In this document: positions 1 to 64,000 of the stretch, piece by piece
How the letters are laid out: each line of letters opens with the position of its first letter
Numbering within the stretch: the stretch's first letter is position 1
Notes under the pieces: generated by a model
The model's input: the letters and a program-made list of their open reading frames with translations, nothing else
Database searches by the model: none
What the model was told of the DNA's origin: nothing
From: a virus
Reading direction: 5' to 3' (one strand)
Length of the DNA stretch: 64,000 nt
Virus record (IMG/VR): IMGVR_UViG_3300049988_000263
Program-made: the position numbers and the translations under genes

Positions 1-339
1 GACAACCGCGCTCACCGAGATGTCCGAGTTGCGACGCTGCTGGCGCTGCGAATGGAACTCGTTGAAGATGTCATCGAAGCCGAACGGACCCTGGTGGGCA
101 CGAAGATCAAACTCGAAATCCCCACCCGACTGCGGACGCGGGTTTAGCGCCTCGGCCCGCTTCTGGGGATCGCTGAGAATCTGGTGGGCCTCATTGATTT
201 CCTTGAACCGAGCCTCGGCCGCCTTGTCACCGGGATTCTTGTCCGGATGCCACTGAAGGGCCAGCTTGCGGAACGCCGCCTTGATCTGTTCCGGCGTTGC
301 GTCGCGTGACACGCCAAGGGTCACAAATGGGTCGTTCAT
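1..339 (-). CDS. dnaJ: DnaJ/Hsp40 J-domain protein (3' end outside window)
   Basis: Hand translation from ATG at 339: [55 protein letters not shown]; HPD motif followed by a G/F-rich stretch. Confidence 0.9.
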
Positions 340-415
340 AACAACTCTCTGAAAACAATTGAACCCTGATAGCACCAATTGCTACCAGGGTTCAATTAAT
401 TCAAAGACGCTTTAC

Positions 416-769
416 TTAGTGCCCGGCGACAACTTCACTGCGAGAATCGGAAACGTTCTTCAAGTATACGACGACCTCTTTCTGCTCGCGGATGTACCGC
501 TCTAGCTCGTTCAGGTTCAGAGCGAGGTTCTGGTATCCCTTTGGAGTCATCGCGATCACCGATAGCTGCTTGTCCGTGCCGTTCTTCTTGGCCGTCGCGA
601 TCAGCTTCTCAAGCTCCTTCACGTTGTAAACCTTAAACTTCACGTCCCGCATCACAACGGGCTGTGGAGTCGGAACGGGAACAGCCGCAAGCTGCATCGG
701 GGCAACCTGCTGGGAATTCTGGCAACCCGCGACGGATAGCGCGAGCAGCATGGCAAGGATCGGCTTCAT
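416..769 (-). CDS. Outer-membrane lipoprotein, o-spanin (Rz1-like)
   Basis: Lipobox LSVAG-C, Pro-rich segment, overlaps the i-spanin-like gene by 4 nt. Confidence 0.65.
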   Translation of the reverse strand: MKPILAMLLALSVAGCQNSQQVAPMQLAAVPVPTPQPVVMRDVKFKVYNVKELEKLIATAKKNGTDKQLSVIAMTPKGYQNLALNLNELERYIREQKEVVVYLKNVSDSRSEVVAGH

Positions 770-1182
770 GGTTGGGTCAATGCCTCCAGGCGAGAGAACG
801 TATCCTTGGTCGCCTTGTTGATATGATTCTCCAACACCTTGGGATGCTTAGCCCCAATCTTGTCAAGATCATATTTGGTGATCTTCTTCTGTTGTTCAGC
901 AGATTCGGTGCGAATCTTGGTGAGATTCTGGATCATCTGCTGGGAGTGCTTGATGATCGCCGCCTGATCCTTCTGAATCATCTCAGCCTGAATCTTCATC
1001 TGCTCGATCTGGAACTGCTGTACCGCGATCTCAGCGGCCAAAGCGTTCTTATGCTTGATGTCGAAATACGCGTACAGACATACGCCGAGAATGGTCACGA
1101 GAGCGACCACGCCAATGATGATTTGGGACTTATACTTGTCCAGAGTTAGGGCCATTTTGGCTTTGAGAAGAGCGTACAACAT
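766..1182 (-). CDS. i-spanin (Rz-like): N-terminal TM plus coiled coil
   Basis: TM IIIGVVALVTILGVCLYAYF then Q/E/K heptads; start placed 5 nt after CTAAATA. Confidence 0.6.
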   Translation of the reverse strand: MLYALLKAKMALTLDKYKSQIIIGVVALVTILGVCLYAYFDIKHKNALAAEIAVQQFQIEQMKIQAEMIQKDQAAIIKHSQQMIQNLTKIRTESAEQQKKITKYDLDKIGAKHPKVLENHINKATKDTFSRLEALTQP

Positions 1183-1231
1183 GTAGATATTTAGGGGGCA
1201 TCCGGCCCCACATCTACTCACATAGAATCAC

Positions 1232-1259
1232 TTGAAATTCTGACGGATCGGCGTATTAT
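1232..1259 (+). promoter_or_regulatory. Early-type promoter variant
   Basis: TTGAA-N13-GGCGTATTAT matches the repeated TTGAC-N13-GGTGTATATT motif. Confidence 0.5.
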
Positions 1260-1265
1260 CGGGGT

Positions 1266-1562
1266 ATGACGAAAATTCCTCTCCTACGCGAATGGGTTGA
1301 GTACGACGAGTTCGCACCTTGGCGACGTCAAATCGACATTAACCGGCTCGATCGGGAGAGTATCCACGCGGTGCTACGCGATACGCTGAAATCGGAGTAC
1401 CGGGACTGGCTCGATCTGCACACGCCCGGCTATCAGGTTTGCTGGTTCGAGATCATTATCCGCAATCCAGCCGAGGCGTTCGCCTTTCGGATGCGCTGGG
1501 GCGGGACGGTAGGGACTCCCATGAGACCTCCGCGCACGCATGGAGAGCCCATTCAGATATGA
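1266..1562 (+). CDS. FKxRW-family small protein (with C-terminal extension)
   Basis: IRNPAEAFAFRMRWG followed by 18 extra aa. Confidence 0.75.
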   Translation: MTKIPLLREWVEYDEFAPWRRQIDINRLDRESIHAVLRDTLKSEYRDWLDLHTPGYQVCWFEIIIRNPAEAFAFRMRWGGTVGTPMRPPRTHGEPIQI

Positions 1563-1843
1563 GCAAGCTTTCTGAGGCATGGCGGCGCGCCAAAGGGGCC
1601 ATGCAGGTCGGTCTTCACGGACGACGCTACACGGATTCCCGGCGCGGCTTGATTTATGCGGTCGATGTGCTGTTCACCGCACGTGAGCCCGAGGCGGCAC
1701 GATTCGAGTGGTGCGAGGAGAACATCACCGGGAAGTTTTCGACCATCTCGATGGGGCGGCATCCCACACTGGTTGCCTATCGGCTGAAATATATATTCTC
1801 GAATCCTGACGACGCGTTCGCTTTTAAGATGAGGTGGGGGTGA
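1559..1843 (+). CDS. FKxRW-family small protein
   Basis: Ends FSNPDDAFAFKMRWG; start overlaps the previous stop. Confidence 0.8.
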   Translation: MSKLSEAWRRAKGAMQVGLHGRRYTDSRRGLIYAVDVLFTAREPEAARFEWCEENITGKFSTISMGRHPTLVAYRLKYIFSNPDDAFAFKMRWG

Positions 1844-2073
1844 TGCACTATCTGACCCTGGGCTGGAAACATCGAACAAAATGGTACAGCCACGGCGTCC
1901 CCATGATCTCGATGGAGCCGAACGAGGACGTTCGCGGTTGGGCGTGGGAGCAGGGTATCCGCTACACGATCAAAATTGTCTCGTGGGAAAACAACGACCA
2001 ACTTTTCGCCGCCCTCTGGATCGGCTTCTATACGGACGATGACGCATTCGCTTTCAAGATGAGGTGGGGATGA
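1843..2073 (+). CDS. FKxRW-family small protein
   Basis: Ends FYTDDDAFAFKMRWG; TGATG coupling. Confidence 0.8.
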   Translation: MHYLTLGWKHRTKWYSHGVPMISMEPNEDVRGWAWEQGIRYTIKIVSWENNDQLFAALWIGFYTDDDAFAFKMRWG

Positions 2074-2330
2074 TCGGCTTTCGTATCCATTACACCATGA
2101 TGATCAGGGTTGTTGCGAACGTCTGTATTCTCACGCGCGGCGAATACATGCATTTCAAGCGGAAAGAAGGGTGGTACTACGAACTCGATGAGACCCTTCG
2201 GGCATGGTTCTATGAGCAAGAGATTCGCCCGATCCTTTACATCGTGAAGAACTCTCAAGGGCTGCTCGAATTGTGGGTCCGCTTCCAAGACGATGCCGAT
2301 ACCATGGCATACAAACTGCGCTGGGGCTGA
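2070..2330 (+). CDS. FKxRW-family small protein
   Basis: Ends FQDDADTMAYKLRWG; ATGA coupling. Confidence 0.8.
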   Translation: MIGFRIHYTMMIRVVANVCILTRGEYMHFKRKEGWYYELDETLRAWFYEQEIRPILYIVKNSQGLLELWVRFQDDADTMAYKLRWG

Positions 2331-2602
2331 TGATGAAATTCAAACACCTAGGGCCACAAACGGATTTTCTCGGGTATCCCCATGCGTTCGCCATCCCCGG
2401 TCATGTGTTCAGCCATTCCCACGTGAATGAGAACAGCAAAGCGTTCTGGGCCGGGGTCACATGGTGCGTGGAGCAGTTTGGGGAGGAAAACCAGGGGAAT
2501 CTCTATCACTCCGGCACATGGACGATCTCCGCGCCTCAGGTGCCGAGAATCCTGTTCCGGGACGCCGAGGACGCGTTCGCGTTCAAAATGCGCTGGGGTT
2601 GA
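2330..2602 (+). CDS. FKxRW-family small protein
   Basis: Ends FRDAEDAFAFKMRWG. Confidence 0.8.
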   Translation: MMKFKHLGPQTDFLGYPHAFAIPGHVFSHSHVNENSKAFWAGVTWCVEQFGEENQGNLYHSGTWTISAPQVPRILFRDAEDAFAFKMRWG

Positions 2603-2658
2603 CCACTTTCGGTCAACCAAATTCTCCTCTACAGGTTGGACCCTGATAGGGGAGACAC

Positions 2659-2988
2659 ATGGAAAACACGCTGGAATGGACCGAATCGGTTCCGCGCAAC
2701 AAAGCCGAGACTAAGGCGTTCTCCCGCCCAATCGTTACTTTGACCCAACAGGTGATTCGGTTCAAGCTCGTGCTTACCCCGGAGCGCTTCAAACGCCATC
2801 AACAGGCAATGCAACAGGTTCTGGGACGCTCCTACGCGGAGAACCTAAAAATTACGAAACCCTGCGTACGGGATAATCGCCATACCTACGGAGTCACCGC
2901 TTTGATTCTGTCCAGCGCGGTGCCATTATACGAGCGTCTGACAGGGTTCAAACTGATCCAAGATGAAATCGAAACCCGTGATTCGTGA
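2659..2988 (+). CDS. Hypothetical protein
   Basis: SD GGAGA upstream; 109 aa. Confidence 0.6.
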   Translation: MENTLEWTESVPRNKAETKAFSRPIVTLTQQVIRFKLVLTPERFKRHQQAMQQVLGRSYAENLKITKPCVRDNRHTYGVTALILSSAVPLYERLTGFKLIQDEIETRDS

Positions 2989-3436
2989 GCGATCTCTTAT
3001 CGATCTCCCTCAGGAGTTCGGGTTCGACGGCCTCAAGCTTCTCAAGCAGCCAAGGCCGAACGCTCAATGGTGGGCCAAGGCGGACGAGCAGGTCCGAGCC
3101 CTCTGCATCGACGAGCAAGCAGTCCTCCTTGGAAGCGGGCTGGTCGCCAAAATGGATTCCGCGCAGGGCTGGATCAGCGCAAGCAGCATCGACGTGCTGA
3201 CCCAGGAAGAATACCAAACCCTCCTGAATCGACTGCCTCACACAAAGAGTGAATCCCTTTTCTGCGAAAACGTAGAAACCATTTACTTTACCACGATACA
3301 ATCATCCCAAACGGTTGTCGGGATTCTCTCGTACATGTATGGTGATCTATCTCGGGCCAAGGTCTATGCAAGCAGCAATGCCGGATCGACCAAAGTGGCC
3401 AAAGCTATCGCGCAAATACCACGTTTTTCCTTCTGA
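2963..3436 (+). CDS. Hypothetical protein
   Basis: 157 aa ORF in an operon-like run. Confidence 0.55.
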   Translation: MKSKPVIRERSLIDLPQEFGFDGLKLLKQPRPNAQWWAKADEQVRALCIDEQAVLLGSGLVAKMDSAQGWISASSIDVLTQEEYQTLLNRLPHTKSESLFCENVETIYFTTIQSSQTVVGILSYMYGDLSRAKVYASSNAGSTKVAKAIAQIPRFSF

Positions 3437-3447
3437 ATTGGATCATC

Positions 3448-4116
3448 ATGCTGACAATCGCCTTCGCCGACATTCATGGACGGCGGGACCTTCTCGAAAA
3501 GATGCTCAGCACGATCTCCGCCTACGTGGGAACGCGTGAGCACCAAATCATCGCGCTCGGCGACTATGTGGATCGCGGCCCCGACTCCAAGGGGGTACTC
3601 GACCTCCTCATGACCCGCCCAGATATCATCAAGCTCCGGGGTAACCACGAGGGCATGATGCTGGCCGCCCAACAAGGGCGCTTCTCCGAGGTCCGGCACT
3701 TCGTCGATAATGGCGGCGGCGCCACCTGCAAGAGCTTCGGCGTGGTTGCTCCTCATACGATCCCAGAAGAGTACTTCGACTGGATCAGAGAGAACACCAA
3801 GCTGTATCACGAGGACGCCCGCCGGGTGTACGTCCACGCGGGCGTGGGTTGGCGTGAGCCCGATATGTCGAAGCAGCCCGAGCAGTGGCTCCTGTGGATT
3901 CGGGACGAATTCCTCCTCCGCACCGAGCCGTTCTTCAAATACATCGTCCACGGGCATACCCCGAGCCACAGCCGCAAGCCGCACATCGATCAACCCGAGG
4001 TGCTGTCCAATCGGTGCAATCTCGACACGGGCGCATACTTCACAGGCGTCCTCACCGCAGCGGTGTTCGATGACTCCCAGGATATGCCGCTGGAATTGCT
4101 CACCGTTACGCTCTGA
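3448..4116 (+). CDS. Metallophosphoesterase (PPP/lambda NinI-like Ser/Thr phosphatase family)
   Basis: Motifs ADIHG, LGDYVDRG, LRGNHE, VHAG, VHGHTP, NLDTGA. Confidence 0.92.
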   Translation: MLTIAFADIHGRRDLLEKMLSTISAYVGTREHQIIALGDYVDRGPDSKGVLDLLMTRPDIIKLRGNHEGMMLAAQQGRFSEVRHFVDNGGGATCKSFGVVAPHTIPEEYFDWIRENTKLYHEDARRVYVHAGVGWREPDMSKQPEQWLLWIRDEFLLRTEPFFKYIVHGHTPSHSRKPHIDQPEVLSNRCNLDTGAYFTGVLTAAVFDDSQDMPLELLTVTL

Positions 4117-4181
4117 GCTTACTTGGACTTGACGTTTATCTAGAACCGCGTACATTGCGCGCTCCCCAACAGGAGCGCGCA

Positions 4182-5108
4182 GTGGTAATCAACATCGAAA
4201 GACTGCTGAGCGCCAGCCGGACCACCCACGCGAAACTCGCCCAGGAAACCCACTGCTACTGGTGCGAGGAACTGTTCAACGACGAACACGTCTATGGGTC
4301 GAACCCGACCATGGATCACGTCATTCCGCTGGCCGATCTCGGACCCCGTACCGCCGCGTTCAATCTCGTCCGAGCCTGCGGGTTCTGTAATGGACTGCGC
4401 GGGCACGCCCACGTGTACGAATGGGAAGTCGTCGTACATGACTTCGTCAAACCATACCGGCGCGATCTCCCCGGTATGGCCCAGGCTCTGGCCCAGGCAG
4501 AAGGCTTCCGACGATACGCGGTGATCGTGAAAAGCATCGCCGAACGCCAAGCCATCGAACAAGTCGAAGAAGTCTCGATCCGCCGTTGGTCAGTCGATGA
4601 CGCCGCCTCAGAATTCAACGTCTCGCTCAAACGGCTCCCGAACGATTACGGGATCAACTGGTTCGAGTTCCTAAAAAGCATGATCCATACGGTCAAGGTG
4701 GATCAGATGAGCGCCGCCACCTCTCCGGTCTGGACCAACGCGGGCCTCGACCTGAAGATCAGCCGCCATGCCCGCCATGGAGCGCTGCTGGACGGCGATC
4801 TCGCCATGGTCACCCCAACGGAATGGAGAATCCTGAAGACGTTCAAAGACGCTCCAGAAGCCGTCCGCTTCCGAACAGCGGTCGGTGATGGGAATGTCTA
4901 CATGAACCTGCTCAAACTCGGCCGAGATCGAATGGGTATCCTTCTGCATCGGCCTAACCGGACCAAACAGGAGGCGAAGAACCTCTTCCTCTACGGAACG
5001 AGCGGAGCCGCCGCCCTGCGAATCCACGCGTACGCAACCCAAGAAATCATCCATCCCCTGTTGATGGAGCAAAAAGAGGTTGACACGCGTTTAGGGGTTC
5101 CTGCATAA
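4182..5108 (+). CDS. HNH nuclease-domain protein
   Basis: CYWC...MDHVIPL...NLVRACGFCNGLRG; GTG start after AGGAG. Confidence 0.75.
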   Translation: MVINIERLLSASRTTHAKLAQETHCYWCEELFNDEHVYGSNPTMDHVIPLADLGPRTAAFNLVRACGFCNGLRGHAHVYEWEVVVHDFVKPYRRDLPGMAQALAQAEGFRRYAVIVKSIAERQAIEQVEEVSIRRWSVDDAASEFNVSLKRLPNDYGINWFEFLKSMIHTVKVDQMSAATSPVWTNAGLDLKISRHARHGALLDGDLAMVTPTEWRILKTFKDAPEAVRFRTAVGDGNVYMNLLKLGRDRMGILLHRPNRTKQEAKNLFLYGTSGAAALRIHAYATQEIIHPLLMEQKEVDTRLGVPA

Positions 5109-5111
5109 ATA
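5080..5111 (+). promoter_or_regulatory. Promoter of the Ser/Gln leader
   Basis: TTGACA (5080) and CATAAATA (5104). Confidence 0.7.
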
Positions 5112-5116
5112 AAATC

Positions 5117-5212
5117 ATGATCGTCCTGAGTTCACAGCAGCAGTCCCAACAGTCGTCGTCCTCATCGAGGGCGCGGGGTTCTGTGCTGGGCGTGGAAGAG
5201 ATTGCTTTGTAA
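5117..5212 (+). CDS. Attenuator leader peptide, Ser/Gln-rich (MIVLSSQQQSQQSSSSSRARGSVLGVEEIAL)
   Basis: 9 Ser and 5 Gln codons in 31 aa; followed by a terminator; upstream of Ser/Gln tRNAs. Confidence 0.8.
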   Translation: MIVLSSQQQSQQSSSSSRARGSVLGVEEIAL

Positions 5213-5239
5213 GCGAATCCCAACCACGTTTAGGTTCAG

Positions 5240-5269
5240 ACCCCGGTGCGAAAGCAGCCGGGGTTTTTT
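5240..5269 (+). terminator. Attenuator terminator 1
   Basis: ACCCCGG-TGC-GAAA-GCA-G-CCGGGGT-TTTTT; the 5' arm is also complementary to 5174-5183. Confidence 0.85.
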
Positions 5270-5294
5270 ATTGCCAAATTCAGGAAGAATCACA

Positions 5295-5612
5295 ATGAGT
5301 TACCGAAATATCAACATCGACGGCCGACAGTGGCGCTTCAAGATCGGACGATCGTCCGTCCATCTTCGCGACCCGGACGGCAAGGGACAGGTGATCCCCA
5401 AGATCGAGATCACCCGTTACCGCCAGAGTCCGCGCAAGGAGATCAACATCGATCTGCAAGTGCACCGGGATGATCCGAAGAGCTTCCTCGACGCGATCAG
5501 TCGATGCTCCGATGCTCTCGCGATCATCGAAGAAGAGACAACATTAGGTCCACGTGACATTCGTCACTGGATCGAGAATCGACGCACGACTACTTCGATC
5601 TACAGAAACTAA
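5295..5612 (+). CDS. Hypothetical protein immediately after attenuator 1
   Basis: MSYRNINIDGRQWRFKIG...; AGGAAGA upstream. Confidence 0.6.
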   Translation: MSYRNINIDGRQWRFKIGRSSVHLRDPDGKGQVIPKIEITRYRQSPRKEINIDLQVHRDDPKSFLDAISRCSDALAIIEEETTLGPRDIRHWIENRRTTTSIYRN

Positions 5613-5644
5613 TCTGAAAAAGATCGAAAATAGTACTTGCAACA

Positions 5645-5890
5645 CCCCGTTCGATGATCTAGGTAAGGGTCATCGAACGGGGCACGGACCCTACCAACGC
5701 CTTAGGGTCCATAAACATCAGCCAGAGGGGAAACCCCCTGGAGGTCCGCGAGAGCACCGTCCGGGGTCAAGCCGATAACAGGCGAGTACCGGAAGGCCAT
5801 GGAGCGGGTGGCCAAACATAAGGAAGGAGTGAGGGTCATGGGTACAGCAGGGCGGGGCGCCCATCCCTAAGTCGGGAAAGCCTCAACAGA
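5645..5890 (+). ncRNA. Putative structured ncRNA before the tRNA-Ser cluster
   Basis: No credible CDS; 16-bp hairpin 5645-5682, GGACCCT/AGGGTCC, CCAG-GGGG-AAA-CCCC-CTGG and GGCCA/TGGCC hairpins. Confidence 0.45.
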
Positions 5891-5901
5891 GAGTGTAGCG
5901 C

Positions 5902-5990
5902 GGACGGGTGACCGAGCCCGGCTTAAGGTAGCGGTCTTGAAAACCGCCGAGGGTGAAAGCCCTCCGTGGGTTCGAATCCCACCCCGTCCG
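5902..5990 (+). tRNA. tRNA-Ser(UGA)
   Basis: Cloverleaf, loop CTTGAAA, long variable arm, G73; no encoded CCA. Confidence 0.95.
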
Positions 5991-6038
5991 CCCTACACTT
6001 TCACGATCCAGCGGAGATTTGCTGAGGTCGTAACAAGA

Positions 6039-6159
6039 ATATCAGAATCGCGTGACTGAGAGGCTTAAGGTTGACGCAGATAGATTGTGACCCGAAGGTG
6101 TCTGCAACACCGCGTGAAGGGAGCAACCGCAGGCTCGAATCCTGTCGCCTTTCTGATAT
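6039..6159 (+). ncRNA. tRNA-like RNA with expanded anticodon arm
   Basis: Ser/Leu-type D-loop ACTGAGAGGCTTAAGGT, T-arm GCAGG-CTCGAAT-CCTGT, acceptor pairs 5/7, closing stem ATATCAG/CTGATAT. Confidence 0.55.
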
Positions 6160-6165
6160 ACCTAC

Positions 6166-6251
6166 GGAGTCTGGGCAGGATGGTAATGCAGCGGTTTGCT
6201 AAACCGTACAGCCGAAAGGCTGAATGGGTTCGATTCCCATAGACTCCGCCA
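6166..6251 (+). tRNA. tRNA-Ser(GCU)
   Basis: Cloverleaf, loop TTGCTAA, variable arm, GCCA end. Confidence 0.95.
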
Positions 6252-6303
6252 AAAAATAAGTATCACGCCTTACAAAATGCGTGGTAGATTAGTATTTGCG
6301 CAG

Positions 6304-6392
6304 GGCGAGTTGGCGGAGTCTGGCTGATCGCGAACGATTCGAAATCGTTTAGACCTGAAAGGGTCTCGGGGGTTCGAATCCCTCACTCGCCG
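6304..6392 (+). tRNA. tRNA-Ser(CGA)
   Basis: Cloverleaf, loop TTCGAAA, variable arm. Confidence 0.95.
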
Positions 6393-6416
6393 CGCTAAAT
6401 TCTATATGTTTTTGAG

Positions 6417-6507
6417 GGACAGGTGGCTGAGTTGGCTTAAGGCGCGCGCCTGGAAAGTGCGTGTACGTGAAAGCGTACCCCGAGTTCGAATCTCGGTCTG
6501 TCCGCCA
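6417..6507 (+). tRNA. tRNA-Ser(GGA)
   Basis: Cloverleaf, loop CTGGAAA, GCCA end. Confidence 0.95.
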
Positions 6508-6570
6508 AAAACATATAGATAGTAAATGAGCTAATTTCTATTATTCCTGCATATTGTAGGAATTTTAGAA

Positions 6571-7038
6571 GTGAATAGAAAACCCAATTGTAGTTGTTCT
6601 GTTTGTAGTACTGAAATATACAGAAGACCGATTCAAATTGAAGCAGGTCCAGTTTTCTGTAGCTCAAAATGCCATGGGTCAACGACGAGAAGACCTCCGG
6701 GTAAGTGCGCAAACTGCGAAGCGGAGATTTCAGGAAAGAGAACATATTGTTCTAAGTCTTGTGCTACGCATAGTAAAATTGGACTGAAGTACAACAAGGG
6801 TAATCCCGCGCTGTATTACAGTTTGAAGCTTAGGGTTGATCTTGCGGAAGCTCGCGGTGGAAGCTGTGAAATCTGTAGGAATGATAACTTCGCAATTCTA
6901 CAAGTCCATCACCTCATTAGAAGGTGTGATGGAGGCGGGGATGAGCATAGTAATCTTCAGCTTCTTTGTGCAAACTGTCATGCAGAGCAGCATAGGGGTA
7001 AATTTACATTCGATATGTGGAAAGAAAAGAAAGAGTAA
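6571..7038 (+). CDS. HNH homing endonuclease within the tRNA cluster
   Basis: Several CxxC motifs; LQVHHLIRR...NLQLLCANCHAEQH; AT-richer than flanks. Confidence 0.85.
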   Translation: MNRKPNCSCSVCSTEIYRRPIQIEAGPVFCSSKCHGSTTRRPPGKCANCEAEISGKRTYCSKSCATHSKIGLKYNKGNPALYYSLKLRVDLAEARGGSCEICRNDNFAILQVHHLIRRCDGGGDEHSNLQLLCANCHAEQHRGKFTFDMWKEKKE

Positions 7039-7053
7039 CGAGAAGTGTTTTGC

Positions 7054-7127
7054 TGAGGGATCATCTAGCGGTAGGATAGCGGTCTCTGACACCGTTCACC
7101 TTGGTTCGAATCCAAGTCCCTCAGCCA
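7054..7127 (+). tRNA. tRNA-Gln(CUG)
   Basis: Cloverleaf, U1, loop CTCTGAC, GCCA end. Confidence 0.93.
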
Positions 7128-7155
7128 AACACTTTACAAGACAGCAGTAATTCGC

Positions 7156-7226
7156 TTGGGATTAGTTTAACGGTAGAACTAAGCACTCTGAATGCTTCAG
7201 TCGTGGTTCGAATCCATGATCCCAAG
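7156..7226 (+). tRNA. tRNA-Gln(CUG), second copy
   Basis: Cloverleaf, loop CTCTGAA. Confidence 0.9.
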
Positions 7227-7243
7227 CAAATTACTGTTTTAAT

Positions 7244-7285
7244 GTAGCCAGGGCAGCGATGCTCTGGCTACAATCGTTTCATGAC
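7244..7285 (+). repeat. 42-bp direct repeat copy 1 (11-bp hairpin + ATG)
   Basis: GTAGCCAGGGCAGCGATGCTCTGGCTACAATCGTTTCATGAC, identical to 7541-7582. Confidence 0.95.
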
Positions 7286-7544
7286 GATCCCCGACAATCT
7301 CCCGCTGATCCAGTCTGAAAAGACGGCGCCGACCGACGATCCACTGTTCAGCGATTTCGCTTATGGGTTCACCCTCGACGATCGGCACGCACAGCTTTAC
7401 GAATGTGTCGCGTGGTGTGCCGAGCGATTCGGAACGTGCAGCAAGAACGGAAGTTGGTTCCTGAACGCCGTTGGCCGGTATGGGACCGCGATCTGGTTCC
7501 GAGATTTCAACCACGCGATGGAGTTCAAGCTCACATGGAAGTAG
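7281..7544 (+). CDS. FKxRW-family small protein
   Basis: Ends FRDFNHAMEFKLTWK. Confidence 0.8.
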   Translation: MTIPDNLPLIQSEKTAPTDDPLFSDFAYGFTLDDRHAQLYECVAWCAERFGTCSKNGSWFLNAVGRYGTAIWFRDFNHAMEFKLTWK

Positions 7545-7582
7545 CCAGGGCAGCGATGCTCTGGCTACAATCGTTTCATGAC
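7541..7582 (+). repeat. 42-bp direct repeat copy 2
   Basis: Identical to 7244-7285. Confidence 0.95.
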
Positions 7583-7823
7583 CATCCGCTTCATCGTCCG
7601 CGACCCCGATACGCTATGGTACAACCACGATATCCGTCGATTCCGGTTCGGATTCATAGATGTTTCTGCGGTCTTATACCGGGAGGATCAGCGAGAGATC
7701 GAGATGTGGTGCCAGGAGCATATCGGTGAGTACGGTGCCAAGGGGCTGTGGTACACGCATGATGCGACCTTCTGGTTCGTCCACGAGGATCACGCGATGG
7801 AATTCAAGCTGCGATGGTTCTGA
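7578..7823 (+). CDS. FKxRW-family small protein
   Basis: Ends FVHEDHAMEFKLRWF. Confidence 0.8.
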   Translation: MTIRFIVRDPDTLWYNHDIRRFRFGFIDVSAVLYREDQREIEMWCQEHIGEYGAKGLWYTHDATFWFVHEDHAMEFKLRWF

Positions 7824-7825
7824 AC

Positions 7826-8092
7826 ATGAACCAATATCGTATCCAACTTCCTCTGATCCGCGCCGAGATCGTTAACCCAACGGGTGAGCGATTCTACAAC
7901 GGGTTCTCGTATGCGTTCGACCTATACGATCAGCACGCATCGTTTAAGGACGTGATCGCGTGGTGCGAGGAGCGATTCGGCGCGGACGATCCCGAGGGGC
8001 ATTGGATGACCGAGACCAACACGATGGCGACCGTCGTCGTATGGTTTCGCGAGTCCGCCGAGGCGATGGAGTTCAAGCTCAGATGGGCGTGA
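7826..8092 (+). CDS. FKxRW-family small protein
   Basis: Ends FRESAEAMEFKLRWA. Confidence 0.8.
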   Translation: MNQYRIQLPLIRAEIVNPTGERFYNGFSYAFDLYDQHASFKDVIAWCEERFGADDPEGHWMTETNTMATVVVWFRESAEAMEFKLRWA

Positions 8093-8304
8093 AGCCGAGA
8101 ATCTGTCCGACGACTTGCCCTAGACCTGACGGGTTCGAGTATGGATTCTATGCACCATACGCGGACGACGTAATGGTTTGGGAGCATGAGGTGGTCCGCT
8201 GGTGTGTTGCGCGATTCGACAGGCGTGAGTGGTTAATTTTGACTCATATCATTTGGTTCAAGCACGCAGATCACGCGATGGAGTTCAAGCTGAGGTGGGT
8301 ATGA
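8089..8304 (+). CDS. FKxRW-family small protein
   Basis: GTG start overlapping the previous stop; ends FKHADHAMEFKLRWV. Confidence 0.8.
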   Translation: MKPRICPTTCPRPDGFEYGFYAPYADDVMVWEHEVVRWCVARFDRREWLILTHIIWFKHADHAMEFKLRWV

Positions 8305-8576
8305 GCGTCGATCGCCACTTGGAGATACACATGTCTGGTGAGAGGCAGATTCGGTTCTTCCCTCTGCCGGAGACGGGCTACAAAATCTCACCCTTCCCGT
8401 ATGCGTTCACCACTGTAATCACGCAGGAGAATTACCAATCTTACAGGGACTGCCTGGATTGGTGTATCGAGCGATTCGGCGGCCCGGATTTCGAGAACAC
8501 GTGGTACATTCACGACGTGACGCTTTGGTTCAACGATCCTGTCCAGGCGATGGAGTTCAAGCTCCGCTGGGTCTAA
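8301..8576 (+). CDS. FKxRW-family small protein
   Basis: Ends FNDPVQAMEFKLRWV. Confidence 0.8.
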   Translation: MSVDRHLEIHMSGERQIRFFPLPETGYKISPFPYAFTTVITQENYQSYRDCLDWCIERFGGPDFENTWYIHDVTLWFNDPVQAMEFKLRWV

Positions 8577-8581
8577 CTGAG

Positions 8582-8609
8582 TTGACAGATTGTTTTTTCG
8601 GTGTATATT
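8582..8609 (+). promoter_or_regulatory. Early-type promoter
   Basis: TTGAC-N13-GGTGTATATT. Confidence 0.75.
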
Positions 8610-9200
8610 AGTTCCATCAACAGCGAGGAATTCCAGATGCATACGACGGTCATCGTTCAGGACAGCGGCGACACCAAGGTGATGATCGACAACGGCTTTC
8701 ATCCGAACGTTATCGGGATTCGTCGAGCAAATCAGCATTACCTTTCGGAAACTCCTTCCGATTGGACATTAATTTCCAACGCCTTCCATTCTAATTCGGA
8801 AGAGTACGAATTTGAGATTTCTTTGGCCGTAAAAAATCGGAAATTTCTTCCAGTTCTTTTCTGCGATCATAAGACGATCAACGATTTTTTCGATAGCTAT
8901 CCCGATATGATTGAGACAATTCTCGGCGGGAAAGTCGTCAAGCACAAACAGGTTGAGGTGACGGTCGCCTATGTGATCGCGGCTCGTCTGTCATACGCAA
9001 TTCGTCAAATCGAAGACGAGAAGGCGGCGGCAGTCGCCACGGACAATGCCCTGACGCATATGGTCGAGTCTTACCAACCCGAGGTTGTCATCGATTTCAT
9101 TCGCGGCCTAGGCTATGAGGATCGCCCGTATCTTGCCGGAGACCGGTCGCATCGGGCGTACTCGAAGTACAGCATGATGTTCGACGGCATATTCAACTGA
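8601..9200 (+). CDS. Hypothetical protein (true start probably the MHTTVIV ATG)
   Basis: About 185-199 aa ORF after the promoter; GAGGA SD. Confidence 0.6.
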   Translation: MYISSINSEEFQMHTTVIVQDSGDTKVMIDNGFHPNVIGIRRANQHYLSETPSDWTLISNAFHSNSEEYEFEISLAVKNRKFLPVLFCDHKTINDFFDSYPDMIETILGGKVVKHKQVEVTVAYVIAARLSYAIRQIEDEKAAAVATDNALTHMVESYQPEVVIDFIRGLGYEDRPYLAGDRSHRAYSKYSMMFDGIFN

Positions 9201-9210
9201 AGTTCTCCTA

Positions 9211-9492
9211 TTGAAAGGAATTAAACCCATGTATATTTCCTCATTATTCGTCACGGTTATGCTGACTTCGGTCTACGCGGCCTCCTACAAGCCCGGTCCT
9301 GCCAATTTTCGGGTTGATCCTCGTTCGATCGTGACGATTTTTCCTGCGCTTGAGTGTCCAACTCCTGTCAAAGAGATGGCGAAGAACTGTTCGTGGCTGC
9401 GAACGAAGGACGGAAAATCCGAGCTTGTTCTTGGTTCGCCCGAAGAGATTGAGCAGAACATTCGGGCGCAACTGAAAGAGATGAAGGAATAA
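9211..9492 (+). CDS. Small secreted/membrane hypothetical protein
   Basis: Signal-peptide-like N-terminus, two Cys. Confidence 0.5.
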   Translation: MKGIKPMYISSLFVTVMLTSVYAASYKPGPANFRVDPRSIVTIFPALECPTPVKEMAKNCSWLRTKDGKSELVLGSPEEIEQNIRAQLKEMKE

Positions 9493-9498
9493 GCTCAG

Positions 9499-9780
9499 AT
9501 GGGCATGATCGACGAGGAGCCGAAGCCGTTAAGTGAGATTCACGATCCCGAGCATCTTGCGGATGCTCCCACGGGGTTCGTTCACGGGTTCTATCCGTTT
9601 GTCCATGCCGATTCGGGAATGGCGTACGAGACGTACCTTGAGATTCGTCAGTGGTGCAAAGACCATTTCGGGATCGAGGGTAACTGGCCTGGGCACCAGT
9701 GCGCGTGGGAGGAGAATCGTAGTGGAATCTGGATCAGGAATCCGACACACGCGATGGAGTTCAAGCTCAGATGGCTTTGA
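9499..9780 (+). CDS. FKxRW-family small protein
   Basis: Ends IRNPTHAMEFKLRWL. Confidence 0.8.
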   Translation: MGMIDEEPKPLSEIHDPEHLADAPTGFVHGFYPFVHADSGMAYETYLEIRQWCKDHFGIEGNWPGHQCAWEENRSGIWIRNPTHAMEFKLRWL

Positions 9781-10013
9781 AGTTCGTTGAAGTCTCGCGG
9801 GACACTTTTATCCATCCGTTCCCAACCGGCTACCACTACATGTTCTTCGCCAATGCGTTCGCGCACAACTATGATATTTGGGAGGAAGCCCGTCGCTGGG
9901 GTGTGGCTCGGTTTGGGCCGGATGATCCGGATGCGGAATGGTTCTCCCATAATGGGCGGATGTTGTTTCGCCGGTTGGACCATGCGATGGAGTTCAAGCT
10001 TCGCTGGTGTTGA
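9771..10013 (+). CDS. FKxRW-family small protein
   Basis: Ends FRRLDHAMEFKLRWC. Confidence 0.8.
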   Translation: MALKFVEVSRDTFIHPFPTGYHYMFFANAFAHNYDIWEEARRWGVARFGPDDPDAEWFSHNGRMLFRRLDHAMEFKLRWC

Positions 10014-10039
10014 TGTATTTCTGAATACGAGTATATTCG

Positions 10040-10264
10040 TTGGACCATCAAGGGGATTTTCCGATGTACGCGGCGACCGAACATAAGATCACATTCGGTC
10101 CGTTGAGGATCAACGGGGAGTACCCGGTATATCTGGACGACGTCCTTCGTGGCTGGGTTGCCCGGCACTTCTCAAGCTGGGCGTACGGCTACCTACCGGG
10201 GGAGCGGATGGTCGGCCACGAGCATTCCCAGATGGCCGCCGCAGAGGCGCTGATTGAGCGCTAA
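10040..10264 (+). CDS. Hypothetical protein
   Basis: Fills the gap between family genes. Confidence 0.45.
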   Translation: MDHQGDFPMYAATEHKITFGPLRINGEYPVYLDDVLRGWVARHFSSWAYGYLPGERMVGHEHSQMAAAEALIER

Positions 10265-10265
10265 T

Positions 10266-10505
10266 ATGCCGCTTCGATTCACACCAATTCCCACAATGTT
10301 CCTCGGTGGGGGCGTGGACATATTCCCCTATATGTTCTCCATCAACGTCTCGTATGAGAACTATCTGGAGTACGAGGCGTGCCTGAGGTGGTGCATCGAG
10401 CGGTTCGGTGAGCCGGACCTTGCCCAGCACTGGTACATCTGCGACTCGATGTTCTTGTTCAATCGTCTCGACTACGCGACGGAGTTCAAGCTTCGATGGG
10501 TCTGA
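10266..10505 (+). CDS. FKxRW-family small protein
   Basis: Ends FNRLDYATEFKLRWV. Confidence 0.8.
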   Translation: MPLRFTPIPTMFLGGGVDIFPYMFSINVSYENYLEYEACLRWCIERFGEPDLAQHWYICDSMFLFNRLDYATEFKLRWV

Positions 10506-10741
10506 ACGTCTACCAGCGTGACCCGGATGACTATCATCACGGGCTCTATATGATCCCTAAGGAATTCCCACACGTATTCCTGATTGAGGTCAGTTGGCCG
10601 GACACGCATGCGTCGATTCGCGATTGGTGCGTCGCGCATGTGGGTGAAGCTGGGCTTGCGCAGGATTGGTGCTACAACTCGGCATCCATCTGGTTCCGGC
10701 ATGCTCACCATGCGATAGAGTTCAAGCTCCGTTGGACGTAG
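10496..10741 (+). CDS. FKxRW-family small protein
   Basis: Ends FRHAHHAIEFKLRWT. Confidence 0.8.
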   Translation: MGLNVYQRDPDDYHHGLYMIPKEFPHVFLIEVSWPDTHASIRDWCVAHVGEAGLAQDWCYNSASIWFRHAHHAIEFKLRWT

Positions 10742-11363
10742 GGTGGCGCGGCGGCGGGTACGCGGATGGTGTATCCTTGGGGAAGAAGTCTCCAAGCTGC
10801 TGGATCACGACAGCCCTCGGGATCACCTGGGTGCTCCGACCTCCGACCATGCGTCCCATAAAGACGCCATGGCCGTGACCGCCAGAGTGGTAGATTTCCC
10901 ATTCTTGGTCTTTGTACTGGACAATTTTACCTACATAGTGCTGTTTCCAATGGCGGCCATCATAGGCAATCCTATGGGGCTTCCAGCTATTCCAGAACGC
11001 GAATGCTTCATCGCTCACGCTCGTTGCTGGGACCAGATACCCGCCTTTGGACTCGCAGTACTTCTCTACGGCATCGTACAATGCGCGGGCGACGCCTTTA
11101 CGGCGATACTTCTCATCAACAACCGATTTGTAAATGTGAAAAACGCGCTCACCTTTCTCGTCTACATCGGTGGGCGATCCCATAAAAATGGCACCGCCGA
11201 TCTTCTTACCACCGAGACGGGGTGATCCATTGTAAGCCCAGATAGATTGGTAGCCATCCTCGACTATCACAAGATTCTTCTCAGGCGTGAAGTCTTTATA
11301 CGTTCGAGATTTTGGCTTCTCAACGTCTTCGTTTAGGTGGTAGGCAAAGTCATGGTATCGCAT
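10722..11363 (-). CDS. GNAT-family acetyltransferase, late gene
   Basis: Motif A VVDEKYRRKGVARALY; start MRYHDFAYHLNE placed 5 nt after GTAAATA. Confidence 0.7.
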   Translation of the reverse strand: MRYHDFAYHLNEDVEKPKSRTYKDFTPEKNLVIVEDGYQSIWAYNGSPRLGGKKIGGAIFMGSPTDVDEKGERVFHIYKSVVDEKYRRKGVARALYDAVEKYCESKGGYLVPATSVSDEAFAFWNSWKPHRIAYDGRHWKQHYVGKIVQYKDQEWEIYHSGGHGHGVFMGRMVGGRSTQVIPRAVVIQQLGDFFPKDTPSAYPPPRHPTSNGA

Positions 11364-11405
11364 GACCCTATTTACAAAATATCGGGATTTGGCTAATAAT
11401 TTCGT

Positions 11406-11654
11406 ATGACGAAAGCCCTGCTTAAGATGGCATCGATCCAGATTGACTCCAACCATGGGGCGCCTGTGGGGTTCCCGTTCTGCTTCTTCTGCCCCCTGTA
11501 TATCGACAACATCCGGGAGTTCGATGAGATACTGGACTGGTGCCGATCCCGTCATGGAGAGGACGGACCTGACGAGGACTGGTACGAGCGGTATGGAGCG
11601 ATCTTCTTCCGCCGAGAGGACGACGCGATGGAGTTCAAAATCCGATGGGGGTAA
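11406..11654 (+). CDS. FKxRW-family small protein
   Basis: Ends FRREDDAMEFKIRWG. Confidence 0.8.
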   Translation: MTKALLKMASIQIDSNHGAPVGFPFCFFCPLYIDNIREFDEILDWCRSRHGEDGPDEDWYERYGAIFFRREDDAMEFKIRWG

Positions 11655-11896
11655 GGGTGATCGAATTGTCACCGGAAGTCCGCCGGGGCTACCACATTGG
11701 TTTTCCCGAGGGGTTCGATCACGGTTTCCATGTGGTCACCGAGACTATGGGGAACGATGAGGCAATCCCGCATTACGAATGGTGCGTGGAGCGGCATGGA
11801 GCAAGCGGCGGGGCATTCCTGTTCACCTCGCACAACTGCGTATTCTGGTTCCGCGACGCGGCGGCGGCCTTCGAATTTAAGGTCCGCTGGGCGTGA
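11645..11896 (+). CDS. FKxRW-family small protein
   Basis: Ends FRDAAAAFEFKVRWA. Confidence 0.8.
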   Translation: MGVRVIELSPEVRRGYHIGFPEGFDHGFHVVTETMGNDEAIPHYEWCVERHGASGGAFLFTSHNCVFWFRDAAAAFEFKVRWA

Positions 11897-12168
11897 TCGG
11901 GGTCGAGGAGGGTGTGTTCCACCCGCGATTGCCTCGTTACGTCCGTAGGATGCCCCCATTGAAGAGGGAGCGGCATCTACGTGGGCAGGTACCCCGGACG
12001 TTTCGATTTCGTGTGAACACGAGCCAACTGCATTGGTCTTCTTCCGATCAAGCCCAGCAGATTATTTGGTGTCGTACTAACGGAGTCCAGGGTTGGGCGA
12101 GGCGGGGCTTATCCTTCTTGTTTGATCGAGAAGTCGATGCGGTGGGGTTCGTGATGCGGTGGGGTTAG
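11893..12168 (+). CDS. FKxRW-family small protein
   Basis: Ends FDREVDAVGFVMRWG. Confidence 0.7.
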   Translation: MIGVEEGVFHPRLPRYVRRMPPLKRERHLRGQVPRTFRFRVNTSQLHWSSSDQAQQIIWCRTNGVQGWARRGLSFLFDREVDAVGFVMRWG

Positions 12169-12584
12169 CGCCACTGTGATGGCGACGTAAATCCGTCAGA
12201 CATCGTCTTCACGGCAGGTCCGACCCGAAGGCTATCCATGTACGCGACCAGACCACGCCGATTGTCGAACACCTGATAGGTCATGGCATTGTCCTTGAGG
12301 GAGAATCCGACATAACGAACATCCTTCAGTCGTGGCGCGAGGACTTCGTCCAAGGCCAGGAGGCGAAAGCAAATCGCCCCAAGGCAGTTAATCATTGTCT
12401 CGGACGCCTCCATATCCATGCTACCCGAATACATGCTAATCCAATAGTCGTGGTTATTCTCGGGGGCATCCTTGAACGCGAACTGGCTGATATCATCGAG
12501 AACATCTCGGCGTATCTTGGCCTGATACACGACGCGCCCAAACGGCTTATGCTGGCTGAATCCAAAGTGCACAAAATTTGACAT
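12165..12584 (-). CDS. Hypothetical protein
   Basis: GAGGAGA SD; 139 aa. Confidence 0.6.
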   Translation of the reverse strand: MSNFVHFGFSQHKPFGRVVYQAKIRRDVLDDISQFAFKDAPENNHDYWISMYSGSMDMEASETMINCLGAICFRLLALDEVLAPRLKDVRYVGFSLKDNAMTYQVFDNRRGLVAYMDSLRVGPAVKTMSDGFTSPSQWR

Positions 12585-12701
12585 GGGGTTTCTCCTCTTT
12601 CAGGAAAATTACCCCGTAGGGATCAGGTGCGTCCATATTTTTGTGACTTGCAATCCTCACAAATAGATGTATATTGGTGCAATCGGTTCAGGGGGATTCA
12701 C

Positions 12702-13262
12702 ATGGCCAACCATTGCAAGACGGTTTCGATTGTCTCTCTGATCGAGAAGGTCAATGCGTTCTGTCTGAATACGGCGGACGACATGAAGGCGGAGCGTGTG
12801 GCGATGGCGAGTTTCCTCGCCGACATCCTGCACCAGAACAACGTCTACGCAGGCTTCGGCTACCTCTACGCCCATCACATGGAGAAGTCCGAGCGCGGCA
12901 CCTCCGTGGGGATCATCTTCGACGAATCTCCCGAGCACAAGCACGTGTATCCGGACGAGTCCCGCGTCTACTACTACGTTGCGCGGAAGCTCGAAGACCC
13001 GGATCGGATTAAGAAGGGCAAGACCATGCCCAAGGGGATGGAGACGATCCGTCTGACTAATGCCCAGGCGAACGTGTTCTTCAACGAAGGACTGCGCCGC
13101 AAGATGCGGGAGTGGCTGGAGGCTCGCCGCTGCTCGATCGTCTACACGGAATTCGAAGATGGGCGTCCTCTCCCTGGTCACGGTGCGGCTGACTTCTCAG
13201 GCTTCACCATCGGTGCGGCCAACCCGAATACGTTGCTCGAATTCAAGCTCGCGTGGTTCTAA
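12702..13262 (+). CDS. Hypothetical N-terminal domain fused to an FKxRW-family domain
   Basis: Follows early promoter variant 12648-12675; ends ANPNTLLEFKLAWF. Confidence 0.7.
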   Translation: MANHCKTVSIVSLIEKVNAFCLNTADDMKAERVAMASFLADILHQNNVYAGFGYLYAHHMEKSERGTSVGIIFDESPEHKHVYPDESRVYYYVARKLEDPDRIKKGKTMPKGMETIRLTNAQANVFFNEGLRRKMREWLEARRCSIVYTEFEDGRPLPGHGAADFSGFTIGAANPNTLLEFKLAWF

Positions 13263-13537
13263 TGGTGGGAATCATGACAGACTCTTCTCGCATCCCTCGG
13301 TTCACCATAGGATCAAGTGCACTTCTTGCAAGGGCAAATCAGGAGTGTGGAGAAGGCATCACATACGTATTTACGATAGAAAGCGCCATATCGATTAAAG
13401 GTTCTTTTTCTTTGCTTGTGGAGGCTAAAGAATGGTGTGATGAAAACCTTAGTAATTACGACTGGTGTTCGTTCTCGTATACGATCGGATTTAGAGATCA
13501 GATGCCCGCCACATTATTTCGTCTCGTTTGGACGTAA
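13253..13537 (+). CDS. FKxRW-family small protein
   Basis: Ends FRDQMPATLFRLVWT. Confidence 0.7.
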   Translation: MVLMVGIMTDSSRIPRFTIGSSALLARANQECGEGITYVFTIESAISIKGSFSLLVEAKEWCDENLSNYDWCSFSYTIGFRDQMPATLFRLVWT

Positions 13538-13887
13538 AGATCATGCATACAATCTGGCAGTGGCGCAATCATGGAGACACCGTCTGGAAGGGGTTGAGCA
13601 CGGAGAAACCCCGCCAGTTCTGGATACAGAAGGAATATCGGGAGATCGAGATTGGTGAGCCCCGGTTCCACTATGAAGCGGAAGAGGTCGGGGCGCGCTG
13701 GCCGCACCGGTTCAGTCTAATCAATTTAGAACCCCGTGATTCATCTTCGTCGCTCAGACTGGTGGTTAAACCGGCCTTACGATGGTGTGAAGAAAACGTT
13801 GACGAAGAAGCGTGGATGCAGGTTTGGGCTAACGTCTACTTCAAAGATTATACCGCTGCGATGGCATTCCGTTTGCGTTGGTGCTGA
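13528..13887 (+). CDS. FKxRW-family small protein
   Basis: Ends FKDYTAAMAFRLRWC. Confidence 0.75.
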   Translation: MDVKIMHTIWQWRNHGDTVWKGLSTEKPRQFWIQKEYREIEIGEPRFHYEAEEVGARWPHRFSLINLEPRDSSSSLRLVVKPALRWCEENVDEEAWMQVWANVYFKDYTAAMAFRLRWC

Positions 13888-13891
13888 TCTA

Positions 13892-14122
13892 ATGTGCTCG
13901 ACCTTCATGGATCAATTCGGTAGAACATTTCGATGCCCCGAGGGGTACTCGTACGGATTCAGCATCACCCACGTGCACCCACCAAGAAGGGGCGAGATGT
14001 TGGACTGGTGTCAGAGGCACTTCGGTCGCGGGAACTCGTATCGACGGTGGGCACATGATGGGAACGCCGTGTTCTTCCGATATCAAACGGATGCGTTCGA
14101 ATACAAGGTGCGATGGCTATGA
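13892..14122 (+). CDS. FKxRW-family small protein
   Basis: Ends FRYQTDAFEYKVRWL. Confidence 0.75.
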   Translation: MCSTFMDQFGRTFRCPEGYSYGFSITHVHPPRRGEMLDWCQRHFGRGNSYRRWAHDGNAVFFRYQTDAFEYKVRWL

Positions 14123-14358
14123 GACGAGGTGAGATGGGCGACGTTCACGGTGAGCCTATGAGCCGGAGGGTCACGATCCTTTTAGTCGCTCTTGTGGCGG
14201 TGGGTGCGTGCTTTCTCGGCCCTATGATCCCGGTGGAATCTGCTTATAAGTCGAGGATGGATTGCGGTGAAGGATTCGTTCTCGTGAGTGGCCTTTACCA
14301 GAATCCGAAATTCGTTTGCGTTGCAGGACATTTACCAAAAGTGGTGCCGAACGAATGA
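14113..14358 (+). CDS. Small membrane protein
   Basis: Hydrophobic VTILLVALVAVGACFLG, Cys pair. Confidence 0.5.
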   Translation: MAMRRGEMGDVHGEPMSRRVTILLVALVAVGACFLGPMIPVESAYKSRMDCGEGFVLVSGLYQNPKFVCVAGHLPKVVPNE

Positions 14359-14567
14359 AAATCACGGTGATAGAGCGGCGTGACAATAATACCTCGTACT
14401 TCTTCATCGGAAGTATTGCAGCGATCTCGAATCAAGAGGAAGAGGTCGAGCGGGTCAGAGAATGGCTCGCCGACAACCTCAGACCTAACAAGTATACGTT
14501 GCGGGTAAACCTTCTCTGGTTCGAGGATGATCGCGACGCCTGTGCGTTCAAACTGGTGTGGATGTGA
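14355..14567 (+). CDS. FKxRW-family small protein
   Basis: Ends FEDDRDACAFKLVWM. Confidence 0.75.
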   Translation: MKITVIERRDNNTSYFFIGSIAAISNQEEEVERVREWLADNLRPNKYTLRVNLLWFEDDRDACAFKLVWM

Positions 14568-14842
14568 TGCGGACGTTCAAGGATATCCAAAACGACGATG
14601 CAACCACGGTGATCCATCCGGCTGACCCGTGGTCGCTTGCGGTGTTTCAGGCGATGAAGAGCGCACTGGAGGCCGAAGCGGAACTCGACAAGGCCCTGTC
14701 CGACCCTGCCCTGAACTACACGGGGCAGTACGAGGCGATCGACTTCCACGGAGGCAAGGAGATCGCGTTCAATCGCGCGGTGGACCATCTCGGTTCGACG
14801 ATCACCAACATGGTGGTTGCCAAAACCAAAGAGATCAGCTAA
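14558..14842 (+). CDS. Hypothetical protein
   Basis: 94 aa, coupled to the previous gene. Confidence 0.55.
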   Translation: MDVMRTFKDIQNDDATTVIHPADPWSLAVFQAMKSALEAEAELDKALSDPALNYTGQYEAIDFHGGKEIAFNRAVDHLGSTITNMVVAKTKEIS

Positions 14843-14921
14843 ATAGGTTTGATGACCTACGCGATCCACCAACGACAAACGGCCTGAAGACTTCGTCCCC
14901 TTGGACGAGGTCTGTTTCTGT

Positions 14922-14995
14922 TCGGGGATCGTTTAATGGTAGGACGGGGGATTTTGGCTCCCTTAATGTGGGTTCGACTCCTACTCCCCGAGCCA
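14922..14995 (+). tRNA. tRNA-Gln(UUG)
   Basis: Cloverleaf, U1-A72, loop TTTTGGC, GCCA end. Confidence 0.9.
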
Positions 14996-15331
14996 AATCA
15001 TCTAAGTGTTGTGGCTAAATATCGGTATGACCGATCGTAGCTCCGATATGCGCTATATTCTCTCGCAGGTCCGCCTCCACACCGGAGGAACCGTGGCAGA
15101 GACTACCCGCTCCCCCAACATGACGAAGAAGTCCGCGCTTCAGGGTTTGCCCGCACTGCTCCCGGCCACGCCGGAGAACATCGAGCGCGCGAAGGTGTTC
15201 GCTCTGAAGAAGGACGACGCCGAGGGGATGGCCGAGTACGACGCGAAAGCCGCTGGCGGCTGCTGCGGGTTCTACGACAGACACATCACCGTCCTGGGCC
15301 GCCCAGCCATGATTGGCTGCAACTACGGCCA

Positions 15332-15721
15332 TTGAGGATGCAGGACGGACCATCCCTCGGTGAGTTCATCACCGCTCTTGGTATTGTCGGGATCATCATC
15401 GGCCTATCCTGTATCCTTGTGTACCTGATGTCTGAGTACGTCGATCCCTGGCGGGCCAAGCGGAAAGCTCTCCGGCGGGTCAAGGGCTGGAACGTGGTAA
15501 CGTTGAACCGTAGAGACCTTTCGCGGGACAGTTACTGCGAGAATAAAATGACACCGCATTGGTTTCGACCTGACGTCGGCCTCTGGTGCCTGGAAAACTG
15601 TCAGGGCAATTACGGGACAATCCCAATCTTCGGGGTGTGCGACGCTTACAAGGTGACCGAGCGCAGTTATGCGTTCGAGCGGGTTGATGACGCAATGATG
15701 TTCAAGATGGTCTGGGGATGA
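15332..15721 (+). CDS. N-terminal TM plus FKxRW-family domain
   Basis: FITALGIVGIIIGLSCILVYLM; ends FERVDDAMMFKMVWG. Confidence 0.75.
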   Translation: MRMQDGPSLGEFITALGIVGIIIGLSCILVYLMSEYVDPWRAKRKALRRVKGWNVVTLNRRDLSRDSYCENKMTPHWFRPDVGLWCLENCQGNYGTIPIFGVCDAYKVTERSYAFERVDDAMMFKMVWG

Positions 15722-15795
15722 TTCGCTGTCTTCTTGGATACGATTAGGCTTTAGACGAATCCTAAATACCACGCACGCGTGTTTAGGATCATATC

Positions 15796-17541
15796 ATGTC
15801 CGCTACCCTGGTAATCAAATTCTCTGAAATACTTGCCAACGATGTTGGAGAGGGTATTTCTATTGTCTCGATCGGCGTTCCTACCAACGGAGGAACGGCT
15901 GTTTTAAATTCTGAGGCGAAGACGATCACCTATACTGCGCCGGAAGTGGGAAACTTTGACACTTTCACTTATAAGATTTCCGATCGGTTAAAGCAAACCT
16001 CGATCGCGACCATCAACATCTCAATCAGCGGCGAATCACCAATGGATCGTGAGATCACACTCACGTACCCCGATTATCCCGGTTTGATTATCATTCCGGT
16101 TGATCGATTCCTCCCCGAGGGTTCCGGATCAACGGTTCGTCTTACTTACGTGGGGCCTTCCGTGGTTAATCAAACCAAGGGTACGGTGTTTTTCCAGGCT
16201 GGAGAGGATATCCGATACTTTGTTCCGGACGATCATACGCAGGGCGGCGGGGACGTTATCACGGACGACTATCTTAGCTATACGTTTTCCGATTCATCTG
16301 GAACGTCATTGACCAGAGAACTCCACCTAATCCTGAAAGACTCACCAAGCGCCATTGATGATAATTTGGTTCTACCTGCTAGGAACAGTGCTGATTTTGC
16401 CAGTCAGGTTCAAATCTACAATTATACCCTCCTAGGCAATGACCTAGGTCGCAACCTTTCCGTCTCTGGATTTACGCAGCCAAAGTTCGGAACGATCACT
16501 CCAATGACAAACGGTCAGGGGATCATCTATACGCGGCCAGCCGACCCGACTCCGGTGGATACATTTACGTACACGATCTCGAATCTGAAAGGTGAAGTCT
16601 CAACTGCCAAGGTAACTTTGAGCGAGACCAGTGATGAGGCGGCTGGATTTCCAATAGCTAGAGATGATATCATTCCTCTATCTGGTTCAAGCGCATTTGC
16701 TGAACCAATCAGAGTGCAAATTATTACGCTACTTGGAAACGACACTTATGATGGTTCGGTAAATGTGGCGTTTAGTCCATCTCCAAATGGCGCGGAATCT
16801 TACAAGGATGGTGATGACTTCGTGTACATACCAACGACCCCACCACGTGATGATTTGATCACTTATACGATCACAAATTCTCTTGGAAGGCAGTCAAGCG
16901 CGCGGGTTCTATTCAAAGCTCCAACCAACGCGCCGACGAACCAGTACGGTCGATTCAAACAAATCTGTACGGGACTGATTAGCGATGCGAGACTCGTAAA
17001 TGTTACTCTCGATGCGCCGCCAACTGTCGGTAATATTTTAGTCGCTATCGCGATAACATATCAGGGCGCGCCTAATACGAGATTCGATTGGACTGGTATT
17101 GATCTAAAAAATTCCGTGTTCAACTTCAATCTTGGTGCCGTAACAACGGCATACAAGGTTGTTACATCGGAAGATACTACAGATCGTCGAACTATTCCGT
17201 TTGTTAACAGTGCAGGTACGACTGGATACATTGGAGTATTTGAATTTTCCGGAAATCCAGCAAACCTCAGTGGCTTGTTTGTGGATTCGACAAACGCAAC
17301 CACATACACGCATCAAGAGACCCCTCCGACGAACGGTGCGGTGATCGGTATCGCAATGAGTCCGGCTGGGGCTGGACCGAGCGTGTCGGGGGATGGAGTA
17401 GAGACCGGCCCGCGTGTATTTGATGATCGAACGGGAATCTATCCGTTCTACGCGGAGGCCGCAGCATCCGTGATTGCGGAAGCTCCGCCCTCGACGGGGA
17501 AGGTTCTCGTGTATGCGTCAATGAGCGTAGTCTTTGGATGA
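15796..17541 (+). CDS. Virion/decoration protein with cadherin-like Ig (Big_9-type) repeats
   Basis: Repeats of xxD..LLGND...G.I.Y.P...DTFTYTISN; CTAAATA upstream. Confidence 0.75.
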   Translation: MSATLVIKFSEILANDVGEGISIVSIGVPTNGGTAVLNSEAKTITYTAPEVGNFDTFTYKISDRLKQTSIATINISISGESPMDREITLTYPDYPGLIIIPVDRFLPEGSGSTVRLTYVGPSVVNQTKGTVFFQAGEDIRYFVPDDHTQGGGDVITDDYLSYTFSDSSGTSLTRELHLILKDSPSAIDDNLVLPARNSADFASQVQIYNYTLLGNDLGRNLSVSGFTQPKFGTITPMTNGQGIIYTRPADPTPVDTFTYTISNLKGEVSTAKVTLSETSDEAAGFPIARDDIIPLSGSSAFAEPIRVQIITLLGNDTYDGSVNVAFSPSPNGAESYKDGDDFVYIPTTPPRDDLITYTITNSLGRQSSARVLFKAPTNAPTNQYGRFKQICTGLISDARLVNVTLDAPPTVGNILVAIAITYQGAPNTRFDWTGIDLKNSVFNFNLGAVTTAYKVVTSEDTTDRRTIPFVNSAGTTGYIGVFEFSGNPANLSGLFVDSTNATTYTHQETPPTNGAVIGIAMSPAGAGPSVSGDGVETGPRVFDDRTGIYPFYAEAAASVIAEAPPSTGKVLVYASMSVVFG

Positions 17542-17623
17542 GCTATTTACGCGCCCGTGTAACCGCGCTAGGAGGAGGATAGTTTTCGAGAACGCGGGCC
17601 GAATCGCCTCCCCTCGAAATGAG

Positions 17624-17650
17624 AAAGCCCGCCTGAGCGCGGGCTTTTTT
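17624..17650 (+). terminator. Intrinsic terminator
   Basis: AAAGCCCGC...GCGGGC-TTTTTT. Confidence 0.75.
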
Positions 17651-17727
17651 CGTTCTATCTCTTTCGTATTGGCTTGACGAATTTTTGAATCCGCGTATCT
17701 TTTAGAGATCAACGTGGGAGTCAAATC

Positions 17728-17937
17728 ATGTCCGATGCTCGCAAGGTTCGTATGGTTATCGATCCCCCGCTCACGGTAGAGCAGCGCGCCCGGCTGCGGG
17801 ATGTTGCCCATGGAGACTTGCGCGACTTCCATACGAACGAACTGCTGATCTCCGCAACCGTCGACTACATCGTTGCGGCGTTGGGCGATCCTCGGCGGAA
17901 TCTCACGTTGGTCGAAACCATTCATGGAACCCGCTAA
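17728..17937 (+). CDS. Hypothetical protein
   Basis: GGGAG SD; 69 aa. Confidence 0.55.
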   Translation: MSDARKVRMVIDPPLTVEQRARLRDVAHGDLRDFHTNELLISATVDYIVAALGDPRRNLTLVETIHGTR

Positions 17938-18061
17938 TGAACGAACACACCTACGCGATGGGTCCGAAGGCGGCCATTCGCTTTGAACTGAAGAAGATCG
18001 CCTTTTACGGGGCGGTGTTCGCGGTGGTCTTCACCTACAACTATTTCACGGGGGTGTATCG

Positions 18062-18316
18062 GTGAAGGGATTTTTGCTCACACCCTGGGTGAAGCCGGGT
18101 AAGGACAAGAAGACCAAGGAACCCATTCCGGGTCCCTATTACCTGTGCCCGGTCGAGTTCCTGGGTGAGAACCGCTATCGCTTCGTCGGCGAGGATATCA
18201 CGGTGGATTCGCGTGAGGCCGTGCTGAAGCGCTGCACGGACGAGGGTATTCCGATGTGGCCTCATCCGATGACTCCGGATACGTGCACGTTCCTCCAACT
18301 CGGAGCCGACTGGTAA
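18062..18316 (+). CDS. Hypothetical protein
   Basis: 84 aa, coupled to the next gene. Confidence 0.55.
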   Translation: MKGFLLTPWVKPGKDKKTKEPIPGPYYLCPVEFLGENRYRFVGEDITVDSREAVLKRCTDEGIPMWPHPMTPDTCTFLQLGADW

Positions 18317-18627
18317 TGGCCTGCACCCACTATCACGCTCGAACATGGCGGCAGTGGCGGCATTGGTTCGCCAAGCAGCCGAGCGGAAACGATGTACCAT
18401 GGTTTCCCGGCAGTGACCGCGAGGCTCAGAGCGCCTTGATCCAACGGATCGAGGCGTGGTTCCTTACCGATGAGGCGCACGGTTTGTACTGGTGTACCTC
18501 GACAATGCCCCCGCACGCGACAAGGCACGAGAACGGTACAACTTCGTGCCATGTCGATGAGATGGGGTGGACGTGGCAATTCACCGACCCCGACACGGCG
18601 TTCGCCTTCAAGATGCGGTTCATGTGA
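18316..18627 (+). CDS. FKxRW-family small protein
   Basis: Ends FTDPDTAFAFKMRFM. Confidence 0.75.
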   Translation: MACTHYHARTWRQWRHWFAKQPSGNDVPWFPGSDREAQSALIQRIEAWFLTDEAHGLYWCTSTMPPHATRHENGTTSCHVDEMGWTWQFTDPDTAFAFKMRFM

Positions 18628-18941
18628 TGCAACTGACATCCGAATCCGGCTGGTTCTACGTCACTCTGACACCTGAAGAGACCGATCGATTTTTCGATCC
18701 ATTCGATCCCATGGATCACGAGATGCCAAGTCACCTGCACCGTGCACGGCATCGCTATATCAAGGAAGACATCTACGCGTGGCTGGTCGAAAACTTCGGC
18801 GAGGTCGGCGTATGGATGACCCATCCCGACTTGTGTCCGGTCACGCACCAACCCATTCGATGCTTTGAGTTTTCCGATCAGAACCACGCGGTTCTGTTCA
18901 CAACCATGTGGGCGGGTATGCCCTTGGGAGAACCTACGTGA
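18627..18941 (+). CDS. Divergent FKxRW-family protein
   Basis: YAWLVENFGEVG.W...FSDQNHAVLFTTMWAG. Confidence 0.6.
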   Translation: MQLTSESGWFYVTLTPEETDRFFDPFDPMDHEMPSHLHRARHRYIKEDIYAWLVENFGEVGVWMTHPDLCPVTHQPIRCFEFSDQNHAVLFTTMWAGMPLGEPT

Positions 18942-19858
18942 AAGACCTGAAAATCCTCCAGCGAACCGCCCAGGGCGATGCCGTGGGGGCGGGCTACGAG
19001 TACGTCCCACAGAACAAGGTTCAGCACTTTCACCTGTCGGACGGCTACATCCAGCACGCCAAACACACCGAGATTCGTCCCGGTATGTGGACCGACGATA
19101 CCATGATGAGCGTCGCCGTCGCCTCCTCCCTGTTCGGGACCGGAAACTCCTGGGATATGACGGAGATCGAACGGCACACCCTTCGCCTCGCCGACAACAT
19201 GGTGGCGCTGCATCGGTCTCACTGGACCAAGGGATACTCCTCCGGCATGCTCGCCGCGCTCGATGATGCCGCGCTGGCAGAGGATGCCGGGGGCAAGCGA
19301 TTGTCAGCGAACTTCGATAAACACGGGCGCTCGCAGAACAACGGCTCGGCCATGCGCAGTGCCGCGTACGGGATCGTCCCGGACTTGCATGACGTGCGCG
19401 AACTCGCGACCGCCGGAGCCATTCTGACCCATTCAGGTCTCGGCGTGGAAGGCGCCGTCGTGGTCGCGATGGTCTCGCACTTCTTTGTGTTCGATCTCGG
19501 CACGCAGGAGCAGATGGACGACTTCCTCGGCGATCACGGGTTCGCCACCTACACCACGAGGATGCGTGAGCGTGTGGCGGCCCAGAATGGCCCCCTAACG
19601 TTCCTTTCGGTCACGGCGGCACTGACTGCGATTCGCGAGTCGCGGACGCTCAGCGGGGTTCTGGAGCGATCCATACGGGTGGGCGGGGACGTGGATACGG
19701 TTGCGGCCATCGCGATGGGCCTTGCCGGATCGTGCAACGAGATCGAGGACGACCTGCCCCCGTATATCGACGCGGAGATGCAGCCGGTCGCCGGATTGTC
19801 CGTTAGTGAGATCATCGACCTCGATAAGGGATTAACCAAGCTGGCCTTCACGGTTTGA
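18938..19858 (+). CDS. ADP-ribosylglycohydrolase (ARH/DraG family)
   Basis: WTDDTMM, NNGSAMRSA, GGDVDTVAAIAMG motifs. Confidence 0.9.
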   Translation: MKDLKILQRTAQGDAVGAGYEYVPQNKVQHFHLSDGYIQHAKHTEIRPGMWTDDTMMSVAVASSLFGTGNSWDMTEIERHTLRLADNMVALHRSHWTKGYSSGMLAALDDAALAEDAGGKRLSANFDKHGRSQNNGSAMRSAAYGIVPDLHDVRELATAGAILTHSGLGVEGAVVVAMVSHFFVFDLGTQEQMDDFLGDHGFATYTTRMRERVAAQNGPLTFLSVTAALTAIRESRTLSGVLERSIRVGGDVDTVAAIAMGLAGSCNEIEDDLPPYIDAEMQPVAGLSVSEIIDLDKGLTKLAFTV

Positions 19859-19909
19859 TTTATTGACAAGTCGGTGTATCTTTTGAGAGCCTAATCAGGA
19901 GATACACTG

Positions 19910-20182
19910 ATGCCCAAAGAAAAGGTTGACCCGATTTTTCGGAATCTTACCGGGGATCGCTTGATCGCCGCCAAGGTTTTGTCGGGTCTCTCGCAGTTCG
20001 AGATCATCACCTCAACCGAGTCCGGCAACGTCCACTCTCAGAACTGGATATCCAAGTGGGGACTGTCGGACTTCGTCATCTCGGCTGAGAACGGCCCGCA
20101 TATGTCCACCTGGGTGTTCAAGGTGCCGCGCCATCTCGCCGCGCACGTTCGGGCGATCCTCAACCAGAGCACACCCGCGTGA
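19910..20182 (+). CDS. Hypothetical protein
   Basis: Early promoter variant 19855-19882; AGGAGA SD. Confidence 0.65.
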   Translation: MPKEKVDPIFRNLTGDRLIAAKVLSGLSQFEIITSTESGNVHSQNWISKWGLSDFVISAENGPHMSTWVFKVPRHLAAHVRAILNQSTPA

Positions 20183-20490
20183 GTACGGACACGGTTATGA
20201 GTCCGCGCTTCTCGCATGATCCGGTCGAGGACGTTCAAATCGTGGGCGGACGCAAGCGCTGGGTGTTCGTCTGCTACAATCTCGAAGACATCATCCCGAA
20301 GCACATCCGTCCGTCCGACATCGCCGCGCGGGATCGGAACCGCCTGTTCAAGAGTGTCACCGACTGGTGCTTCGATCAGTTCGGCCCGAGTATCACCGAT
20401 GGGATGGACCGCTGGTGCCATACCCGGCGGTGCGTGATCTTCTACGACCCGACCTTCGCCACGGCGTTTCGAATTCAGTGGTGTGGGTAG
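20179..20490 (+). CDS. FKxRW-family small protein
   Basis: DWCFDQFGP...W; ends FYDPTFATAFRIQWCG. Confidence 0.75.
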   Translation: MSTDTVMSPRFSHDPVEDVQIVGGRKRWVFVCYNLEDIIPKHIRPSDIAARDRNRLFKSVTDWCFDQFGPSITDGMDRWCHTRRCVIFYDPTFATAFRIQWCG

Positions 20491-20518
20491 TTGACATCCT
20501 CCCGTATTGGTGTATATT
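20491..20518 (+). promoter_or_regulatory. Early-type promoter
   Basis: TTGAC-N13-GGTGTATATT. Confidence 0.75.
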
Positions 20519-20544
20519 AAAGACATCAGCACGGGAGACAACAC

Positions 20545-20943
20545 ATGGGCCAGCGCATCGACCGCCTCTTCGCCACCCTCGACGAGGTTCACATCCTCTA
20601 CCATGGGTTCTACCGGAACGTTGAGGTCCGCATCTCCGGGAACGTCGGCTTCTCCGCCCGCGATACCCGGTTGTTCGTGAAGATGTTCTGGAACGGTCAT
20701 CGGATCAACTCCTACACCCGTCCGTTCAACACCATGGCAACCGCGCGCAAGTACGCCCAGCGGATGGCGGAGGAGAATACCCGCATGGCCCTGATTGGGC
20801 GGCGGGACGGCTGGACCGAGCGGTGCGACTACGCCGCTCATATGCCGGACTACCGCAACTATCACGCCGATCGCGGACTGCCCTACTACGACTATCGTCG
20901 CAAGGACGGCCCGGTGATTTACCCCCAGCGCAAGGCGGCCTGA
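20545..20943 (+). CDS. Hypothetical protein
   Basis: GGGAGA SD after the promoter. Confidence 0.65.
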   Translation: MGQRIDRLFATLDEVHILYHGFYRNVEVRISGNVGFSARDTRLFVKMFWNGHRINSYTRPFNTMATARKYAQRMAEENTRMALIGRRDGWTERCDYAAHMPDYRNYHADRGLPYYDYRRKDGPVIYPQRKAA

Positions 20944-21102
20944 TCATGACGATGGCTCAAGCACTCTCCCAGGCCCGCGCCGAAGAGGCCCGCCGCTATG
21001 CCCAGGAGGCCGCCCAGGCGGTCTCCGCGCAATCCTCCGCATATTGGCTCGCGCAAGCCGCTGAAGCCCGTCGTGCTGCCGAAACCTTGAAGGGGAAGTC
21101 TT

Positions 21103-21360
21103 ATGCGTAACCGTCATTTCGAGTCGGATTTTAATCGCCGCCAGCGCAGCTTCGACCGGAGCTTCGCGATCCACCGGTTCATCGTCACCCTGGGGATGAT
21201 TCTGGTGTTCGGCTTCGTCGCCTACGGGTTCTACGAGAACTTCGCCTCGGACAAGTTCTCGCTCCGCAAGGACGAGTACTCGTGCACGGCTTCACATATC
21301 GAAGCGAACCACAACGAGGTGTATACGATCTGTGACACCTATCAGAGAGTTAACCGATAA
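21103..21360 (+). CDS. Membrane-anchored two-Cys protein (paralog of 21360-21644)
   Basis: TM then SLRKDEYSC...ICDTYQR. Confidence 0.6.
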   Translation: MRNRHFESDFNRRQRSFDRSFAIHRFIVTLGMILVFGFVAYGFYENFASDKFSLRKDEYSCTASHIEANHNEVYTICDTYQRVNR

Positions 21361-21644
21361 TGGCCGAGAACCTGACCGCTGACCCGAAGGCACCCGAAGT
21401 CCCCACACGGAAGTTCGACCTACGTAAATCTGTATACGAGACCCGCTATATCCTGCTCGGCACGCTCGGGCTGATCGCGGTCTGCGCGACCATTCTCGTA
21501 GTGTTCAGCGAACGCTCTGCCCTGGTGACCCTTCGGGAGACGGACTTCGCATGCAGTCAACCAGCAGCGACGAATCGCTACCGGTTCGACAAGGTCGAGA
21601 CCTGCAACCAATACACGCGCAAGGTGCCCGTATGGATCAAGTGA
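21360..21644 (+). CDS. Membrane-anchored two-Cys protein (paralog of 21103-21360)
   Basis: TM then TLRETDFAC...TCNQYTR. Confidence 0.6.
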   Translation: MAENLTADPKAPEVPTRKFDLRKSVYETRYILLGTLGLIAVCATILVVFSERSALVTLRETDFACSQPAATNRYRFDKVETCNQYTRKVPVWIK

Positions 21645-21671
21645 AGGAACACCTTCGCTAATCCACGTTTT

Positions 21672-22205
21672 TTGGGGAGGCATACGATGTCTTATTATCT
21701 GTGCGTCGAGGACGTTGGCGAGGAAGTCGCCAACGCGCTGAATCAGTTTCTTGGTGAAACCCTTCCGGATACTGAAGAAACTTCTTACCCGAAGCCGGAC
21801 GTGGTCGCAGGTCTGCGCCCGGTGATGGTGAGCTTCCACCCCACCCTGGACGCCGAGGTGATCGGCCAGATTTCTGAAATCGTTCGGCACATCGACATGG
21901 GATCGGACGAAGACCCGGCGCCGACGCGCGGTAAGGGTCTGAAGCGCGCCCGCGCGGATTTCGCCAGCTTCACGCAGAACAGAGAGTTTCGCGGCGAGAG
22001 CGTCTACCGGTGGTTCTTCGCTCATTCGGAAAAGCTCACGGGGGTTGCCGACGACGCCGCCATGCGGGCGGGATACGCCGCGTATTGGCGGAGCGAGTTC
22101 GAACGGCTTATCAAGTTGATCGAGATGGTCGCGATGGAGCGAGACAACAACGACGATCAATTCTATGAGTGGGAAGCCGCCATGGGGAGCGAGGACGATG
22201 CCTGA
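21672..22205 (+). CDS. Hypothetical protein (start probably MSYYLC)
   Basis: GGGGAGG SD. Confidence 0.6.
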   Translation: MGRHTMSYYLCVEDVGEEVANALNQFLGETLPDTEETSYPKPDVVAGLRPVMVSFHPTLDAEVIGQISEIVRHIDMGSDEDPAPTRGKGLKRARADFASFTQNREFRGESVYRWFFAHSEKLTGVADDAAMRAGYAAYWRSEFERLIKLIEMVAMERDNNDDQFYEWEAAMGSEDDA

Positions 22206-22689
22206 CATCTACATCCGACCGAAAGAGATTCCGTCGTCCACTACGACGATGAGCCCCGCGCTGATCGCGCTGGCGGTGCAGTTGGGTGAGTTCAAGGCGA
22301 TCAGCGGGATCGAGTTCGGCGTCGAAATGCACGACCGACTTCACCTGAAGTTGACCTACTATCTGGACGAGGCGTTCATCGCGCTGCGCCTGAAGTTCGG
22401 TCACCTGTTCGTAGAGAAGCCGCAGGTCGCACAGGCACGCCCGGCACGCCCGGTACCGCCCCCGCCACCGCTGACACGCCCTAAGGTGAGACCGCTCACC
22501 ACGGGTGGAGGCCACGAAATGTGGACGTGGCAGGATCGATTCAGCGGGAAGACCGCTCTTGAGCGGATGGCGGAATCCGAGCGGGAAGAGGCGAGTCGTC
22601 AGCTTCGTGAGATTATGAACACCCAACTCGCCGAGGAGACCTCCACGGGATGGAAGCACAAGCTCACCAAGCGCTTGCTTGGTCGCTAA
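22198..22689 (+). CDS. Hypothetical protein, possibly a divergent FKxRW domain plus Pro-rich tail
   Basis: YYLDEAFIALRLKFG followed by PARPVPPPPP. Confidence 0.5.
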   Translation: MPDIYIRPKEIPSSTTTMSPALIALAVQLGEFKAISGIEFGVEMHDRLHLKLTYYLDEAFIALRLKFGHLFVEKPQVAQARPARPVPPPPPLTRPKVRPLTTGGGHEMWTWQDRFSGKTALERMAESEREEASRQLREIMNTQLAEETSTGWKHKLTKRLLGR

Positions 22690-23145
22690 ACCGGCTAACA
22701 CGATTCTGGTCCGGAAATTCCGGGCCAGCCCAGGCGCACCCGCCGCCTTAGGTATCAACGATGATGCATGGTCACTGCGCGTTTTGCGTCCATCGTGCGA
22801 GAATGCGCCACGAATTGTGCGCCCGCAATGCTGATCCCCAACAGTACCAGGGCGGTCCATGAGGCGCGAAACGCCCGGTTCATTGTACGCTTTGATGTAA
22901 TCATTTTAGTTCCCCCATTTTCGAAATTATTTAGCCTTCGCGGGTGCGAGATTCGTATTGACATTATACGTCAAAACGTGAGAAACCCGAGGTGGGCCAC
23001 GAGAGTGCCTGCCGCTCGCAGACGCAAGTCACGGTGAAACCTCGGACTACTCACGACTCTGACATCGATCTCCCACCCATTCCAGGGCCGGATCGGTAAC
23101 GCGAGCAACCCGTCGATATGGCCCGATGAATGTGGAAGGCGAATC

Positions 23146-23826
23146 ATGTCCAACGTTACCATTCAGTCGCTGAAGACGCTCGCAAAGTCGCTGCGTTCCG
23201 ACACGGTCTCTCACTCCCAAGCGCTCGAAATCGTCGCCAAGCAGAACGGATTCAAAGATTGGAACGCCGCTGTGGCGATGTCCCCGCCGGAGCCGAGCGC
23301 GGCGAGCTTCGACAGCTTCGTTCGGCGGTTTGACGGGATCGCACCAAAGTATGATGTGCTTCGCCCGATTCCTTTTGCCTCGAACCGACCTGAGTACGAC
23401 GAAGTGGTGGCCGAGATTGATGCGGTCTTCCGGGATATGCAGGATGCCGGACGATCCTGGCAGGAGATCGCTGCCTGCATGCGATATGTGGGGTACCATC
23501 TTAGCCTACCCCTGCTCGTTCGGAGTCCAAACTTGGCTCGGTTCACTTTGAGGCACCGCGATCACATCATGAGTGTGAATGTGGAGGAGAACTTCCTGCG
23601 GTTCTTCCCCCATCTGGCCAAGCCCGCTCTGACCGTCCTGTCTTACGGGGTCCTCGTTCAGACTGTACAGAGCATCGTCGCGGAGTTTCCTGGCATCAAG
23701 CACGAAGAGGTCATCGCCAAAATCGACGAGCGCCATCCCAACTCGGATTACAGGCAGCAGTCCGTCGTCCAAATCATGCTCAGGGGGCCGGGCTGGAAGA
23801 ACGAGCCGGGTTGGAAAAAATCGTAG
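23146..23826 (+). CDS. Hypothetical protein with a Glyoxalase_8-like N-terminal helical domain
   Basis: LKTLAKSLR...SHSQALEIVAKQNGFKDWN. Confidence 0.55.
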   Translation: MSNVTIQSLKTLAKSLRSDTVSHSQALEIVAKQNGFKDWNAAVAMSPPEPSAASFDSFVRRFDGIAPKYDVLRPIPFASNRPEYDEVVAEIDAVFRDMQDAGRSWQEIAACMRYVGYHLSLPLLVRSPNLARFTLRHRDHIMSVNVEENFLRFFPHLAKPALTVLSYGVLVQTVQSIVAEFPGIKHEEVIAKIDERHPNSDYRQQSVVQIMLRGPGWKNEPGWKKS

Positions 23827-23833
23827 AACGAAG

Positions 23834-23864
23834 TTGACACCTCGGTTAAGGTCTGAGATAAATA
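23834..23864 (+). promoter_or_regulatory. Promoter of the His leader
   Basis: TTGACA-N17-GATAAATA. Confidence 0.75.
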
Positions 23865-23869
23865 AAGTC

Positions 23870-23920
23870 ATGAACACGCATTCGCATCATCATGTCTCGA
23901 AGGGGTCACACCCGTCGTAA
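23870..23920 (+). CDS. Attenuator leader peptide, His-rich (MNTHSHHHVSKGSHPS)
   Basis: 5 His in 16 aa, three in tandem; terminator and tRNA-His follow directly. Confidence 0.85.
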   Translation: MNTHSHHHVSKGSHPS

Positions 23921-23951
23921 ACGCCGCAAGGCGTGATGCGAATCTGTGTGC

Positions 23952-23982
23952 AACCCCGGTAAGCTATGCTTCCGGGGTTTTT
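23952..23982 (+). terminator. Attenuator terminator 2
   Basis: AACCCCGG-T-AAGC-TAT-GCTT-CCGGGGTT-TTT; 23946-23957 can pair instead with 23902-23911. Confidence 0.85.
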
Positions 23983-24003
23983 CTTTGGTCTTTGGACCAA
24001 TAT

Positions 24004-24079
24004 GGTGGCCGTAGTTCAGTGGTAGAACGTCGCCCTGTGACGGCGAATGTCGCCGGTTCGAATCCGGTCGGCCACCCCA
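24004..24079 (+). tRNA. tRNA-His(GUG) with G-1:C73
   Basis: Cloverleaf, loop CTGTGAC, encoded G-1, C73 and CCA. Confidence 0.95.
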
Positions 24080-24098
24080 AAGTTTTCCGAGGATTCCC

Positions 24099-24650
24099 AT
24101 GAGAATTTCGACCGAGCAGGCGCATGCGTTGTTCGACTGCTTCGAAGACTCTGGGCTTCTCATCGATCCGGACGGGTCCTGGCGCAAGAACTTCCACATG
24201 GAGGTCTCTGTGCTCGGGCATAAGCGCTGGAGCCAAGGCCCGTGGACGCTGATGAACGAGTGGGGCAAGCTGAAGCCTCCTCGGCTGTCGATGGCACCGC
24301 TCGGCGCGTTGTCCACGCCGGAACGCGAGATCGCCGAGGCCGACCGGCTGGAGCGGGTCAACGCGGAGATCGCCCGGATCATGTCGAACGAGCCCGTGCC
24401 GGACCCGGACTTCGCCAAGAGCTTCCCCCGGATCACCCAGGCCGAGATGGAAGCGATGGACGAGGCCCAATGGGAAGCGTTCTTCGACAAAGTCGATGAG
24501 ACCGGCCCCTACATCATCACGAGCCCTCACCGCAAAGACGTGGTGATACTCTCGATCAAGCAATTCGCACGTCTGACAGGAGAAAAACTATGCTGCGAGG
24601 AACTCGAATCATCGACGGAGCCCAGGCCCGACTCTTCACCGACACCATAG
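24099..24650 (+). CDS. Hypothetical protein, possible C-terminal Phd/YefM-like domain
   Basis: FFDKVDETGPYIITSPHRKDVVILSIKQFARL. Confidence 0.55.
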   Translation: MRISTEQAHALFDCFEDSGLLIDPDGSWRKNFHMEVSVLGHKRWSQGPWTLMNEWGKLKPPRLSMAPLGALSTPEREIAEADRLERVNAEIARIMSNEPVPDPDFAKSFPRITQAEMEAMDEAQWEAFFDKVDETGPYIITSPHRKDVVILSIKQFARLTGEKLCCEELESSTEPRPDSSPTP

Positions 24651-25199
24651 AGACGATCCGGAGGTGTCTTCATCGAGGCTGAGTTCGAGGAAATCATCGT
24701 CCCCTCGATTTGGGAGGCGGAGACTTTTCTGGACAAGGTCGGCGACGAAAATCGCCGGATGATGTGGACGTTTCAGGACAAGGGCGAGCGTAACGTCTGC
24801 CTGATCCCGGAGGTTACCGGACTGTTGCAGGAGACGTGGCGGGAGGATTGGTCGAAGCGCTCCAAAACCCGCAACGTCTTCTACGTCCAGCGCTGCTACC
24901 GGTACGAGCGCCCCCAGGCGGGTCGATACCGGGAGTTCACCCAGCTTGGTATTGAGATGCTGGGGAGCCAGGACAGCACCAGGGCAAAGGCGCTCCTACG
25001 GGATTGCCTTGACCGGTTCGACGTGGAATATTCGTTCAACGAATCTGCCAAGCGCGGCCTCTCCTACTACGTGGAGGAGGGGTTCGAGGCGAGCGTGGCC
25101 AAGCTCGGCGCGCAGAAGCAGATCGCGGGTGGAGGGGCCTACGCCGAAGGTGTAGGCTGGGCCATTGGAATCGATCGATTGGTCCTGGCGAGGCAGTAA
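24590..25199 (+). CDS. hisS: Minimal histidyl-tRNA synthetase-like catalytic core with a +1 frame break near 24662
   Basis: AGGAG SD; MLRGTRII...ETIRR then, in the +1 frame, VFIEAEFEEIIVPSIWE; motif 2 YRYERPQAGRYREFTQLGIE; motif 3 GWAIGIDRL; no anticodon-binding domain. Confidence 0.8.
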
Positions 25200-25753
25200 T
25201 GGCTAAGATTGACAGCCACACCGATTTAGATGAGCTTCGGCGGCGTCAGAAGGGTGATCGCGATGCTGAGAGAAATCAGGAGGCCGAGGCGATCTACAGG
25301 AAAGACCTGGGAAACCTCGCCCTTCCGATCCTGAGTATTTTTTCAATTCTCTTCTTCATCATTGATTTTAAGGAGATTCCGTCTTCATCGGGTATCGGAC
25401 TGCTGTTGCTCGCCTCGTGTATCACGTACATTATAGGGTTTGTGCTGGGCACGGCGATCACCATAGGGGCCGTCTGCTTTATCGTCTTGAAGAATCGTTG
25501 GCGCCGACGCCAGGATGATCGAATCCTTAATCTCCATGAAGATGAGCGTGAACATCTGGTCCACTATGCGTACGGTGGAGATCGTCCTCTGGTCTGCCGG
25601 TACATCGTCTTGCGGGACGAGGTGCTGGATTGGGCGAAACAATCCGGAGTCAAGATGGCCGTGCTCACAACGTATCGGAAACAAGGGGACATCCCACTGG
25701 TTTGGTTCAGAAATCCCGAACACGCTGTGGCATTCAAGATGCGTTGGTATTAG
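25199..25753 (+). CDS. TM segments fused to an FKxRW-family domain
   Basis: Two hydrophobic stretches; ends FRNPEHAVAFKMRWY. Confidence 0.75.
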   Translation: MAKIDSHTDLDELRRRQKGDRDAERNQEAEAIYRKDLGNLALPILSIFSILFFIIDFKEIPSSSGIGLLLLASCITYIIGFVLGTAITIGAVCFIVLKNRWRRRQDDRILNLHEDEREHLVHYAYGGDRPLVCRYIVLRDEVLDWAKQSGVKMAVLTTYRKQGDIPLVWFRNPEHAVAFKMRWY

Positions 25754-25762
25754 ATAGAGTTT

Positions 25763-25837
25763 GGGGGTGTAGCTAAGTGGTAAAGCCGGTCGCTCATAAC
25801 GGCCTCATCGCGTGTTCGATTCACGCCACCCCTACCA
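25763..25837 (+). tRNA. tRNA(CAU): Met or Ile2
   Basis: Cloverleaf, loop CTCATAA, ACCA end. Confidence 0.9.
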
Positions 25838-25871
25838 CTAACCATGAATCAAATCTATACTTGCTCCCGCT

Positions 25872-26291
25872 TTGATTCTCGTGAAAGATGATTCGATCAT
25901 CCTATCGGGGTATTCTATGCGCATCGCCATTCTGACGCTTCTCATGTTCACGACCCCGGTGGTGGCCGAGCCAGACTTCTCCGGGCGGTGGGCGGAAAAG
26001 GAAGCCGACTGCATCGGTCAACCCGACATACCCCCGGTGGAGATCACCGCATCCACCTACAAGGGTTACGAACAGTTCTGCGTATTCGAGCGTGTCGATG
26101 CGACCTTCGTCAAGGGGTCGTTCGAACCCGTATGGTGGACCGTCCGGATGCGCTGCAAGGGCGAAGGGGTGACCGAGACGTCAACCTCGGAGTTCCTGCT
26201 TAATCGCGACGGCAACTCTCTTTTCGAGACACCCATTCACAATGGCGTTAGAGGGGATACGATTGCCCGTAACCGTTGCCCCTGGGATTAG
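25872..26291 (+). CDS. Secreted hypothetical protein (start probably MRIAIL)
   Basis: Signal peptide; G.W....DC and Cys pattern. Confidence 0.55.
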   Translation: MILVKDDSIILSGYSMRIAILTLLMFTTPVVAEPDFSGRWAEKEADCIGQPDIPPVEITASTYKGYEQFCVFERVDATFVKGSFEPVWWTVRMRCKGEGVTETSTSEFLLNRDGNSLFETPIHNGVRGDTIARNRCPWD

Positions 26292-26549
26292 ACCGATGAA
26301 TCATACCGACCCTGAATACCAAGCCTATCAGGGCATGAAGAGCGCAATGGAGCGGGTTGCCGTGTACCAGGGCCAGGATGGGCGCTGGTACGCGACGATC
26401 AAGGTTGAGACGGGTATCCATCTGGAGGGGCCATTCGATGCCGAGGACGAAGCTCAAGAGGGTGGACTACGCACGGCGATGCAAAGCTATTGACGGAGTA
26501 AGCAATCGCTGACAAAAGTCAGAGATCACTTAACCGAATAGGTATTTGC

Positions 26550-26855
26550 ATGTCACCCCTGGCCTATTACGCTACGTCGCCGATGTCGATTCTAATCGAC
26601 GATGCCATTCATCGCTCCAAGAAACCCCGCGCGGTTCTCGCAGCGGAGATTGGCATCAATCCGAACATGGTTTCGATGATTAAGCGCGGGACCCACGCCA
26701 TGCCGTGCGAACGAGTTGAGGCGTTCGCCAAAGCTCTGAATATTCCGGTGCGTACGTTGATCGAGGCAGGGATCGCCTCCTATCCGGACAACCAGGGCTG
26801 GCGCGCCATGGGAATCGTTATGCGGATTCGTGTGGCTGATCTTCTCGCCGCATGA
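26550..26855 (+). CDS. XRE/Cro-C1-like HTH protein
   Basis: LAAEIGINPNMVSMIKRG...VEAFAKALNI. Confidence 0.75.
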   Translation: MSPLAYYATSPMSILIDDAIHRSKKPRAVLAAEIGINPNMVSMIKRGTHAMPCERVEAFAKALNIPVRTLIEAGIASYPDNQGWRAMGIVMRIRVADLLAA

Positions 26856-27082
26856 AGTTCGTACCCGATCCGATCCTACGGAATACCCCATGGCAGTCCA
26901 ACTACAAGTACCACTTCGTGGCCGAGTCCAAGAGAGACGCGGGCGAACAGATGTCCGCCGTGATCCGGTGGTGCATCGAGCAGTTCGGACCGCTCGATAA
27001 GGGGCGTTGGTACGCGCAGGGCTGGCGGGTGGATTTCCTCACCCAGGCGGACGCGACGGCATTTCGGTTGAGGTGGGGCTGA
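26852..27082 (+). CDS. FKxRW-family small protein
   Basis: Ends FLTQADATAFRLRWG. Confidence 0.8.
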   Translation: MKFVPDPILRNTPWQSNYKYHFVAESKRDAGEQMSAVIRWCIEQFGPLDKGRWYAQGWRVDFLTQADATAFRLRWG

Positions 27083-27339
27083 TGGGCGGGACCCAACATA
27101 TGAATCGGTACGCGGAGTACTGGATCGAGAATCCTCGGTTCGAGGTTCACGACTACTACGACGGGCGCCACACCCTAATGGTGATCGAAACCCAGGTGGG
27201 CGGTCGGGTCCCGAAGGAATACCTCGACGAGGTCAAGGCGTGGATCATCGATCAACAGTTCCCCGCGTATTTCGTTGGTCAGCGGGTCTCGTTCGAGCAG
27301 GAAGCCCACGCCATCGCGTTTAAGATGAGGTGGGGATGA
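27082..27339 (+). CDS. FKxRW-family small protein
   Basis: Ends FEQEAHAIAFKMRWG. Confidence 0.8.
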   Translation: MGGTQHMNRYAEYWIENPRFEVHDYYDGRHTLMVIETQVGGRVPKEYLDEVKAWIIDQQFPAYFVGQRVSFEQEAHAIAFKMRWG

Positions 27340-27644
27340 CACGCGAGATCGGAGAACCCTGCTTCACCCGCCCCAGGGTTACCCCGCTGGCTAAGCGCTG
27401 CGTGAACGAGATCACCGTCGCCCTCGCTGGAGCCGGAGTCGCCGGGATGTGGCGGATGGTCGATTGGATAGAAGACCCCGACAATGCCTGCCGTGGGGCG
27501 TTCCTGTTCGCCCACCAGAGCGAGGGGTCTCAGGACAGTGAGATGCGCCGCCTCGACGCGGAGAGTTGGCAGTCTGGCAAGGGCATCACGATGCGGTTCG
27601 AGTGCCCTATCACGGCGATGATGGTCAAGATGAGGTTTGGATGA
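27336..27644 (+). CDS. FKxRW-family small protein
   Basis: Ends FECPITAMMVKMRFG. Confidence 0.7.
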   Translation: MTREIGEPCFTRPRVTPLAKRCVNEITVALAGAGVAGMWRMVDWIEDPDNACRGAFLFAHQSEGSQDSEMRRLDAESWQSGKGITMRFECPITAMMVKMRFG

Positions 27645-27871
27645 TCTCGATCACTGACATCGACGGGCACCCGGCTGTCCGTTTCCGCTTGACCTTCGTA
27701 CCGTCCAGCATTGGGTACGGAATGTCCCTGGAGATTCCCGTCGAGATCACCGCGTGGCTAGCCGAGAATGTCCCGAAAGGCCGATATCAGATTCGGCACG
27801 ACCTCTCACACGCTATTGCATCGTTCCTCGACGAGGAACACCGCTTCGCCTTCAAGATGCGGTTCGGTTGA
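27641..27871 (+). CDS. FKxRW-family small protein
   Basis: Ends FLDEEHRFAFKMRFG. Confidence 0.75.
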   Translation: MISITDIDGHPAVRFRLTFVPSSIGYGMSLEIPVEITAWLAENVPKGRYQIRHDLSHAIASFLDEEHRFAFKMRFG

Positions 27872-27966
27872 CCGGAGCCGCACTGGCGCCTGAGGCGAGG
27901 GGGTGAAACCCAAGGCGTCAGGGCGGCACCGGTCTAGGTCGAGCCTAGAGGCAAGCTAGGCGTTTG

Positions 27967-28890
27967 TCACGCATCGATGAAGCGACACTCAAACTCTTGC
28001 GCGAAAGCGCGCTCACCCAGGGCATTCCGTTGCGTCGTGGCCCAGGCTTCATCCCGATCCGGATGGCAATCCCACGGAGCGAAGAACGGCGCGATCCCAT
28101 TCTGCCCACGACCATTGTCATCCACCTGAGTCTGCGACCCCTGCCAGACCTTGTGGAACAGGTCCCCGGTGAAGTTTGGCGTCGAGGTGAGGATGAAACG
28201 TGACGTGGGATTGCCCATCATCACCTGCATGGCATCCCACAGGTCCGGGCCAAGGCTGTGTGAGATATAGGCGAGTTCGTCGATGATCGTCAGCGAGATG
28301 GTCAGACCTCTAAAGGAGCCCGAGCCAGCCGCACGGGCCACGATCCGAGTCCCATTGTCGAAGCAAATCGCACCCTTGTTGTACTCGGTCGTGCCCATCT
28401 GAATATGCGGGGGTAGCTGCTCATAGATGAATCGGATTCGCTCCATGATCTCTAAGGCCCCGGCATATCGAGACGAAATGACCATCACGGTCTTATTGTC
28501 ATGAAATAGCGCGAACCACAGCGCATAGATCGCGATACAGGTGGTTTTCCCCATCTGCCGGGCCATATTCACCACGGTCCGAGGATTTCCCTGATAGAAA
28601 GCAAGAAGATGTTTCTGGAAGGGATACGGTTGGAACTTGATCGAACCCTTCACCGGGTGGTTGACGTGGCAATGCTTGGAGAATTCGAGAACACTTTCCG
28701 ACGCCTTGACGAGGTCCCGCATCTCTTCGAACAGGTAGGACTTCGCGGGTTCCTTCTTTGGTGGCGTGACCGGGGAAATGTAGTCGGCGATCGCGTTGGC
28801 TTTTAGGAACAGATCGTTAAGATTCGTCATTCCGGGATGCAGGCGAATGGCCGCATCGAGTGCGTGAACGCGCACTTGCTTCTTATCCAT
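27967..28890 (-). CDS. T4 gp17-like terminase ATPase domain (no nuclease domain)
   Basis: HPVKG..FQPYPFQ, Walker A MARQMGKTT, Walker B IIDELA, motif III TSTPN; ends at QEFECRF. Confidence 0.85.
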   Translation of the reverse strand: MDKKQVRVHALDAAIRLHPGMTNLNDLFLKANAIADYISPVTPPKKEPAKSYLFEEMRDLVKASESVLEFSKHCHVNHPVKGSIKFQPYPFQKHLLAFYQGNPRTVVNMARQMGKTTCIAIYALWFALFHDNKTVMVISSRYAGALEIMERIRFIYEQLPPHIQMGTTEYNKGAICFDNGTRIVARAAGSGSFRGLTISLTIIDELAYISHSLGPDLWDAMQVMMGNPTSRFILTSTPNFTGDLFHKVWQGSQTQVDDNGRGQNGIAPFFAPWDCHPDRDEAWATTQRNALGERAFAQEFECRFIDA

Positions 28891-28986
28891 AATGGTTTCA
28901 CTTCAAATATACCTGCCGAGTCGTCTCCGCCCGCCACAGGACTAACCCGTCGTCTCCGCAGGCTAGCGCGAATATTTAGTCTGGTG

Positions 28987-29346
28987 TTAAAAACCCACAA
29001 CTTGTACGAAAATCCGTGTGGGCGTGGTCATGAATGCTGCGCCGTTCCACACGCCGCCAAGAAAAATTCCACCAGACGCCGGGCGCAAAACCCATCCGGT
29101 GACCTGGGTGGACGTGTAGGTTCGCACCGTAGCGATCGGAATCGAGTTGATTGAAGTCTCGTTGGATTGCGCCGTCGCGACCACGCTGATCACTTGGGTG
29201 AAATCAGCCGCGTCCACATCGAGCTTCCAGCTACCGTCGCTCGATGAGGTTACCTGACCGGCCCAGATTCGAAACTCTTTTCCTTGAGGTAATGCGACGC
29301 TTGGCGCGGTTACGACTCGGTCTTTTCGAGGAGGATAATAAGACAT
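28987..29346 (-). CDS. Small beta-rich, probably structural protein
   Basis: 119 aa, T/S/V-rich. Confidence 0.5.
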   Translation of the reverse strand: MSYYPPRKDRVVTAPSVALPQGKEFRIWAGQVTSSSDGSWKLDVDAADFTQVISVVATAQSNETSINSIPIATVRTYTSTQVTGWVLRPASGGIFLGGVWNGAAFMTTPTRIFVQVVGF

Positions 29347-29422
29347 ATTCTAGTTAGGGTTTAACATCGCACATAATAACCTATCACAAAAATGTTTTGT
29401 CTTAAAAATCATAAATACATTC

Positions 29423-29539
29423 GAAGTAGATGCTCAATGGTTAAAGTCCATCCCTTGGCAGGCGTCGGGACGGTCCATGAAGGACGAGCTTTGGTTACGG
29501 GGGAAACCCCATCGGGTTCGATTCCCGGCTACCTCACCA
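29423..29539 (+). ncRNA. tRNA-like RNA (117 nt)
   Basis: GAAGTAG/CTACCTC-ACCA acceptor (6/7), D-like GCTCAATGGTTAAAGT, T-arm TCGGG-TTCGATT-CCCGG; starts 5 nt after CATAAATA. Confidence 0.6.
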
Positions 29540-29557
29540 AATCTTCTAAATAGGTCT

Positions 29558-30169
29558 ATGCGCAACTGGATCGACTCCGTCAGGCTTCTGTTCGAGAAGC
29601 ACAAGCGCGAGCCGGTCATGCCGCTCGCAACCTTCATTGCTAGGAATGGCGGACTGGAACTTGATAGCGACGTGGAGGCGGCAGACTTTCATAAGCTGTA
29701 TGTTCCCGGCGCAGGTCCACTGGCACGTAAATCGGGCAAGTCGATCGATGGGTTCTGGCGTGAAGCTTTGGCGGATGCTGGCTTTATCGAGCGTGACGCA
29801 GATGGGTATATCTCCCGCGACATCCGCAACGAACTCTTCGACCTGCTTCACGCGGAGCAGAAGGCTCGCCTGTTCGGGACTCGAATCGCGGGTGAGTATC
29901 ACCACGGCGAGAACGAGGAATTCGCCGAGATCGAGGCGAGCATCGTCGCGGCGGTCAAGCACTACGGATTCCGGGTCGAACCCCATCTGGTCTCGAAGGC
30001 CGCGCTGATCCTCTGGAATGGCCAAACTGATGACCCTCTTGAGGCGTACGAACACGCCGTGATGGCTGAGCCCGAGGGCGAGCCGGAAGCCGCTCACGTG
30101 CCCGCCCAGGCGCCACGAAAGCCTATGCCCGTACCCACACGGGTCTCCGACGACGATCCACCATTTTGA
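29558..30169 (+). CDS. Hypothetical protein
   Basis: Start moved to MRNWIDS because the longer ORF overlaps the tRNA-like RNA. Confidence 0.55.
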   Translation: MRNWIDSVRLLFEKHKREPVMPLATFIARNGGLELDSDVEAADFHKLYVPGAGPLARKSGKSIDGFWREALADAGFIERDADGYISRDIRNELFDLLHAEQKARLFGTRIAGEYHHGENEEFAEIEASIVAAVKHYGFRVEPHLVSKAALILWNGQTDDPLEAYEHAVMAEPEGEPEAAHVPAQAPRKPMPVPTRVSDDDPPF

Positions 30170-30185
30170 TTGACAGACTATCAAA

Positions 30186-30527
30186 TTGAGCTACATTTAT
30201 GGGATGAAGCATGTCTTTGGCCTCTCGCCATTAAACGACGAATCCCAAGAATCCATGGCAATGGTCAGGGATTGCTGGCCCCATAGGGTGGCCTGCGTGA
30301 ACCCGCTCGGGGATGGCGTCAGCCCGGCCCACCAATTCTGCGTCGATCGGTATGGCCCATGTGCGAGCGTTGTCGAGTGGGCCAAGGATAAGGGACAAGC
30401 GCCCGAGCGGGTTACGCTGGATACCGATCTGACCTGGGTAAATACTGGCCGGTGCTTCTACTTTCGTAACGCCGATCAGGCGTTCGAGTTCAAGCTCGCC
30501 TGGGGACAGCCCGATTATGATTCATGA
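30186..30527 (+). CDS. FKxRW-family small protein
   Basis: WVNTGRCFYFRNADQAFEFKLAWG. Confidence 0.75.
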   Translation: MSYIYGMKHVFGLSPLNDESQESMAMVRDCWPHRVACVNPLGDGVSPAHQFCVDRYGPCASVVEWAKDKGQAPERVTLDTDLTWVNTGRCFYFRNADQAFEFKLAWGQPDYDS

Positions 30528-30807
30528 ATTCTGGATCAAACGGAAACGGAATCAATCTCGTGTTGCGGTTCGGTTCAGCAACACCATCTGGACCAACATG
30601 GTCCGGTACTCGGCGCCGTTCAGTCACGAGACCCCCGTTCACCTCTGGTGCGAGGGACAGTTTGGACCCTGCGGGAGCCTCGTCTTAGAGGATAAGCCGT
30701 TCGAGAAGGTATGGCTCGATACCGACCGTGCCTGGGTGAACACAGGAGCGTTCTTCTGCTTCAAGGACCCCAACCACGCGTTTCATTTCAAGATGGCCTG
30801 GGTATGA
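30517..30807 (+). CDS. FKxRW-family small protein
   Basis: WVNTGAFFCFKDPNHAFHFKMAWV. Confidence 0.8.
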   Translation: MIHEFWIKRKRNQSRVAVRFSNTIWTNMVRYSAPFSHETPVHLWCEGQFGPCGSLVLEDKPFEKVWLDTDRAWVNTGAFFCFKDPNHAFHFKMAWV

Positions 30808-31127
30808 TCAAAGTGGTGAACATCTCGGCTTGGGCGCGGATGTCTGAGCGAAGCCGCAAACGGGTCAACGCCAGCGATCCGAACCAACAAGTCGCCCTAC
30901 AGTGGCCCCATCGGGTCCCGCACGACCACGCGTTTCGTGATGACGGCTCCGTCGTGATGGATTGGCTGGAGGAGAATTTCGGCCCATGCGGGTCTCAGGT
31001 GTGGCAGGATGCGGATTCCGATCGTATGCTGAACATCGAGACTGACTCCGCCTGGGGCAAGGTCGGTGGCGGCTTCCACTTTCGCGACCCCGATCACGCA
31101 TTCGCGTTCAAGATGCGCTGGGGATAG
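30804..31127 (+). CDS. FKxRW-family small protein
   Basis: Ends FRDPDHAFAFKMRWG. Confidence 0.8.
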   Translation: MIKVVNISAWARMSERSRKRVNASDPNQQVALQWPHRVPHDHAFRDDGSVVMDWLEENFGPCGSQVWQDADSDRMLNIETDSAWGKVGGGFHFRDPDHAFAFKMRWG

Positions 31128-31130
31128 CCG

Positions 31131-31340
31131 ATGAAGTTCGAGTACAGCCGCAAGATCGAGGGGCAGCATCACTTCTGCTGCTTCCCCCAGGGAATGACCG
31201 CAAACGAGAATTTCGTCCGCTTCGTCACCTCTGGCCAGAAGTGGGCCGAGCGGCGTGGGGAATGCGAGCGGGCTGGGCTCTACGTCCTGCTGATCCGGGA
31301 CGACGACCTTGCCATGGAATTCCGTATGAGGTGGTGCTGA
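31131..31340 (+). CDS. FKxRW-family small protein (MKFEY subtype)
   Basis: Ends IRDDDLAMEFRMRWC. Confidence 0.8.
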   Translation: MKFEYSRKIEGQHHFCCFPQGMTANENFVRFVTSGQKWAERRGECERAGLYVLLIRDDDLAMEFRMRWC

Positions 31341-31633
31341 TGGTTAAGATGTTCGAAATTAGAGAAGTTAGAGAAGTGGATAGTCCCGGTTACAGGTTTT
31401 TTTTGAAAGAGCATTGGCCATACTGCGGCGAGATGAACGCTATTTTTTTGATAGATCAGTCTCAGAGGTATCGAGCACAAAAGTGGTGTCGCACGCGATT
31501 CGGAGATCAGGCAAACCGCGAATCAAGCGGTCAGCTTTTCTATAACACGAAGCGCTCCTGGGTTAACGTTCATACGTTTTTCCGCTTCAGAAACGAGAAT
31601 GACGCGTTCGAATTTAAGATGACCTGGGGATAA
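31340..31633 (+). CDS. FKxRW-family small protein
   Basis: Ends FRNENDAFEFKMTWG. Confidence 0.8.
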   Translation: MVKMFEIREVREVDSPGYRFFLKEHWPYCGEMNAIFLIDQSQRYRAQKWCRTRFGDQANRESSGQLFYNTKRSWVNVHTFFRFRNENDAFEFKMTWG

Positions 31634-31692
31634 TGGGAACGCATAATTTTATTATATATCGCGATGACGATTAACCGAAGGATGGCGTACAT

Positions 31693-31920
31693 ATGAGAAC
31701 AACCGAATCACCGCGAACCCTGGTCTACCTCGATCATGTGGAATTCGATTTCACCAATGACGCCGGGGTACGCTCGCGTCGATCGGTCGAATTCCATAGC
31801 TTCCAGTATCTAAACGGGACGATCCTGCTGAGCGCCTGGGACTTCGACAAGAAGGCCCAGCGATCGTTCGACGTCACCAAACTCTCGAACGTCACGGCCC
31901 AACGAGGGCCGCGCTCGTGA
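31693..31920 (+). CDS. Small WYL-like hypothetical protein
   Basis: FDFTNDAGVRSRRSVE...LLSAWDFDKKAQRSFDVTKL resembles the WYL Y....G..R.V.P...C..R...R.F pattern. Confidence 0.5.
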   Translation: MRTTESPRTLVYLDHVEFDFTNDAGVRSRRSVEFHSFQYLNGTILLSAWDFDKKAQRSFDVTKLSNVTAQRGPRS

Positions 31921-32129
31921 AGTTCGAGTACGAGCAAGAGACGCGCTACGGTAAGCACTGCTTCACCTGCTTTGGAACCGATGCGCACTCGCACGACGAA
32001 GTGATCGCGTTCGTCGATGAGGCGGCGTGCTGGGTCGGTGAACAGGGTGGCGGGATTCGCCACCACAGATATGCGATTCTCATCGACTCGGACGACCTCG
32101 CGTTCGAGTTTAAGATGCGGTGGTGCTGA
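31917..32129 (+). CDS. FKxRW-family small protein (MKFEY subtype)
   Basis: Ends IDSDDLAFEFKMRWC. Confidence 0.8.
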   Translation: MKFEYEQETRYGKHCFTCFGTDAHSHDEVIAFVDEAACWVGEQGGGIRHHRYAILIDSDDLAFEFKMRWC

Positions 32130-32380
32130 TGATCACATACGATCGACACCTTAAGAACCGGTCCGCCATGCCTCATCGATTCGAGATCAAAGAATCGTCC
32201 AAGTTGATCCTCGACGATATCGTTGCATGGTGCCAGGAACAGTTCGGGGAACCGTTCCCCGGTCCCTTTTCGGGTCGCCCCGCCAGTCCAGATGAATTGT
32301 GGTGCGGCATGTGGGGAAACGAAGTAATCTTCATCCGACACGACCGGGATGCATTTAATTTCCGCCTGCGGTGGTGTTGA
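32129..32380 (+). CDS. FKxRW-family small protein
   Basis: Ends IRHDRDAFNFRLRWC. Confidence 0.8.
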   Translation: MITYDRHLKNRSAMPHRFEIKESSKLILDDIVAWCQEQFGEPFPGPFSGRPASPDELWCGMWGNEVIFIRHDRDAFNFRLRWC

Positions 32381-32616
32381 TGCCACGCTTCACCTACGAT
32401 TTCGAGAACACAAACTACGCAAGATTCCCGCACGCGTTCTCACTCGTCGGCGAGATTGAGAATCTTCGCATCAAAGATGCCGTCCACTTCGTGACCGAAG
32501 CCGAGAAATGGTGCGCCCAAGCGTTCGGCGAGAAATCCTACTGGCGCTCCAGCATGTTCGTGCTCCGCCTGCACACGGACGACCAAGCCTTCGCATTCCG
32601 CCTGCGTTGGTGCTGA
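32380..32616 (+). CDS. FKxRW-family small protein
   Basis: Ends LHTDDQAFAFRLRWC. Confidence 0.8.
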   Translation: MPRFTYDFENTNYARFPHAFSLVGEIENLRIKDAVHFVTEAEKWCAQAFGEKSYWRSSMFVLRLHTDDQAFAFRLRWC

Positions 32617-32680
32617 AATTTCATCTTGTAATTCGAATTGCACCGGTTATGTAGGCAATACGAATTCACGAGGGCGCCCC

Positions 32681-33130
32681 ATGTACGACTGGTACAAGGT
32701 CCAATCGATCGTCACCGAATCCCTCCCCCGTGATGCACTCCGGCGCCTGCGCGAGATGGAAGCGGAGATCGAACAGGACGTGGAGCGGCAAACCGCATTC
32801 CTCAGCCGGGTGCGCGATCGGATCGACGGACTCACCAAGGTGATCGGTGACGAACCCACCCTCAAGACGAATGACGTTCAGGCCCTGGTGGATCGGATCA
32901 ACCACGAGCCGGATACCCTGCGCAATCAAGTGATCAAGGTGTTGCTCGCAGCAGACTACCCCATGACCCCCAAGGGCGTGAGCGAGTGCATCCCCGGCGC
33001 TCAATACCACGAAGTCTGGCGCGTGTTCTCCAAGCCCAAGAAGGGCATGAAGGCCCTGGTCCAAGAACCTTTCATCAATACGATCGGCTTCGGAAGGGAT
33101 CGACGCTACGAGATTCCGAAGAGCACGTGA
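32681..33130 (+). CDS. Hypothetical protein (coiled coil plus possible wHTH)
   Basis: GAGGG SD; 149 aa. Confidence 0.6.
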   Translation: MYDWYKVQSIVTESLPRDALRRLREMEAEIEQDVERQTAFLSRVRDRIDGLTKVIGDEPTLKTNDVQALVDRINHEPDTLRNQVIKVLLAADYPMTPKGVSECIPGAQYHEVWRVFSKPKKGMKALVQEPFINTIGFGRDRRYEIPKST

Positions 33131-33157
33131 AGGAACAGAAATCTCGTTCGACGGTTA

Positions 33158-33189
33158 TTGACACGCGTTTTGCACTCCCGGTATAAATA
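33158..33189 (+). promoter_or_regulatory. Promoter of the Met/Cys/Pro/Tyr/Phe leader
   Basis: TTGACA-N18-TATAAATA; shares TTGACACGCGTTT with the promoter at 5080. Confidence 0.75.
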
Positions 33190-33194
33190 AAATC

Positions 33195-33263
33195 ATGAAC
33201 ACGATGTGCCGCCCAATGCCGTATTTTCCCACCAAGGGGGCTCAGCCCACCGTGGAGCGGTAA
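33195..33263 (+). CDS. Attenuator leader peptide MNTMCRPMPYFPTKGAQPTVER
   Basis: Same promoter-leader-terminator layout as 5117 and 23870. Confidence 0.75.
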   Translation: MNTMCRPMPYFPTKGAQPTVER

Positions 33264-33292
33264 CACGCGCATATCCATAGGTGAGGTTTCGA

Positions 33293-33322
33293 GCCCCGGT
33301 CGCGAAAGCAGCCGGGGTTTTT
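33293..33322 (+). terminator. Attenuator terminator 3
   Basis: GCCCCGGTCGCGAAAGCAGCCGGGGTTTTT, nearly identical to terminator 1; GAGCCCC (33291-33297) pairs with GGGGCTC (33237-33243). Confidence 0.85.
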
Positions 33323-33435
33323 CTTTGCCTATAGCGTTCCCAAGTCAGACTCACCGAGTCAGATAACGGGGAAGCTGTGTCAGTAATAAAATTTGAGAGT
33401 ACTGAAAATACTTTCAAAAAAATTCAAATTAGTCG

Positions 33436-33464
33436 TTGACACCAAGATCGAGATGGAGGATAAC
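33436..33464 (+). promoter_or_regulatory. Possible sigma70-type promoter for the ncRNA/tRNA cluster
   Basis: TTGACA-N17-GATAAC. Confidence 0.5.
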
Positions 33465-33480
33465 AGGACAACGAAACGAC

Positions 33481-33710
33481 GGAACAAGTAACCGATCACA
33501 TCAAGGCTGGTGTAACGGCAGGATACCCAAAGCGCACCTTCACTCTCGCATCTGAGAGGTCGGATCGCCAGGGCCGAAGTCGAAATACGGTCTGACCGTG
33601 ATAGGCGCCTATCTGATCAGGACGTGCATGCCCGGCATGGAACCGGGAGGTGGGGCCGACTTATAAATCGGATTCCCGATTGTCATCTGATGTGATCGGT
33701 TACTTGTTTC
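33481..33710 (+). ncRNA. Structured ncRNA module A
   Basis: 21-bp perfect closing inverted repeat 33483-33503/33688-33708; GGATACC, GGCCGA, CTGAC motifs. Confidence 0.7.
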
Positions 33711-33713
33711 AGA

Positions 33714-33880
33714 AGAATCGTTGAATGATCTCATAGCTGGGGGCGTAAAAGGTAGGTCACCTTAAGGGCGATTGATGGCCTCAAAGGCCGATACCAAAAC
33801 TGACGCAAAGGAGTTTTAAACTCCTAGGAAAGGTATGAATCCCTTCCCAGATTGACACTATGAGATCATTCAACGATTCT
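33714..33880 (+). ncRNA. Structured ncRNA module B
   Basis: 23-bp perfect closing inverted repeat 33714-33736/33858-33880; GGTCACC, GGCCGA, CTGAC. Confidence 0.7.
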
Positions 33881-33882
33881 AA

Positions 33883-34055
33883 AAGGACGAAGAACAGACC
33901 GTAGTAAAGAGGTCCGGGCAGGACACCAAAGCCACGTAGGCTTAGGCCGATGCCCGCGCTGACAAACAGCGCTTTAGTGGGACGCCATGCATGAAACATG
34001 GAGGAGTCGGCGCAATACCGGCCAAGTCACCTACTACGGTCTGTTCTTCGTCTTT
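33883..34055 (+). ncRNA. Structured ncRNA module C
   Basis: 21-bp perfect closing inverted repeat 33886-33906/34032-34052; GGACACC, GGCCGA, CTGAC. Confidence 0.7.
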
Positions 34056-34288
34056 AAGAGGTAGGTAGTTAACCGTACTTGCACTAAGATAATCAGTTGG
34101 TCACCTCGGATGTGCGCACATCCAGGCCGAAACTGACACCATTCGCTGCGTAAGCAAAGGCTCCAAGGGTGAGACTGATCATCCACCTTTGAAGCTGGCG
34201 GTGGGAGGCAATCTGGCGAGTTTGGAACTCGTGAAATCTGGGTGAGAATCCCAGGTGAGACATGAGTACGGTTAACTATCTACCTCTT
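34056..34288 (+). ncRNA. Structured ncRNA module D
   Basis: 24-bp closing stem (one G-U) 34056-34079/34265-34288; GGTCACC, GGCCGA, CTGAC. Confidence 0.7.
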
Positions 34289-34290
34289 AT

Positions 34291-34374
34291 GGGAGAGTGT
34301 CCCGAGCGGCAATGGAGGCAGACTGTAAATCTGCTGCGTAAGCTTCGTAGGTTCGAGTCCTACCTCTCCCACCA
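34291..34374 (+). tRNA. tRNA-Tyr(GUA)
   Basis: Cloverleaf, loop CTGTAAA, variable arm, ACCA end. Confidence 0.95.
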
Positions 34375-34567
34375 AGAATTACCGAACGGTAATAAAAACC
34401 GTTTATTACCGTTCGGTTATAACGATGCTCGACAGCAGAATGAGGCTGGCGGATGGGAATCCATGGTAGTGCCCACCGTGCCCTTCGGGGATAGGTGGTG
34501 TGATTCCCCAAGCATCGACCAGAGATCGAGACCTGCGCGTTCTGCGGTGCGCCCATGGTCTCGTCGT

Positions 34568-34646
34568 CGGGGTGTAGCTCAGTCAGGTAGAGCGCTCGGT
34601 TTGGGACCGAGAGGATTCGTCAGTTCGATTCTGACCGCCCCGACCA
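34568..34646 (+). tRNA. tRNA-Pro(UGG)
   Basis: C1-G72, loop TTTGGGA, ACCA end. Confidence 0.93.
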
Positions 34647-34714
34647 AAGAATACCGGTAGGAGGAGCACCCGTTCCTCTCTAAGTCGCCCTGCGGATGGA
34701 GGGTAGAGCCAAAT

Positions 34715-34790
34715 GCCTCTGTAGCTCAGTTGGTAGAGCTTTCGATTGAAGATCGAAGAGTCGGCGGTTCGAGTCCGTCTGGAGGCACCA
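34715..34790 (+). tRNA. tRNA-Phe(GAA)
   Basis: Cloverleaf, loop TTGAAGA, ACCA end. Confidence 0.95.
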
Positions 34791-34899
34791 ATTCGTCCTC
34801 CCTGAGTAATTGGGAAGGATAACAGGGTAGAAGTGGGGTTAGATCACTGCAACGTTCGGAACGTTGCAAACTCGGGGCAGCGCCGGGTACCCTGACCAC

Positions 34900-35400
34900 T
34901 TACTGTCGCTTCCGCCACGCGTCTATGTAGGCCATGATCTTGGCCTCGACGAGGTGGCGGAAGCGGGAGTGCCAATATTGGTGATGATTTGGACATAGCG
35001 GGATGAGATTCCCAGGCTCGTTGTTCGAATTATCGCCATCGAGATGATGCACTTCGACGATGTTCTCTTCGTCGCAGACAACGCATCGTTTCGAATGGAA
35101 GTGAAAGCAGGTGGAGCGATACCGGGATTCTTTCCAGTTCGCAGAATCTGGTCCAGAGCGGAAATGGGTGTTTGCGCATCCGTATCCGCAAGTTGCTGAT
35201 GTCTTGTAGTTCTTTATCGGAGAATCGCAGACAATACAGGGTTTTAGATTCGACGGATTCAGGTGGCACGACGCTTCGTGTTTCTTGATGTTACCAAGAG
35301 TTCTTTCGGCAGAACAGTAGCGACAGGCTTCCTTCCGGACAGCCGCTCGGCGCGCTTTCTCAAGATTCTGGTAATGTTGTTCGGATCGATTATAAGACAT
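34900..35400 (-). CDS. HNH homing endonuclease within the tRNA cluster (antisense)
   Basis: CxxC motifs; VEVHHLDGDNSNNEPGNLIPLCPNHHQYWH. Confidence 0.9.
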   Translation of the reverse strand: MSYNRSEQHYQNLEKARRAAVRKEACRYCSAERTLGNIKKHEASCHLNPSNLKPCIVCDSPIKNYKTSATCGYGCANTHFRSGPDSANWKESRYRSTCFHFHSKRCVVCDEENIVEVHHLDGDNSNNEPGNLIPLCPNHHQYWHSRFRHLVEAKIMAYIDAWRKRQ

Positions 35401-35465
35401 GTCAGAGTAAGGCTTAATGAATAAGCATACTCTGACAGATCGGTTGGACTCAGGTCCATAAGTTT

Positions 35466-35540
35466 GGCAGTGTAGCTCAGGGGTAGAGCAGACGACTCAT
35501 AACCGTCAGGTCGGTGGTTCGAAGCCACCCACTGCCACCA
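35466..35540 (+). tRNA. tRNA(CAU): Met or Ile2
   Basis: Cloverleaf, loop CTCATAA, ACCA end. Confidence 0.92.
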
Positions 35541-35546
35541 AGGTTT

Positions 35547-35621
35547 GTTCGTGTGGTGTGAAAGGTTAGCCAGGGCTCTGCAAAAGCTCTTATGACAGTT
35601 CGAGTCTGTCCACGAACTCCA
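35547..35621 (+). tRNA. tRNA-Cys(GCA)
   Basis: Loop CTGCAAA, U73, CCA. Confidence 0.88.
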
Positions 35622-35627
35622 GGGTAT

Positions 35628-35704
35628 CAGCGCGTAGCTCAGTCAGGTAGAGTATCACGTCGGGAACGTGAGGGTCGTTGGGTCGTAGCCAACCGTGCTG
35701 ACCA
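35628..35704 (+). tRNA. Atypical tRNA-Pro (GGG in the standard register)
   Basis: C1-G72, A73, CCA; anticodon loop TCGGGAA (C33, A37); T-loop GTCGTAG. Confidence 0.65.
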
Positions 35705-35750
35705 TTTTTACTAACGGAATCGCCTACCAGAGATTCATCGGATAACTGAA

Positions 35751-35778
35751 TTGACTTTCTTCAGTATCGGTGTATATT
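35751..35778 (+). promoter_or_regulatory. Early-type promoter
   Basis: TTGAC-N13-GGTGTATATT. Confidence 0.75.
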
Positions 35779-36264
35779 TTTGGGATCAGCGATGGAGATT
35801 TCATGTACACGAAGGACACGCTTCTCGATCTTGCCATTCAGAACCAGTCCATTCTCGACGAAATGAGACAGCAGCCGGGCACGACCTGCGACATCAGTGC
35901 CGATGCTCGGCGCGTACGTGACAAGGCCCTCGTTGCCGCCCTGTGGATGGAGCAGAACAATATCGAGGAGATCGCCCACGTCGGGGATTTCTCTTCCTTC
36001 GAACTCAAGAAGGGTCAACAGGTTCGTCTCCGTCGTGGTGCGATTATCTACAGCACGAGCCCGAGTGTCGGGCGGGGCGGAAAAGTGAATACGCTCAATC
36101 GGAAGATCAAAGTCGATTATGTCAACAGTGGGTACATTGACATTTACTCGCTCTACGGATTTAGTGATGATTCTGAAAAATCGGTCCGTAACGGGCAGGT
36201 GAATTGGGCTGGAGCCGGTGGTTACTGGTTCTGGACTGATATCAACAACGTTGAGTTCATCTAG
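35770..36264 (+). CDS. Hypothetical protein (start probably MYTKDT)
   Basis: GGAGA SD after the early promoter. Confidence 0.65.
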   Translation: MYIFGISDGDFMYTKDTLLDLAIQNQSILDEMRQQPGTTCDISADARRVRDKALVAALWMEQNNIEEIAHVGDFSSFELKKGQQVRLRRGAIIYSTSPSVGRGGKVNTLNRKIKVDYVNSGYIDIYSLYGFSDDSEKSVRNGQVNWAGAGGYWFWTDINNVEFI

Positions 36265-36267
36265 TTT

Positions 36268-36476
36268 GGGCGCGAACGCACAGAGTTCGGCGGTGCACCG
36301 GAGAAATGAAGCCGGTTTGGGTAAAACCAGAGGTGTCGGTAAGAGGATAGGGGTATCTTTCGATCCACCCTTGGGCTGTGAGGACCACGGTTCACGGGGA
36401 CACGAATTTCGAACCTGATTCCTGCCCTTCGGGGTGACGCTTTCCTTCGCGGGTTCGAATCCCGTCGCGTCCACCA
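36268..36476 (+). ncRNA. tRNA-like/tmRNA-like RNA with an Ala-type acceptor (209 nt)
   Basis: GGGCGCG/CGCGTCC with G3-U70, A73, CCA; T-arm GCGGG-TTCGAAT-CCCGT. Confidence 0.6.
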
Positions 36477-36494
36477 TTCTCACGCACGAGAAAT

Positions 36495-36737
36495 TTGATG
36501 ATTCGGTTCTTTCCGTTCAGATATGTCGGAGCCAGAAAGGAAGTATTCCCCTGGCCTTATAAGTTCGATTCGGGATTCATCGGGCCTATAGAGGCTGAAA
36601 ACGCAGGCATTTTGATTGTGCATACGTGGTGTGTCGATCAGTTCGGCGAACCCGGTCTACGCTGGGACAATCGCGAGAGTTTCTTTGGCTTCGCTAGTCA
36701 GGTGGACGCGACTGCATTCAAGATTCGGTGGGGTTGA
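36495..36737 (+). CDS. FKxRW-family small protein
   Basis: Ends FASQVDATAFKIRWG. Confidence 0.8.
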   Translation: MMIRFFPFRYVGARKEVFPWPYKFDSGFIGPIEAENAGILIVHTWCVDQFGEPGLRWDNRESFFGFASQVDATAFKIRWG

Positions 36738-36964
36738 TGGGGTACATCGAGGATCGCGACAACCGCCGTGTCCGTGGGGGCGAGGAGATAGCCGACGCCA
36801 TCGCGGACGCGCTCCGTCTGCGTGATCCCCAGGTGGTTTCCCCGGACGATCGTTCTGAGCACACCGAGTACCGTCACGCGATGATGGTGCTGCTCGGCGT
36901 GTTCGAGCAGTTGGCGCGCGACGAGATCAACCAGCGCGAGATGGACCTGTCCTACGACGGTTAA
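36728..36964 (+). CDS. Hypothetical protein
   Basis: 78 aa, coupled to the previous gene. Confidence 0.5.
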   Translation: MGLMGYIEDRDNRRVRGGEEIADAIADALRLRDPQVVSPDDRSEHTEYRHAMMVLLGVFEQLARDEINQREMDLSYDG

Positions 36965-36978
36965 CCATAAATATGCGC

Positions 36979-37350
36979 ATGAGAATGCGCGAGATCATGG
37001 CCCTGGTTGAGAACACTATTCCACGGGTCCTATACCATGCTACGTACGCCCCGTACCTTCCGTCGATCGAGGATCACGGAATCGGTGGGAAGCCCGGCCT
37101 GAAGAACTATGACGCCTCCGAGGATGGCATCGTGTATCTGGCAACCAGCCGGAACGTTGCGGTATCGTACGCGGAGGTGTCCGAGGAGGTGCCGGAGGCA
37201 TTTCTAGAGCAGATCGTCGTCTTGGCCGTGGCGGTCTCTGATCTCGATCCCTCGAAGCTCGCGGCTGACCGAAACGTTCATATGGACGAGCCGGAGCATG
37301 GTCAGACCTTCGAGTATCATGGAGTGATTAAGCACTTCCGAGTTCTATGA
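36979..37350 (+). CDS. Late protein with a possible ADP-ribosyltransferase/Tpt1-like fold
   Basis: LYHATY..YLPSIEDHGI...VYLATSRNVAVSYA; ATAAATA upstream; N-terminus MRMREIMALVE. Confidence 0.5.
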   Translation: MRMREIMALVENTIPRVLYHATYAPYLPSIEDHGIGGKPGLKNYDASEDGIVYLATSRNVAVSYAEVSEEVPEAFLEQIVVLAVAVSDLDPSKLAADRNVHMDEPEHGQTFEYHGVIKHFRVL

Positions 37351-37383
37351 AGGCGCGAGCATATCGGTGAAATGTTGAAGCGA

Positions 37384-38094
37384 TCAAACGTCTGACGGGG
37401 CTCCTATCAGCAATGGCCTGATTGTTTGACTGATGAATCTCATCGACCGTTTGTCAAAACGGCGACGCACTTCAGGTTCTAGATTATTGATAAAGTCTTT
37501 TTTCACGCATGACCGAACCATGAACTCATACAACTGCTGGTCCGTCATGTCCTTGTATTCCTGAAGAATTTCCGGCGAAGCGTATTCGATGATCGACCGC
37601 ACCAAGCGGCGAAATCCTGCGGTTGATTCTACATAGTTTGCTTGGACTTCTTCCGAATTGTTGTAGTATGCGGTTTCCCCACGTTCGTTATAGTCATTGA
37701 CCGAGTTGGCGTACTCACGCCCTTTGCTGAGGTAGTGCGCGTACTCATGGACGAACGTGTCGTGACCTCCCGATCCGAATCTCGTATCTAGGTATTTGGT
37801 ATCTCCGGGTCCTCGCAGGCAGTTGACCAGAATCACGTCATTTCCACCGGCCGTTCCGATACCGCTATGCCCGGTATGGGTGAACACGATGATGAGGCTT
37901 CGAGCGAGGCCGACCTTTGAGCCTCGGATACAGAAATCGCCCTGGCGGACCGGCTGAAGCGCGTCATCGAGATAGGCGGCGTGTTTGGTCAGGTAGTTTT
38001 TGACCGCCTCGTAGGCCGTCTCTGCTTCATCTCGAACCTTGTCGTCCGATGGCTCGTCCTCGTTAAGGACGTTCAAGATATCCCGCATTTTCAT
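37384..38094 (-). CDS. Late protein with a zincin HExxH motif
   Basis: TFVHEYAHYL...EEVQAN; ATAAATA + 5 nt + ATG; N-terminus MKMRDILNVLNE. Confidence 0.65.
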   Translation of the reverse strand: MKMRDILNVLNEDEPSDDKVRDEAETAYEAVKNYLTKHAAYLDDALQPVRQGDFCIRGSKVGLARSLIIVFTHTGHSGIGTAGGNDVILVNCLRGPGDTKYLDTRFGSGGHDTFVHEYAHYLSKGREYANSVNDYNERGETAYYNNSEEVQANYVESTAGFRRLVRSIIEYASPEILQEYKDMTDQQLYEFMVRSCVKKDFINNLEPEVRRRFDKRSMRFISQTIRPLLIGAPSDV

Positions 38095-38146
38095 CTAGGT
38101 ATTTATTTCTTCGCTATTTTTTATTTTAAATAGTATAACTGTATGT

Positions 38147-39202
38147 TTGTATAGAAGGACAAGTATTAAAATGGGAGTTATTTTAAAAGGTAATTTCAAT
38201 AGAAATCTTCGAATGAAGATTAGATTGATTGAAGTGATTCCGAAGGTGGTTTCCCTATTGCTTGGTTCTACTGGCGTATCGAGTATTACTCTGTCGTTTT
38301 TTGAACAGCCTGGGGTGTCATACGAGTACTCATTCGATAATACGACTTGGGTTTCACTTCCGGCAAACAAGATCATCACTGGAGTATCTTCGCAGGTAAA
38401 CTCGGTGAGGGTTCGAGGCGTAAACAAGTACGGTATCGGGCCATCTTCAAACATCGTAGCGTTTTCGATCAATGCGGCACCGGTCTGGTCCACGCCTTCT
38501 GGCTCCATTGGGACGCTACGTCAGGGAGAGAATTTCTCGTATATCTTCACGGCAACGGATTCCGATGGCGTTCAATATTCGATCGTCTCTGCTACTCCGG
38601 CTCTACCTGAAACGGTTGGACTCATACCATCGGCAAATTCTTCAACGCTAGCTGGATATTTTACTTCAGATATTCTTTCTTCACCGACTTGGAATACACC
38701 GGCCGGATCACTCGGTGTGATGGGCAAAGATACGGTTTTCACTACTACTCTCTCGGCAACTGCCGCTGGATCAGCGACGATTCAGAAAATGAATGTTGTG
38801 AATTCATATCTTCCGGCTGGCATCATCCTGTCATTCTCTGGAAATACCGGAACACTAAGCGGAACAACCGATTTTTATTCAGCTAGTCTTGAGCCCGTCG
38901 TGGTTCTCGACGGTCCGATTTGGTCGAATGATGCTGGCTCTCTCGGAACTGCAAGAAATGGTCAATCGATCAGTATTTCGCTATCTGCTGCAAAATCTGG
39001 CAAGACCGTAACATATAGCGTTCTGTCCGGATTTATTCCCGCTGGTACAACCCTATCATCGGGGGTTATTTCCGGAACACTCGACGCTGGAACTTCAACG
39101 GCTACTCTTTCTTCGAATCGAGTTTTTTCGTTTACAATTCGAGCAACTGCTTCGGATGCAAGTTTCACTGATCGTTCTTTCACTTATACCGTTACAACCT
39201 AA
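38147..39202 (+). CDS. Virion protein with Ig-like (He_PIG/FN3-type) repeats
   Basis: Repeats P.W.T..GSLG...SG.LP.G..L...G..SGT. Confidence 0.7.
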   Translation: MYRRTSIKMGVILKGNFNRNLRMKIRLIEVIPKVVSLLLGSTGVSSITLSFFEQPGVSYEYSFDNTTWVSLPANKIITGVSSQVNSVRVRGVNKYGIGPSSNIVAFSINAAPVWSTPSGSIGTLRQGENFSYIFTATDSDGVQYSIVSATPALPETVGLIPSANSSTLAGYFTSDILSSPTWNTPAGSLGVMGKDTVFTTTLSATAAGSATIQKMNVVNSYLPAGIILSFSGNTGTLSGTTDFYSASLEPVVVLDGPIWSNDAGSLGTARNGQSISISLSAAKSGKTVTYSVLSGFIPAGTTLSSGVISGTLDAGTSTATLSSNRVFSFTIRATASDASFTDRSFTYTVTT

Positions 39203-39213
39203 GGATTTCGAAT

Positions 39214-40365
39214 ATGTCTACTTATAATTTTACCGTTCGAGCAACCGATAGCCTTGGTGCGTACGCGGACCGAAACTTCTCGATGACCGTCAACAACACG
39301 AGTGTTGACCGATTTGTCATTACGGGAAGCAGCGCGGTGGCGCATTCTCAGACTGGCCTTCCCGGTTCGTGGGTTATAGAGACGGGAACGTTCGCGGAGA
39401 CCACTGAATTCGTCAACGGCCTCTGGATCAATTACGGTCCTACTCTTGGCCGGGCAATCAAGACGTCCACTGATGCATCGACTTGGAATCTGATCAACCC
39501 ATCATTTCCGAATCCAACCGATAATGGCTATGCTTGGCGTTTCTCTTCGATGGGTCGGATCAAATTTTTCAAAAACAAATGGTATGCCTATGTTCTGTTT
39601 TCCGAACCCCTTGCTAACAGGATTCAGATCACTGAATTCACGAGTTCCGATCTAACAAACTGGACTCAGACGGGTAACGTTAGTGGGACTAGATATTATA
39701 GTACTGAATACGAGAACGAAGTCACAGACGTATTATACGATCCGGGAACCGATACGACGGTTCTTGCCACGGGAATGCGCTACATAGGCTCGGGCAGCAA
39801 CTATATTCCTTTGGGAATGATCTACTCCAAGGTTGGAACCGGCGCATGGAATTGGCGAATGGAGTCGAGTAGTAATACTGTTGTCGGAGCATATAGATCG
39901 GGTGCTATTTCCTTCATCAATGGTTTTTGGTGCGTTAATCTTGGATCACAGCCAACAACTGGCGTATACACGAGTATCGATGGGGTGAACTTTACGGCGC
40001 GTCCACTTCCGAGTGGAGCGACCGGTGTTAACTTCAACACAGGGTCTCTGGTTTATAACGATGGGCGTTTGCTTACCTATATCCAGTCGTCAAGTGGTGG
40101 TTCAACCGGAGTCATTGCATCCAGCTTGAATGGTGGTCGCACGTGGACGCAGTTTTCAACCTCGACACCGGTTTATCAGACGCAACATGCCGTTCGACAG
40201 TGGATGGCAAGTTACGGTGGAGTCATACTTATGGTCAACGGCTCGCTATCGACCAGTGCGAACAACCTCGTAATTTCACAAAACGGTGGTTCGTCCGTTA
40301 CTTCATTTACGATTAGTCCGTCCCTTGGCAACAATATCTATGGGGTTGCCGCTCGTAAAACCTAA
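39214..40365 (+). CDS. Virion/tail protein with BNR-like (SxDGxxW) repeats
   Basis: STDASTW, SIDGVNF, SLNGGRTW, SQNGGSS. Confidence 0.65.
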   Translation: MSTYNFTVRATDSLGAYADRNFSMTVNNTSVDRFVITGSSAVAHSQTGLPGSWVIETGTFAETTEFVNGLWINYGPTLGRAIKTSTDASTWNLINPSFPNPTDNGYAWRFSSMGRIKFFKNKWYAYVLFSEPLANRIQITEFTSSDLTNWTQTGNVSGTRYYSTEYENEVTDVLYDPGTDTTVLATGMRYIGSGSNYIPLGMIYSKVGTGAWNWRMESSSNTVVGAYRSGAISFINGFWCVNLGSQPTTGVYTSIDGVNFTARPLPSGATGVNFNTGSLVYNDGRLLTYIQSSSGGSTGVIASSLNGGRTWTQFSTSTPVYQTQHAVRQWMASYGGVILMVNGSLSTSANNLVISQNGGSSVTSFTISPSLGNNIYGVAARKT

Positions 40366-40405
40366 GAATCATGGGCCGTCTCTAAAGGCGGCCCAATATC
40401 ACCAC

Positions 40406-40433
40406 TTGACTCTCTACCGAATCGGTGTATATT
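40406..40433 (+). promoter_or_regulatory. Early-type promoter
   Basis: TTGAC-N13-GGTGTATATT. Confidence 0.75.
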
Positions 40434-40649
40434 GGAATCATCAGCAACGGAGAGACAGCCATGGCGACCGAGCGTTTCAGCAAGACGAGTTTCCGCGACA
40501 AGCTTGTTCGTCGCATGAATGCGATTCAGGCTGTCCAGAAGTTCAACCCAAACGATGGGTGGAATCAGGTCAAGAATTCTCCAACCGAGCGGGTTGTCGA
40601 GTACGGACGGTACATTGAGCTTCGCGCGCTTATCGACGACCTTAACTGA
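40425..40649 (+). CDS. Hypothetical protein (start probably MATERF)
   Basis: GGAGAG SD after the promoter. Confidence 0.6.
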   Translation: MYIGIISNGETAMATERFSKTSFRDKLVRRMNAIQAVQKFNPNDGWNQVKNSPTERVVEYGRYIELRALIDDLN

Positions 40650-40934
40650 GGAGGGACGAGCGCACCGGGGTGCTGATCGTCCTCAAGGCTCGGGCAGATT
40701 TGTTGAATCGAGTGAACGTGCAGTGTGTGCCGCCTAGATGAAGGTACAATACCATGTTTAAACGTGATGAGAAAAAGGCTTCGACCAAGGCCCTTCAGGA
40801 ATGGCTCTATATGATCAATCTTAAGATTCTCGGGCTGCGCTGGGACGACTACGAGATGAAGCGTTCGTGGGAGGCCGATCGCAAACGTGTTACGAAAATT
40901 CTCGAATCACGGGCGGCGGCGAACGCGGTGTGAC

Positions 40935-40962
40935 TTGACTTCTTCTCTCAATGGTGTATCTT
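40935..40962 (+). promoter_or_regulatory. Early-type promoter
   Basis: TTGAC-N13-GGTGTATCTT. Confidence 0.7.
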
Positions 40963-40987
40963 ATAGGAATCAGCCACAGGAGATCAC

Positions 40988-41390
40988 CATGTCGAACCGT
41001 TACACCGCAGTCGCAAAGTTCGTTGGCGCCCGCGTCAACGTGGTGGTCACCGACACGCAGCCGATGTGCAAGGGTGACCGCACGGTCACCTCGTGGACCA
41101 CGGTTCAGAACATTGACGGCTCGAACCGGTTCATGTTGGACGGCGACGGGTGGACGTTTCTGCCCACGCACAACGAAGCGTTCATGACGGCGCTGCGCGA
41201 GGCTGCGGCACCCCTGTTCGCGCTGGAGTATACCGTGAGTGTGCGTGCGCAGACCCTGGCGAGCCTCCGCCACATGATCGTCCGTCAGATCGGCTTCGTC
41301 CGGAACGCCCCTGGTGAGGCCACCAAGGCTCATTGCGTGAAGGTGTTGCGCGAGTACCTGGGTATTCGTTCACGGCAGATGGCGGCCTGA
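40988..41390 (+). CDS. Hypothetical protein (MSNRYTAVAK)
   Basis: AGGAGA SD. Confidence 0.6.
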
Positions 41391-41620
41391 TGATGCGATA
41401 CCGAGAGGCTGGGTTTCAATGGACAGGGCGCGAAGCTTGTGCAGCCGCGTTCGTCCGCACGAACTCGGGTGAGTCCTTAGAAGAGGACATCGACGCTTTG
41501 TATGGGTTGTATGACTGGCTTGATCATAATTTTGGTTATAAGGGTTGGGATGTTGAGGGGGGAATCATTGGTGTTCGGGATTCGAACAACGCAATGATGT
41601 TTAAGATGCGCTGGTGTTAG
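41390..41620 (+). CDS. FKxRW-family small protein
   Basis: Ends VRDSNNAMMFKMRWC. Confidence 0.8.
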   Translation: MMRYREAGFQWTGREACAAAFVRTNSGESLEEDIDALYGLYDWLDHNFGYKGWDVEGGIIGVRDSNNAMMFKMRWC

Positions 41621-41635
41621 AAAGAACGCGAACCC

Positions 41636-41968
41636 ATGTACTCGATGCCCAACGACATGGTGAACGGGAAGCTCTCCGACCAGAGATTAACGGAGAACTT
41701 TCCGTTTCACGTGTATCTGAACACGGTGAAGAACGGAGCGATCTCGATGGCCATCTACGGTCCTTCGAATGAGATCGCCGAGTGGTTGGACGCAAACGGA
41801 CTCACGAAGGAATCCGGGTTGGCGGATTTTCGGAAGAACATCATTGTGCCGGAGAAAGCGCTCGCATCCCCGTTTAATCGATATGAAACACAGCCGGTCT
41901 ACTGTTTCAAGAACGAGTCGGATGCGATAGCGTTCAAGCTTCGTTGGTCTGGGACGGACGGGATATGA
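41636..41968 (+). CDS. FKxRW-family small protein
   Basis: FKNESDAIAFKLRWS plus a short tail. Confidence 0.75.
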   Translation: MYSMPNDMVNGKLSDQRLTENFPFHVYLNTVKNGAISMAIYGPSNEIAEWLDANGLTKESGLADFRKNIIVPEKALASPFNRYETQPVYCFKNESDAIAFKLRWSGTDGI

Positions 41969-42268
41969 GCGGGTTCCGCAGGCGTTTCAGGCGCCATCTC
42001 ATAATGACCACGTCCGTCTACGTATTGGCGGCGATCCTTGGCGCCGTCGCTGGCGGCGTATACGGGTACTATCAGACCGCTCCGGTGGAGACACGATGAT
42101 CAAGCTTTTCAAATTCTCGACCACGAAGAATCTTGACGAGGCAGAGGATACTGTTAATACTTTCATCTCGACTGAGAACGCTGCTGGACGACGGTGGCGG
42201 ACTGCCGGGCCGATCGTTGTGGAGAACTACACGTTCTACGTGACGTTGATCTGGGATGAATATAAATA

Positions 42269-42394
42269 GGGCACGATGCTTAGGGGTTCAATTCCCCTAC
42301 GGTCCACCATTGGGGGCCGCCCTGGATTGGGATAAAAGCTATCGGATGACGGGCCTGCGCAGCCTACGGGGTTCGAGTCCCCGCGTGTCCACCA
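42269..42394 (+). ncRNA. Nested double tRNA-like RNA (two T-arm + CCA units)
   Basis: Outer GGGCACG/CGTGTCC-ACCA; inner ACGGTCC-ACCA pairs with downstream GGGCCGC; both have G3-U70 and A73. Confidence 0.65.
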
Positions 42395-42410
42395 TCAAAC
42401 TGGAATCACC

Positions 42411-42641
42411 ATGACCTATGCTGGGGCGATCAGCCCTTACTGTTTCCGACGCGTCCCCCAGGGGTTTTCCCATCCGGTGGAGTGTGGACCGCGTACGATG
42501 CTCTCACAGGCCACCGCATGGTGCCGCCAGCACCTTTCCGAGGACCAGTGGTGGGTCTGGGCACAAACACCGCCCGCGAACGTCCTGCTGTTCCGGGACG
42601 CGACCACGGCAGATCGATTCAAGCATGCCCTGCCTGTATGA
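42411..42641 (+). CDS. Divergent FKxRW-family protein
   Basis: AWCRQHL...WW...FRDATTADRFK. Confidence 0.6.
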   Translation: MTYAGAISPYCFRRVPQGFSHPVECGPRTMLSQATAWCRQHLSEDQWWVWAQTPPANVLLFRDATTADRFKHALPV

Positions 42642-42882
42642 CCGAAACCTGTGCGACACGGCCCCAGACGAGGCCATTCGGGTGACCTTCTATCACCGGG
42701 ACGACGTGTTCACGGACATCGCCGATCAATGGCTGGCACAGTACGGCGAGGGCTTCTACGCGCCGATCATCACCGAGACGCTTGGTCTGGTCACGCTGAC
42801 CGACGCGGACGTGGATTTCTACCGAGAAATCGTTTTTACCGATCCGGACACGGCATTAGCTTTCAAGACAAGATTTTACTGA
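42625..42882 (+). CDS. FKxRW-family small protein
   Basis: Ends FTDPDTALAFKTRFY. Confidence 0.7.
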   Translation: MPCLYDRNLCDTAPDEAIRVTFYHRDDVFTDIADQWLAQYGEGFYAPIITETLGLVTLTDADVDFYREIVFTDPDTALAFKTRFY

Positions 42883-42912
42883 AATAAATATTCCGGCAAC
42901 AAGAGGTGCCGG

Positions 42913-43527
42913 ATGATTACTGAGGACAATACGAAGATCAACAAAGCCATTGGTGTCTTAATGGGCCGGATCAAGAAGTCCGGTGAACTCGATAAGCCGA
43001 TCTTCAAGCGCGCTCTACTACATTTGAATCTCGCTAGAACCTTAGAGAATCTTGGTCATACCAAGTTTGCCGAAGCGATGGTCGGGATCGCTCACACGCT
43101 GGTTCACAACGGCGTCCTGGGGAAGACCGATCCGATGGCGAGCCCGCCCGTGGACGTGCCCAGCCTGAACAAGACCATCGGTCTTTGCATGCACGTGATG
43201 AAAGGCAAGGGCGCCTCGACGGACGCAGACAAGGCCACGGCGAAGGAAGCGCTCGGCTACTTCAATCTGGCGAGGACCACGGCGGGCCTCGGCTACGGGA
43301 AGCTCACGCAGTTTCTGATTCGTACGGGAGAGCACAAGCTCGCGCAGATCGACCGGGTCAACCCGGTGGTCCATTATGACGACGATACACCACGACGGGC
43401 GGCTGGGACCAAGGAAACGCCTCCTCGCCCGGCGCCGCCCGCGCATCCCAATCCGATCATTCGCAACTTCGATCGCGCCCGCCACAGTGTGCAGACCGCT
43501 TTGGACAAGTTCGGAATCATCACCTAG
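42913..43527 (+). CDS. Late hypothetical protein with an internal tandem helical repeat
   Basis: KINKAIGV.M...HLNLARTLENLGHTK repeated as LNKTIGL.M...YFNLARTTAGLGYGK; ATAAATA upstream. Confidence 0.65.
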   Translation: MITEDNTKINKAIGVLMGRIKKSGELDKPIFKRALLHLNLARTLENLGHTKFAEAMVGIAHTLVHNGVLGKTDPMASPPVDVPSLNKTIGLCMHVMKGKGASTDADKATAKEALGYFNLARTTAGLGYGKLTQFLIRTGEHKLAQIDRVNPVVHYDDDTPRRAAGTKETPPRPAPPAHPNPIIRNFDRARHSVQTALDKFGIIT

Positions 43528-43567
43528 TCACGTTGACTGAATCTCGTTTTCATCATAATCTTGATGG

Positions 43568-44005
43568 ATGTTTAGTGAACCTATTTTGCTCATCCTATCG
43601 CTGGTTTTCTTGCTGATCGTCGCTGGTTTCGGCGTGCTCAAGGTTGTCGATCGCATTCACCGCAAGCGGCTTTTCGGAAAACTGCGTGCGACTCAGCTTC
43701 GAGAGGAAGCTGCAATGCAAGCGATTTACGATAGGCAGAAGCGTGAGCTTGTCGGAAAATGGCAGGGCGGCGCGATCCTCGATCTTCTGAAGGATGGCCG
43801 ACATGGATTACTCGGGAGTATCGCCGCCCCATCGAACAGCTTTATCCATACGCCTCGGATGACGCGACCTGTTCGGCGGTGGTGCGACAACAACCTCACC
43901 AGCCCGTTTGAGCCGATCTCGTACATGAACGACGAAGAGCGCATCGCTAAGATTTGGTTCGCCGATCCGGACGACGCGTTCGCGTTCAAGATGCGCTGGT
44001 ACTAG
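43568..44005 (+). CDS. N-terminal TM plus FKxRW-family domain
   Basis: ILLILSLVFLLIVAGFGV; ends FADPDDAFAFKMRWY. Confidence 0.8.
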   Translation: MFSEPILLILSLVFLLIVAGFGVLKVVDRIHRKRLFGKLRATQLREEAAMQAIYDRQKRELVGKWQGGAILDLLKDGRHGLLGSIAAPSNSFIHTPRMTRPVRRWCDNNLTSPFEPISYMNDEERIAKIWFADPDDAFAFKMRWY

Positions 44006-44547
44006 GAAAACTGAATTTTAAATTCAAACCGGTGGTCGGGATTCTCGAACAGAAAGATGTATCCGGCGTTGGTCCAGTACTGACCGGGCTCGTCGTTGGT
44101 CCCGCAATGCTCGGATACCCATGCGAGGACTTGCTCGACCGTGAACTGTTCCCGTTTGGGTAGGTTGTGCTGACCCGTAATATAGTTTCGGAAGGTTCGG
44201 TCGTGCCGACTTCCTGAAGAGTCGTATTGCGCCTCCTTATCGACTACGACCATGGAGGCGCGGAAGCGAGCGGCATCCCCCGGCCACATGAACTGGTACT
44301 CGCCGTGATGCGCATCGAGCCAAACTTTTCCCGGCTCGACCGACTCCGTGTACATGTTATGGGCTGGTCCATGGAGGCGTGTGAGCCACGCATCGATCTT
44401 GTCCGTCTCCTGGCGGGAGTCATAGGTACTACGCCCGGCGAGAGCTTCGTCGTCCAAAAATACGACGCTCCCAAACAGGATCGGGGTGATCTTTCGGGCG
44501 TAGCTCGGCTCCCTCCGGGTATCGAAGAAATCCATCGGGTCGTACAT
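44002..44547 (-). CDS. FKxRW-family protein with probable tandem domains (minus strand)
   Basis: Internal FMWPGDAARFRAS and terminal FENPDHRFEFKIQFS. Confidence 0.7.
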   Translation of the reverse strand: MYDPMDFFDTRREPSYARKITPILFGSVVFLDDEALAGRSTYDSRQETDKIDAWLTRLHGPAHNMYTESVEPGKVWLDAHHGEYQFMWPGDAARFRASMVVVDKEAQYDSSGSRHDRTFRNYITGQHNLPKREQFTVEQVLAWVSEHCGTNDEPGQYWTNAGYIFLFENPDHRFEFKIQFS

Positions 44548-44580
44548 TGACTTATTTCCGAATAAGCGTATGTTGATGTC

Positions 44581-44919
44581 ATGAGCAGCATAGACTACTT
44601 CACCTGGGAGATCGAGATGGTGTCTCCGCTTCTGGACCCGGTTGTCCACGATCTCAGGCCGGTCAATGACGGAGAGACCGTCTGGTACGAGGTCCAGGGA
44701 CGGTACGAGCCTGTGATCGAGATACTGACCCAGGAGGGGATCGAGGTCGAAGACATGCCCTACAGGAAGGTGCTGAAGTTCATCCGTGACGTTGCTCGCG
44801 TCTGGATCGAAGAGAATACCACGTCGAAGTCCTATCTGGTCGAGGTCCGGCGGGGCAAGATCGATGCGGCGTTCGCCGATCCTAATGATGCCGTGGCGTT
44901 CAAGATGCGTTTCGGCTGA
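44581..44919 (+). CDS. FKxRW-family small protein
   Basis: Ends FADPNDAVAFKMRFG. Confidence 0.8.
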   Translation: MSSIDYFTWEIEMVSPLLDPVVHDLRPVNDGETVWYEVQGRYEPVIEILTQEGIEVEDMPYRKVLKFIRDVARVWIEENTTSKSYLVEVRRGKIDAAFADPNDAVAFKMRFG

Positions 44920-45194
44920 TGGATAGCGAGGCGGTCTACCATTACGTTGCGGTGAACACTACCCATCTACAGGCTGAGGCGGAGGCCGCTGGGATTACCG
45001 TTCCGCGTCAGGCGGTGGCACCGTACAAGGCGCGATGGGAATGGGACACCATGCTGACGATTGTTCGAGAGTGGCTGAAAAAAGAGTGCGTAGGGGATTC
45101 AAGTGCGTGGATTCAATACGGGAAGGACCGTTTGATTGTCGCGCAGTTCGAAGAACTCGACGGTGCGTTTGCGTTCAAGATGAGATTCGGATGA
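44919..45194 (+). CDS. FKxRW-family small protein
   Basis: Ends FEELDGAFAFKMRFG. Confidence 0.8.
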   Translation: MDSEAVYHYVAVNTTHLQAEAEAAGITVPRQAVAPYKARWEWDTMLTIVREWLKKECVGDSSAWIQYGKDRLIVAQFEELDGAFAFKMRFG

Positions 45195-45918
45195 TTGAAA
45201 AAGTAACTTTTGCCGCTCACTGCGAGCGGATCGAGGCGATCTTCGCCAGCATCTTCGCGGGTCTCCCCGAATGGTCGAAGACCGATCCAGAGATGAAGGT
45301 GGTTCACGACTACATCGGCTACCGCGAGTACGCCGAGGCGGTAGCGAACCTCTGCGCGCTAGCGGCGCGCCACGGCGACTATGGGACGGTTCGCGAACCT
45401 CTCCTGGCGCTCGCCCATGAGATGGGTGAACACGATTTCACGCCCAATTCCCCGATCTCCTACTGAGGCGACTGCGATGAACCTGCGCGATTCCCGATCC
45501 GGCTGGCGTTACACGGCCTATCTGGTGTACCGATTCACGTTCTTCGGGATGCGCGCGGTGAGTGACACCGAGATCGGCAACCTCCCACGGTGGTATCTTG
45601 CGCTGCTTGGAGGACGAGGCAAAAATTCTTCGTGAAACTGTGAATAAATTCGGTGGACAGCGGGCGGACGAGGAAGCCGAATCTCGTATGCATCGAGAGA
45701 TTTGCTAGGTCGTTAGGCGAATCGATTTGAGATTTTAGTGCCTGTTTTCAACAGCCTGACAGGGTACCTGCTCGCGTTTTAACCGTTTTTTAACGCAGAA
45801 AATGTCAGTCGCTCGCCTCCCAAATTTATCGCGATAAACTGCTTGACATGTGCCGGGTTCGGCCATTTGGTATGACTAACCCAAATGCGTAATTGGGTTA
45901 CCACGAAAGGGTACCACG

Positions 45919-46461
45919 ATGACCGCAACGCAAGCTTACGGCCAGCAGGGTTTCATTCCCCCGCAACAGACCACCGCGCAGAAGCCGGTGCAGGTTCTCA
46001 TCCAGCTTCTCCTTTCCACCGCCGGTCTCCCCACGTCGGACCAGCGTGTGGTTACCAAGCGTCAAGTGGACGCGATCACGGGCGGAGACTGGCGCATCCG
46101 CAACCTCGCCGTTGACATGTGCGCGGCCAACCATGACGTGTTCTACGAGCGCATTTCGTCGGGGAAGAACCGGGGTGACCTCTTCATCCCCTCCCCCGAG
46201 AAGAGCCTCGATCGGACCGAGAAGGTCATCACCAAGCTGCACACCAGCCTGGAGCGGTCCTACGGCGTCCTGAAGTCGATCGAGCCCGATCTGTCCCTGG
46301 ACCAGCGGCCCCGTGCCCGCTCGCTCCGGGCTCTGGTCGGCGCGGCGACCGAACTCGTGGCGGCACCCACGATCGCCGAGGCCCACACGGTCGAGACCAC
46401 CCGTGGGGCATCCATGGGCCAGTTCATCTCGGACGTGGCCGGGCGGCGCAAGTGGCGCTAA
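45919..46461 (+). CDS. Hypothetical protein
   Basis: 180 aa with strong phage-like codon use. Confidence 0.65.
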   Translation: MTATQAYGQQGFIPPQQTTAQKPVQVLIQLLLSTAGLPTSDQRVVTKRQVDAITGGDWRIRNLAVDMCAANHDVFYERISSGKNRGDLFIPSPEKSLDRTEKVITKLHTSLERSYGVLKSIEPDLSLDQRPRARSLRALVGAATELVAAPTIAEAHTVETTRGASMGQFISDVAGRRKWR

Positions 46462-46517
46462 TCGACTGACCTGACTAACAGGACCGGCGTGCGCCGGTCC
46501 TGCCCTCTAGAGAGCTT

Positions 46518-49349
46518 GTGGACCTGATGAAACTCGGCGATCTCCAAACCGTTGCGCTCGATGATACCCAGGTCAAGGCTCTTGTGACAGAATGGTTGGG
46601 TGGGGACAACCCCACCCATATGCCTTGGGGCGAGGGGTTTATGTCCCTCTCCAAGGTCTACGACATTTATTTCAAGCCATGGTTGGTCTCGGCGAAGAAG
46701 AAGATCGACGACTCCGGTCTTGCCAAGACCATGCTGATCTATCGCTTCGGCCATGCCCTGGAGGCATTTCCCCACTTGGTGGAGCGGAATGCGCGCGGTG
46801 ACGTGTCATTCAACACGTCTGCGCAATTCGTCGAGAAATGGATCACCGAGGCGAACAACGTGCCCTGGAACTTCGGGGCACACCACGCGGGTGAGATCGG
46901 CGCGCATTTTCTGAAATGGCTCGACCAGACCAGCCCCAAGGATGGCGCGTTCTTGAGGGGGGCCTACGACACCCCGGTGAAGCTGGCCTCGTACTTTAAA
47001 TTTGGGGTGGAGCAGAGCAATCACGTCTCGATCGGCAAGAACCGCCGCCGCTCGTATACGGTGATCCAGCGGGACGACCGTCTGTGGGAATTCTATTCGG
47101 CGCACGGCAACGTTGACGGTCGTACCCTCGTCCAGCATTGGATGTATTCTCGACGGAATGAGGACGTCCCATGGGGGGATGAAATCAGCCCTACCCAAAT
47201 GAAGACCGCGTTCGATGCCTTTTGCACGCGATATTTTGCTGAGGAATTTGGTTCCGATTATCAGTCCGAGTACATCTCGCGCGAGTCTCTTGAAGAGTAT
47301 TTCTTCGAATACGCTCGGGCAGCAGCCAACCTCGATACGTTCAAAGTCGTGCGGTACAAGAAGGGTCCGCACGATCAGAAGTTCAAGTTCTACCATCCCG
47401 AGCGTCATCTTCTCCAAGAGAAGTATGATCTTGAGAACCCTCATCCGCATGGGGAACGGGTCTTTCGCGCGATCATGCTGGAACTGCGCGAAAGACCTAA
47501 TTGCGTTTGGGGATTGTGGCTGAAACTCGATAAGAACCCCGACTTCAAAGTTTCGTACTTCGAAGTCCAGTACGCCCGTCTGAAGCTCTTAGACGGCGGC
47601 TATCTGAGCAACACTGGTCGCCATCAGGGATTGCCGCTCTGGTCGGTGGTCAAACCGTATAGGCAGATTGCTCTGGAAGCGGCGCCGCGCCGTGAACCGA
47701 CCCGGCCGACCATTGTGGCGACGGGTCTGGTTCCGGCGGTGATCAAGCCGAAGGAAGTCGGCGTCAATCTTCCGTCAAAGCCTATTCCGGTGCCACCAGA
47801 GCCTGCTAGGGCAGTCGAGCCCTTACCGGAGCCCAAGGTTGAGACTCCGGCTGTCACGACGTCTCCGAAGGACCCGGAACCGATCCAGGCGGATATCAGT
47901 CGGATCATGTCGATCTCGGAGATTGCTCGCCTATTCAAGGTTGCCCGCCATCACGTTCAGCGGGTAATCGACAAGCATGAACTGAAGCAGCACACAAAAA
48001 CCCGTTTTCACGTCCCGCTCCATTTGATTCAGGAGTACGAGAAGAAGGTCGTACGGACTCTCGTTCCGTCTCATTCGATCGGCCAGAAATACGATGCCGC
48101 AAGGCGGACAATTGCGGCGGATATCGCACGAGCGTTCAACAAGCTCGGCACGATTCCGTCGTATAACGATTACCTTGCCTGGGACGAGCGTTCGCTCGAA
48201 TTCGCCAACAAGGATGCGTTCAATCACTACTTCTCCGATTGGGATGCCGCCCTGATTGTTGCAGGGATTCTCAGGGCACCGGTCAAGCCCGCTCTGGTCA
48301 AGACGAAGCCGGAACGGCCGACGATCTCGATTGCGGCGTCGAAACCAGAGGCTGACTCCGCACCGGAGCCGACCCCGGACCCCCATTTTTGGGATGAGGT
48401 CGAGCTTCGGTCGCAGCAGATCAAGCCTAAGACGCTCGCAGAACTCAAGGCCGAGTACCCTACGATCGACCCCGCCCTGATAACGCGGATGCACGAGCTT
48501 TCCGAGTTAGGGCGCGAAACCGTTCCGGTCACACGACGCTTCTCGGAGAAATGGGAACTCGACCGCGTCTCGAAACAGCTTGCCGAGTTGGATGACGAGG
48601 ACGAGGACGGAGAGACGGGGTCCGTCGAAGCCAAGGTCGTTCTTGAGCCTATCCCGGCCACGCCTGGGCCGCTGCCCGTGGTGATCGAACAGCCCAAGCG
48701 GATCACCACGTCAGGGGATTGGTTCGACGACACCACGCCGTTCGAACCGATCGAGACAGACACAAATACGTTCGACTTCCTTTCCGAGACCATCCAGTGG
48801 AACCCCGTGGACAGCTTCACCAAGGCGGTGGATTTCGAAGTGCTGCGCCTTCCAAACACCTGGGAGGATCGCCAGATCGTGAAGGTTGGAGACTTCGCGG
48901 GGATCAACCTGCTCATGCTCGGTCAGGTGCTTGGCGTGATGATCGCCAACCCTCGGCATCTGTTCTTGATCGAGACGCGTGATGTCGGATATTTCAATAA
49001 TCTCAACGAGATGATCTCGTGGGAGCCCAACATCTTCCTCGGCGTGAAGACGGAGTTTCTAATCGACCATGGGCCGAATCTCCAAGAGCAGCTTCACGCG
49101 TTGGAGCATTCGCAGGCCAAGATACGGTTCATTCACTCGAACCTCGACTCGCACGGAATGCTCAACCTCGACCTGACCCATGTGGATTGGGTGATCGCAG
49201 GTGCTCCATATGAGCACCATGACACAAGCGAGCACAACCTCATCACCCTGGCGGAACGTTGCGCTAAACGAGGGAAGGCGTTCTACTTCAAGGGATGGTA
49301 CGGCCCCCACACGTTGGCGGGGAAGCTCTACCGGGAGGTCCCAGCGTGA
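46518..49349 (+). CDS. 943-aa mosaic protein: HNH-associated repeat plus a degenerate DUF5131/Gp37Gp68-like C-terminus
   Basis: LGTIPSYNDY...FSDWDAALIVAG; C-terminal NIFLGV...VDWVIAG...AFYFKGW. Confidence 0.6.
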   Translation: MDLMKLGDLQTVALDDTQVKALVTEWLGGDNPTHMPWGEGFMSLSKVYDIYFKPWLVSAKKKIDDSGLAKTMLIYRFGHALEAFPHLVERNARGDVSFNTSAQFVEKWITEANNVPWNFGAHHAGEIGAHFLKWLDQTSPKDGAFLRGAYDTPVKLASYFKFGVEQSNHVSIGKNRRRSYTVIQRDDRLWEFYSAHGNVDGRTLVQHWMYSRRNEDVPWGDEISPTQMKTAFDAFCTRYFAEEFGSDYQSEYISRESLEEYFFEYARAAANLDTFKVVRYKKGPHDQKFKFYHPERHLLQEKYDLENPHPHGERVFRAIMLELRERPNCVWGLWLKLDKNPDFKVSYFEVQYARLKLLDGGYLSNTGRHQGLPLWSVVKPYRQIALEAAPRREPTRPTIVATGLVPAVIKPKEVGVNLPSKPIPVPPEPARAVEPLPEPKVETPAVTTSPKDPEPIQADISRIMSISEIARLFKVARHHVQRVIDKHELKQHTKTRFHVPLHLIQEYEKKVVRTLVPSHSIGQKYDAARRTIAADIARAFNKLGTIPSYNDYLAWDERSLEFANKDAFNHYFSDWDAALIVAGILRAPVKPALVKTKPERPTISIAASKPEADSAPEPTPDPHFWDEVELRSQQIKPKTLAELKAEYPTIDPALITRMHELSELGRETVPVTRRFSEKWELDRVSKQLAELDDEDEDGETGSVEAKVVLEPIPATPGPLPVVIEQPKRITTSGDWFDDTTPFEPIETDTNTFDFLSETIQWNPVDSFTKAVDFEVLRLPNTWEDRQIVKVGDFAGINLLMLGQVLGVMIANPRHLFLIETRDVGYFNNLNEMISWEPNIFLGVKTEFLIDHGPNLQEQLHALEHSQAKIRFIHSNLDSHGMLNLDLTHVDWVIAGAPYEHHDTSEHNLITLAERCAKRGKAFYFKGWYGPHTLAGKLYREVPA

Positions 49350-49642
49350 ATCCTACCCTGTCGGTTCCGCTCTACGAACTGATGCGTCTCGCTATCAACG
49401 GGAACCCTCAGGTCTACGGGCAATGGTCCATGGGGGCATTCAACGCCATGATCACCCACCTCCAGAAACACGCCGCAGACCTTCGGCTGGTTCAGTTCGA
49501 TGGCAAGAATTACGAAGAAGCTAAGAAATGGGCGGACAATCAGTTCGGCTCGCATATGGGGGAATGGTACGTGATCAGTCTTGGCTTATTCTTGTTCCGC
49601 AATGATACTGCCGCGACGGCGTTCAAAATCCGATGGGGATAA
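49346..49642 (+). CDS. FKxRW-family small protein
   Basis: Ends FRNDTAATAFKIRWG. Confidence 0.8.
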   Translation: MNPTLSVPLYELMRLAINGNPQVYGQWSMGAFNAMITHLQKHAADLRLVQFDGKNYEEAKKWADNQFGSHMGEWYVISLGLFLFRNDTAATAFKIRWG

Positions 49643-49709
49643 TCGAGAAGCCTTGCCAGGACGCCCTCAAGAACGATCTCGCCGCGACCGCCCTAAAACA
49701 CATTGACGA

Positions 49710-50093
49710 TTGACTTCTTCACGAAAGCGCTTATATTTAAGGAATCAGCGCGAGGGAGGTCGTCTTATGGTTTGTCTTTTGTATGTAATCGAAGACGAAC
49801 GCAATGACGACGATAGTGGTTGGAAGGTCGGAAAACACCTTCAAACCGTATACGCGTCCCTGGATCGGGCTCTCCGCTACATTCGGAGAGAACGTCTTGT
49901 TGAGCTTGCCGACCACCCGATCCGGGTTAATCGATGGGATAACGACCCGCGAAAGCCGTATCAGTATCGAGCGCGCAAGACCACGTACAACCTCATGGAA
50001 GTCTGGGTTATAGAGCGAGCAAAACGCGGCGAAAACGAAAAATGGACCGTAGCTGAACGTTACGAATTGGTAGAGATGTCCGTAGTGGAGTAA
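49710..50093 (+). CDS. Hypothetical protein (start probably MVCLLY)
   Basis: GGGAGG SD; promoter-like TTGAC-N13-GCTTATATT. Confidence 0.55.
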   Translation: MTSSRKRLYLRNQREGGRLMVCLLYVIEDERNDDDSGWKVGKHLQTVYASLDRALRYIRRERLVELADHPIRVNRWDNDPRKPYQYRARKTTYNLMEVWVIERAKRGENEKWTVAERYELVEMSVVE

Positions 50094-50158
50094 TTTTTTT
50101 TCTCCAATACTTTCTTGCGAGCTTCGATCAGCGCCTCGGTATCCCGAACGGCCTGCTC

Positions 50159-50489
50159 GTGCTCCGCCGAGGGATGCGCGGTCGCGATCATGCGCTCCTC
50201 AAGCTGCTGAGCGCGAAGTTCGAGGATCGTGCGATCGATTCGCTTGCGTCGGAAAGGAAGAATCATGGATTGGGCCAAGGAACTGAGAGATCGGATCGAA
50301 CGACTCGACCGGTTCACCGAAGAGTTGTCGCCCCTGCAAGATCGCTTACGGGAGATCAGCGCGAGGCGGAGAGCCGATAAGATCGCCGCATGGGTCGATC
50401 GGTCGGCCATACTCACTCCGTCCCAGGTCTCCGCGTTGGAAGCGGCACTTGGTTACTCCGTCGAGGAAGCCAGTCAAACCCGGCATTAG
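50159..50489 (+). CDS. One or two small coiled-coil hypothetical proteins (50159-50380 frame uncertain; 50265-50489 MDWAKEL)
   Basis: GGAAGA SD before MDWAKEL. Confidence 0.35.
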
Positions 50490-50539
50490 CGGAAATTTCT
50501 TAACACATCGTTCACCCTATCGGAACAGGAGCATTACCC

Positions 50540-51064
50540 ATGGGCTACACGACTGACTTCGACGGCCACATTCAGGTTTCTCCCCCGCTGAACGCGGACG
50601 AGATCGCCTACCTGAAGAAGTTCAACGAGACTCGGCGGATGAAGCGGACCAGTGGCCCGTACTACGTCCAGGGTAGCGGCTGTTACGGCCAGGGTCACGA
50701 CGCCGATATCATCGATCACAACGATTCTGGTGATCAGCCCGGTCTCTGGTGCAAGTGGACGCCGACCGAGGATGGGGCGGCGATCGAGTGGGACGGGGCA
50801 GAGAAGTTCTACGATTCAGTCGAATGGATGCAGTACCTAATCGACCACTTCCTCAAGCCGGACGCGCTCGCCAAGACCCAGACGACGGATGGCAAGCTGT
50901 TCTTCACCTTTCAGGATCACGTCCTCAATGGCGCGATCGAGGCACAGGGCGAGGACGAGGATGACCACTGGTATCTGGTGGTGATCAACAACAAGGCGGA
51001 GGACCGCAAGGCGCTCCCGCCGAAACTAAAGGCCATCGGGAATCGAATGATCCCTTCGGCTTAA
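50540..51064 (+). CDS. Conserved phage hypothetical protein
   Basis: MGYTTDFDG...PGLWCKW...WDGAEKFY...WMQYLIDHFL; AGGAG SD. Confidence 0.75.
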   Translation: MGYTTDFDGHIQVSPPLNADEIAYLKKFNETRRMKRTSGPYYVQGSGCYGQGHDADIIDHNDSGDQPGLWCKWTPTEDGAAIEWDGAEKFYDSVEWMQYLIDHFLKPDALAKTQTTDGKLFFTFQDHVLNGAIEAQGEDEDDHWYLVVINNKAEDRKALPPKLKAIGNRMIPSA

Positions 51065-51103
51065 TCGGATATGGCCTGGGATGGATTCCCAGGCCGTTTT
51101 TCA

Positions 51104-52444
51104 TTATGGGACTGGAATCGCCAGCGGCTTTTCCACGTACAACGCGGTGAATCCGTTAGAAACTACGCGGAGTTCGAGCGAAAATCCGTTCAGGTCGGCG
51201 TAGTCGAGAAACGGCTTTGCGCAGTAGTGATAGGGATTCTGCGGATCACGAAGCTCGTACGAGGGTAGGTCCACAAGAATCAGGACGGGCGTCATCACAT
51301 CGAGCGTCCGCTTGATGAACGCATCGATCTGATTCTGAGCCACGATAAGTCCTTCGCGAATCCTCTTTTCGCGTGAGAGGAAGACGCCGGGTGAAGCCAC
51401 ACGCATACCCTCTTTAATGACCCGCACGATCTCGACCTGCGACAGGCGCCCTGCGGGAGGAACGAACACCAAGGGGAGTGTCGCCTGGGCGCTATGGTCG
51501 GGTCTCGTGCGTAACTTCTGCATGGCCACCACCGATTCGGCAAGTTCGGATTCTGGAGCGGGCGCCGGTATGGGTTTGGGAACTGCCACGGGCGTCGGCC
51601 GGGTTTCGATAAGCAGCGCCTTGGGTTTGCCCTCACCGCCGTCGTAGTCAGACCGGACACGCATCTTGAGCCGCACCAGAGCGGCTTCGGCCGCGTGACG
51701 CTTGAAGATACCGTGGAACGGGTGGTGGGTCTCGTCCAGCATGATCGGGACATTTCGATCCGAGCGCCAGATGAAAGGTCTCTCGCGACCAGTCAGGTAG
51801 ATACGGTGCTCATGCTGTCCCCGGATGGCCTTAGAGACTGCGGTGGTGAACTCCGCATCCAAAGCCTTCTCCATCCGGTCGCGTTCGATCGCCTCGATCA
51901 GTTCGGCGTCCTTTGGCGGCTTACGCTGAACACGCTTGTTGAGGCCCAATTGAAGCTGAAGCTCGTTCACCACATCGTCGGGGACGTAGTTGTTCATTCG
52001 ATTGGCAAGGAACGCGAGGCCCTTTTCATTGATCGAATGGACGTAGTCGTTCCAATGCGAGTTCGCGCGGATGCCAACCTCATCGGTGAAGTGGTAATTC
52101 TTGTAGCATCGCGACATCGTTCCAGTGAACAACCCGCGCTTGCGGTTGTCCTGGCCATCGTCCTCATCGTCGATGCAGATTCCCTCGTCCTTACGACCAT
52201 GCAGGGGAACACGGGCCATCAGATTGCGCTGAAGCGCGTGATTACGAAGCTCAGTCGTGGTCGCAGGCCCAAGCTCTCGCAGGAGCAGCAGCATCACGTC
52301 GATCGTGGTCAGGTTGCGCTCTTGGCTATTAGCCTCGCCCTTCATCGCACGAATCTTACCCGGCTTGACCTTGGTCTTCGAGACACGCGTACGCGGCCCC
52401 TTCCAGTTGGGCGCAAGATTCGATGGCTGGGCGACCGCGAGCAT
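51104..52444 (-). CDS. Hypothetical protein, possible N-terminal wHTH
   Basis: 446 aa; LTTIDVMLLLLRELGPATTTEL. Confidence 0.6.
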   Translation of the reverse strand: MLAVAQPSNLAPNWKGPRTRVSKTKVKPGKIRAMKGEANSQERNLTTIDVMLLLLRELGPATTTELRNHALQRNLMARVPLHGRKDEGICIDDEDDGQDNRKRGLFTGTMSRCYKNYHFTDEVGIRANSHWNDYVHSINEKGLAFLANRMNNYVPDDVVNELQLQLGLNKRVQRKPPKDAELIEAIERDRMEKALDAEFTTAVSKAIRGQHEHRIYLTGRERPFIWRSDRNVPIMLDETHHPFHGIFKRHAAEAALVRLKMRVRSDYDGGEGKPKALLIETRPTPVAVPKPIPAPAPESELAESVVAMQKLRTRPDHSAQATLPLVFVPPAGRLSQVEIVRVIKEGMRVASPGVFLSREKRIREGLIVAQNQIDAFIKRTLDVMTPVLILVDLPSYELRDPQNPYHYCAKPFLDYADLNGFSLELRVVSNGFTALYVEKPLAIPVP

Positions 52445-52515
52445 GTCGGAACTCCGGGAGATGGAACCGCGAATCTTAGAACGAATGGTGAATCGGTCAA
52501 TGAGATAAATACGCT

Positions 52516-53409
52516 ATGCGCGATTTCATCAACATCATCAACGAAGCGGGAGCGAAGGTTGAGCCGTTCGTCCTCGCTCCGGGCCTCGACCCAAAGAACT
52601 ACCAGATCACGGACAGCTTCAAGCAGTTCAAGACTTGGAAGTGTATGACCTACGTCGGTGAAGGTAATGTGAAGAAGGGCGACATGGGTCCGGTCGGTTA
52701 CGTGTGGATTTCCACCGTGGACAACTCGATCATCCCGATCTCTCGTGGTGATGAACACCATACGGGCGGAGACATGGTCGGCCAGATGAATGAACGTGGT
52801 CTATGGCGGATCGACCGGAGGCAGTACATTCCCGTCTGGGGCTACGGTCACAATTACATCTACCATGAAGAAGAGATTCCCCGGTGGATCAACGTGCTTC
52901 AAAAGTTCCTCGCCTGGGGCGGACCAGATGGGATCATGGACGGCGCCAACAGCCTCCGCGATGTCTCGATGACGCTTTCACAGTTTGCCAATTCTGGCGG
53001 TGACATCCGGCTGAAGCCCGGACAGCTTGCCCCGCTCGGGCAGATGTTCTTCGACCTCTACACGCAGTTGAGCCACGCCATCGTAGAGGCGCGATCCGCC
53101 ACGACGAAGACCGGCGTGGCCAAGCCGTTCCAGATCGCCGTTCAGCTTACCGCGTTCCTCACCAAGAACAGCATGACCCTGGACATCGACCACGACATGC
53201 TGAAGGCGATGCCCGGTCAGATTCGAGCGCTCGCCAAGGAAGCCGACCACGAAGGGCTGATGAAGCTGTTCTTCGATTTCGGGCAGATCAAGCAGAAGGT
53301 CCACCACGGCCTGCGCACGTACGATCCCAAGGACGTGTGGTCGGGTCCGAAGCTCAAGGCGTTCTGGGGCGACGTGGCCCTGGCCGCCCATATGCTGGCC
53401 GATCTCTGA
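52516..53409 (+). CDS. Late hypothetical protein, candidate internal virion protein
   Basis: GATAAATA + 4 nt + ATG; N-terminus MRDFINIINE. Confidence 0.7.
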   Translation: MRDFINIINEAGAKVEPFVLAPGLDPKNYQITDSFKQFKTWKCMTYVGEGNVKKGDMGPVGYVWISTVDNSIIPISRGDEHHTGGDMVGQMNERGLWRIDRRQYIPVWGYGHNYIYHEEEIPRWINVLQKFLAWGGPDGIMDGANSLRDVSMTLSQFANSGGDIRLKPGQLAPLGQMFFDLYTQLSHAIVEARSATTKTGVAKPFQIAVQLTAFLTKNSMTLDIDHDMLKAMPGQIRALAKEADHEGLMKLFFDFGQIKQKVHHGLRTYDPKDVWSGPKLKAFWGDVALAAHMLADL

Positions 53410-53655
53410 TCAACCGCACTGCATCTTAAAGTGGAACGCGGCGCCAAAGCCGTTGAACAGATACACCCAGGCATGCTCGTCCTCACGCCGGGTATGCTTG
53501 ACCCCGGTCTCGCGAAGGAACGCATCGACCCGGCCCTGGTCGTGATTCTTCTTCTGCACGATCACCTCGAACGCCTCGACATCGCCCGGACCGAGCGCGG
53601 CGAGTTCGGATATTTCGAGTGAGCGCATCACGCGCAGGCTGTGTTCGTCAATCAT
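53410..53655 (-). CDS. FKxRW-family small protein (minus strand)
   Basis: Ends FNGFGAAFHFKMQCG. Confidence 0.65.
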   Translation of the reverse strand: MIDEHSLRVMRSLEISELAALGPGDVEAFEVIVQKKNHDQGRVDAFLRETGVKHTRREDEHAWVYLFNGFGAAFHFKMQCG

Positions 53656-53748
53656 CGCGGATATTCTAACGAACCCGTGAGTGGATGTCGTATTGTTTCT
53701 ACGCGGACGGGTTGCCTTCTTTCGCAGTTGCGATAGAGCGGGATTCGT

Positions 53749-54210
53749 ATGATTCGAGACCTGCCCCGTGTGGACCGCATTAGACCGCCCCGGAAACGGA
53801 GGCGGCACGGCGCGGTGATCCTGTTAACCTTGTTGAGTCTGTCCGGTGGTGTCGCCTGGGTGCTCGCCCGCGCGCCGTCCGGTCCGGAGGTCACAGTGAT
53901 CCGGGCAGAAACGGTTGGTACGATTCCCGTGGGTATCCCCGCTCCGCTGATCGCACCGATGGCCCCGGCGGTGCTCATACAGCCCCGTACAGCCGCCTTG
54001 GTCGATCCCGATCAAGCCGTGATGGCCAAACCCGCCGAAGCCCGTCCTGGGCCTTCCGTGCGAGTTCCCCCAAGAAGCCTACCGCGCATTGTCCGACACA
54101 CGGTGATTCCGAGAGTGTCACCAAAGGTTAACCAATCTCGCATCACCAGAAAACCACTCGAAGAACGACCAAATAGCCTTTCCCTCCCGTCGTCGCTGTT
54201 GCCTTTTTAG
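53749..54210 (+). CDS. Single-TM Pro-rich hypothetical protein
   Basis: RRH-GAVILLTLLSLSGGVAWVL then a Pro/Ala-rich region. Confidence 0.5.
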   Translation: MIRDLPRVDRIRPPRKRRRHGAVILLTLLSLSGGVAWVLARAPSGPEVTVIRAETVGTIPVGIPAPLIAPMAPAVLIQPRTAALVDPDQAVMAKPAEARPGPSVRVPPRSLPRIVRHTVIPRVSPKVNQSRITRKPLEERPNSLSLPSSLLPF

Positions 54211-54251
54211 TCGTTTTATTGCTTGGTTTCCTTCTAACCATGAGGGCACCC

Positions 54252-54728
54252 ATGCGAGCATTAACCATCATTGCGTCCAGCGTCCTGTTGGGCGGCTGCT
54301 TGAACACGACTGCCCCGGACAGGGAGACCGTCAGCGGCTGGCAGATGCCAATCGAGATTCGGCCGATTTCCTCAACCGGCGGCGAGACAATCATCGAGTC
54401 GTTCGTTCCCGGTACGGGTATCGTTCGGGCTAACGCGAAGGCCATGGAGGCGATTGGCCAGGAGCTTCCGAAGGACCCCGGCCCGAATCGGACGATCGAC
54501 GCGTGTATCGCGGCGGTGATCGGTGAAGCCAGCAAGGTCGGCGCGAAGACGATCGAGGCAGCGTCGGCCGGTCCCGAGCGACAGGCCAAGGGTGGCAACT
54601 ATTTCGCCCCGGTGCGCTTCCGAATCACCTACGTCCGACCGTATGGGTATGACGTTCGGGATGACGCAATGATCTGCGTGACCAAGCCGGATGGGTCGAT
54701 CGTCGATGCGTATATGGCAGAGCGTTAA
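54252..54728 (+). CDS. Lipoprotein
   Basis: MRALTIIASSVLLGG-C lipobox; two further Cys. Confidence 0.7.
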   Translation: MRALTIIASSVLLGGCLNTTAPDRETVSGWQMPIEIRPISSTGGETIIESFVPGTGIVRANAKAMEAIGQELPKDPGPNRTIDACIAAVIGEASKVGAKTIEAASAGPERQAKGGNYFAPVRFRITYVRPYGYDVRDDAMICVTKPDGSIVDAYMAER

Positions 54729-54818
54729 CTACCGCGCGATTCTAGGCTGGACCATCCTCGGTCTGGCCTTCATAGAATGTTGGCTCTGGGTATTGGGGTA
54801 CATTTGAAAGGTCACATT

Positions 54819-55253
54819 ATGCTGACGATTCCCGAGATCGACCCCGAGGTGGTCAAGGCGGTTGCCGATAAGATGTACGGGGGCGACACCGAGAAGGTCC
54901 CCACGACGACGTTGAACGATATTCTCGTCCGAGGCGTCACCCTGAACAGCCGCTACGCGAAGGCGGCCGAACTTAACACAATGCAGATGGTCGTCCTCGA
55001 ACTGCCCCAGGAGATGATCGACCGGATCGCCTCGATCATGTGCGATAGCAAGGCCAGTGACACCTACGAGGTCAAGCTGAGGGTCTGGAACAAGTACGCG
55101 GCGAAGGAGATCGGCAAGGCGATGGAGAACATCCTGCTGCTGATCCGAAACGGTCACAATGGGATCGCTCTGACCGGCACACGCGATGGCGAGCACGTGG
55201 ACATCTTCGCGGACTGGAACGAACCCAACGACTGGAACGAAGCGGACGACTGA
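54819..55253 (+). CDS. Hypothetical protein
   Basis: 144 aa, ends before the terminator. Confidence 0.6.
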   Translation: MLTIPEIDPEVVKAVADKMYGGDTEKVPTTTLNDILVRGVTLNSRYAKAAELNTMQMVVLELPQEMIDRIASIMCDSKASDTYEVKLRVWNKYAAKEIGKAMENILLLIRNGHNGIALTGTRDGEHVDIFADWNEPNDWNEADD

Positions 55254-55272
55254 AATGAAAAGACGACCGAAC

Positions 55273-55302
55273 AAAAAGGGCGCCCCGAGAGGCGCCCTTT
55301 TT
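55273..55302. terminator. Bidirectional terminator
   Basis: AAAAAGGGCGCC...GGCGCCCTTTTT between convergent genes. Confidence 0.85.
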
Positions 55303-55303
55303 G

Positions 55304-55981
55304 TTACTTGTCCGAGAACATCGGCTGGCAGTGCGCTTCCAGCATATCCGGGTAGAGGTCCCACTGCCGCATGGCGAACTTGAACCGAAATCCGTAGCTG
55401 GTCACGTGGCACTTCGAGACACCCGAGGGGACGGCGGCGGCCACGTAGTCGGGATAGAAGATTCCCCCGTGGTGGAGCAGCGACCAGAGCGAATTGAAGT
55501 GATCCTCACGCACCCGGTAGTAGACCGAATTAGCCTCCGTGCAGGGTAGGCCCTCGCATCCCTTGATCGAATGCAGGTTCTGCGACGGGTCAATCTCCTG
55601 CGAGTTCGTCAGATAGACATCCTCGATCTCGTAGGTGATCGCGAACATTCCGGCGTCGAAGAAGAACCGTGCCACCGGAATGGCCACATAGAACGCAGCG
55701 ACCGTGGCGAGGATCATCCCGCCCGCCCGGAGACGGGAGAAGTGTCCCGACCGCCGGTACACGGCCTTGTCCCAGAGGCGCCGGTACTGGCGGAACAGGT
55801 ACAGCCCCGCCCGCCAGATCGGCTTGGTGACCGGGCGGATGACCCGGTCGTAGACCCATCCGAGACCAGACAATACCTGATAGAGAAACTTCAGGAATAG
55901 TCCGATCACCGTGATCCGCTCCGCCGGAGTCGGCGGAAGCGGTATTCTTGTCGGACGCGGTGTACTACGCGGCGGCTGCAT
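55304..55981 (-). CDS. Membrane protein, third gene of the ClpB-like operon
   Basis: Hydrophobic segments; overlaps the ClpB-like stop. Confidence 0.65.
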   Translation of the reverse strand: MQPPRSTPRPTRIPLPPTPAERITVIGLFLKFLYQVLSGLGWVYDRVIRPVTKPIWRAGLYLFRQYRRLWDKAVYRRSGHFSRLRAGGMILATVAAFYVAIPVARFFFDAGMFAITYEIEDVYLTNSQEIDPSQNLHSIKGCEGLPCTEANSVYYRVREDHFNSLWSLLHHGGIFYPDYVAAAVPSGVSKCHVTSYGFRFKFAMRQWDLYPDMLEAHCQPMFSDK

Positions 55982-58160
55982 TCAAGTCCTCCTCGAATTC
56001 TGCGGTAAACTTCCTCAGGTTCGGGTCGTACTTTACCTCAAACAGACCCCGCGCGCCGTGAGTTTCGAGAATACGGTTAACGATGATCGGTTCGAGGTTC
56101 GCCTGGATGAATCCGGGTAGACCACGGGCGCCCATCTTGGCGTCGTACCGCTGGGCGCAGAACGCCTTGAGGTCGTCGTCGTGAAGGTTCGCCCGGATAC
56201 CCTGGTGGGAGTAGGCGCGATCCAGCCCGGTGACTTCGCGACGAACGATGCGCTCGATCGACGGCAGGTGCAGGCGTTCGAAGCCGATGATGTTCTCGCG
56301 ACCTGCGAACCGGTTGAGGAATTCCGGACGGTAGGTCCCTTCGAGGTCGATCATCGCCAGGGCGCTGGCTTCCTCGTGGCCGATCTCGGTGTTGAGGAAG
56401 TGCGGCTGGCCCGTGTTGGTCGTGCAGATGATGATCGATTCGTTGAACTGCGCGACCCGCCCGACGTTGTCGGAGAGTCGGCCGTCATCGAGCACCTGAA
56501 GCAGGATGTTGAACACATCCGGGTGGGCCTTCTCGATCTCATCGAACAGGATGATGCGGCGGCGATTCTTGCGCATCGCGTTCGTGAGGATGCCACCGGC
56601 CTCGAACCCCTCGTAACCCGGAGGGGCACCGATCAGCTTGGCCACCGCGTGCTTCTCCATGTACTCGGACATGTCGAAGCGCAGCAGGGCCTTTTCGTCG
56701 CCGAGCAACGACAGAGACAGCACCTTGGCCACCTCGGTCTTGCCGACGCCGGACGGACCCATGAACATGAAGCTGGCCAGCGGTTTGTCGCCGTTGCGGC
56801 GGCCGATCTTTGAGACCTTGATCGCGTTCGAGACCTTGGCGATGACCGGGTCCTGACCGAACACGCGCCCCCGCAGGTCGGCGTCGAGGCGGCGGAGCGC
56901 ACCGATGTCGTCCTCGTTGAGCTTGTCCGTGTTGATCCCGGTAATGAGCGAGAACTCGGCCGTGACTTCCTTCTCACCGAGCGAGAGGTTCGCGTTGATC
57001 TCCGAGGTGATCGCGTCGAACGAAGCCTTATTCTTGGCGATCTCGCCCTGGTAGAGGCGAATCTTCGACGTGATCTCGGCGACCGGAGCGGACTCGCCCA
57101 TGGCGGCGAAAGCCGCACCAAAGCCGCGACGGGGCTGCTCCTGCTCCACATAGGTGCCTTCGGCGAGCGCCTTCTCGCGCTCCGCCTTAGCCTTGGCTTC
57201 CTTGGCCAGAATGCCGTCTTTCTCCTCCTCCAACGCGAGGATGGCGGTCTCGCCCTCGCGCTGAAGCCGGTAGAGGTGCTTGATCGATTCCTGACGCTGA
57301 GTCCACGTGCGGACTTCCGCGATCAGGCGCTGCTCCAGCGCGGGGCGAGCCTCCGGCGTGGCCGACGCAAGCTCGACTTCCAGCGCGGTAATCGTCGGGG
57401 TGGTCTTGTGCGCGGCCAGCCGGTACGTGGACAGGGCGCGGTCGAGCAGCGAGACGGTCCGGTCGGGCTGGGCGCGCGAGAGGCCGCCTTCCTCGATCGG
57501 ATACTTGCTGGTCAGATCGATGGCCTTGCGGATTGCCGCATCGGTGATCCGGATGTGGTGATGGTTGAACAGCCCTTCGGCGACACCCGCGACGATCTCG
57601 TAGAGGTGTTCGGCGTTCGGCTCCTGCACATCCATGAACGTGTAGGACTCGCGGATATCGGAGTGCCACTTAAGGACGAAGTCGAGGTCGCCGTCGCGGG
57701 TCTCCAAGATCACCTGGGTCTTGTTCGACTTCACCGCGAGCGTGAGCGCGTTGATGAAGTGATTGTTTCCGGACGAACGCGAGGCTTCGATGAAGTCCCG
57801 CGTGTCCTCGATGATCAAAACGGATTCAGGCGTGACGTTGAGTTGCTTGATCAGACGGTCGAATTCCGTCCGGATGGTCTCGGAATTGCCCGACGAGAAC
57901 AGCCCATCGGTGTCGAGCCAGAAGATACGCTTCTCGACGATGTCGAAGGGCGCGTTCGGGTCGTTCTTCATCGCCTGGAGCCCCAGGCAGAGCGCGGTGG
58001 TGCCGACCCCGGCGGGGCCGACGAGGAGGACCGAGTTGGCCTTCTTGCGCACGAGGATCGCCGTGAGACGACGCAGTTCATCGTCGCGGCCGATCAGCCG
58101 GAAGCCGGGATAGCGGTCCAGAAATGCTCCACCGCGAATGAGATGCGTCGCCTCAGCCAT
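55965..58160 (-). CDS. clpB: ClpA/ClpB-like AAA+ ATPase without an N-domain; NBD1 degenerate
   Basis: LIGRDDEL, PDRTVSLLDRA, coiled M-domain, NBD2 GPSGVGKTE, RFDMSEYME.HAVAKLIGAPPGYEG, DEIEKAHPDVFN. Confidence 0.9.
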   Translation of the reverse strand: MAEATHLIRGGAFLDRYPGFRLIGRDDELRRLTAILVRKKANSVLLVGPAGVGTTALCLGLQAMKNDPNAPFDIVEKRIFWLDTDGLFSSGNSETIRTEFDRLIKQLNVTPESVLIIEDTRDFIEASRSSGNNHFINALTLAVKSNKTQVILETRDGDLDFVLKWHSDIRESYTFMDVQEPNAEHLYEIVAGVAEGLFNHHHIRITDAAIRKAIDLTSKYPIEEGGLSRAQPDRTVSLLDRALSTYRLAAHKTTPTITALEVELASATPEARPALEQRLIAEVRTWTQRQESIKHLYRLQREGETAILALEEEKDGILAKEAKAKAEREKALAEGTYVEQEQPRRGFGAAFAAMGESAPVAEITSKIRLYQGEIAKNKASFDAITSEINANLSLGEKEVTAEFSLITGINTDKLNEDDIGALRRLDADLRGRVFGQDPVIAKVSNAIKVSKIGRRNGDKPLASFMFMGPSGVGKTEVAKVLSLSLLGDEKALLRFDMSEYMEKHAVAKLIGAPPGYEGFEAGGILTNAMRKNRRRIILFDEIEKAHPDVFNILLQVLDDGRLSDNVGRVAQFNESIIICTTNTGQPHFLNTEIGHEEASALAMIDLEGTYRPEFLNRFAGRENIIGFERLHLPSIERIVRREVTGLDRAYSHQGIRANLHDDDLKAFCAQRYDAKMGARGLPGFIQANLEPIIVNRILETHGARGLFEVKYDPNLRKFTAEFEEDLNAAAA

Positions 58161-58205
58161 GTGTGTTCCTTCGGTCTGATTGGGGGTCGTCGCTCGAAAG
58201 CGACG

Positions 58206-59888
58206 TTACTTCTTGAGGCCGAACGGCGAGGGCGCCGAGGTCGGGGCCGGAGCACCGTCGCGCTTCACCCCGAGGCCGACTTCCGCGTGAACCGCGATGT
58301 TCTCGGAGATCGACCCCTGAACGTTCGTGGCGAGCCGCTGAAGCTCTTCGAGGTTCTGGCGCATCTCGGCGACCGACTCGCGGGTGATGTTGGTGGTCTC
58401 GTCCAGCACCTCACCGTACGCGGCAAGGCTCTCGATCGAGCGCACGAGATCGTCGCGGGTTTCGACGCCGCCCATGGCGATCTTGATCGCGTCCTGCTGA
58501 GCCACCTTGTCGGTAGCCGACTGCATGCCCTTCATGGTGTCCTTGGCCGCCGCCGACGCCTCATTGAGGGCCGCCGCCGAGACCGACTGGAGAACCGTGG
58601 ACAGGCGATCGGCGACCGAGGCGACACCCTGCGAGTGCATCGCCTTGACCCGGTTGACCTGGGACTCGTTGGCCTCGGCCATCGTCTTGATCCGGATGGT
58701 CTGCGAGGTCAGATCGGCGTAGGTCTGCATCGTGTCGGTCGCCGAAGCCTGGAGAGACTTCAGGTGGGTCTCGATGTTGGACTTCTGGTCCTCGCGGGTC
58801 GTGCGGGTGATCAGGTCTTCCTCGACCCCCTCAGGTGGCAGCAGGGCGGACCGCTTCTCGTGGTTGATCGTCTCGGCGTCCTTCAGGCCCTCGTTCATGA
58901 TCGCGTACATGCGAGTCATGTTCGTGTTGGCATCGCCGAGACCTTCGACCTGCTCGCCCATCTTGTCCAGATGCTGACGAACCGAGCCGACGCGGGCCTT
59001 CGTCGTGGTGACGAAGTTCAGCGCGGACGCGACCAGACGCTTCTGCCGCTCGACGTGCTCGCCCGACGAGATATCGAGAAGTTCACGCAGCTTGTCCTTG
59101 GCGAAGGCAAGCTCGCCGAGCTTGGACGAAGTCTCGTTCCTGCGCTGCTCGATCTCGGAGATTTCCTTGTCCAGAGCAGCCTGCCGGGCGGCCTTCTCCT
59201 GCGAGACGGCGGTCTTCTCGGCGATCTCGACGCGAGCCGCTTCCTTGATCCCACCATACCCCCAGAAGGTCTTCTGCTCGCGAAGCCGGATGATGTCCTT
59301 GGAGAGGCGGTTGAGTTCGTCGGTGACGCGCTGCTCCTCCTCGGTCTTCTCGGCGAGTTCCTTCGCGAGGGCTTCCTCGCGCTTCTTGTCTTCCTGAATT
59401 TCCTTGAACGCATCCATCGTGAGGCCGCCGGTCCGCAGCTTGTAGATGGCGTCGATGATGTCGGTGAGCGGGGCCATCTCGTTATTGAAGTCGAGAAGCG
59501 CCGTGTTGAGGTCGTCGTAGACCTTCTTGAGTTCCGAGAATGCCTCGGTGTCGGTCAGACGGATGATCTCGGTGGCCATCTCCTCGCGAAGCTGCTGGAG
59601 ATATTCCTTGAACGTCTCGAACTCCTTGGCCCGAGCACGGTCCTGTTCCTTGTTGCCGGTCACAGTCCAGGCCACCGTGATGGCCTTCTTCTGCTCTTCC
59701 GGAGACTTGGAAGTATCGCCCATGATCTGGTAAAAGACGTTCGCCGCAATATTAGCGAACCGCGCATCGACCACCTGGGTGGCCTTTGCGGCTGTCTGTC
59801 GTGCCGTCTGACGATTGCGAACGGAATCGTTCAAGACTTCCGATAGATCGGCGCTTGATTTGCGCGAGGCTGAAATACCGCCACTCAT
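58206..59888 (-). CDS. Long coiled-coil protein (loosely TelA/toxic-anion-resistance-like)
   Basis: 560 aa with heptad pattern; GGAG SD; first gene of the operon. Confidence 0.7.
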   Translation of the reverse strand: MSGGISASRKSSADLSEVLNDSVRNRQTARQTAAKATQVVDARFANIAANVFYQIMGDTSKSPEEQKKAITVAWTVTGNKEQDRARAKEFETFKEYLQQLREEMATEIIRLTDTEAFSELKKVYDDLNTALLDFNNEMAPLTDIIDAIYKLRTGGLTMDAFKEIQEDKKREEALAKELAEKTEEEQRVTDELNRLSKDIIRLREQKTFWGYGGIKEAARVEIAEKTAVSQEKAARQAALDKEISEIEQRRNETSSKLGELAFAKDKLRELLDISSGEHVERQKRLVASALNFVTTTKARVGSVRQHLDKMGEQVEGLGDANTNMTRMYAIMNEGLKDAETINHEKRSALLPPEGVEEDLITRTTREDQKSNIETHLKSLQASATDTMQTYADLTSQTIRIKTMAEANESQVNRVKAMHSQGVASVADRLSTVLQSVSAAALNEASAAAKDTMKGMQSATDKVAQQDAIKIAMGGVETRDDLVRSIESLAAYGEVLDETTNITRESVAEMRQNLEELQRLATNVQGSISENIAVHAEVGLGVKRDGAPAPTSAPSPFGLKK

Positions 59889-59974
59889 TTATGCTTCTCC
59901 TAATTGGGGACCGCTGTCATATGCACGTCTTACGGATTTTCGTCAAACGAAAACCGAATCGTGGTTAACCGGAT

Positions 59975-60286
59975 TCATCCGTAGATCATTTTGAAATGGA
60001 ACGCCTGATCTGCATTCACGAAATAATAGCGACTGTAGTAGACCGCCCATGCGCTGCTCCGGAGGATTTTCACGCGCTTTACACCGTGTTGCCGAATATA
60101 GGCGGGCAACCCGCAGTGCTCCTCACACCACGCCATAGCCTCGTCGTGGTACGTTTCGTTGCGTACGGTTGGGGGTGGTCTGACCACCTCATGCGGAAAG
60201 ATCGCCTGAGACACCCATACGATGTTCTCGGGGATGTCGTATTTCAATGTGGTCGCGAGAATGTCGCGATCAGCGCGGTATATCAT
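59975..60286 (-). CDS. FKxRW-family small protein (minus strand)
   Basis: AMAWCEEHCG...W...FVNADQAFHFKMIYG. Confidence 0.75.
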   Translation of the reverse strand: MIYRADRDILATTLKYDIPENIVWVSQAIFPHEVVRPPPTVRNETYHDEAMAWCEEHCGLPAYIRQHGVKRVKILRSSAWAVYYSRYYFVNADQAFHFKMIYG

Positions 60287-60354
60287 ACAAATTCCCTACC
60301 ACGACTCGTTTTGGGTTGACAGACCCGCGAATCCGTTTATATACAAATGCATGT

Positions 60355-60430
60355 AGCGACGTGGCGTGAGTGGATAACCGCAGGCCCGCAAGGTCTGATC
60401 ATACAGGTTCGAATCCTGTCGTCGCTGCCA
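60355..60430 (+). tRNA. Atypical tRNA (GCA anticodon, Cys-like or pseudo)
   Basis: 7-bp acceptor, T-arm ACAGG-TTCGAAT-CCTGT, loop CCGCAAG (C33), weak D-stem, G73, CCA. Confidence 0.55.
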
Positions 60431-60492
60431 AAGAATCACACGAGGCGGACACCTCGTTAGGTCTTGATCTGGACCTATCTTAGAATGTTTAA

Positions 60493-60522
60493 GGCCCGAC
60501 CCCGAAAGGGGCCGGGTTTTTT
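60493..60522 (+). terminator. Intrinsic terminator
   Basis: CCCG-CCCC-GAAA-GGGG-CCGGG-TTTTTT. Confidence 0.75.
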
Positions 60523-60700
60523 GTTGCCTTGAAAGCACACATGGTTAACCTTAATATTGGTCGATAAAAATTGACTCTTTTCAATGCTTTGAATCCAACC
60601 TAAACCGTTAGCATTCAGCCAGAGGTTCGCAGGATTGGTTAGACGAAAACCAAGCGCCTTAGGTCGATTGATAACAACTGGTTCATCGGGGGGATCGAAG

Positions 60701-61318
60701 ATGCGAATTGCAGTCTTGGCCATTGGAATGTGCTTGCTGAGCGCACCGCTGTGTGCTCAAACAGCTTCTAACTCGACGTCATCGTCGGTCTCGAACTCGC
60801 AATCGGGGGCCAGCATCGTGAACAACGCCCCGGCGGTCATCACCTCCAGGGGTGTGAATGAGATCACGGCAAGCGCCTTCGCTCCCGGCCTGACCGCAGC
60901 GGGCATCAATTCGTGTGCCGGTTCCAACTCGGCAGGCGTCGGCGGAACGGGCTTCAACTTCGGCATCGGTGGTACCTACGAGATGGACGAGTGCACGGCG
61001 CGTGCCAACGCTGCCGCACTCGCCGGTCTCGGCCAGGGTCTGGCGGCCCTCGAAAGCCTCTGCCAGAGCCCGCGCATGCGTCAGGCCCTGAACGCCTCCG
61101 GCACCGTCTGCCCGTCGCAGCGCGCCGAGTATCTGGCCGCCCAGCAGCGCGCGAACGAATCCGGGCAACTCTACTACGCCACCGAACTCGCTCAACCGGA
61201 GCCGGTGGTGGTTCGTCCCACCCGCGCGGGTTCCCGTGCGGCCCGCCGCGTGGCGGTCGATGCCCAGGCTTCGAACTCCGGCGCCTCCGTCGCGCAACAG
61301 GCGGCCAGCCGCCGTTAA
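60701..61318 (+). CDS. Secreted protein, Ser/Ala-rich with a Cys motif
   Basis: Signal peptide MRIAVLAIGMCLLSAPLCA; NSC...DEC...LCQ...VC. Confidence 0.65.
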   Translation: MRIAVLAIGMCLLSAPLCAQTASNSTSSSVSNSQSGASIVNNAPAVITSRGVNEITASAFAPGLTAAGINSCAGSNSAGVGGTGFNFGIGGTYEMDECTARANAAALAGLGQGLAALESLCQSPRMRQALNASGTVCPSQRAEYLAAQQRANESGQLYYATELAQPEPVVVRPTRAGSRAARRVAVDAQASNSGASVAQQAASRR

Positions 61319-61434
61319 TTAGACTTTATTCGCCCCCACAGGCGTCATCCTAGTAGGGAAGCAGGGATAGTCTCTGCTTCCCCTCCGGGATGCCACTTCC
61401 AGGCGTCAACTGTACTACCAAAAGGGGAAACGAA

Positions 61435-62031
61435 ATGCGCTCCACCAAGATCATGCTCGGCCTCGCCCTCATCGCGGGCTTCGCTGCTGCCCCGGCCCTC
61501 GCGCTCGACCTGTCGAACGCCGGTCTCCAGAACCTGACCATCGGCACGGGTGGCAACGTCACGAGCGGCAACGCCAATCTGAACAACTCCTCGTCCATCT
61601 CTGGCTCGACCATCGGCGCCACCACGACGAGCACGACCACGTTCGGCAACGGCGTCAACCAGAACCCGGCCGGTAACAGCGGGATCGGCGGCGTGTCCAC
61701 CGGCTTCGCCGAGACCACGGCTCTCAAGGCTGGTGGCGAGGCCATCGCTAACACCAACCTGAATGGTAACGGTTCGATCTCCGGCAACTACAACAACACC
61801 CAGACCCAGAACGGTGGTGGCAGCACCTTCAACACCACGAGCAACCTGAACGCCAACGGCACCCTCAACGGTTCGTTCGTCCGCACGGCCAACTCGAACG
61901 CCGCGACCGGCCTCAACGGCTATTCCGGCTCGCAGATGACCGGTGGTCCGGGCACCGTCTCCAACACCGTGGTCGGCTCGGCCTTCGGCGCTGGCGCCTC
62001 GCTCTCGGGCGGTTCGTCGCTGCGTCAGTAA
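61435..62031 (+). CDS. Secreted low-complexity Gly/Asn/Thr/Ser protein
   Basis: Signal peptide ending APALA; NxNxNxN-type repeats. Confidence 0.7.
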   Translation: MRSTKIMLGLALIAGFAAAPALALDLSNAGLQNLTIGTGGNVTSGNANLNNSSSISGSTIGATTTSTTTFGNGVNQNPAGNSGIGGVSTGFAETTALKAGGEAIANTNLNGNGSISGNYNNTQTQNGGGSTFNTTSNLNANGTLNGSFVRTANSNAATGLNGYSGSQMTGGPGTVSNTVVGSAFGAGASLSGGSSLRQ

Positions 62032-62152
62032 TCTGTTCGGGCGGTGCGACAAGCACCGCCTTGACCAAGTGAGTCGGTCATGCGACTCAGGGGTAGACGT
62101 TCGGGGACGTAGCAACGTGGTGCCCCCCATTATAACTTGCCCCGAATCGTTA

Positions 62153-62183
62153 GGGTGGGTGCCTTCCGGCGCCCACCCTTTTT
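62153..62183 (+). terminator. Intrinsic terminator
   Basis: GGGTGGGTGCC-TTCC-GGCGCCCACCC-TTTTT. Confidence 0.8.
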
Positions 62184-62217
62184 CTTGATCGGGTTAACCA
62201 ATACCCGAATCGCGTAG

Positions 62218-62245
62218 TTGACTGTCTTCGATTCAGGTGTACATT
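62218..62245 (+). promoter_or_regulatory. Early-type promoter
   Basis: TTGAC-N13-GGTGTACATT. Confidence 0.7.
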
Positions 62246-62271
62246 GAGTGCATCGGAATCGGAGTCCCACC

Positions 62272-63198
62272 ATGAAGAATGACGCTCAGGAAACCTTCGA
62301 TCTAATCACCCGAAACATCATCGCGGAACTCCAGAACGGCGTCCGCCCGTGGAAGCAGACGTGGTCCGAGTATGGCGGGTCGGCTCTGCCGAAGAACGCC
62401 CTCACCGGCAAGACCTACCAGGGCGGCAACATCCCCCTGCTCTGGGGCTCGGCCCTGGCGGAGGAGTTCTCCGTCCATAGCTGGCTTACTCTGAATCAGG
62501 CGAAGAAGGCCGGTGGCACCCCGATCGAGGGCGAGGCCCCGTTCAAGGTGGTGAAGTTCGGCTATGCCCCGATCCGCGACCCGAAGAATAAGGAAATTGT
62601 CCTCGCGACGATTCCCTATCTGAAGGCGTTCGAGGTCTACAACGTCAACCAGATCGACTACCTGCCGGACGCCTACTACGACCGTCCGACCCTGAACCCG
62701 ACCGAGCGCAACGCCCAGATCGAGGCGCTGATCTCTGGGCTTTCCCTGAAGATGCGCGAGCGTAAGGCGCCGGGCTACGTCGAGAAGACCGGCGAGATCG
62801 GCATTCCCGCGATGGGGGCGTTCGAGTCCGAGCACGCCTACTACACCGCTCTGTTCAATCTGATCGCCAACTGGTCGCTCGGCAAGGACCGACTGGATGT
62901 GAACCTCCAGAAAAAGTACGGCACCCGTGCGATGGCGTTCCAGGCGATCACCTGCGAACTCGCCTCCGCCTTTCTCTGCGCCCAATACGGGTACGATGTG
63001 ACGGAGTACCGGCACTCGGCGGCGATCGACGTGTGGATCGACGTGCTCAAAAGCGACTCCAAGGCGTTCATGAGCGCCGCCGCCCTGGCTGGCCGGATCG
63101 TCCGGTTCGTCCACGGGGAGGAGAAGCCCAAGCCGAAGCGCGAGAAGAAGGAAGCCGTGATGAAGAAGGCCAAGCTCGCCGCTGGAGCCCACGCATGA
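62272..63198 (+). CDS. ardC: ArdC-like anti-restriction / ssDNA-binding protein
   Basis: ITRNIIAEL..G..PW...P.NALTG..Y.G.N..LLW...WLT.NQA..AGG; C-terminal YA.E..A...AFLCA. Confidence 0.8.
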   Translation: MKNDAQETFDLITRNIIAELQNGVRPWKQTWSEYGGSALPKNALTGKTYQGGNIPLLWGSALAEEFSVHSWLTLNQAKKAGGTPIEGEAPFKVVKFGYAPIRDPKNKEIVLATIPYLKAFEVYNVNQIDYLPDAYYDRPTLNPTERNAQIEALISGLSLKMRERKAPGYVEKTGEIGIPAMGAFESEHAYYTALFNLIANWSLGKDRLDVNLQKKYGTRAMAFQAITCELASAFLCAQYGYDVTEYRHSAAIDVWIDVLKSDSKAFMSAAALAGRIVRFVHGEEKPKPKREKKEAVMKKAKLAAGAHA

Positions 63199-63686
63199 GC
63201 GGGCTCGATCATATGGCCATCCGGGACATCTATCAGATCGAGGGGATGGCGTTGCTCGCTGGATTCGATTGGTTCGGTGGGCATCCCGAACTCGAATCTC
63301 CATCGGAGGCAAACAAAGAGATGGTTCGGGCGGCCTCGGCCTACCGGAAGTGGTTCGAATCTCACAAAGACTGGTTCTCGGACAAGCTTGATACTGAGGT
63401 GATGCAGAGTATCGTCCATCTGATCCAGGCGCACGCCTCAACCACGGTCGTTCGCGATCTACTGATCAAGGACAACCTTTTAATGAAGAACGTCAAGAAC
63501 AAGGCCGATATCCCGAATTGGTACGTCAAGTACTCGATGTTCGACCCCACCATGGGGATGTACGATCCGGAAGAGGCGGAGAACTACTTCCGCCAGCGGA
63601 TGGTGAAACGCTTCAACACGCTGTCCCACTTCTTCGAGACACGCGTAGATCGCAAGAAGAAAAAGATGCATTTGACTTCCTCCTAA
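63195..63686 (+). CDS. Hypothetical protein
   Basis: Coupled to the ardC-like stop. Confidence 0.6.
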   Translation: MSGLDHMAIRDIYQIEGMALLAGFDWFGGHPELESPSEANKEMVRAASAYRKWFESHKDWFSDKLDTEVMQSIVHLIQAHASTTVVRDLLIKDNLLMKNVKNKADIPNWYVKYSMFDPTMGMYDPEEAENYFRQRMVKRFNTLSHFFETRVDRKKKKMHLTSS

Positions 63687-63727
63687 ATCGGCGTACATCA
63701 GGGGAATCAACCGCAGGAGCCCACCAT

Positions 63728-64000
63728 GATCAACCTCAACGCCGTCACGTTCACGCAGTCCGAGGGCCGGTTCACTGCGTTCGCGATGACGTTGAGCGAC
63801 GGCCTCGGTGTCACCGTAGATCGGGTCACCCAGGCTGATGCCTACTCGATCGACATCAAGGTGAGCCAGCCCCTGAGCACCGCGCAGATCATGAAGATTC
63901 TCCTCACCCCGATCGTGCTGGGTGAGACCGCCTACACCTGCGCCCGCATCACCCCTGGGTCGTTCAACGGAAACGCCTACAACGCGCTCGAATTCGACGC
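63728..64000 (+). CDS. Hypothetical protein (runs off the window)
   Basis: Early promoter variant 63672-63699; AGGAG SD; open frame to the edge. Confidence 0.6.

Follow-up and report, generated by a model that had tools for sequence, protein, structure and literature searches.

A candidate histidine-gated +1 frameshift site in a viral gene for a core-only histidyl-tRNA synthetase

INTRODUCTION

Programmed +1 frameshifting is best compared here with two described systems. The RF2 gene prfB carries an autoregulatory +1 site made of an SD-like AGGGGG, a spacer of 3 nt, and the sequence CUU UGA C (Atkins et al. 2016, PMC5009743). The yeast Ty1/ABP140 site uses the heptamer CUU-AGG-C, in which a P-site CUU is followed by a slow A-site sense codon and a readily decoded +1 codon (PMC5009743). 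This eukaryotic site relies on a rare tRNA-Arg, with neither an SD stimulator nor a feedback loop through its own product.

The histidyl-tRNA synthetases (HisRS, the product of hisS) from Escherichia coli (1KMM/1KMN) and Thermus thermophilus (1ADJ/4RDX) share a catalytic fold with motifs 1 to 3 and two histidine-specific motifs. HisZ, AsnA, and EpmA are class II synthetase paralogues that have no anticodon-binding domain and play non-canonical roles. Fragments of HisRS, such as the N-terminal catalytic domain of the E. coli enzyme and urzymes, are reported to have some activity and acceptor-stem specificity, with the activity much reduced. Two HisRS/tRNA-His systems exist that do not cross-charge (Yuan et al. 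2011, PMC3064791). The HisRS of Caulobacter crescentus charges E. coli tRNA-His 250-fold worse, and the change U72C alone costs 91-fold (PMC3064791). The distribution of the tRNA-His type found in the Rhizobiales-Rhodobacterales-Caulobacterales (RRCH) group has been described (PMC3937112). In this work we call that alphaproteobacterial tRNA-His, with no G-1, G1-U72, A73, and G37, the host type, and we call a tRNA-His canonical when it encodes G-1 opposite C73 with G1-C72.

Here, we describe a locus in a 64,000-nucleotide stretch of viral DNA (IMG/VR record IMGVR_UViG_3300049988_000263, referred to as the window, with all positions counted from its first letter). The locus has the features of a single operon on the plus strand: a His-rich leader that is followed by a terminator, a tRNA-His of the canonical kind (G-1:C73), and a HisRS of 202 amino acids that is predicted to be a dimeric catalytic core, which we call mini-HisRS. 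The gene for this enzyme is broken by a +1 shift. We think that the locus is probably a histidine-charging module, in which a His-gated, RF2-like +1 frameshift yields a core-only HisRS that charges through the acceptor end and works beside the system of an RRCH host.

RESULTS

The operon head and the tRNA-His gene

The head of the operon, as read from the sequence, is a leader ORF of 16 codons, of which 5 are His codons (MNTHSHHHVSKGSHPS, 23870-23920). Similar His-rich leaders lie 5' of the tRNA-His gene in the relatives L141, L138, L139, and L004 as well. Folding of the RNA from 23865 to 24004 gave −59.8 kcal/mol (z = −5.5), with a terminator-like hairpin at 23952-23979 followed by a T-run (23952-23986 in all) directly before the tRNA gene, and with a downstream segment that pairs with the His-codon stretch. 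A simple promoter and terminator scan of 23700-25900 flagged nothing, the hairpin and T-run of the fold included. Since the His-codon leader and terminator head the same operon as mini-HisRS, the locus seems to be built around the decoding of histidine.

ARAGORN placed a tRNA-His(gtg) at 24005-24079. Read directly, base 24004 is an encoded G-1, so that the gene for tRNA-His(GUG) spans 24004-24079. The acceptor stem (GTGGCCG/CGGCCAC) is paired at 7 of 7 positions, G1 pairs with C72, the discriminator is C73, CCA is encoded, and the anticodon loop has the normal 7 nt. This tRNA-His is thus of the canonical type. The start of the mini-HisRS gene follows 510 nt later, with one unrelated ORF of 183 amino acids in between (24099-24650). 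This ORF has a weakly Phd/YefM-like C terminus, overlaps the start of the mini-HisRS gene with its end, and is not conserved in Sinorhizobium phage Phosso. The nearest tRNA was a tRNA-His in 14 of 35 related loci, in which His accounts for 10% of the tRNAs, and the linkage of mini-HisRS and tRNA-His genes goes beyond chance.

Two types of tRNA-His in the relatives

A canonical tRNA-His lay within 3 kb of the gene in 18 of the 44 long shifted loci. The host type was present in Phosso, L004, L005, L008, L011, L049, L138, and L139. Phosso, whose host Sinorhizobium meliloti has the RRCH-type tRNA-His, carries a host-type tRNA-His together with a canonical one beside mini-HisRS. Among the four nearest relatives of the window, three (L139, L138, and L004) carry the host type, and these form one subclade with the window (support 99/75). 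By a relaxed genome-wide pattern, host-type tRNA-His was found almost only in genomes of Rhizobiales, Rhodobacterales, Caulobacterales, and SAR11. Relative L138 carries a gene for a histidine kinase of the HWE type, a family typical of alphaproteobacteria. For the subclade of the window, these tRNA genes point to a likely host with a no-G-1 (U72/A73) tRNA-His and a divergent HisRS. We also looked at tRNA-Tyr, in which C7 and R8 are specific to RRCH; the window tRNA-Tyr has G7/U8, which carries no information on the host.

In the complete 607-kb relative behind L004 and in contig L139, only a host-type tRNA-His lies beside the gene. Neither a pattern search nor a covariance-model search found a canonical tRNA-His in the L004 genome. 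The tRNA-His covariance model matches all tRNAs, and ARAGORN was used to tell the isotypes apart at the best loci alone, so this absence, like that in the L006 genome, is provisional. A BLAST search of tRNA-His against the genomes of five relatives matched only the T-arms of other tRNAs and was too insensitive.

The tRNA-His that adjoins the gene is of the canonical type of the two orthogonal systems (PMC3064791), and Phosso and several relatives carry the alphaproteobacterial type in addition, so that both systems would coexist in one infected cell. The canonical enzyme differs from those of the described systems in being core-only and virus-borne. The sequence-only reading had proposed that the enzyme and its tRNA may form an orthogonal pair. 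That proposal survives in part. A core-only HisRS is indeed linked to a G-1:C73 tRNA, and a host-type tRNA-His is present in Phosso and in three of the four nearest relatives; however, the canonical pairing is not universal (L004 and L139), and for the window itself an RRCH host is a likelihood drawn from its relatives.

Alternatively, mini-HisRS may be a general booster of histidine charging in a host that has an ordinary G-1:C73 system, with free cross-reaction between the two and with the His-gated frameshift still tuning the supply. Members of this enzyme family are also present in huge phages of low GC that have a canonical tRNA-His nearby and whose hosts may lie outside the RRCH alphaproteobacteria, so orthogonality may not be what the family serves in general. 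The window itself carries only a canonical tRNA-His, and its phage, which is large and uncultured, comes from leaf and silage metagenomes, a habitat in which many residents use the canonical type, Sphingomonas and Pantoea among the leaf bacteria for example. Against such a booster stand the RRCH-type tRNA-His genes in the same subclade as the window, the near restriction of that type to RRCH and SAR11 genomes, and the kinase gene of L138. On this evidence we regard a booster without orthogonality as unlikely, while taking it seriously.

A catalytic core without tRNA-binding domains

An AGGAG ribosome-binding site (24578-24582) was read from the sequence 7 nt before the ATG at 24590. The 0-frame ORF from this ATG to the TGA at 24682 (24590-24682) translates as MLRGTR...CLHRG*; it encodes residues 1 to 27 of the enzyme (MLRGTR...RRCL) and, without a shift, then His-Arg-Gly and a stop. 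The N-terminal MLRGTR segment is conserved in the 0 frame in all relatives. The +1 frame is open over 24651-25199 and contains motifs 1 to 3. Its coding part (24672-25199) supplies residues 28 to 202 with motif 1, the motif 2 loop RYERPQAGRYREF, KRGLSYY, GGGAY, and motif 3, and the joined product has 202 amino acids (24590-25199).

Pfam found tRNA-synt_His in this product at 8e-15. The NCBIfam hisS model (TIGR00442) scored 143.4 bits, below its cut-off of 286.75, and the hisZ models scored 58 to 68 bits. With phmmer against T. thermophilus HisRS (4RDX/1ADJ), residues 2 to 142 aligned on 8 to 155 and residues of about 136 to 200 on about 243 to 317, and it follows from the gaps that mini-HisRS lacks some 85 residues of the insertion domain and all of the C-terminal anticodon-binding domain. 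Approximately 28 residues stand in place of T. thermophilus residues 156 to 242, a region that includes the insertion domain as defined in 4RDX, Arg172-Phe228 (PMC4357726). The loop before motif 3 is shortened, and the protein ends 6 residues past motif 3, where the alignment has reached residue 317 of 421. Compared to HisS, mini-HisRS is therefore half the size and has neither the insertion domain that clamps the acceptor stem nor the domain that binds the anticodon. The sequence-only reading had described just such a product with motifs 1 to 3 and without these two domains, next to a tRNA-His that encodes G-1 and C73, and both descriptions were borne out, the former by Pfam and phmmer and the latter by ARAGORN and direct reading.

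What is left of the enzyme is strongly conserved. Class II motifs 1 to 3 and the HisRS-specific motifs were invariant across the mini-HisRS family in two alignments, as were R155, G156, Y159, Y160, G180-182, and Y184; KRGLSYY and GGGAY align with RGLDYY and GGGRY of the T. thermophilus enzyme. The motif 2 loop pattern of HisS, R-x-E-R-P-Q-x-G-R-Y-R, is kept, with the residues that in 4RDX clamp the acceptor stem and keep A76 and C74 in place (PMC4357726). In 4RDX that clamp also includes the insertion domain (PMC4357726). This domain is absent from mini-HisRS and the Gly-Gly of the G-1 pocket is half conserved (DKGE), so recognition of G-1 by mini-HisRS is not assured. The glutamine of the motif 2 loop was considered as proof of G-1:C73 recognition and rejected, as its numbering in PMC3937112 is ambiguous and the last Arg is followed by Glu in the mini family.

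A structure model of an unshifted homologue with 75% identity had a pLDDT of 91.6. Its top Foldseek matches were HisRS, and the catalytic domain of E. coli HisRS superposed on it with a TMq of 0.88 to 0.92. A homodimer, modelled through motif 1, reached an ipSAE of 0.82 (best control, 0.01), with at least 95% of contacts shared by 3 runs and a partner pLDDT of at least 85, although the model may be a memory of solved HisRS dimers. Among proteins of solved structure, 21 of 30 homodimers and 0 of 23 single chains attained the ipSAE mark of this test. Residues 1 to 24, which are encoded in the 0 frame, are part of the modelled interface. Taken together, these comparisons indicate that mini-HisRS is a catalytic-core-only HisRS with its catalytic and acceptor-end-binding motifs under strong conservation, and sequence and model alike make it likely that the enzyme is active. 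Engineered HisRS fragments likewise have no anticodon-binding domain but are laboratory constructs, whereas mini-HisRS is natural, widespread, strongly conserved, and devoid of the insertion domain as well. PHROGs gave no family match for mini-HisRS or its two neighbors, and a megablast comparison of 20 kb from the window with 50,697 phage records yielded no near-identical phage.

A HisRS-like core could also have left charging altogether. Such a paralogue might be a HisZ-like regulator, a sensor of histidine or of uncharged tRNA-His, or a ligase that hands activated histidine to a different acceptor. Of the three tRNA-binding modules, the mini protein has one, some relatives are without a canonical tRNA-His, and class II paralogues that likewise have no anticodon-binding domain serve other roles. 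However, every residue that serves ATP, histidine, or the CCA end is invariant (PMC4357726). Mini-HisRS fits HisZ worse than HisS, with a hisS score far above those of hisZ (143 versus 58 to 68 bits) and with catalytic motifs that are invariant rather than degenerate. No HisG was matched among the ORFs that neighbor the gene in 23146-25753, the linkage to tRNA-His genes is well above chance, and a His-codon gate suits an enzyme that yields His-tRNA-His. We consider a non-charging role improbable.

A conserved +1 shift site

Nothing else in the locus is as unusual as the shift site at which the core enzyme would be completed. The sequence-only reading took the frame break for a defect to be corrected. 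We cannot agree with this, as the break has the marks of a conserved +1 recoding signal in 71 of 71 loci. An internal SD-like GGAGGTG (24660-24666) has its GGAGG core end 3 nt before the shift codon. The site itself (24668-24673) consists of CUU (Leu27) in the P site and CAU (His) in the 0-frame A site, with C 24671 as the skipped base. A +1 shift is needed in 71 distinct related loci, drawn from the isolate Phosso, the only cultured relative, and from contigs of numerous metagenomes, and every one has [C/G]UU-CA[U/C] with an SD-like G-run 3 nt 5' and a nearby 0-frame stop.

The shift codon is CTT in 55 of these loci and GTT in 16, and for GUU re-pairing on UUC would occur at only 2 of 3 positions. 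The A-site codon is CAT in 59 and CAC in 12 and is never CAA or CAG; the corresponding residue of unshifted homologues is I, L, H, D, V, M, E, K, or R. A 0-frame stop follows within 0 to 5 codons of the His codon in 70 of 71 loci. It lies directly after the His codon in 26, where the stop itself could contribute to pausing. The G-rich run occupies −8 to −4, and its median anti-SD duplex energy was −9.5 kcal/mol in the 71 shifted loci, whereas 27 in-frame homologues had a mean of −0.56 kcal/mol at the equivalent place. Equally strong anti-SD pairing was seen at only 2% of the other positions in the same genes. By these measures the putative SD-like stimulator is specific to shifted genes, with the 3-nt spacing of RF2.

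The position of the cassette varies. Counted from the RGTR motif, it lies at codon 24 in 65 loci, at codon 15/16 in 4, and at codon 68 in 2, and in-frame sister sequences exist for the codon-16 clade and for the codon-68 pair; the cassette was gained at least three times. In L029 and L088, where it sits mid-core, the family-invariant VCLIPE is regained only via CTT, a skipped C, and ATC. The place of the shift is narrowed further by L006, in which a +1-frame TAG ends just before TTC, and by L007, L015, L018, and L020, in which the two frames overlap by only 14 nt. Contigs from four independent runs had substitutions across the shift site and no indel. In one variant strain, CAT CGA GGC is changed to CAC GGA CGC, which keeps the 0-frame His and alters the +1-frame residues. 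The His codon at the shift site is thus under selection. A loose pattern of the cassette had one other match in the window (60818-60831, minus strand), which is within chance expectation.

Several other readings of the break were ruled out. A sequencing or assembly error does not account for 71 loci that need exactly a +1 shift or for the four runs without an indel. Gene decay was excluded, since protein conservation covers both halves and no locus has a frame break other than the shift site. Since GTCTTCATC contains no homopolymer, transcriptional slippage was rejected too. Internal initiation for the +1 part was rejected on two grounds: in 42 of 71 loci a start codon is lacking near the junction (the first +1-frame ATG, GTG, or TTG is 7 to 50 codons past it), and the L029 cassette is mid-core. 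A tRNA-His that decodes four bases was rejected because the anticodon loop has a normal 7 nt.

It is very improbable, in our judgment, that the site is a fixed low-efficiency throttle or part of a decaying gene with an incidental His codon, or that the ribosome shifts on the rare Arg codons CGG-AGG-T. Low enzyme levels would already follow from a brief 0-frame ORF that soon stops, and the hungry codon AGG is known to be prone to +1 shifts in E. coli, but CAY in all loci through at least three gains and CAT-to-CAC changes speaks against an incidental codon, the conservation of both halves speaks against decay, and a shift at Arg is contradicted by many cassettes without AGG (e.g., CGG GGG TTG GTT CAT and CGG AGC TAT CTT CAT), by the L006 TAG, which is downstream of the Arg codons, and by L029, where a shift upstream of CTT would give CVFIPE in place of VCLIPE.

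DISCUSSION

From the anatomy of the shift site we infer how the charging module would work. Full-length enzyme would be made only if a ribosome with peptidyl-tRNA-Leu on CUU (24668-24670) slips +1 to UUC and resumes at AUC, a slip that is probably stimulated by the SD-like GGAGG 3 nt 5', as in prfB. With plentiful His-tRNA-His, CAU would be decoded and translation would end three codons on. With scarce His-tRNA-His, the A site would stay empty, the ribosome would slip, and the synthetase would be made. The His codon would in this way serve as a gauge of charged tRNA-His and close a negative feedback loop through the product that the enzyme itself makes. The core enzyme would most likely activate histidine and charge tRNA-His via the acceptor end alone. 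In RRCH hosts, the enzyme and its canonical tRNA would work beside the divergent host system and not through it.

Compared to prfB, the site has the same kind of internal SD-like element, the 3-nt spacer, a CUU that would slip to UUN, and an early 0-frame end for unshifted ribosomes. By analogy, its A-site codon would also be a slow one that is decoded with the help of the gene's own product. The A-site codon, however, is a sense His codon (CAU/CAC in 71 of 71 loci) instead of a stop, so the site is not of the prfB type in the strict sense, and the molecule sensed would be an aminoacyl-tRNA instead of a protein factor. Further differences from prfB are GUU in place of CUU in 16 of 71 loci and a stop that comes 0 to 5 codons further on in 70 of 71. 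The P-site CUU with a slow A-site sense codon and a readily decoded +1 codon recalls the Ty1/ABP140 heptamer; the SD-like element and the proposed own-product loop set the viral site apart from it.

In its fullest form, our proposal is a natural hungry-codon frameshift that switches on a synthetase when its own product is scarce, on top of a His-leader attenuator, for an insulated viral pair of core-only HisRS and tRNA-His parallel to the alphaproteobacterial host system. We offer this combination tentatively, as slightly more apt to fail in some part than to hold in all. According to a 2016 review of recoding, hungry-codon frameshifting was not known to make a functional trans-frame protein in any case (PMC5009743). 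If our proposal is true, this cassette, with its 71 loci and its three or more gains, would be a functional case. It would also add a mode of synthetase regulation to T-boxes, attenuators, and operator mimicry. A natural, dimeric HisRS of 200 residues would bear on the minimum that a class II synthetase needs for specific charging, and mini-HisRS could become a compact part for genetic-code engineering. Rhizobial phages with both kinds of tRNA-His and a kind of enzyme that the host lacks would then be a natural test of orthogonal translation in one cell.

A search for the mini-HisRS family returned 1880 matches. The annotated CDS of the Phosso mini-HisRS begins at an internal ATG, and many database entries have 145 to 195 amino acids. 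Gene callers shorten the shifted gene, and the family is therefore mis-annotated throughout.

Layout of the mini-HisRS locus

The window derives from a large uncultured phage from leaf metagenomes; variant copies were found in one silage metagenome run and one run labeled with an organism. Among the 16 tRNA genes of the window, ARAGORN called a tRNA-His(GUG) at 24005 to 24079 (plus strand, as are all features of the locus). By inspection, its acceptor stem (GTGGCCG/CGGCCAC) pairs perfectly, position 24004 is a G (G-1), C73 and CCA are encoded, and the anticodon loop is normal. An unrelated 183-aa ORF (24099 to 24650) lies between this tRNA gene and the mini-HisRS gene. Its C terminus gave a weak Phd/YefM antitoxin-like match (23.5 bits, under the cutoff), and its end overlaps the start of mini-HisRS ORF1 by 61 nt. 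An AGGAG ribosome-binding site then precedes ATG 24590, which opens an MLRGTR frame, the HisRS N terminus. This 0 frame stops at TGA 24680 to 24682, and the remainder of the catalytic core is read from the +1 frame (open from 24651 to 25199), giving a joined product of 202 aa.

The same order of a canonical tRNA-His, a small ORF, and an MLRGTR frame ending in a stop recurs in Sinorhizobium phage Phosso (469 kb; cultured on S. meliloti). The 183-aa ORF itself has no Phosso counterpart. The annotated “histidyl-tRNA synthetase” of Phosso carries on in the +1 frame. That CDS (PV764938.1, 3932 to 4573) begins at an internal +1-frame ATG, leaving out 27 N-terminal residues. Many database entries of 145 to 195 aa (P0007 to P0013 among them) likewise reflect truncation of the gene by public annotation.

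A conserved +1 frameshift is predicted at a histidine codon

Our main result is a conserved, repeatedly evolved, and His-codon-gated +1 frameshift predicted within the mini-HisRS gene. We gathered related loci (given L numbers) from IMG/VR, metagenomes, and assemblies; 71 distinct loci required a +1 shift, and 27 were in frame. All 71 shifted loci carry [C/G]TT (CTT in 55, GTT in 16) followed by CA[T/C] (CAT in 59, CAC in 12), as well as a G-rich Shine-Dalgarno (SD)-like run ending 3 nt 5′ of the NTT codon. The anti-SD duplex energy there had a median of −9.5 kcal/mol, compared to a mean of −0.56 in the in-frame homologues, and elsewhere in the shifted genes, only 2% of positions had duplexes as strong. 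A 0-frame stop follows within 0 to 5 codons of the His codon in 70 of 71. None of four independent runs contained an indel, and a variant strain from an independent run reads CTT CAC GGA CGC TGA, keeping the 0-frame His while the +1 residues change from Ile-Glu to Thr-Asp. Judged on these sequences, the break in frame represents a recoding signal that has been conserved.

Several loci pin the shift site. L006 has a +1-frame TAG that ends directly 5′ of the TTC; the overlap between frames is just 14 nt in L007, L015, L018, and L020; and in L029 and L088, where the cassette lies elsewhere, within the core, the invariant VCLIPE can be regenerated only if CTT is read as Leu, the next C is skipped, and ATC is read as Ile. 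The same loci are at odds with a shift at CGG-AGG-T. For the window, we thus predict CUU (24668 to 24670) in the P site, CAU (24671 to 24673) in the 0-frame A site, a skipped C at 24671, and AUC (24672 to 24674) as the +1 codon. A second match to a loose form of the cassette pattern lies at 60818 to 60831 on the minus strand (GGGGCGTTGTTCAC); a total of two for the window is no more than chance allows (15/100 shuffles).

We found no +1-frame start codon ahead of motif 1 in 42 of the 71 loci, and residues 1 to 24, encoded in the 0 frame, form part of the modeled dimer interface. A functional product would therefore have to be the trans-frame protein.

The cassette was gained repeatedly, with selection for the His codon

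In 65 loci, 24 codons separate the RGTR motif from the cassette that follows it; the distance is 15 or 16 codons in 4 loci and 68 in 2. A maximum-likelihood tree places in-frame sisters next to the codon-16 clade and also next to the codon-68 pair, and a few in-frame genes nest inside the codon-24 clade. To explain this distribution, at least three gains are required, together with several losses. Directly after the junction, unshifted homologues encode I, L, H, D, V, M, E, K, or R, but shifted genes encode only Ile or Thr, from codons that yield 0-frame CAU or CAC, never CAA or CAG. By this pattern, the His codon at the shift site is selected.

The shift may sense histidine decoding

The proposed signal resembles prfB in its SD-like element, 3-nt spacing, CUU, and slow A-site codon, and Ty1 in its CUU-AGG-C architecture (PMC5009743). 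Here, however, a His codon replaces the stop (prfB) or rare codon (Ty1). tRNA-Leu(GAG) on CUU could re-pair on UUC via G-U, A-U, and G-C pairs. The favored CAU (59/71) is wobble read, which suits a slow codon. The shift would sense His-tRNA-His, which the enzyme encoded 3′ of it would produce, and the feedback logic would then be that of RF2.

Directly 5′ of the tRNA-His, the operon is headed by a 16-codon leader with five His codons, followed by a hairpin and T-run (23870 to 23986); in the predicted fold (z = −5.5), the run of His codons pairs with sequence farther downstream. Comparable His-rich leaders lie 5′ of tRNA-His in L141, L138, L139, and L004, including relatives whose adjacent tRNA-His is of the host type (no G-1, U72, A73). 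With this leader in the same operon, histidine decoding may be sensed twice. Our literature searches turned up no account of a mini-HisRS in a phage, a HisRS gene with a frameshift, or control of a synthetase through frameshifting at its own cognate codon, and a 2016 review considered functional use of hungry-codon frameshifting not known (PMC5009743).

The mini-HisRS is a core-only enzyme

The mini-HisRS matched Pfam tRNA-synt_His and the NCBIfam hisS model (143 bits, far over every hisZ model, under the full-length cutoff). Aligned to Thermus thermophilus HisRS, it is missing ~85 residues (the insertion domain), has a shortened loop before motif 3, and stops short of the anticodon-binding domain. 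Together with the tRNA calls, these results confirm the sequence-only reading of a HisRS-like core without those two domains beside a G-1/C73 tRNA-His. For an unshifted homologue of 75% identity, the AlphaFold model (pLDDT 91.6) superposed on the catalytic domain of Escherichia coli HisRS at TMq values reaching 0.92.

The family comprises 1,880 database proteins, mainly 145 to 215 aa, many on 250- to 670-kb contigs. All catalytic and histidine-binding motifs are invariant, as is the motif 2 loop R-Y-E-R-P-Q-x-G-R-Y-R-E-F. In the T. thermophilus HisRS-tRNA structure (4RDX), the corresponding Glu, Arg, and Arg/Arg residues keep A76 and C74 in place and grip the acceptor stem, and single mutations at insertion-domain contacts cost little (PMC4357726). 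Modeling supports a homodimer (ipSAE 0.82 versus 0.01 for the best control), a mark attained by 21 of 30 proteins whose solved structures are homodimers and by none of 23 whose structures are single chains. The model runs shared at least 95% of contacts, with partner pLDDT of at least 85, though known HisRS dimer structures memorized by the predictor may account for this result.

An orthogonal pairing with tRNA-His is partly supported

tRNA-His genes are linked to the mini-HisRS gene in the loci compared: His was the nearest tRNA in 14 of 35 loci, compared with a 10% share of all tRNAs in these loci, and 18 of 44 long shifted loci had a canonical G-1:C73 tRNA-His no more than 3 kb away. A second tRNA-His (no G-1, G1-U72, A73, G37) occurs in L004, L005, L008, L011, L049, L138, L139, and Phosso (at ~429 kb, in the main tRNA cluster). 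In a genome-wide pattern scan, this host type was almost confined to Rhizobiales, Rhodobacterales, Caulobacterales, and SAR11 (e.g., Methylorubrum, Brucella, and Rhizobium), in agreement with the Rhizobiales-Rhodobacterales-Caulobacterales (RRCH) clade in the literature (PMC3937112). Caulobacter crescentus HisRS is 250-fold poorer at charging E. coli tRNA-His than at charging its own, with U72C alone costing 91-fold, and canonical HisRS requires G-1 (PMC3064791). Thus, a canonical phage tRNA-His in RRCH hosts would depend on a canonical-type enzyme, and the phage brings one.

The orthogonal pair proposed from sequence is partly supported by this linkage and by both tRNA types in Phosso and relatives. 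However, the 607-kb complete genome behind L004 and contig L139 show only host-type tRNA-His beside the gene, the same enzyme occurs in low-GC huge phages, and across the family, conservation of the Gly-Gly that forms the G-1 pocket in 4RDX is only half complete. Our preferred view is that the module is an old and portable unit for histidine charging, which in phages infecting RRCH hosts happens to be insulated from the host's own system. Some tRNA-His genes (in L027, L029, L082, L086, and L088) have G-1 opposite A73, or C73 without G at −1, so phage tRNA-His is more varied than the two textbook types.

Likely host and neighborhood of relatives

The window groups with L141, L139, L138, and L004 (support 99/75). 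Since three of these four carry host-type tRNA-His, the window phage probably infects an RRCH host. In L138 (a 204-kb relative; 1 to 20582), TROVE (Ro60-like), GatB_N-domain, GARS (purD-like), and HWE-type histidine kinase genes lie near the mini-HisRS gene, and the kinase hints at an alphaproteobacterial host. The mini-HisRS gene often sits within dense arrays of 20 to 29 tRNA genes within 6.5 kb (L007, L015, L018, L020, and other loci). ARAGORN also called a few tRNA-like genes with two-base “anticodons” (L007, 1185 to 1257; L011, 2276 to 2358; L032, 5382 to 5449).

What the first reader, a model, noticed from the sequence alone, without database searches (positions are those of the whole stretch)
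33158..35704. Multi-amino-acid leader (M-C-R-P-M-P-Y-F-P) mirrors the downstream tRNA set
Seen: 8 of 9 consecutive codons (ATG TGC CGC CCA ATG CCG TAT TTT CCC) specify Met, Cys, Pro, Tyr or Phe. The downstream tRNAs are Tyr, Pro(UGG), Phe, CAU, Cys and a GGG-type Pro. GGGGCTC (33237-33243) is perfectly complementary to GAGCCCC (33291-33297). The terminator is nearly identical to that at 5240. Inference: one leader acts as an OR gate over five amino acids. Caveat: about 1 kb of ncRNA modules and another TTGACA (33436) intervene.
Basis: partly seen in the sequence, partly recalled or inferred. Interest (0 to 1): 0.86.

Follow-up and report, generated by a model that had tools for sequence, protein, structure and literature searches.

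The report
Codon-matched leader attenuator before phage tRNAs
An uncultured leaf-associated phage puts a tiny translated "test" gene and a switchable transcription stop in front of a tRNA gene cluster, written in the codons those tRNAs read. It therefore probably lets extra transcription through to the tRNAs only when those codons are decoded slowly, a control I could not find published for tRNA genes.

Summary
A promoter (33158-33189) sets the likely transcript start on the ATG at 33195. A 22-codon ORF follows. Codons 4-12 are Met-Cys-Arg-Pro-Met-Pro-Tyr-Phe-Pro. A strong intrinsic terminator lies at 33291-33326. Its 5' arm can instead pair with GGGGCTC inside the ORF.

No 9-codon window in this phage's own genes is as rich in these codons (0 of 11,287). 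Two paralogous modules in the window follow the same rule: a Ser/Gln leader before four Ser and two Gln tRNAs, and a His leader before tRNA-His.

In two related metagenomic phages the module is the best conserved segment. The only changes inside the control run stay within the Met/Cys/Pro/Tyr/Phe set or hit the single non-matching Arg codon.

Ribosome-position folding shows the antiterminator survives stalls in the control run and is lost at its end. The best reading is a multivalent leader-peptide attenuator.

There are three corrections:
- The CAU tRNA looks like tRNA-Ile2, so the Met match is doubtful.
- A conserved second promoter (33436-33465) lies behind the terminator, so attenuation is not the only route to the tRNAs.
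- Transcript ends remain unmapped.

Earlier AI notes of this scan report the same design in other phages. I re-read and confirmed one case, phiCbK.

The parts
33158..33189 (+). Promoter: TTGACA (33158-33163), 18-nt spacer, TATAAATA (33182-33189). The predicted start is on or next to the A of the ATG at 33195, giving a leaderless mRNA.
   Evidence: One search gives the sequence. ATAAATA followed by 4-5 nt and ATG also precedes three long protein ORFs, at 36979 (+), 52516 (+) and 38094 (-). The same layout occurs at 5080 and 23834.
33195..33263 (+). Leader ORF of 22 codons plus TAA (MNTMCRPMPYFPTKGAQPTVER).
   Evidence: Frame, length and stop are conserved in L003 and L007.
33204..33230 (+). Control run, codons 4-12: Met Cys Arg Pro Met Pro Tyr Phe Pro.
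   Evidence: In L003 only the Arg codon changes, to Gln. In L007 Cys changes to Met, Met to Phe, and one Pro codon changes synonymously.
33237..33243 (+). 5' strand of the antiterminator (GGGGCTC), inside the leader ORF.
   Evidence: In L007 the pairing is 8 bp, GGGGCTCT with AGAGCCCC.
33244..33290 (+). Central hairpin enclosed by the antiterminator helix. It contains the stop codon.
   Evidence: Folds.
33291..33326 (+). Intrinsic terminator: a GC-rich hairpin (CCCCGG / CCGGGG core) followed by TTTTTCTTT. Its first 7 nt (GAGCCCC) are the 3' strand of the antiterminator.
   Evidence: terminator probability about 1 at equilibrium. The core is identical to 5248-5268.
33436..33465 (+). Second promoter P2: TTGACA, 18-nt spacer, ATAACA, preceded by an A-rich tract. 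It lies between the terminator and the RNA genes.
   Evidence: It is conserved in L003 and in the otherwise diverged L007. A similar element stands before the Ser cluster at about 5640.
33481..34288 (+). Four tandem structured RNA modules, each closed by a 23-26 bp stem. They match no Rfam family.
   Evidence: (z-score -16). L003 has three modules and L007 has one.
34291..34790 (+). tRNA-Tyr(GTA) 34291-34374, tRNA-Pro(TGG) 34568-34646, tRNA-Phe(GAA) 34715-34790.
34900..35400 (-). HNH endonuclease gene inserted in the cluster on the opposite strand.
   Evidence: PF13391.
35466..35704 (+). CAU tRNA 35466-35540 (probably tRNA-Ile2), tRNA-Cys(GCA) 35547-35621, tRNA-Pro(GGG) 35628-35704.
   Evidence: The identity of the CAU tRNA rests.
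5080..5270 (+). Paralogous module A. Its leader holds the run SSQQQSQQSSSSS and stands before an ORF, a structured RNA, tRNA-Ser x4 and tRNA-Gln(CTG) x2.
   Evidence: It is conserved in L032, L033 and L034.
23834..23985 (+). Paralogous module B. Its leader is MNTHSHHHVSKGSHPS and it lies directly before tRNA-His at 24005.
   Evidence: It is conserved in L003 and L007.

Best explanation
This is a ribosome-mediated (leader-peptide) transcription attenuator. It senses decoding of several codon families at once and sits upstream of the tRNA genes that read those codons.

Proposed sequence of events:
1. Transcription starts at about 33195 and gives a leaderless mRNA.
2. A ribosome translates the 22-codon leader while RNA polymerase moves on.
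3. If the ribosome is slowed at Cys, Pro, Tyr or Phe codons (perhaps Met) in codons 4-12, the segment GGGGCUC just downstream stays free. It pairs with GAGCCCC, the terminator cannot form, and transcription runs on through the spacer, the four structured RNAs and the six tRNA genes.
4. If decoding is fast, the ribosome covers or unwinds GGGGCUC before the terminator is made. The hairpin with its U-tract forms and the transcript ends at about 33326.

The result would be negative feedback: more phage tRNA is made when the matching aminoacyl-tRNAs are scarce.

The tRNA cluster also has its own conserved promoter P2. Attenuated read-through is therefore an added, demand-dependent input, perhaps the main one late in infection if ATAAATA is a late-type promoter.

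Shown by computation:
- the sequence anatomy;
- the codon/tRNA match;
- the alternative pairings;
- the conservation in relatives.

Inferred:
- translation of the leader;
- stalling;
- termination efficiency;
- any effect on tRNA levels.
For: 1. Codon match. Eight of nine codons match the cluster, or six of nine without Met. Every non-CAU tRNA species is represented. No window in the phage's own ORFs matches this.

2. Three modules defined by shared promoter and terminator sequence, not by peptide content, each match only their own cluster. Matches on the diagonal are 13/30, 5/15 and 9/21. Mismatched pairs score 0-1, except 4/15 Ser codons of the His leader against the Ser/Gln cluster.

3. The partner of the terminator's 5' arm differs between modules but stays complementary:
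- GGGGCTC with GAGCCCC;
- GGGGTCACAC with GTGTG-CA-ACCCC;
- GGGGT-T-CTG with CAGACCCC;
- in L007, GGGGCTCT with AGAGCCCC, and GGGGTCACA with TGTGGCCCC.

4. In truncated-transcript folds with a ribosome footprint, the 5' arm is sequestered with P 0.94-0.99 while the A site is at codons 1-8. The value falls to 0.01 at codon 12. The same switch at the end of the control run appears in all A, B and C versions from all the phages examined.

5. Module C is 98.3% identical in L003, against 70-82% for the flanking genes. It is 82% identical in L007, where the flanking genes no longer align.

6. Changes within the control run stay in the amino-acid set, or hit the one non-matching codon. The His leader gains in-frame His codons. 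The Ser/Gln run is unchanged in four phages apart from synonymous Ser codons, while the rest of that peptide diverges.

7. ATAAATA followed by 4-5 nt and ATG also heads long protein ORFs.

8. A phyllosphere metatranscriptome holds a 243-nt contig covering 33205-33447, across the terminator.

9. phiCbK has an analogous unit. A leaderless 32-codon ORF with the run QFVRQIQVVRNI and a terminator stands before tRNA-Phe, Val, Ile, Ile, Val, Gln, Gln and Gly.
Against: - P2 (33436-33465) is conserved and lies behind the terminator. The tRNAs can therefore be made without read-through.
- About 1 kb of other RNA genes intervenes between the terminator and the first tRNA.
- At equilibrium the terminator always wins, so the model depends on kinetics.
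- Module C shows no clear anti-antiterminator. With no ribosome, the antiterminator is the default fold, unlike the His module.
- Each amino acid has only 1-3 control codons.
- The CAU tRNA is probably Ile2, and the leader holds no AUA codon.
- Contigs cannot show RNA ends, and DNA runs break at similar places.
- The relatives' contigs end inside tRNA-Tyr. I could not test whether the loss of the Cys codon in L007 goes with loss of tRNA-Cys.
Confidence: 0.62

Rival explanations
1. The same attenuator hardware reads the host's amino-acid or translation state in general, not tRNA supply. It would tie the expression of the downstream RNA genes, and in other modules small ORFs, to host physiology. 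The match to the tRNA set would then be only loosely functional.
For: A stalled ribosome cannot tell a missing amino acid from a missing tRNA; this follows from what is established about trp and his attenuation. In module A and in L007's module C, a protein ORF follows the terminator directly.
Against: The codon-level match reaches individual isoacceptors. All four Ser anticodons of cluster A and both Pro anticodons of cluster C are represented. The rule holds in three modules and in phiCbK.
Confidence: 0.15
2. The module is a self-contained short transcription unit whose product is a small peptide or a terminated leader RNA acting in trans. The tRNA cluster is expressed from P2 only, and the terminator mainly insulates the cluster from upstream transcription.
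For: P2 is conserved and carries an upstream A-rich tract. The terminator is very strong. Attenuator-derived small RNAs with functions of their own are known in Sinorhizobium (PMC6614838, listed).
Against: This reading does not explain why the leader's codons track the tRNAs behind it in every module. It also does not explain why the antiterminator pairing is maintained by changes on both strands. An RNA-library contig crosses the terminator.
Confidence: 0.13
3. The leader RNA senses tRNAs directly by codon-anticodon pairing without being translated, in the manner of a T-box.
For: The codons are complementary to the downstream anticodons by definition.
Against: No T-box or other Rfam family matches the region. 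The ATG keeps a fixed distance from the promoter. Frame and stop are conserved. Indels are in frame (an added CAC His codon), and Ser changes are synonymous. All of these point to translation.
Confidence: 0.03
4. Coincidence: a spurious short ORF lies between an ordinary promoter and an ordinary terminator.
For: Module C taken alone has few codons per amino acid, and a 7-nt complement is not rare on its own.
Against: None of 11,287 windows in the phage's own ORFs is as enriched. Three modules out of three follow the rule. The module is more conserved than the neighbouring genes.
Confidence: 0.03

Closest known systems
Multivalent leader-peptide attenuators of enterobacterial amino-acid operons (ilvGMEDA leader for Leu/Val/Ile; thr leader for Thr/Ile)
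   Same: Both have a short translated leader with control codons for several amino acids, an intrinsic terminator, and a competing antiterminator whose formation depends on where the ribosome stalls. A stall at any control codon favours read-through.
   Different: The regulated genes here are tRNA genes and structured RNAs of a phage, not biosynthetic enzymes. The mRNA is apparently leaderless. Four or five amino acids are represented by only 1-3 codons each. A second promoter lies behind the terminator. There is no sequence homology.
hisL and trpL classical attenuators
   Same: The sister module at 23834 has a His-codon run and a full set of 1:2, 2:3 and 3:4 alternative pairings. Module C shares its promoter, its first codons (Met-Asn-Thr) and its terminator type.
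   Different: Module C shows no clear anti-antiterminator. Its target is tRNA genes.
pheM leader of the pheST operon (phenylalanyl-tRNA synthetase) and T-box leaders of aminoacyl-tRNA synthetase genes
   Same: All are transcription attenuation that adjusts a component of the decoding apparatus to the charging or supply of the cognate tRNA.
   Different: pheM controls a synthetase and senses one amino acid. T-boxes bind uncharged tRNA directly and are not translated. Neither controls tRNA genes.
Analogous units before the tRNA blocks of Caulobacter phage phiCbK (NC_019405.1), noted earlier in this scan
   Same: A leaderless short ORF enriched in the amino acids of the tRNAs behind it, followed by an annotated rho-independent terminator.
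   Different: The sequences and the phage lineage are unrelated, and the amino-acid sets differ. The genome paper does not describe these units (PMC3556154).

Membership tests
Leader-peptide (ribosome-mediated) transcription attenuator | A short ORF placed so that it can be translated as soon as it is transcribed. | tested here: met
   The ATG lies 5 nt after ATAAATA, at the predicted transcript start. Three long protein ORFs have the same arrangement. Frame and stop are conserved in three phages. Translation itself is not shown.
Leader-peptide (ribosome-mediated) transcription attenuator | A cluster of control codons for the sensed amino acids. | tested here: met
   Eight of nine codons match (six of nine firm). 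No window of 11,287 in the phage's own ORFs is comparable.
Leader-peptide (ribosome-mediated) transcription attenuator | An intrinsic terminator between the leader and the regulated genes. | tested here: met
   A GC-rich hairpin followed by TTTTTCTTT at 33291-33326.
Leader-peptide (ribosome-mediated) transcription attenuator | An antiterminator that excludes the terminator and is conserved. | tested here: met
   GGGGCTC pairs with GAGCCCC and stacks on a central hairpin. The pairing is 8 bp in L007. The paralogous modules have different but complementary partners.
Leader-peptide (ribosome-mediated) transcription attenuator | A stall at the control codons permits the antiterminator, and translation beyond them prevents it. 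| tested here: met
   This was tested in silico only. P(5' arm sequestered) is 0.94-0.99 at codons 1-8, 0.5-0.7 at codons 9-11 and 0.01 at codon 12.
Leader-peptide (ribosome-mediated) transcription attenuator | An anti-antiterminator (1:2 pairing) that gives termination when the leader is not translated. | tested here: inconclusive
   It is clear in the His module (P 0.01 with no ribosome). In module C the antiterminator is the default fold in the truncated transcript.
Leader-peptide (ribosome-mediated) transcription attenuator | Read-through rises when the cognate aminoacyl-tRNA is limiting. | not testable with these tools
   The only evidence is a metatranscriptome contig crossing the terminator.
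T-box riboswitch | The covariance-model signature: specifier loop and T-box antiterminator bulge. | tested here: not met
   No Rfam match other than tRNAs, even at E-value up to 1.

The most novel reading that the evidence does not exclude
The attenuators are sensors of tRNA loss. When host defence nucleases, or phage-induced turnover, deplete particular tRNAs (Tyr, His, Ser, Gln, Pro, Phe, Cys), ribosomes stall on the matching leader. The phage then switches on exactly the replacement tRNA cluster. This would be a codon-addressed, on-demand counter-defence circuit built from leaderless mini-genes.
Probability: 0.2. Interest if true: 0.9.

Novelty: new variant of a known kind. Interest (0 to 1): 0.76.

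Why it matters
Why phages carry tRNA genes, and how they decide when to express them, is an open question. The usual answers are codon-usage compensation or replacement of tRNAs destroyed by host defences.

A leader whose codons list the tRNAs behind it would mean the phage measures decoding speed codon family by codon family and feeds that back on its own tRNA supply. Classical attenuation would then extend from amino-acid biosynthesis to the decoding machinery itself.

The idea is directly testable. The unit is about 170 nt long and can be moved into a reporter. An analogous unit exists in a cultured phage-host pair, phiCbK and Caulobacter.

I found no description of such control in the searchable literature. 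Earlier AI notes of this scan report the same design in many other phage genomes. This is therefore a further, independent lineage and not the first sighting within the project.

Tried and rejected
Searches for relatives that led nowhere:
- INPHARED phages matched only the tRNA genes.
- IMG/VR gave nothing real for the promoter pattern, for two flanking proteins, or for two conserved module cores.
- GTDB genomes gave nothing for the module C core and two chance matches for the His core.
- The single JGI metagenome scan with the promoter-plus-ATG pattern gave 14 loci, almost all chance.
- More distant split-terminase relatives (L006, L024, L025-27) have no tRNAs near the terminase.
- Homologues of the protein downstream of cluster C sit on contigs under 1.2 kb with no tRNAs. 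I therefore could not test whether leader and tRNA content co-vary in module C.
- No whole genome is held for this window, and records behind Logan loci cannot be searched.

Other dead ends:
- Equilibrium folding of the full leader always gives the terminator, so I used truncated transcripts.
- Rfam gives nothing for the leader or the four structured RNAs.
- I do not use the ends of the RNA-library contig as transcript ends, because DNA contigs break at similar positions.

I considered and rejected three readings: chance, a tRNA-derived remnant, and direct T-box-like sensing. The reasons are given under the rival explanations.
Full report
**What is there**

The window comes from an uncultured large phage.
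- It has 56% G+C and 16 tRNA genes.
- It carries a T4-type terminase ATPase ORF and a ClpB-like ATPase.
- Most of its proteins match no family.
- Near-identical DNA occurs in leaf and silage metagenomes.

The layout at 33158-33326 is as follows.
- TTGACA is followed by an 18-nt spacer and TATAAATA.
- Five bases later comes an ATG at 33195, which opens a 22-codon ORF ending in TAA at 33261-33263.
- A GC-rich hairpin with a TTTTTCTTT tail lies at 33291-33326.

- codons 4-12;
- the six downstream tRNAs;
- the 7-nt complementarity between 33237-33243 and 33291-33297;
- the near-identity of the terminator with the one at 5240.

**Is it more than chance?**

I used the codon usage of 42 long ORFs of this window as background.
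- Codons read by the six tRNAs make up 14.8% of positions.
- Eight of nine such codons in a row has P about 2e-6, or 2.5e-5 after allowing for the choice of window.
- No 9-codon window among 11,287 in the phage's own ORFs reaches 8 of 9. Only one reaches 6 of 9 when Met is excluded.
- Nine random codons cover the five non-CAU tRNA species with P about 1e-4.

**The decisive context: two paralogous modules**

The promoter motif ATAAATAAA(A/G)TCATG and the terminator core define three modules in the window. This definition does not depend on what the peptides contain.
- Module A (5080-5270) encodes a leader with the unbroken run SSQQQSQQSSSSS. The run uses AGT, TCA, TCC, TCG, CAG and one CAA. Module A precedes tRNA-Ser with anticodons TGA, GCT, CGA and GGA, and two tRNA-Gln(CTG).
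- Module B (23834-23985) encodes MNTHSHHHVSKGSHPS. It ends 20 nt before tRNA-His.

Each leader matches its own cluster: 13/30, 5/15 and 9/21 codons, with P of 4e-7, 9e-5 and 2e-3. Against the other two clusters the leaders score 0-1 codons. The one exception is the His leader, whose four Ser codons give 4/15 against the Ser/Gln cluster.

**Leaderless start**

ATAAATA occurs nine times in the window.
- At 36967, 52505 and 38106 (- strand) it is followed after 4-5 nt by the ATG of a long protein ORF with no Shine-Dalgarno sequence.
- In this phage, therefore, ATAAATA followed by 4-5 nt and ATG looks like a regular way to express proteins from leaderless mRNA.
- TATAAATA is the T4 late-promoter consensus (established knowledge). 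Whether a phage sigma factor is involved here is inference.
- Only the three leader modules also carry a TTGACA at the -35 position.

**Alternative RNA structures**

At equilibrium the terminator dominates for every ribosome position. This is expected for a kinetic switch. I therefore folded transcripts cut in the terminator loop, with a ribosome footprint blocked out.
- In module C the terminator's 5' arm is held in the antiterminator with P 0.94-0.99 while the A site is at codons 1-8. The antiterminator is GGGGCUC paired with GAGCCCC, stacked on a central hairpin.
- The value is 0.5-0.7 at codons 9-11 and 0.01 at codon 12.
- The switch point thus coincides with the end of the control run.
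- The same holds for module A in four phages and module B in three phages.
- Module B is a textbook case. With no ribosome, the His-codon segment pairs with the antiterminator's partner and frees the terminator arm (P 0.01).
- Module C lacks a clear state of that kind.

The antiterminator partners differ between modules and phages, but they stay complementary:
- CTC/GAG;
- TCACAC/GTGTG;
- TCTG/CAGA;
- CTCT/AGAG;
- U-G in the L007 His module.

This is covariation among paralogues and orthologues.

**Relatives**

No close relative exists in INPHARED or IMG/VR. Through the terminase I found two syntenic metagenomic phages: L003 (63% protein identity) and L007 (43%).

- *Conservation.* Module C is 98.3% identical in L003, against 70% for the terminase gene and 82.5% for the upstream ORF. 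It is 82% identical in L007, where the neighbours no longer align.
- *Module C leaders.* L003 changes only CGC (Arg) to CAG (Gln), the one codon that matches no tRNA of the cluster. L007 reads MNAMMRPFPYFPSQGALPTGMR. Within the control run Cys becomes Met, Met becomes Phe, and one Pro codon changes synonymously, so all changes stay inside the set. Six of the ten codons downstream of the run change, and only one of those lands in the set.
- *His leaders.* These gain in-frame His codons (HHH, HHHH, HHHHH). The tRNA-His genes behind them are only 74% identical.
- *Module A.* In L032, L033 and L034 the Ser/Gln run is kept exactly, with only synonymous Ser changes. The distal peptide diverges. The same Ser tRNA set follows as far as those contigs reach.
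- *Limit.* Both relatives' contigs end inside tRNA-Tyr. I could not ask whether the loss of the Cys codon in L007 goes with loss of tRNA-Cys.

1. *The CAU tRNA.* The tRNA at 35466 shares an identical D-arm and anticodon arm with an E. coli gene that PGAP annotates as tRNA-Ile with a CAT anticodon. Most of its phage look-alikes that carry an annotation are called tRNA-Ile. It is probably tRNA-Ile2, which reads AUA after lysidine modification. The leader has no AUA codon. The Met match is therefore doubtful, and the firm set is Cys, Pro, Tyr and Phe.
2. *The second promoter.* The TTGACA at 33436, with an 18-nt spacer, ATAACA and an A-rich upstream tract, is conserved in L003 and in L007. A similar element stands before the Ser cluster. 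It is very likely a real second promoter. Read-through from the leader can therefore only add to transcription of the cluster.
3. *What lies between terminator and tRNAs.* In L007, and in module A, a small protein ORF follows the terminator. In the window, four stem-closed structured RNAs lie between P2 and tRNA-Tyr. L003 has three of these RNAs and L007 has one.

**RNA evidence**

- One phyllosphere metatranscriptome (X25) contains a 243-nt contig covering 33205-33447 with 8 differences. The five differences listed all lie behind the terminator.
- X25 also holds pieces on two of the structured RNAs and on tRNA-Tyr. It holds nothing laid on 33000-33187.
- This fits a transcript that starts near 33195 and passes the terminator.
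- However, contigs cannot give RNA ends, DNA runs break at similar positions, and DNA carry-over is not excluded.

**Comparison with what is known**

- The mechanism is that of classical leader-peptide attenuation. The closest cases are the multivalent ilv and thr leaders. The pheM leader of pheST is closest in logic.
- The differences are the target (tRNA genes of a phage), the leaderless start, the number of amino acids sensed with few codons each, and the bypass promoter.
- Four literature searches found no description of attenuators before tRNA genes. Nor did the phiCbK genome paper.
- Earlier AI notes of this scan report the same design in many other phage genomes.
- I checked one of those notes myself. 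In phiCbK a leaderless 32-codon ORF containing QFVRQIQVVRNI is followed by an annotated terminator. It precedes tRNA-Phe, Val, Ile, Ile, Val, Gln, Gln and Gly.
- Two further phiCbK units match less sharply.

**Verdict**

It needs correction on the Met codons and on exclusive control of the cluster. Against the published record this is a new variant of a known kind of regulation, but it is already recurrent within this scan. Confidence in the attenuator reading for module C is about 0.6. It is higher for the three modules taken together.

Noticed in passing
window 24590-25199: The mini histidyl-tRNA synthetase behind tRNA-His reads as one protein only with a +1 shift near 24660 (AGG T GTC). The preceding ORF 24099-24650 ends with a TAG in the same frame as the synthetase core. 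L007 shows the same break, so it is probably not an assembly error.
   Followed up: partly
window 31241-32616, 36495-36737, 25199-25753, about 14432-14568: This is a multi-copy family of small proteins that all end in a motif like AF-x-F-(K/R)-(M/L/I)-R-W, followed by C, G or Y and the stop. Several copies stand in tandem just upstream of module C.
   Followed up: no
window 33481-34288; L003 48-666 (-); L007 about 30-240 (-): The number of stem-closed structured RNA modules before tRNA-Tyr varies: four in the window, three in L003 (module 2, 33713-33884, is absent) and one in L007. They share motifs such as GGCAGGAYACCC and GGGCCGAAG and match no Rfam family.
   Followed up: partly
window 5890-6005, 6400-6520, 7045-7240: Many tRNA genes are flanked by complementary leader and trailer segments that extend the acceptor stem by about 10 bp. 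One example is GAGAGTGTAGC before and CTACACTTTC after tRNA-Ser(TGA). This suggests processing of a long precursor at double-stranded sites.
   Followed up: no
L018 251-619 (Ga0210389_10097551): An unrelated metagenome contig has the same promoter motif, a 14-codon ORF (MTYITFTAWRFTTA), then tRNA-Phe, tRNA-Phe and tRNA-Trp. There is no clear U-tract terminator. The codon match is only marginal (P about 0.02). The contig also encodes an IF-1-like protein.
   Followed up: partly
L012 and L016 (JACCDN010185220.1, OEIV010000563.1): This is a bacterial-looking leader of 23 codons, rich in Tyr, with a terminator in front of an aminotransferase-like gene. It was picked up by chance in the promoter scan and looks like an ordinary amino-acid attenuator.
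   Followed up: no
window 24005-24079 versus L003 8874-8950 and L007 6527-6602: The tRNA-His genes behind the conserved His leader are strongly diverged: 74% identity between the window and L003, against 91% for the leader module. This suggests replacement or fast evolution of the tRNA while its identity is kept.
   Followed up: partly
window 27967-28890 (-): The terminase large subunit is represented only by its N-terminal ATPase part (307 aa). In distant relatives the nuclease part is a separate gene several kb away, beside GIY-YIG or intein-like genes.
   Followed up: no
window 60319-60530: A second tRNA-Cys(GCA) has its own TTGACA/TATATA promoter directly in front and its own terminator behind, with no leader.
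   Followed up: no

What the first reader, a model, noticed from the sequence alone, without database searches (positions are those of the whole stretch)
33481..34288. Four tandem related ncRNA modules, each closed by a 21-25 bp near-perfect stem
Seen: back-to-back units A (230 nt), B (167), C (173) and D (233), separated by 0-5 nt. Each is closed by a long inverted repeat whose sequence differs between modules. Inside, all four have the same ordered motifs: GGWYACC (33521, 33755, 33921, 34099), a hairpin, GGCCGA (33572, 33786, 33945, 34125) and CTGAC (33592, 33800, 33959, 34133). There is no credible ORF. They lie between attenuator 3 and tRNA-Tyr. Established: large phage ncRNAs next to tRNA arrays exist (GOLLD, ROOL). 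Inference: a family of paralogous structured RNAs released by dsRNA processing (RNase III-like), possibly decoys, aptamers or antitoxin RNAs.
Basis: partly seen in the sequence, partly recalled or inferred. Interest (0 to 1): 0.86.

Follow-up and report, generated by a model that had tools for sequence, protein, structure and literature searches.

The report
Four stem-closed Y-RNA-like phage RNAs
An uncultured large phage from leaf metagenomes carries, just before its tRNA genes, four related folded RNAs that match no catalogued family; their shared core resembles, in rearranged order, the docking site that Y RNAs offer to the RNA-surveillance protein Ro60.

Summary
Four back-to-back units (33481-34289, + strand) are each closed by a 21-25 bp near-perfect stem of unit-specific sequence. 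All four share a core found nowhere else in the 64 kb window. No Rfam family matches, even at E<=10.

A diverged relative (L086) and metagenome variants show RNA-level selection on the + strand:
- All 7 closing-stem substitutions keep pairing; 5 would break it in a minus-strand RNA.
- All 5 pairs of core helix P1 covary.
- Unit B is gained or lost as a precise cassette.

The core is a bulged helix, GG-WYA-CC paired with RGGCCGA(A/U). These two strands match the signature pair of Ro60-linked Y RNAs, GGGCCGA(A/U)G...GGUUAYC, which I recovered beside Ro60 in 80 bacterial loci and several phages. Here they occur in the opposite order. The 3' halves resemble an anticodon arm, variable loop and T arm.

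Best reading (about 0.45): Y-RNA-like "handle plus body" RNAs cut out of the tRNA precursor. Weaknesses: no Ro60 gene in the window, and the permuted form was not found beside any Ro60 gene.

This scan has already reported stem-closed RNA arrays in phage tRNA operons on other DNA, several of them tied to Ro60.

The parts
33182..33335 (+). Upstream phage promoter box TATAAATA, leader peptide (MNTMCRPMPYFP...) and G+C-rich hairpin with a U-tract. This is the attenuator that precedes the array.
   Evidence: Read directly. It is 97% identical in the relative L086. It is the subject of another finding (e1-5347820).
33437..33470 (+). Possible separate sigma-70-like promoter (TTGACA, 17 nt, GATAAC) about 10 nt before unit A.
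   Evidence: Read and identical in L086. The consensus scan did not flag it, so this is inference only.
33481..33710 (+). Unit A (230 nt). Closing stem arms are 33483-33503 and 33688-33708.
   Evidence: Its orthologue in L086 is 87% identical.
33516..33582 (+). Unit A core ('handle'): P1 CGGCA/AGUCG, GGAUACC, a long variable hairpin, then GGGCCGA.
   Evidence: Covariance model R2 scores it at 38 bits. A metagenome variant (X5) lacks 26 nt of the variable hairpin and swaps two P1 bases while keeping the pairs.
33631..33647 (+). Unit A anticodon-arm-like hairpin: CCCGG-CAUGGAA-CCGGG.
   Evidence: Only the loop changes in L086.
33652..33677 (+). Unit A terminal hairpin: GGGG(CCGA...UCGG)AUUCCC.
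   Evidence: In L086 an A-U pair becomes G-C and a G-U pair becomes G-C.
33712..33882 (+). Unit B (171 nt; the stem spans 167 nt). Arms are 33714-33736 and 33858-33880. The whole unit is absent in relatives.
   Evidence: A contig of run X3 joins 33712 to 33884, and L086 has only A', C' and D'.
33750..33796 (+). Unit B core: P1 GGUA/UACC, GGUCACC, hairpin, AGGCCGA.
   Evidence: R2 scores it at 41.9 bits.
33810..33847 (+). Unit B anticodon-arm-like hairpin (33810-33824) and T-arm-like hairpin with loop UAUGAAU (33827-33847).
33883..34055 (+). Unit C (173 nt). Arms are 33883-33906 and 34032-34055.
   Evidence: Its orthologue in L086 is 94% identical.
33916..33955 (+). Unit C core: P1 GGGCA/UGCCC, GGACACC, hairpin, AGGCCGA.
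   Evidence: R2 scores it at 41 bits. In L086 the variable hairpin shrinks to CC-CUCAGG-GG.
33985..34022 (+). Unit C anticodon-arm-like hairpin (33985-34001), a 4-nt spacer, and T-arm-like hairpin (34006-34022; loop CGCAAUA, which reads UGCAAUC in L086).
34055..34289 (+). Unit D (235 nt). Arms are 34055-34079 and 34265-34289. It ends 1 nt before tRNA-Tyr.
   Evidence: Its orthologue in L086 is 95% identical.
34094..34135 (+). Unit D core: P1 CAGUU/AACUG (CGGUU/AACCG in L086), GGUCACC, hairpin, AGGCCGA.
   Evidence: R2 scores it at 44.5 bits. The compensatory A-U to G-C change is seen.
34216..34254 (+). Unit D anticodon-arm-like hairpin (34216-34232; loop UUUGGAA), a 5-nt spacer, and T-arm-like hairpin (34238-34254; loop UGAGAAU, which reads UGCGAAU in an X3 variant).
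34291..34374 (+). tRNA-Tyr(GUA), the first of six tRNAs (Tyr, Pro, Phe, Met, Cys, Pro) that follow on the same strand.

Best explanation
The four units are genes for stable structured RNAs of one new family, read from the + strand as part of the tRNA-operon precursor.

Each unit has three parts:
- A long closing helix that pairs its own 5' and 3' ends.
- A conserved 'handle': helix P1, then a bulged helix in which GG-WYA-CC pairs with GGCC of RGGCCGA(A/U), capped by a dispensable hairpin.
- A unit-specific body whose 3' half resembles a tRNA anticodon arm, variable loop and T arm.

Shown here:
- The units exist.
- They are selected as + strand RNA structures.
- They come and go as whole cassettes.

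Inferred:
1. Each unit is cut out by host RNase III at the 21-25 bp stems. RNase P at tRNA-Tyr defines the 3' end of unit D.
2. The handle is a circularly permuted version of the Ro60/Rsr-binding element of bacterial and phage Y RNAs.
3. The RNAs therefore dock a Ro60-type ring protein, either phage-encoded elsewhere in this large genome or the host's own Rsr.
4. The different bodies tether that protein to different partners, as Y RNAs tether Ro60 to PNPase, and so redirect RNA decay or quality control during infection.
For: Real RNA on the + strand:
- Stems and fold z-scores.
- All 7 closing-stem substitutions between the window and L086 keep pairing in + strand RNA, and 5 of them would not pair in minus-strand RNA.
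- P1: 5 of 5 pairs change on both sides. 92.9% of cells are paired, against 75% in shuffles and 24-47% when the partner is slid.
- The units are 87-95% identical to L086, against 71-83% for the flanking genes.

Handle resembles the Ro60 site:
- Chen et al. 2014 (PMC4201824) give GNCGAA(N0-1)G as the likely Rsr-contact motif, akin to vertebrate GGUCCGA. In Thermus phage phiLo, mutating the CGAA motif weakens Ro60 binding (PMC12135203).
- In 80 bacterial Ro60 loci I found cGG-GCCGA(A/U)G-N-GGUUAYC 132 times on the Ro60 strand and 12 times on the other. The bulge triplet was UUA 67 times.
- The same pair occurs in the Y RNAs of Bxz1, Myrna and Sixama.
- All seven units (four here, three in L086) carry invariant GGCCGA(A/U) plus GG-NYA-CC.

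Context:
- Atu_ph07, the best ClpB match among the 50,697 phage records (48.9% identity), and Phosso both encode Ro60.
- Both keep unannotated Y RNAs inside tRNA arrays far from the Ro60 gene.
- In Sixama, Y units alternate with tRNAs.

tRNA-like 3' half: coordinates.
Against: - No TROVE/Ro60 gene lies in the 64 kb window.
- None lies in nine IMG/VR contigs found through ClpB; the first five share 52-54% identity and are 97-100% complete.
- The two handle strands are in the opposite order to every Y RNA I examined. The bulge reads AUA, ACA or UCA rather than UUA.
- The permuted form is not enriched beside Ro60 in 80 bacterial loci: 24 on the Ro60 strand against 19 on the other.
- Model R2 finds no permuted unit in 15 jumbo-phage records, Ro60-encoding ones included.
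- Rfam YrlA, Deinococcus_Y_RNA and tRNA models do not hit the units even at E<=10.
- The units are 170-235 nt with 21-25 bp stems, whereas characterised Y RNAs are 80-130 nt with shorter stems.
- By my rough estimate, the shared motif carries only about 18 independent bits.
- I could not settle how the two strands pair in standard Y RNAs. Two registers fit the data.
Confidence: 0.45

Rival explanations
1. The units are a new structured RNA family unrelated to Ro60, and the handle resemblance is convergence on a short G+C-rich bulged helix. They would bind another phage or host factor. One option is a tRNA-half mimic that soaks up tRNA-directed nucleases, modification enzymes or processing enzymes while the phage floods the cell with its own tRNAs.
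For: - No Ro60 gene in the window or in nine IMG/VR contigs found through ClpB.
- The permuted form never appears next to Ro60.
- No Rfam match.
- The family was found only in this phage lineage.
- The 3' halves resemble an anticodon arm plus T arm.
Against: - The invariant GGCCGA(A/U) plus GG-NYA-CC pair is exactly what marks Ro60-linked Y RNAs in many phyla.
- The handle-plus-variable-body design, the tandem array and the placement in a tRNA operon are all typical of phage Y RNA arrays.
- No alternative partner protein was identified.
Confidence: 0.35
2. The units are only processing spacers. The long stems are RNase III sites that chop the precursor, and the interior has no function of its own.
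For: - The stems are 21-25 bp, long enough for RNase III by established knowledge of the enzyme.
- A 22-bp stem also encloses tRNA-Ser(GGA) at 6401-6519.
- Unit D abuts tRNA-Tyr.
Against: - The interior is conserved and covaries: P1, the handle and the terminal hairpins.
- The units are more conserved than the neighbouring genes.
- Four different bodies share one invariant core.
- A spacer needs no 120-185 nt interior.
Confidence: 0.08
3. The units are cis-acting sensors (riboswitch or T-box-like) that control read-through into the tRNA genes.
For: They lie between an attenuator and the tRNAs.
Against: - No terminator or anti-terminator alternative lies after any unit.
- Each unit is locked by its own closing stem.
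- There are four copies, and one of them is dispensable.
- The two other attenuator-led tRNA operons noted in the window have no such unit: R2 finds none elsewhere.
- No riboswitch family matches.
Confidence: 0.04
4. The units are DNA-level elements: miniature inverted-repeat transposons, cruciforms or recombination sites.
For: - Terminal inverted repeats are present.
- A whole unit is precisely present or absent.
Against: - The inverted repeats differ completely between units, unlike those of transposon copies.
- No other copies or target sites occur in the window.
- Stem substitutions are G-U compatible on one strand only, which DNA pairing would not tolerate.
Confidence: 0.03

Closest known systems
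Bacterial and phage Y RNAs bound by Ro60/Rsr: YrlA/YrlB (Rfam RF02553; Chen et al. 2014, PMC4201824), D. radiodurans Yrn1 (RF01053), Thermus phage phiLo Yrl1/2 (PMC12135203)
   Same: - The 5' and 3' ends pair into a closing stem.
- An invariant GCCGA(A/U) element sits in a bulged helix, together with a GG-NYA-YC element.
- A conserved handle is combined with variable, partly tRNA-like bodies.
- Several different copies stand in tandem.
- The location is inside or beside phage tRNA arrays.
   Different: - The two handle strands are in the opposite order, so the helix is capped at its other end.
- The bulge is AUA, ACA or UCA, not UUA.
- The units are about twice as long, with 21-25 bp perfect stems.
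- There is no D-arm.
- The Rfam models give no match.
- No Ro60 gene is in view.
RNase III processing stems of rRNA and phage early transcripts
   Same: Long, near-perfect double-stranded stems formed by sequences that flank a stable RNA within a polycistronic precursor.
   Different: Cleavage was not tested. Here the enclosed RNAs are a new family rather than rRNA.
   Same: Phage-borne, non-coding, structured, often near tRNAs, and of unknown function.
   Different: - No sequence or structure match at E<=10.
- These units are 170-235 nt rather than about 600-800 nt (from my own knowledge).
- They are modular and tandem.
Stem-closed RNA arrays in phage tRNA operons reported earlier by this scan (e1-3271580, e1-3540400, e1-5320501)
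   Same: Tandem stem-closed units with unit-specific compensated stems and a shared invariant internal element. Units behave like cassettes. Several arrays lie beside Ro60-like genes.
   Different: The sequence look-up found no look-alike of these units in the scan.

Membership tests
Y RNA (YrlA type, RF02553) | Encoded near (within about 4 kb of) a Ro60/TROVE gene | tested here: not met
   No TROVE match in the 64 kb window by Pfam on the large ORFs, PHROGs or tblastn with Bxz1 Ro60. The rest of the genome is not available. In Atu_ph07 and Phosso the Y RNAs lie far from Ro60, so this criterion is weak for jumbo phages.
Y RNA (YrlA type, RF02553) | Closing stem formed by the 5' and 3' ends | tested here: met
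Y RNA (YrlA type, RF02553) | GNCGAA / CGAA Ro60-contact motif in a bulged helix next to the closing stem | tested here: inconclusive
   GGCCGAA or GGCCGAU is invariant in 7 of 7 units, and the partner element GG-NYA-CC is also present. However, the order is permuted and the helix lies inside P1 rather than in the closing stem.
Y RNA (YrlA type, RF02553) | Match to the family covariance model, with a tRNA-like domain carrying T and D arms | tested here: not met
   No YrlA, Deinococcus_Y_RNA or tRNA hit within 33481-34289 at E<=10. The same models do hit Bxz1 and the L137/L146 Y RNAs. By eye the units have only anticodon-arm-like and T-arm-like hairpins.
Y RNA (YrlA type, RF02553) | Binds Ro60/Rsr | not testable with these tools
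   Needs a gel shift or co-purification.
GOLLD / ROOL | Match to the Rfam covariance model | tested here: not met
RNase III processing stem | About 20 bp or more of near-perfect double-stranded RNA enclosing the released RNA | tested here: met
   Stems of 21, 23, 24 and 25 bp at 96-100% complementarity, with pairing kept in the relative.
RNase III processing stem | Cleavage in the stem, giving discrete species | not testable with these tools
   All 24 listed runs that hold the stretch are marked DNA or of unknown kind, none as RNA, and all were kept only as contigs.
Miniature inverted-repeat transposable element | Copies share the same terminal inverted repeats and occur dispersed | tested here: not met
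   The four arm pairs are unrelated in sequence, and no 12-mer of any arm recurs elsewhere in the window.
tRNA | Cloverleaf recognised by ARAGORN or Rfam RF00005 | tested here: not met

The most novel reading that the evidence does not exclude
These RNAs could be a new design of Ro60 partner: a tRNA-shaped scaffold in which the D-arm position is taken by a circularly permuted Ro60 handle and the acceptor stem is stretched to two turns of perfect duplex. A phage that may have no Ro60 of its own would use them to capture the host's Rsr/PNPase machinery. Alternatively, they could be a wholly new protein-docking RNA class confined to one lineage of leaf-associated large phages.
Probability: 0.3. 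Interest if true: 0.72.

Novelty: new variant of a known kind. Interest (0 to 1): 0.6.

Why it matters
Y RNAs and Ro60 are conserved from bacteria to humans, yet what phage versions do remains largely unknown; published work so far shows one phage Ro60 binding its Y RNAs and damping host PNPase in vitro (PMC12135203).

A permuted handle would show which part of the docking helix the protein really reads. Four bodies on one handle would point to several tethered partners.

The array is also an unusually clean natural example of RNA cassettes:
- Every unit carries its own perfectly compensated 21-25 bp stem.
- One unit is present or absent between strains.
- The whole array sits behind a leader-peptide attenuator in a phage tRNA operon.

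Even if Ro60 is not the partner, this is a well-supported structured RNA family that Rfam lacks.

Tried and rejected
- **Rfam.** Neither gathering thresholds nor E<=10 gave any hit in the units.
- **Alignment.** MAFFT on whole units, or on cores including CTGAC, misaligned them. Cores trimmed at P1 aligned well.
- **Single-sequence model R1.** It was too narrow.
- **Weak fifth hit.** The R2 hit at 5293-5332 (16.7 bits) lies in a plausible ORF, so I dismissed it.
- **Permuted core in related phages.** The exact pattern and R2 found nothing in 15 jumbo-phage records.
- **Syntenic relatives.** Searches with the 149-aa neighbour protein and with the terminase found nothing in IMG/VR or in metagenome contigs. 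Only the protein database gave one relative, L086.
- **Phage collection.** Nucleotide search hit only the tRNA-Tyr gene, which was part of the query.
- **Ro60 in the window.** None found. The unannotated 560-aa ORF is helical and TelA-like rather than ring-shaped, and the 446-aa ORF matched nothing either.
- **R2 hits near Ro60.** The hits in two Verrucomicrobiota contigs turned out to be a tRNA 3' end followed by the start of a standard Y RNA, not permuted handles.
- **Atu_ph07.** The intergenic region next to its Ro60 gene showed no Y RNA.
- **Stem arms as guides.** No complementary site exists elsewhere in the window.
- **CTGAC pairing.** Pairing with the GGWYA bulge is rejected because CTGAC is not conserved in L086.
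- **Reaching beyond the window.** Exact-protein look-ups failed.
- **Ro60 from the same samples.** I did not try to identify one among the 7,973 Ro60 homologues found, because the tools cannot link such a gene to this phage.

Full report
**What is there**

Between 33481 and 34289 the + strand carries four abutting units:
- A: 33481-33710
- B: 33712-33882
- C: 33883-34055
- D: 34055-34289

Each unit is closed by an inverted repeat of 21, 23, 24 or 25 nt at 96-100% complementarity, and the four arm pairs are unrelated in sequence. Across the whole window, the only other inverted repeat over 20 nt with arms 75 nt or more apart encloses tRNA-Ser(GGA) at 6401-6519. Every unit folds much better than its dinucleotide shuffles (z from -5.6 to -9.0). 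Only short ORFs of 39-72 aa overlap the units.

Rfam gives only tRNAs in the region, even at E<=10. ARAGORN finds tRNA-Tyr starting 1 nt after unit D, followed by Pro, Phe, Met, Cys and Pro.

**Where it comes from**

The window has no near match in 50,697 phage records. Its ClpB-like protein is 48.9% identical to that of Agrobacterium jumbo phage Atu_ph07 and 51-54% identical to several IMG/VR contigs of 150-520 kb. The stretch occurs in leaf, silage and freshwater metagenome runs and on JGI and Logan contigs that are identical over the array.

One diverged relative was found, L086. Its neighbour protein is 78% identical and its terminase 63%.

**Anatomy of the core**

Aligned at the core, all units read: P1 5' strand (5 nt), GGWYA, CC, variable hairpin, GG, CCGA, P1 3' strand.

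P1 differs in every unit:
- A: CGGCA/AGUCG
- B: GGUA/UACC
- C: GGGCA/UGCCC
- D: CAGUU/AACUG

Covariance model R2, built from this alignment, scores the four units at 38-44.5 bits and everything else in the window at 16.7 bits or less. It also finds three units in L086 at 26-46 bits.

On the seven cores, all five P1 pairs change on both sides. 92.9% of cells pair, against 75% in shuffles and 24-47% when the partner is slid.

The capping hairpin is dispensable. It loses 26 nt in a metagenome variant of A and shrinks to CC-CUCAGG-GG in C'.

The CTGAC motif is not conserved: it reads CUGAU, CUGGUC and CCGAC in L086.

A further possible pairing joins the WYA bulge to a 5-nt tail, NGWCA, that sits 0-2 nt before the closing stem. 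The pair is A-U in A and C and U-A in B and D, and a U-to-C change at 33524 turns a G-U into a G-C. With only four independent lineages this remains suggestive.

**Evidence that the RNA, not the DNA, is selected**

- Between the window and L086, all seven substitutions in the closing stems keep pairing in + strand RNA. Five would not pair in a minus-strand RNA or in DNA.
- The terminal hairpin of A shows an A-U to G-C double change.
- The units are 87-95% identical between the two phages, against 71% for the terminase gene and 83% for the neighbour gene.
- Unit B is absent from L086. A contig of run X3 joins 33712 directly to 33884. Units are therefore gained or lost as precise cassettes.

**The 3' halves**

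In B, C and D a stem of 4-5 bp with a 7-nt loop is followed, after 2-5 nt, by a second stem of 5-7 bp with a 7-nt loop, then the tail and the closing stem.
- The first loop reads Y-N-N-N-N-A-A.
- The second loop resembles a T-loop: UAUGAAU, CGCAAUA (UGCAAUC in L086), UGAGAAU (UGCGAAU in an X3 variant).
- This is the spacing of a tRNA anticodon arm, variable loop and T arm.

In unit A the second hairpin is replaced by a longer one. No tRNA model scores these regions, so the resemblance is by eye only.

**Link to Ro60 and Y RNAs**

Earlier notes of this scan describe stem-closed RNA arrays beside phage Ro60 genes, so I looked at known cases.

Upstream of the Ro60 gene of mycobacteriophage Bxz1 lie three stem-closed RNAs, one of them a partial YrlA hit. 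Each contains AGGCCGA, 6-7 nt, then UCGGUUAYC. The same pair occurs in Myrna and, alternating with tRNAs, in Gordonia phage Sixama.

In 80 bacterial Ro60 loci:
- The pair cGG-GCCGA(A/U)G...GGUUAYC occurs 132 times on the Ro60 strand and 12 times on the other.
- The triplet between GG and YC is UUA in 67 cases.

Published work supports the functional meaning of the first element. Chen et al. name GNCGAA(N0-1)G as the probable Rsr contact, related to vertebrate GGUCCGA (PMC4201824). Mutating CGAA weakens binding by phage phiLo Ro60 (PMC12135203).

The units here carry invariant RGGCCGA(A/U) and GG-WYA-CC: the same two elements and the same potential bulged helix, but in the opposite order. The helix therefore opens toward P1 at the GA end and is capped at the other end.

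Atu_ph07 and Sinorhizobium phage Phosso both encode Ro60. Both carry unannotated standard-handle Y RNAs inside tRNA arrays tens to hundreds of kb from that gene. A distant Ro60 gene is therefore normal in this group of phages.

**What speaks against it**

- No TROVE gene is in the window. The one large unannotated ORF I examined in more depth does not look like Ro60.
- Nine IMG/VR contigs found through ClpB, the first five at 52-54% identity, lack both Ro60 and the units.
- The permuted form is not enriched beside Ro60 in bacteria. The two R2 hits there are chance junctions of a tRNA end with a standard Y RNA.
- R2 finds nothing in Ro60-encoding jumbo phages.
- I could not decide how the two elements pair in standard Y RNAs. 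The claimed structural equivalence is therefore an inference.

**Verdict**

They form a family absent from Rfam and so far seen only in this phage lineage.

The most likely function is that of Y-RNA-like handle-plus-body RNAs released from the tRNA precursor (about 0.45). The main rival is an unrelated new family, perhaps tRNA-half mimics (about 0.35).

Release by RNase III is plausible from stem length alone and was not testable. None of the 24 listed runs that hold the stretch is on record as RNA.

Noticed in passing
window 6401-6519: tRNA-Ser(GGA) (6417-6507) is enclosed by a 22-nt inverted repeat at 91% complementarity that extends its acceptor stem. This suggests the phage uses long processing stems around tRNAs as well.
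   Followed up: no
window 34378-34420: A 19-bp hairpin at 95% complementarity with a 5-nt loop directly follows tRNA-Tyr. The scan flags it as terminator-like on the minus strand only.
   Followed up: no
window 34900-35400 (-): A 166-aa ORF with weak HNH endonuclease matches lies on the opposite strand between tRNA-Phe and tRNA-Met. It looks like a homing endonuclease inside the tRNA cluster.
   Followed up: partly
window 27967-28890 (-): The large terminase is represented only by a 307-aa N-terminal (ATPase) part. Several distant relatives in the protein database are also about 300 aa, so the terminase gene may be split in this group.
   Followed up: partly
window 33195-33260 versus L086 10758-10823: The leader peptide ahead of the array is conserved in the relative, except that the Arg codon becomes Gln (MNTMCRPMPYFP to MNTMCQPMPYFP). 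The leader, the terminator and the 140-nt spacer are 97% identical between the two phages, although the flanking genes are only 71-83% identical.
   Followed up: partly
window 5620-5900: A G+C-rich stretch without an ORF lies between a small gene and tRNA-Ser(UGA). It contains several obvious hairpins and matches no Rfam family.
   Followed up: no
Phosso PV764938.1 at 19160, 24193, 24430, 288700, 420442 and 420670; Atu_ph07 NC_042013.1 at 446695 and 467062 (minus strand): These are unannotated Y RNAs with the standard handle (closing stem, GCCGA, about 8 nt, GGUUAUC ... YUUGC, closing stem). Some carry a full tRNA-like domain. Most sit inside tRNA arrays, far from the Ro60 gene, which lies between the tail sheath and tail tube genes.
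   Followed up: partly
L137 and L146 (Verrucomicrobiota MAG contigs): Dense arrays of tRNAs interleaved with YrlA-like and Deinococcus-Y-like RNAs lie beside a Ro60 gene: upstream and downstream in L137, mostly upstream in L146. They are probably phage or prophage DNA binned with the MAGs.
   Followed up: partly
window 24759-25199 (+): A 146-aa ORF matches only the class II core of histidyl-tRNA synthetase and lies next to tRNA-His.
   Followed up: partly
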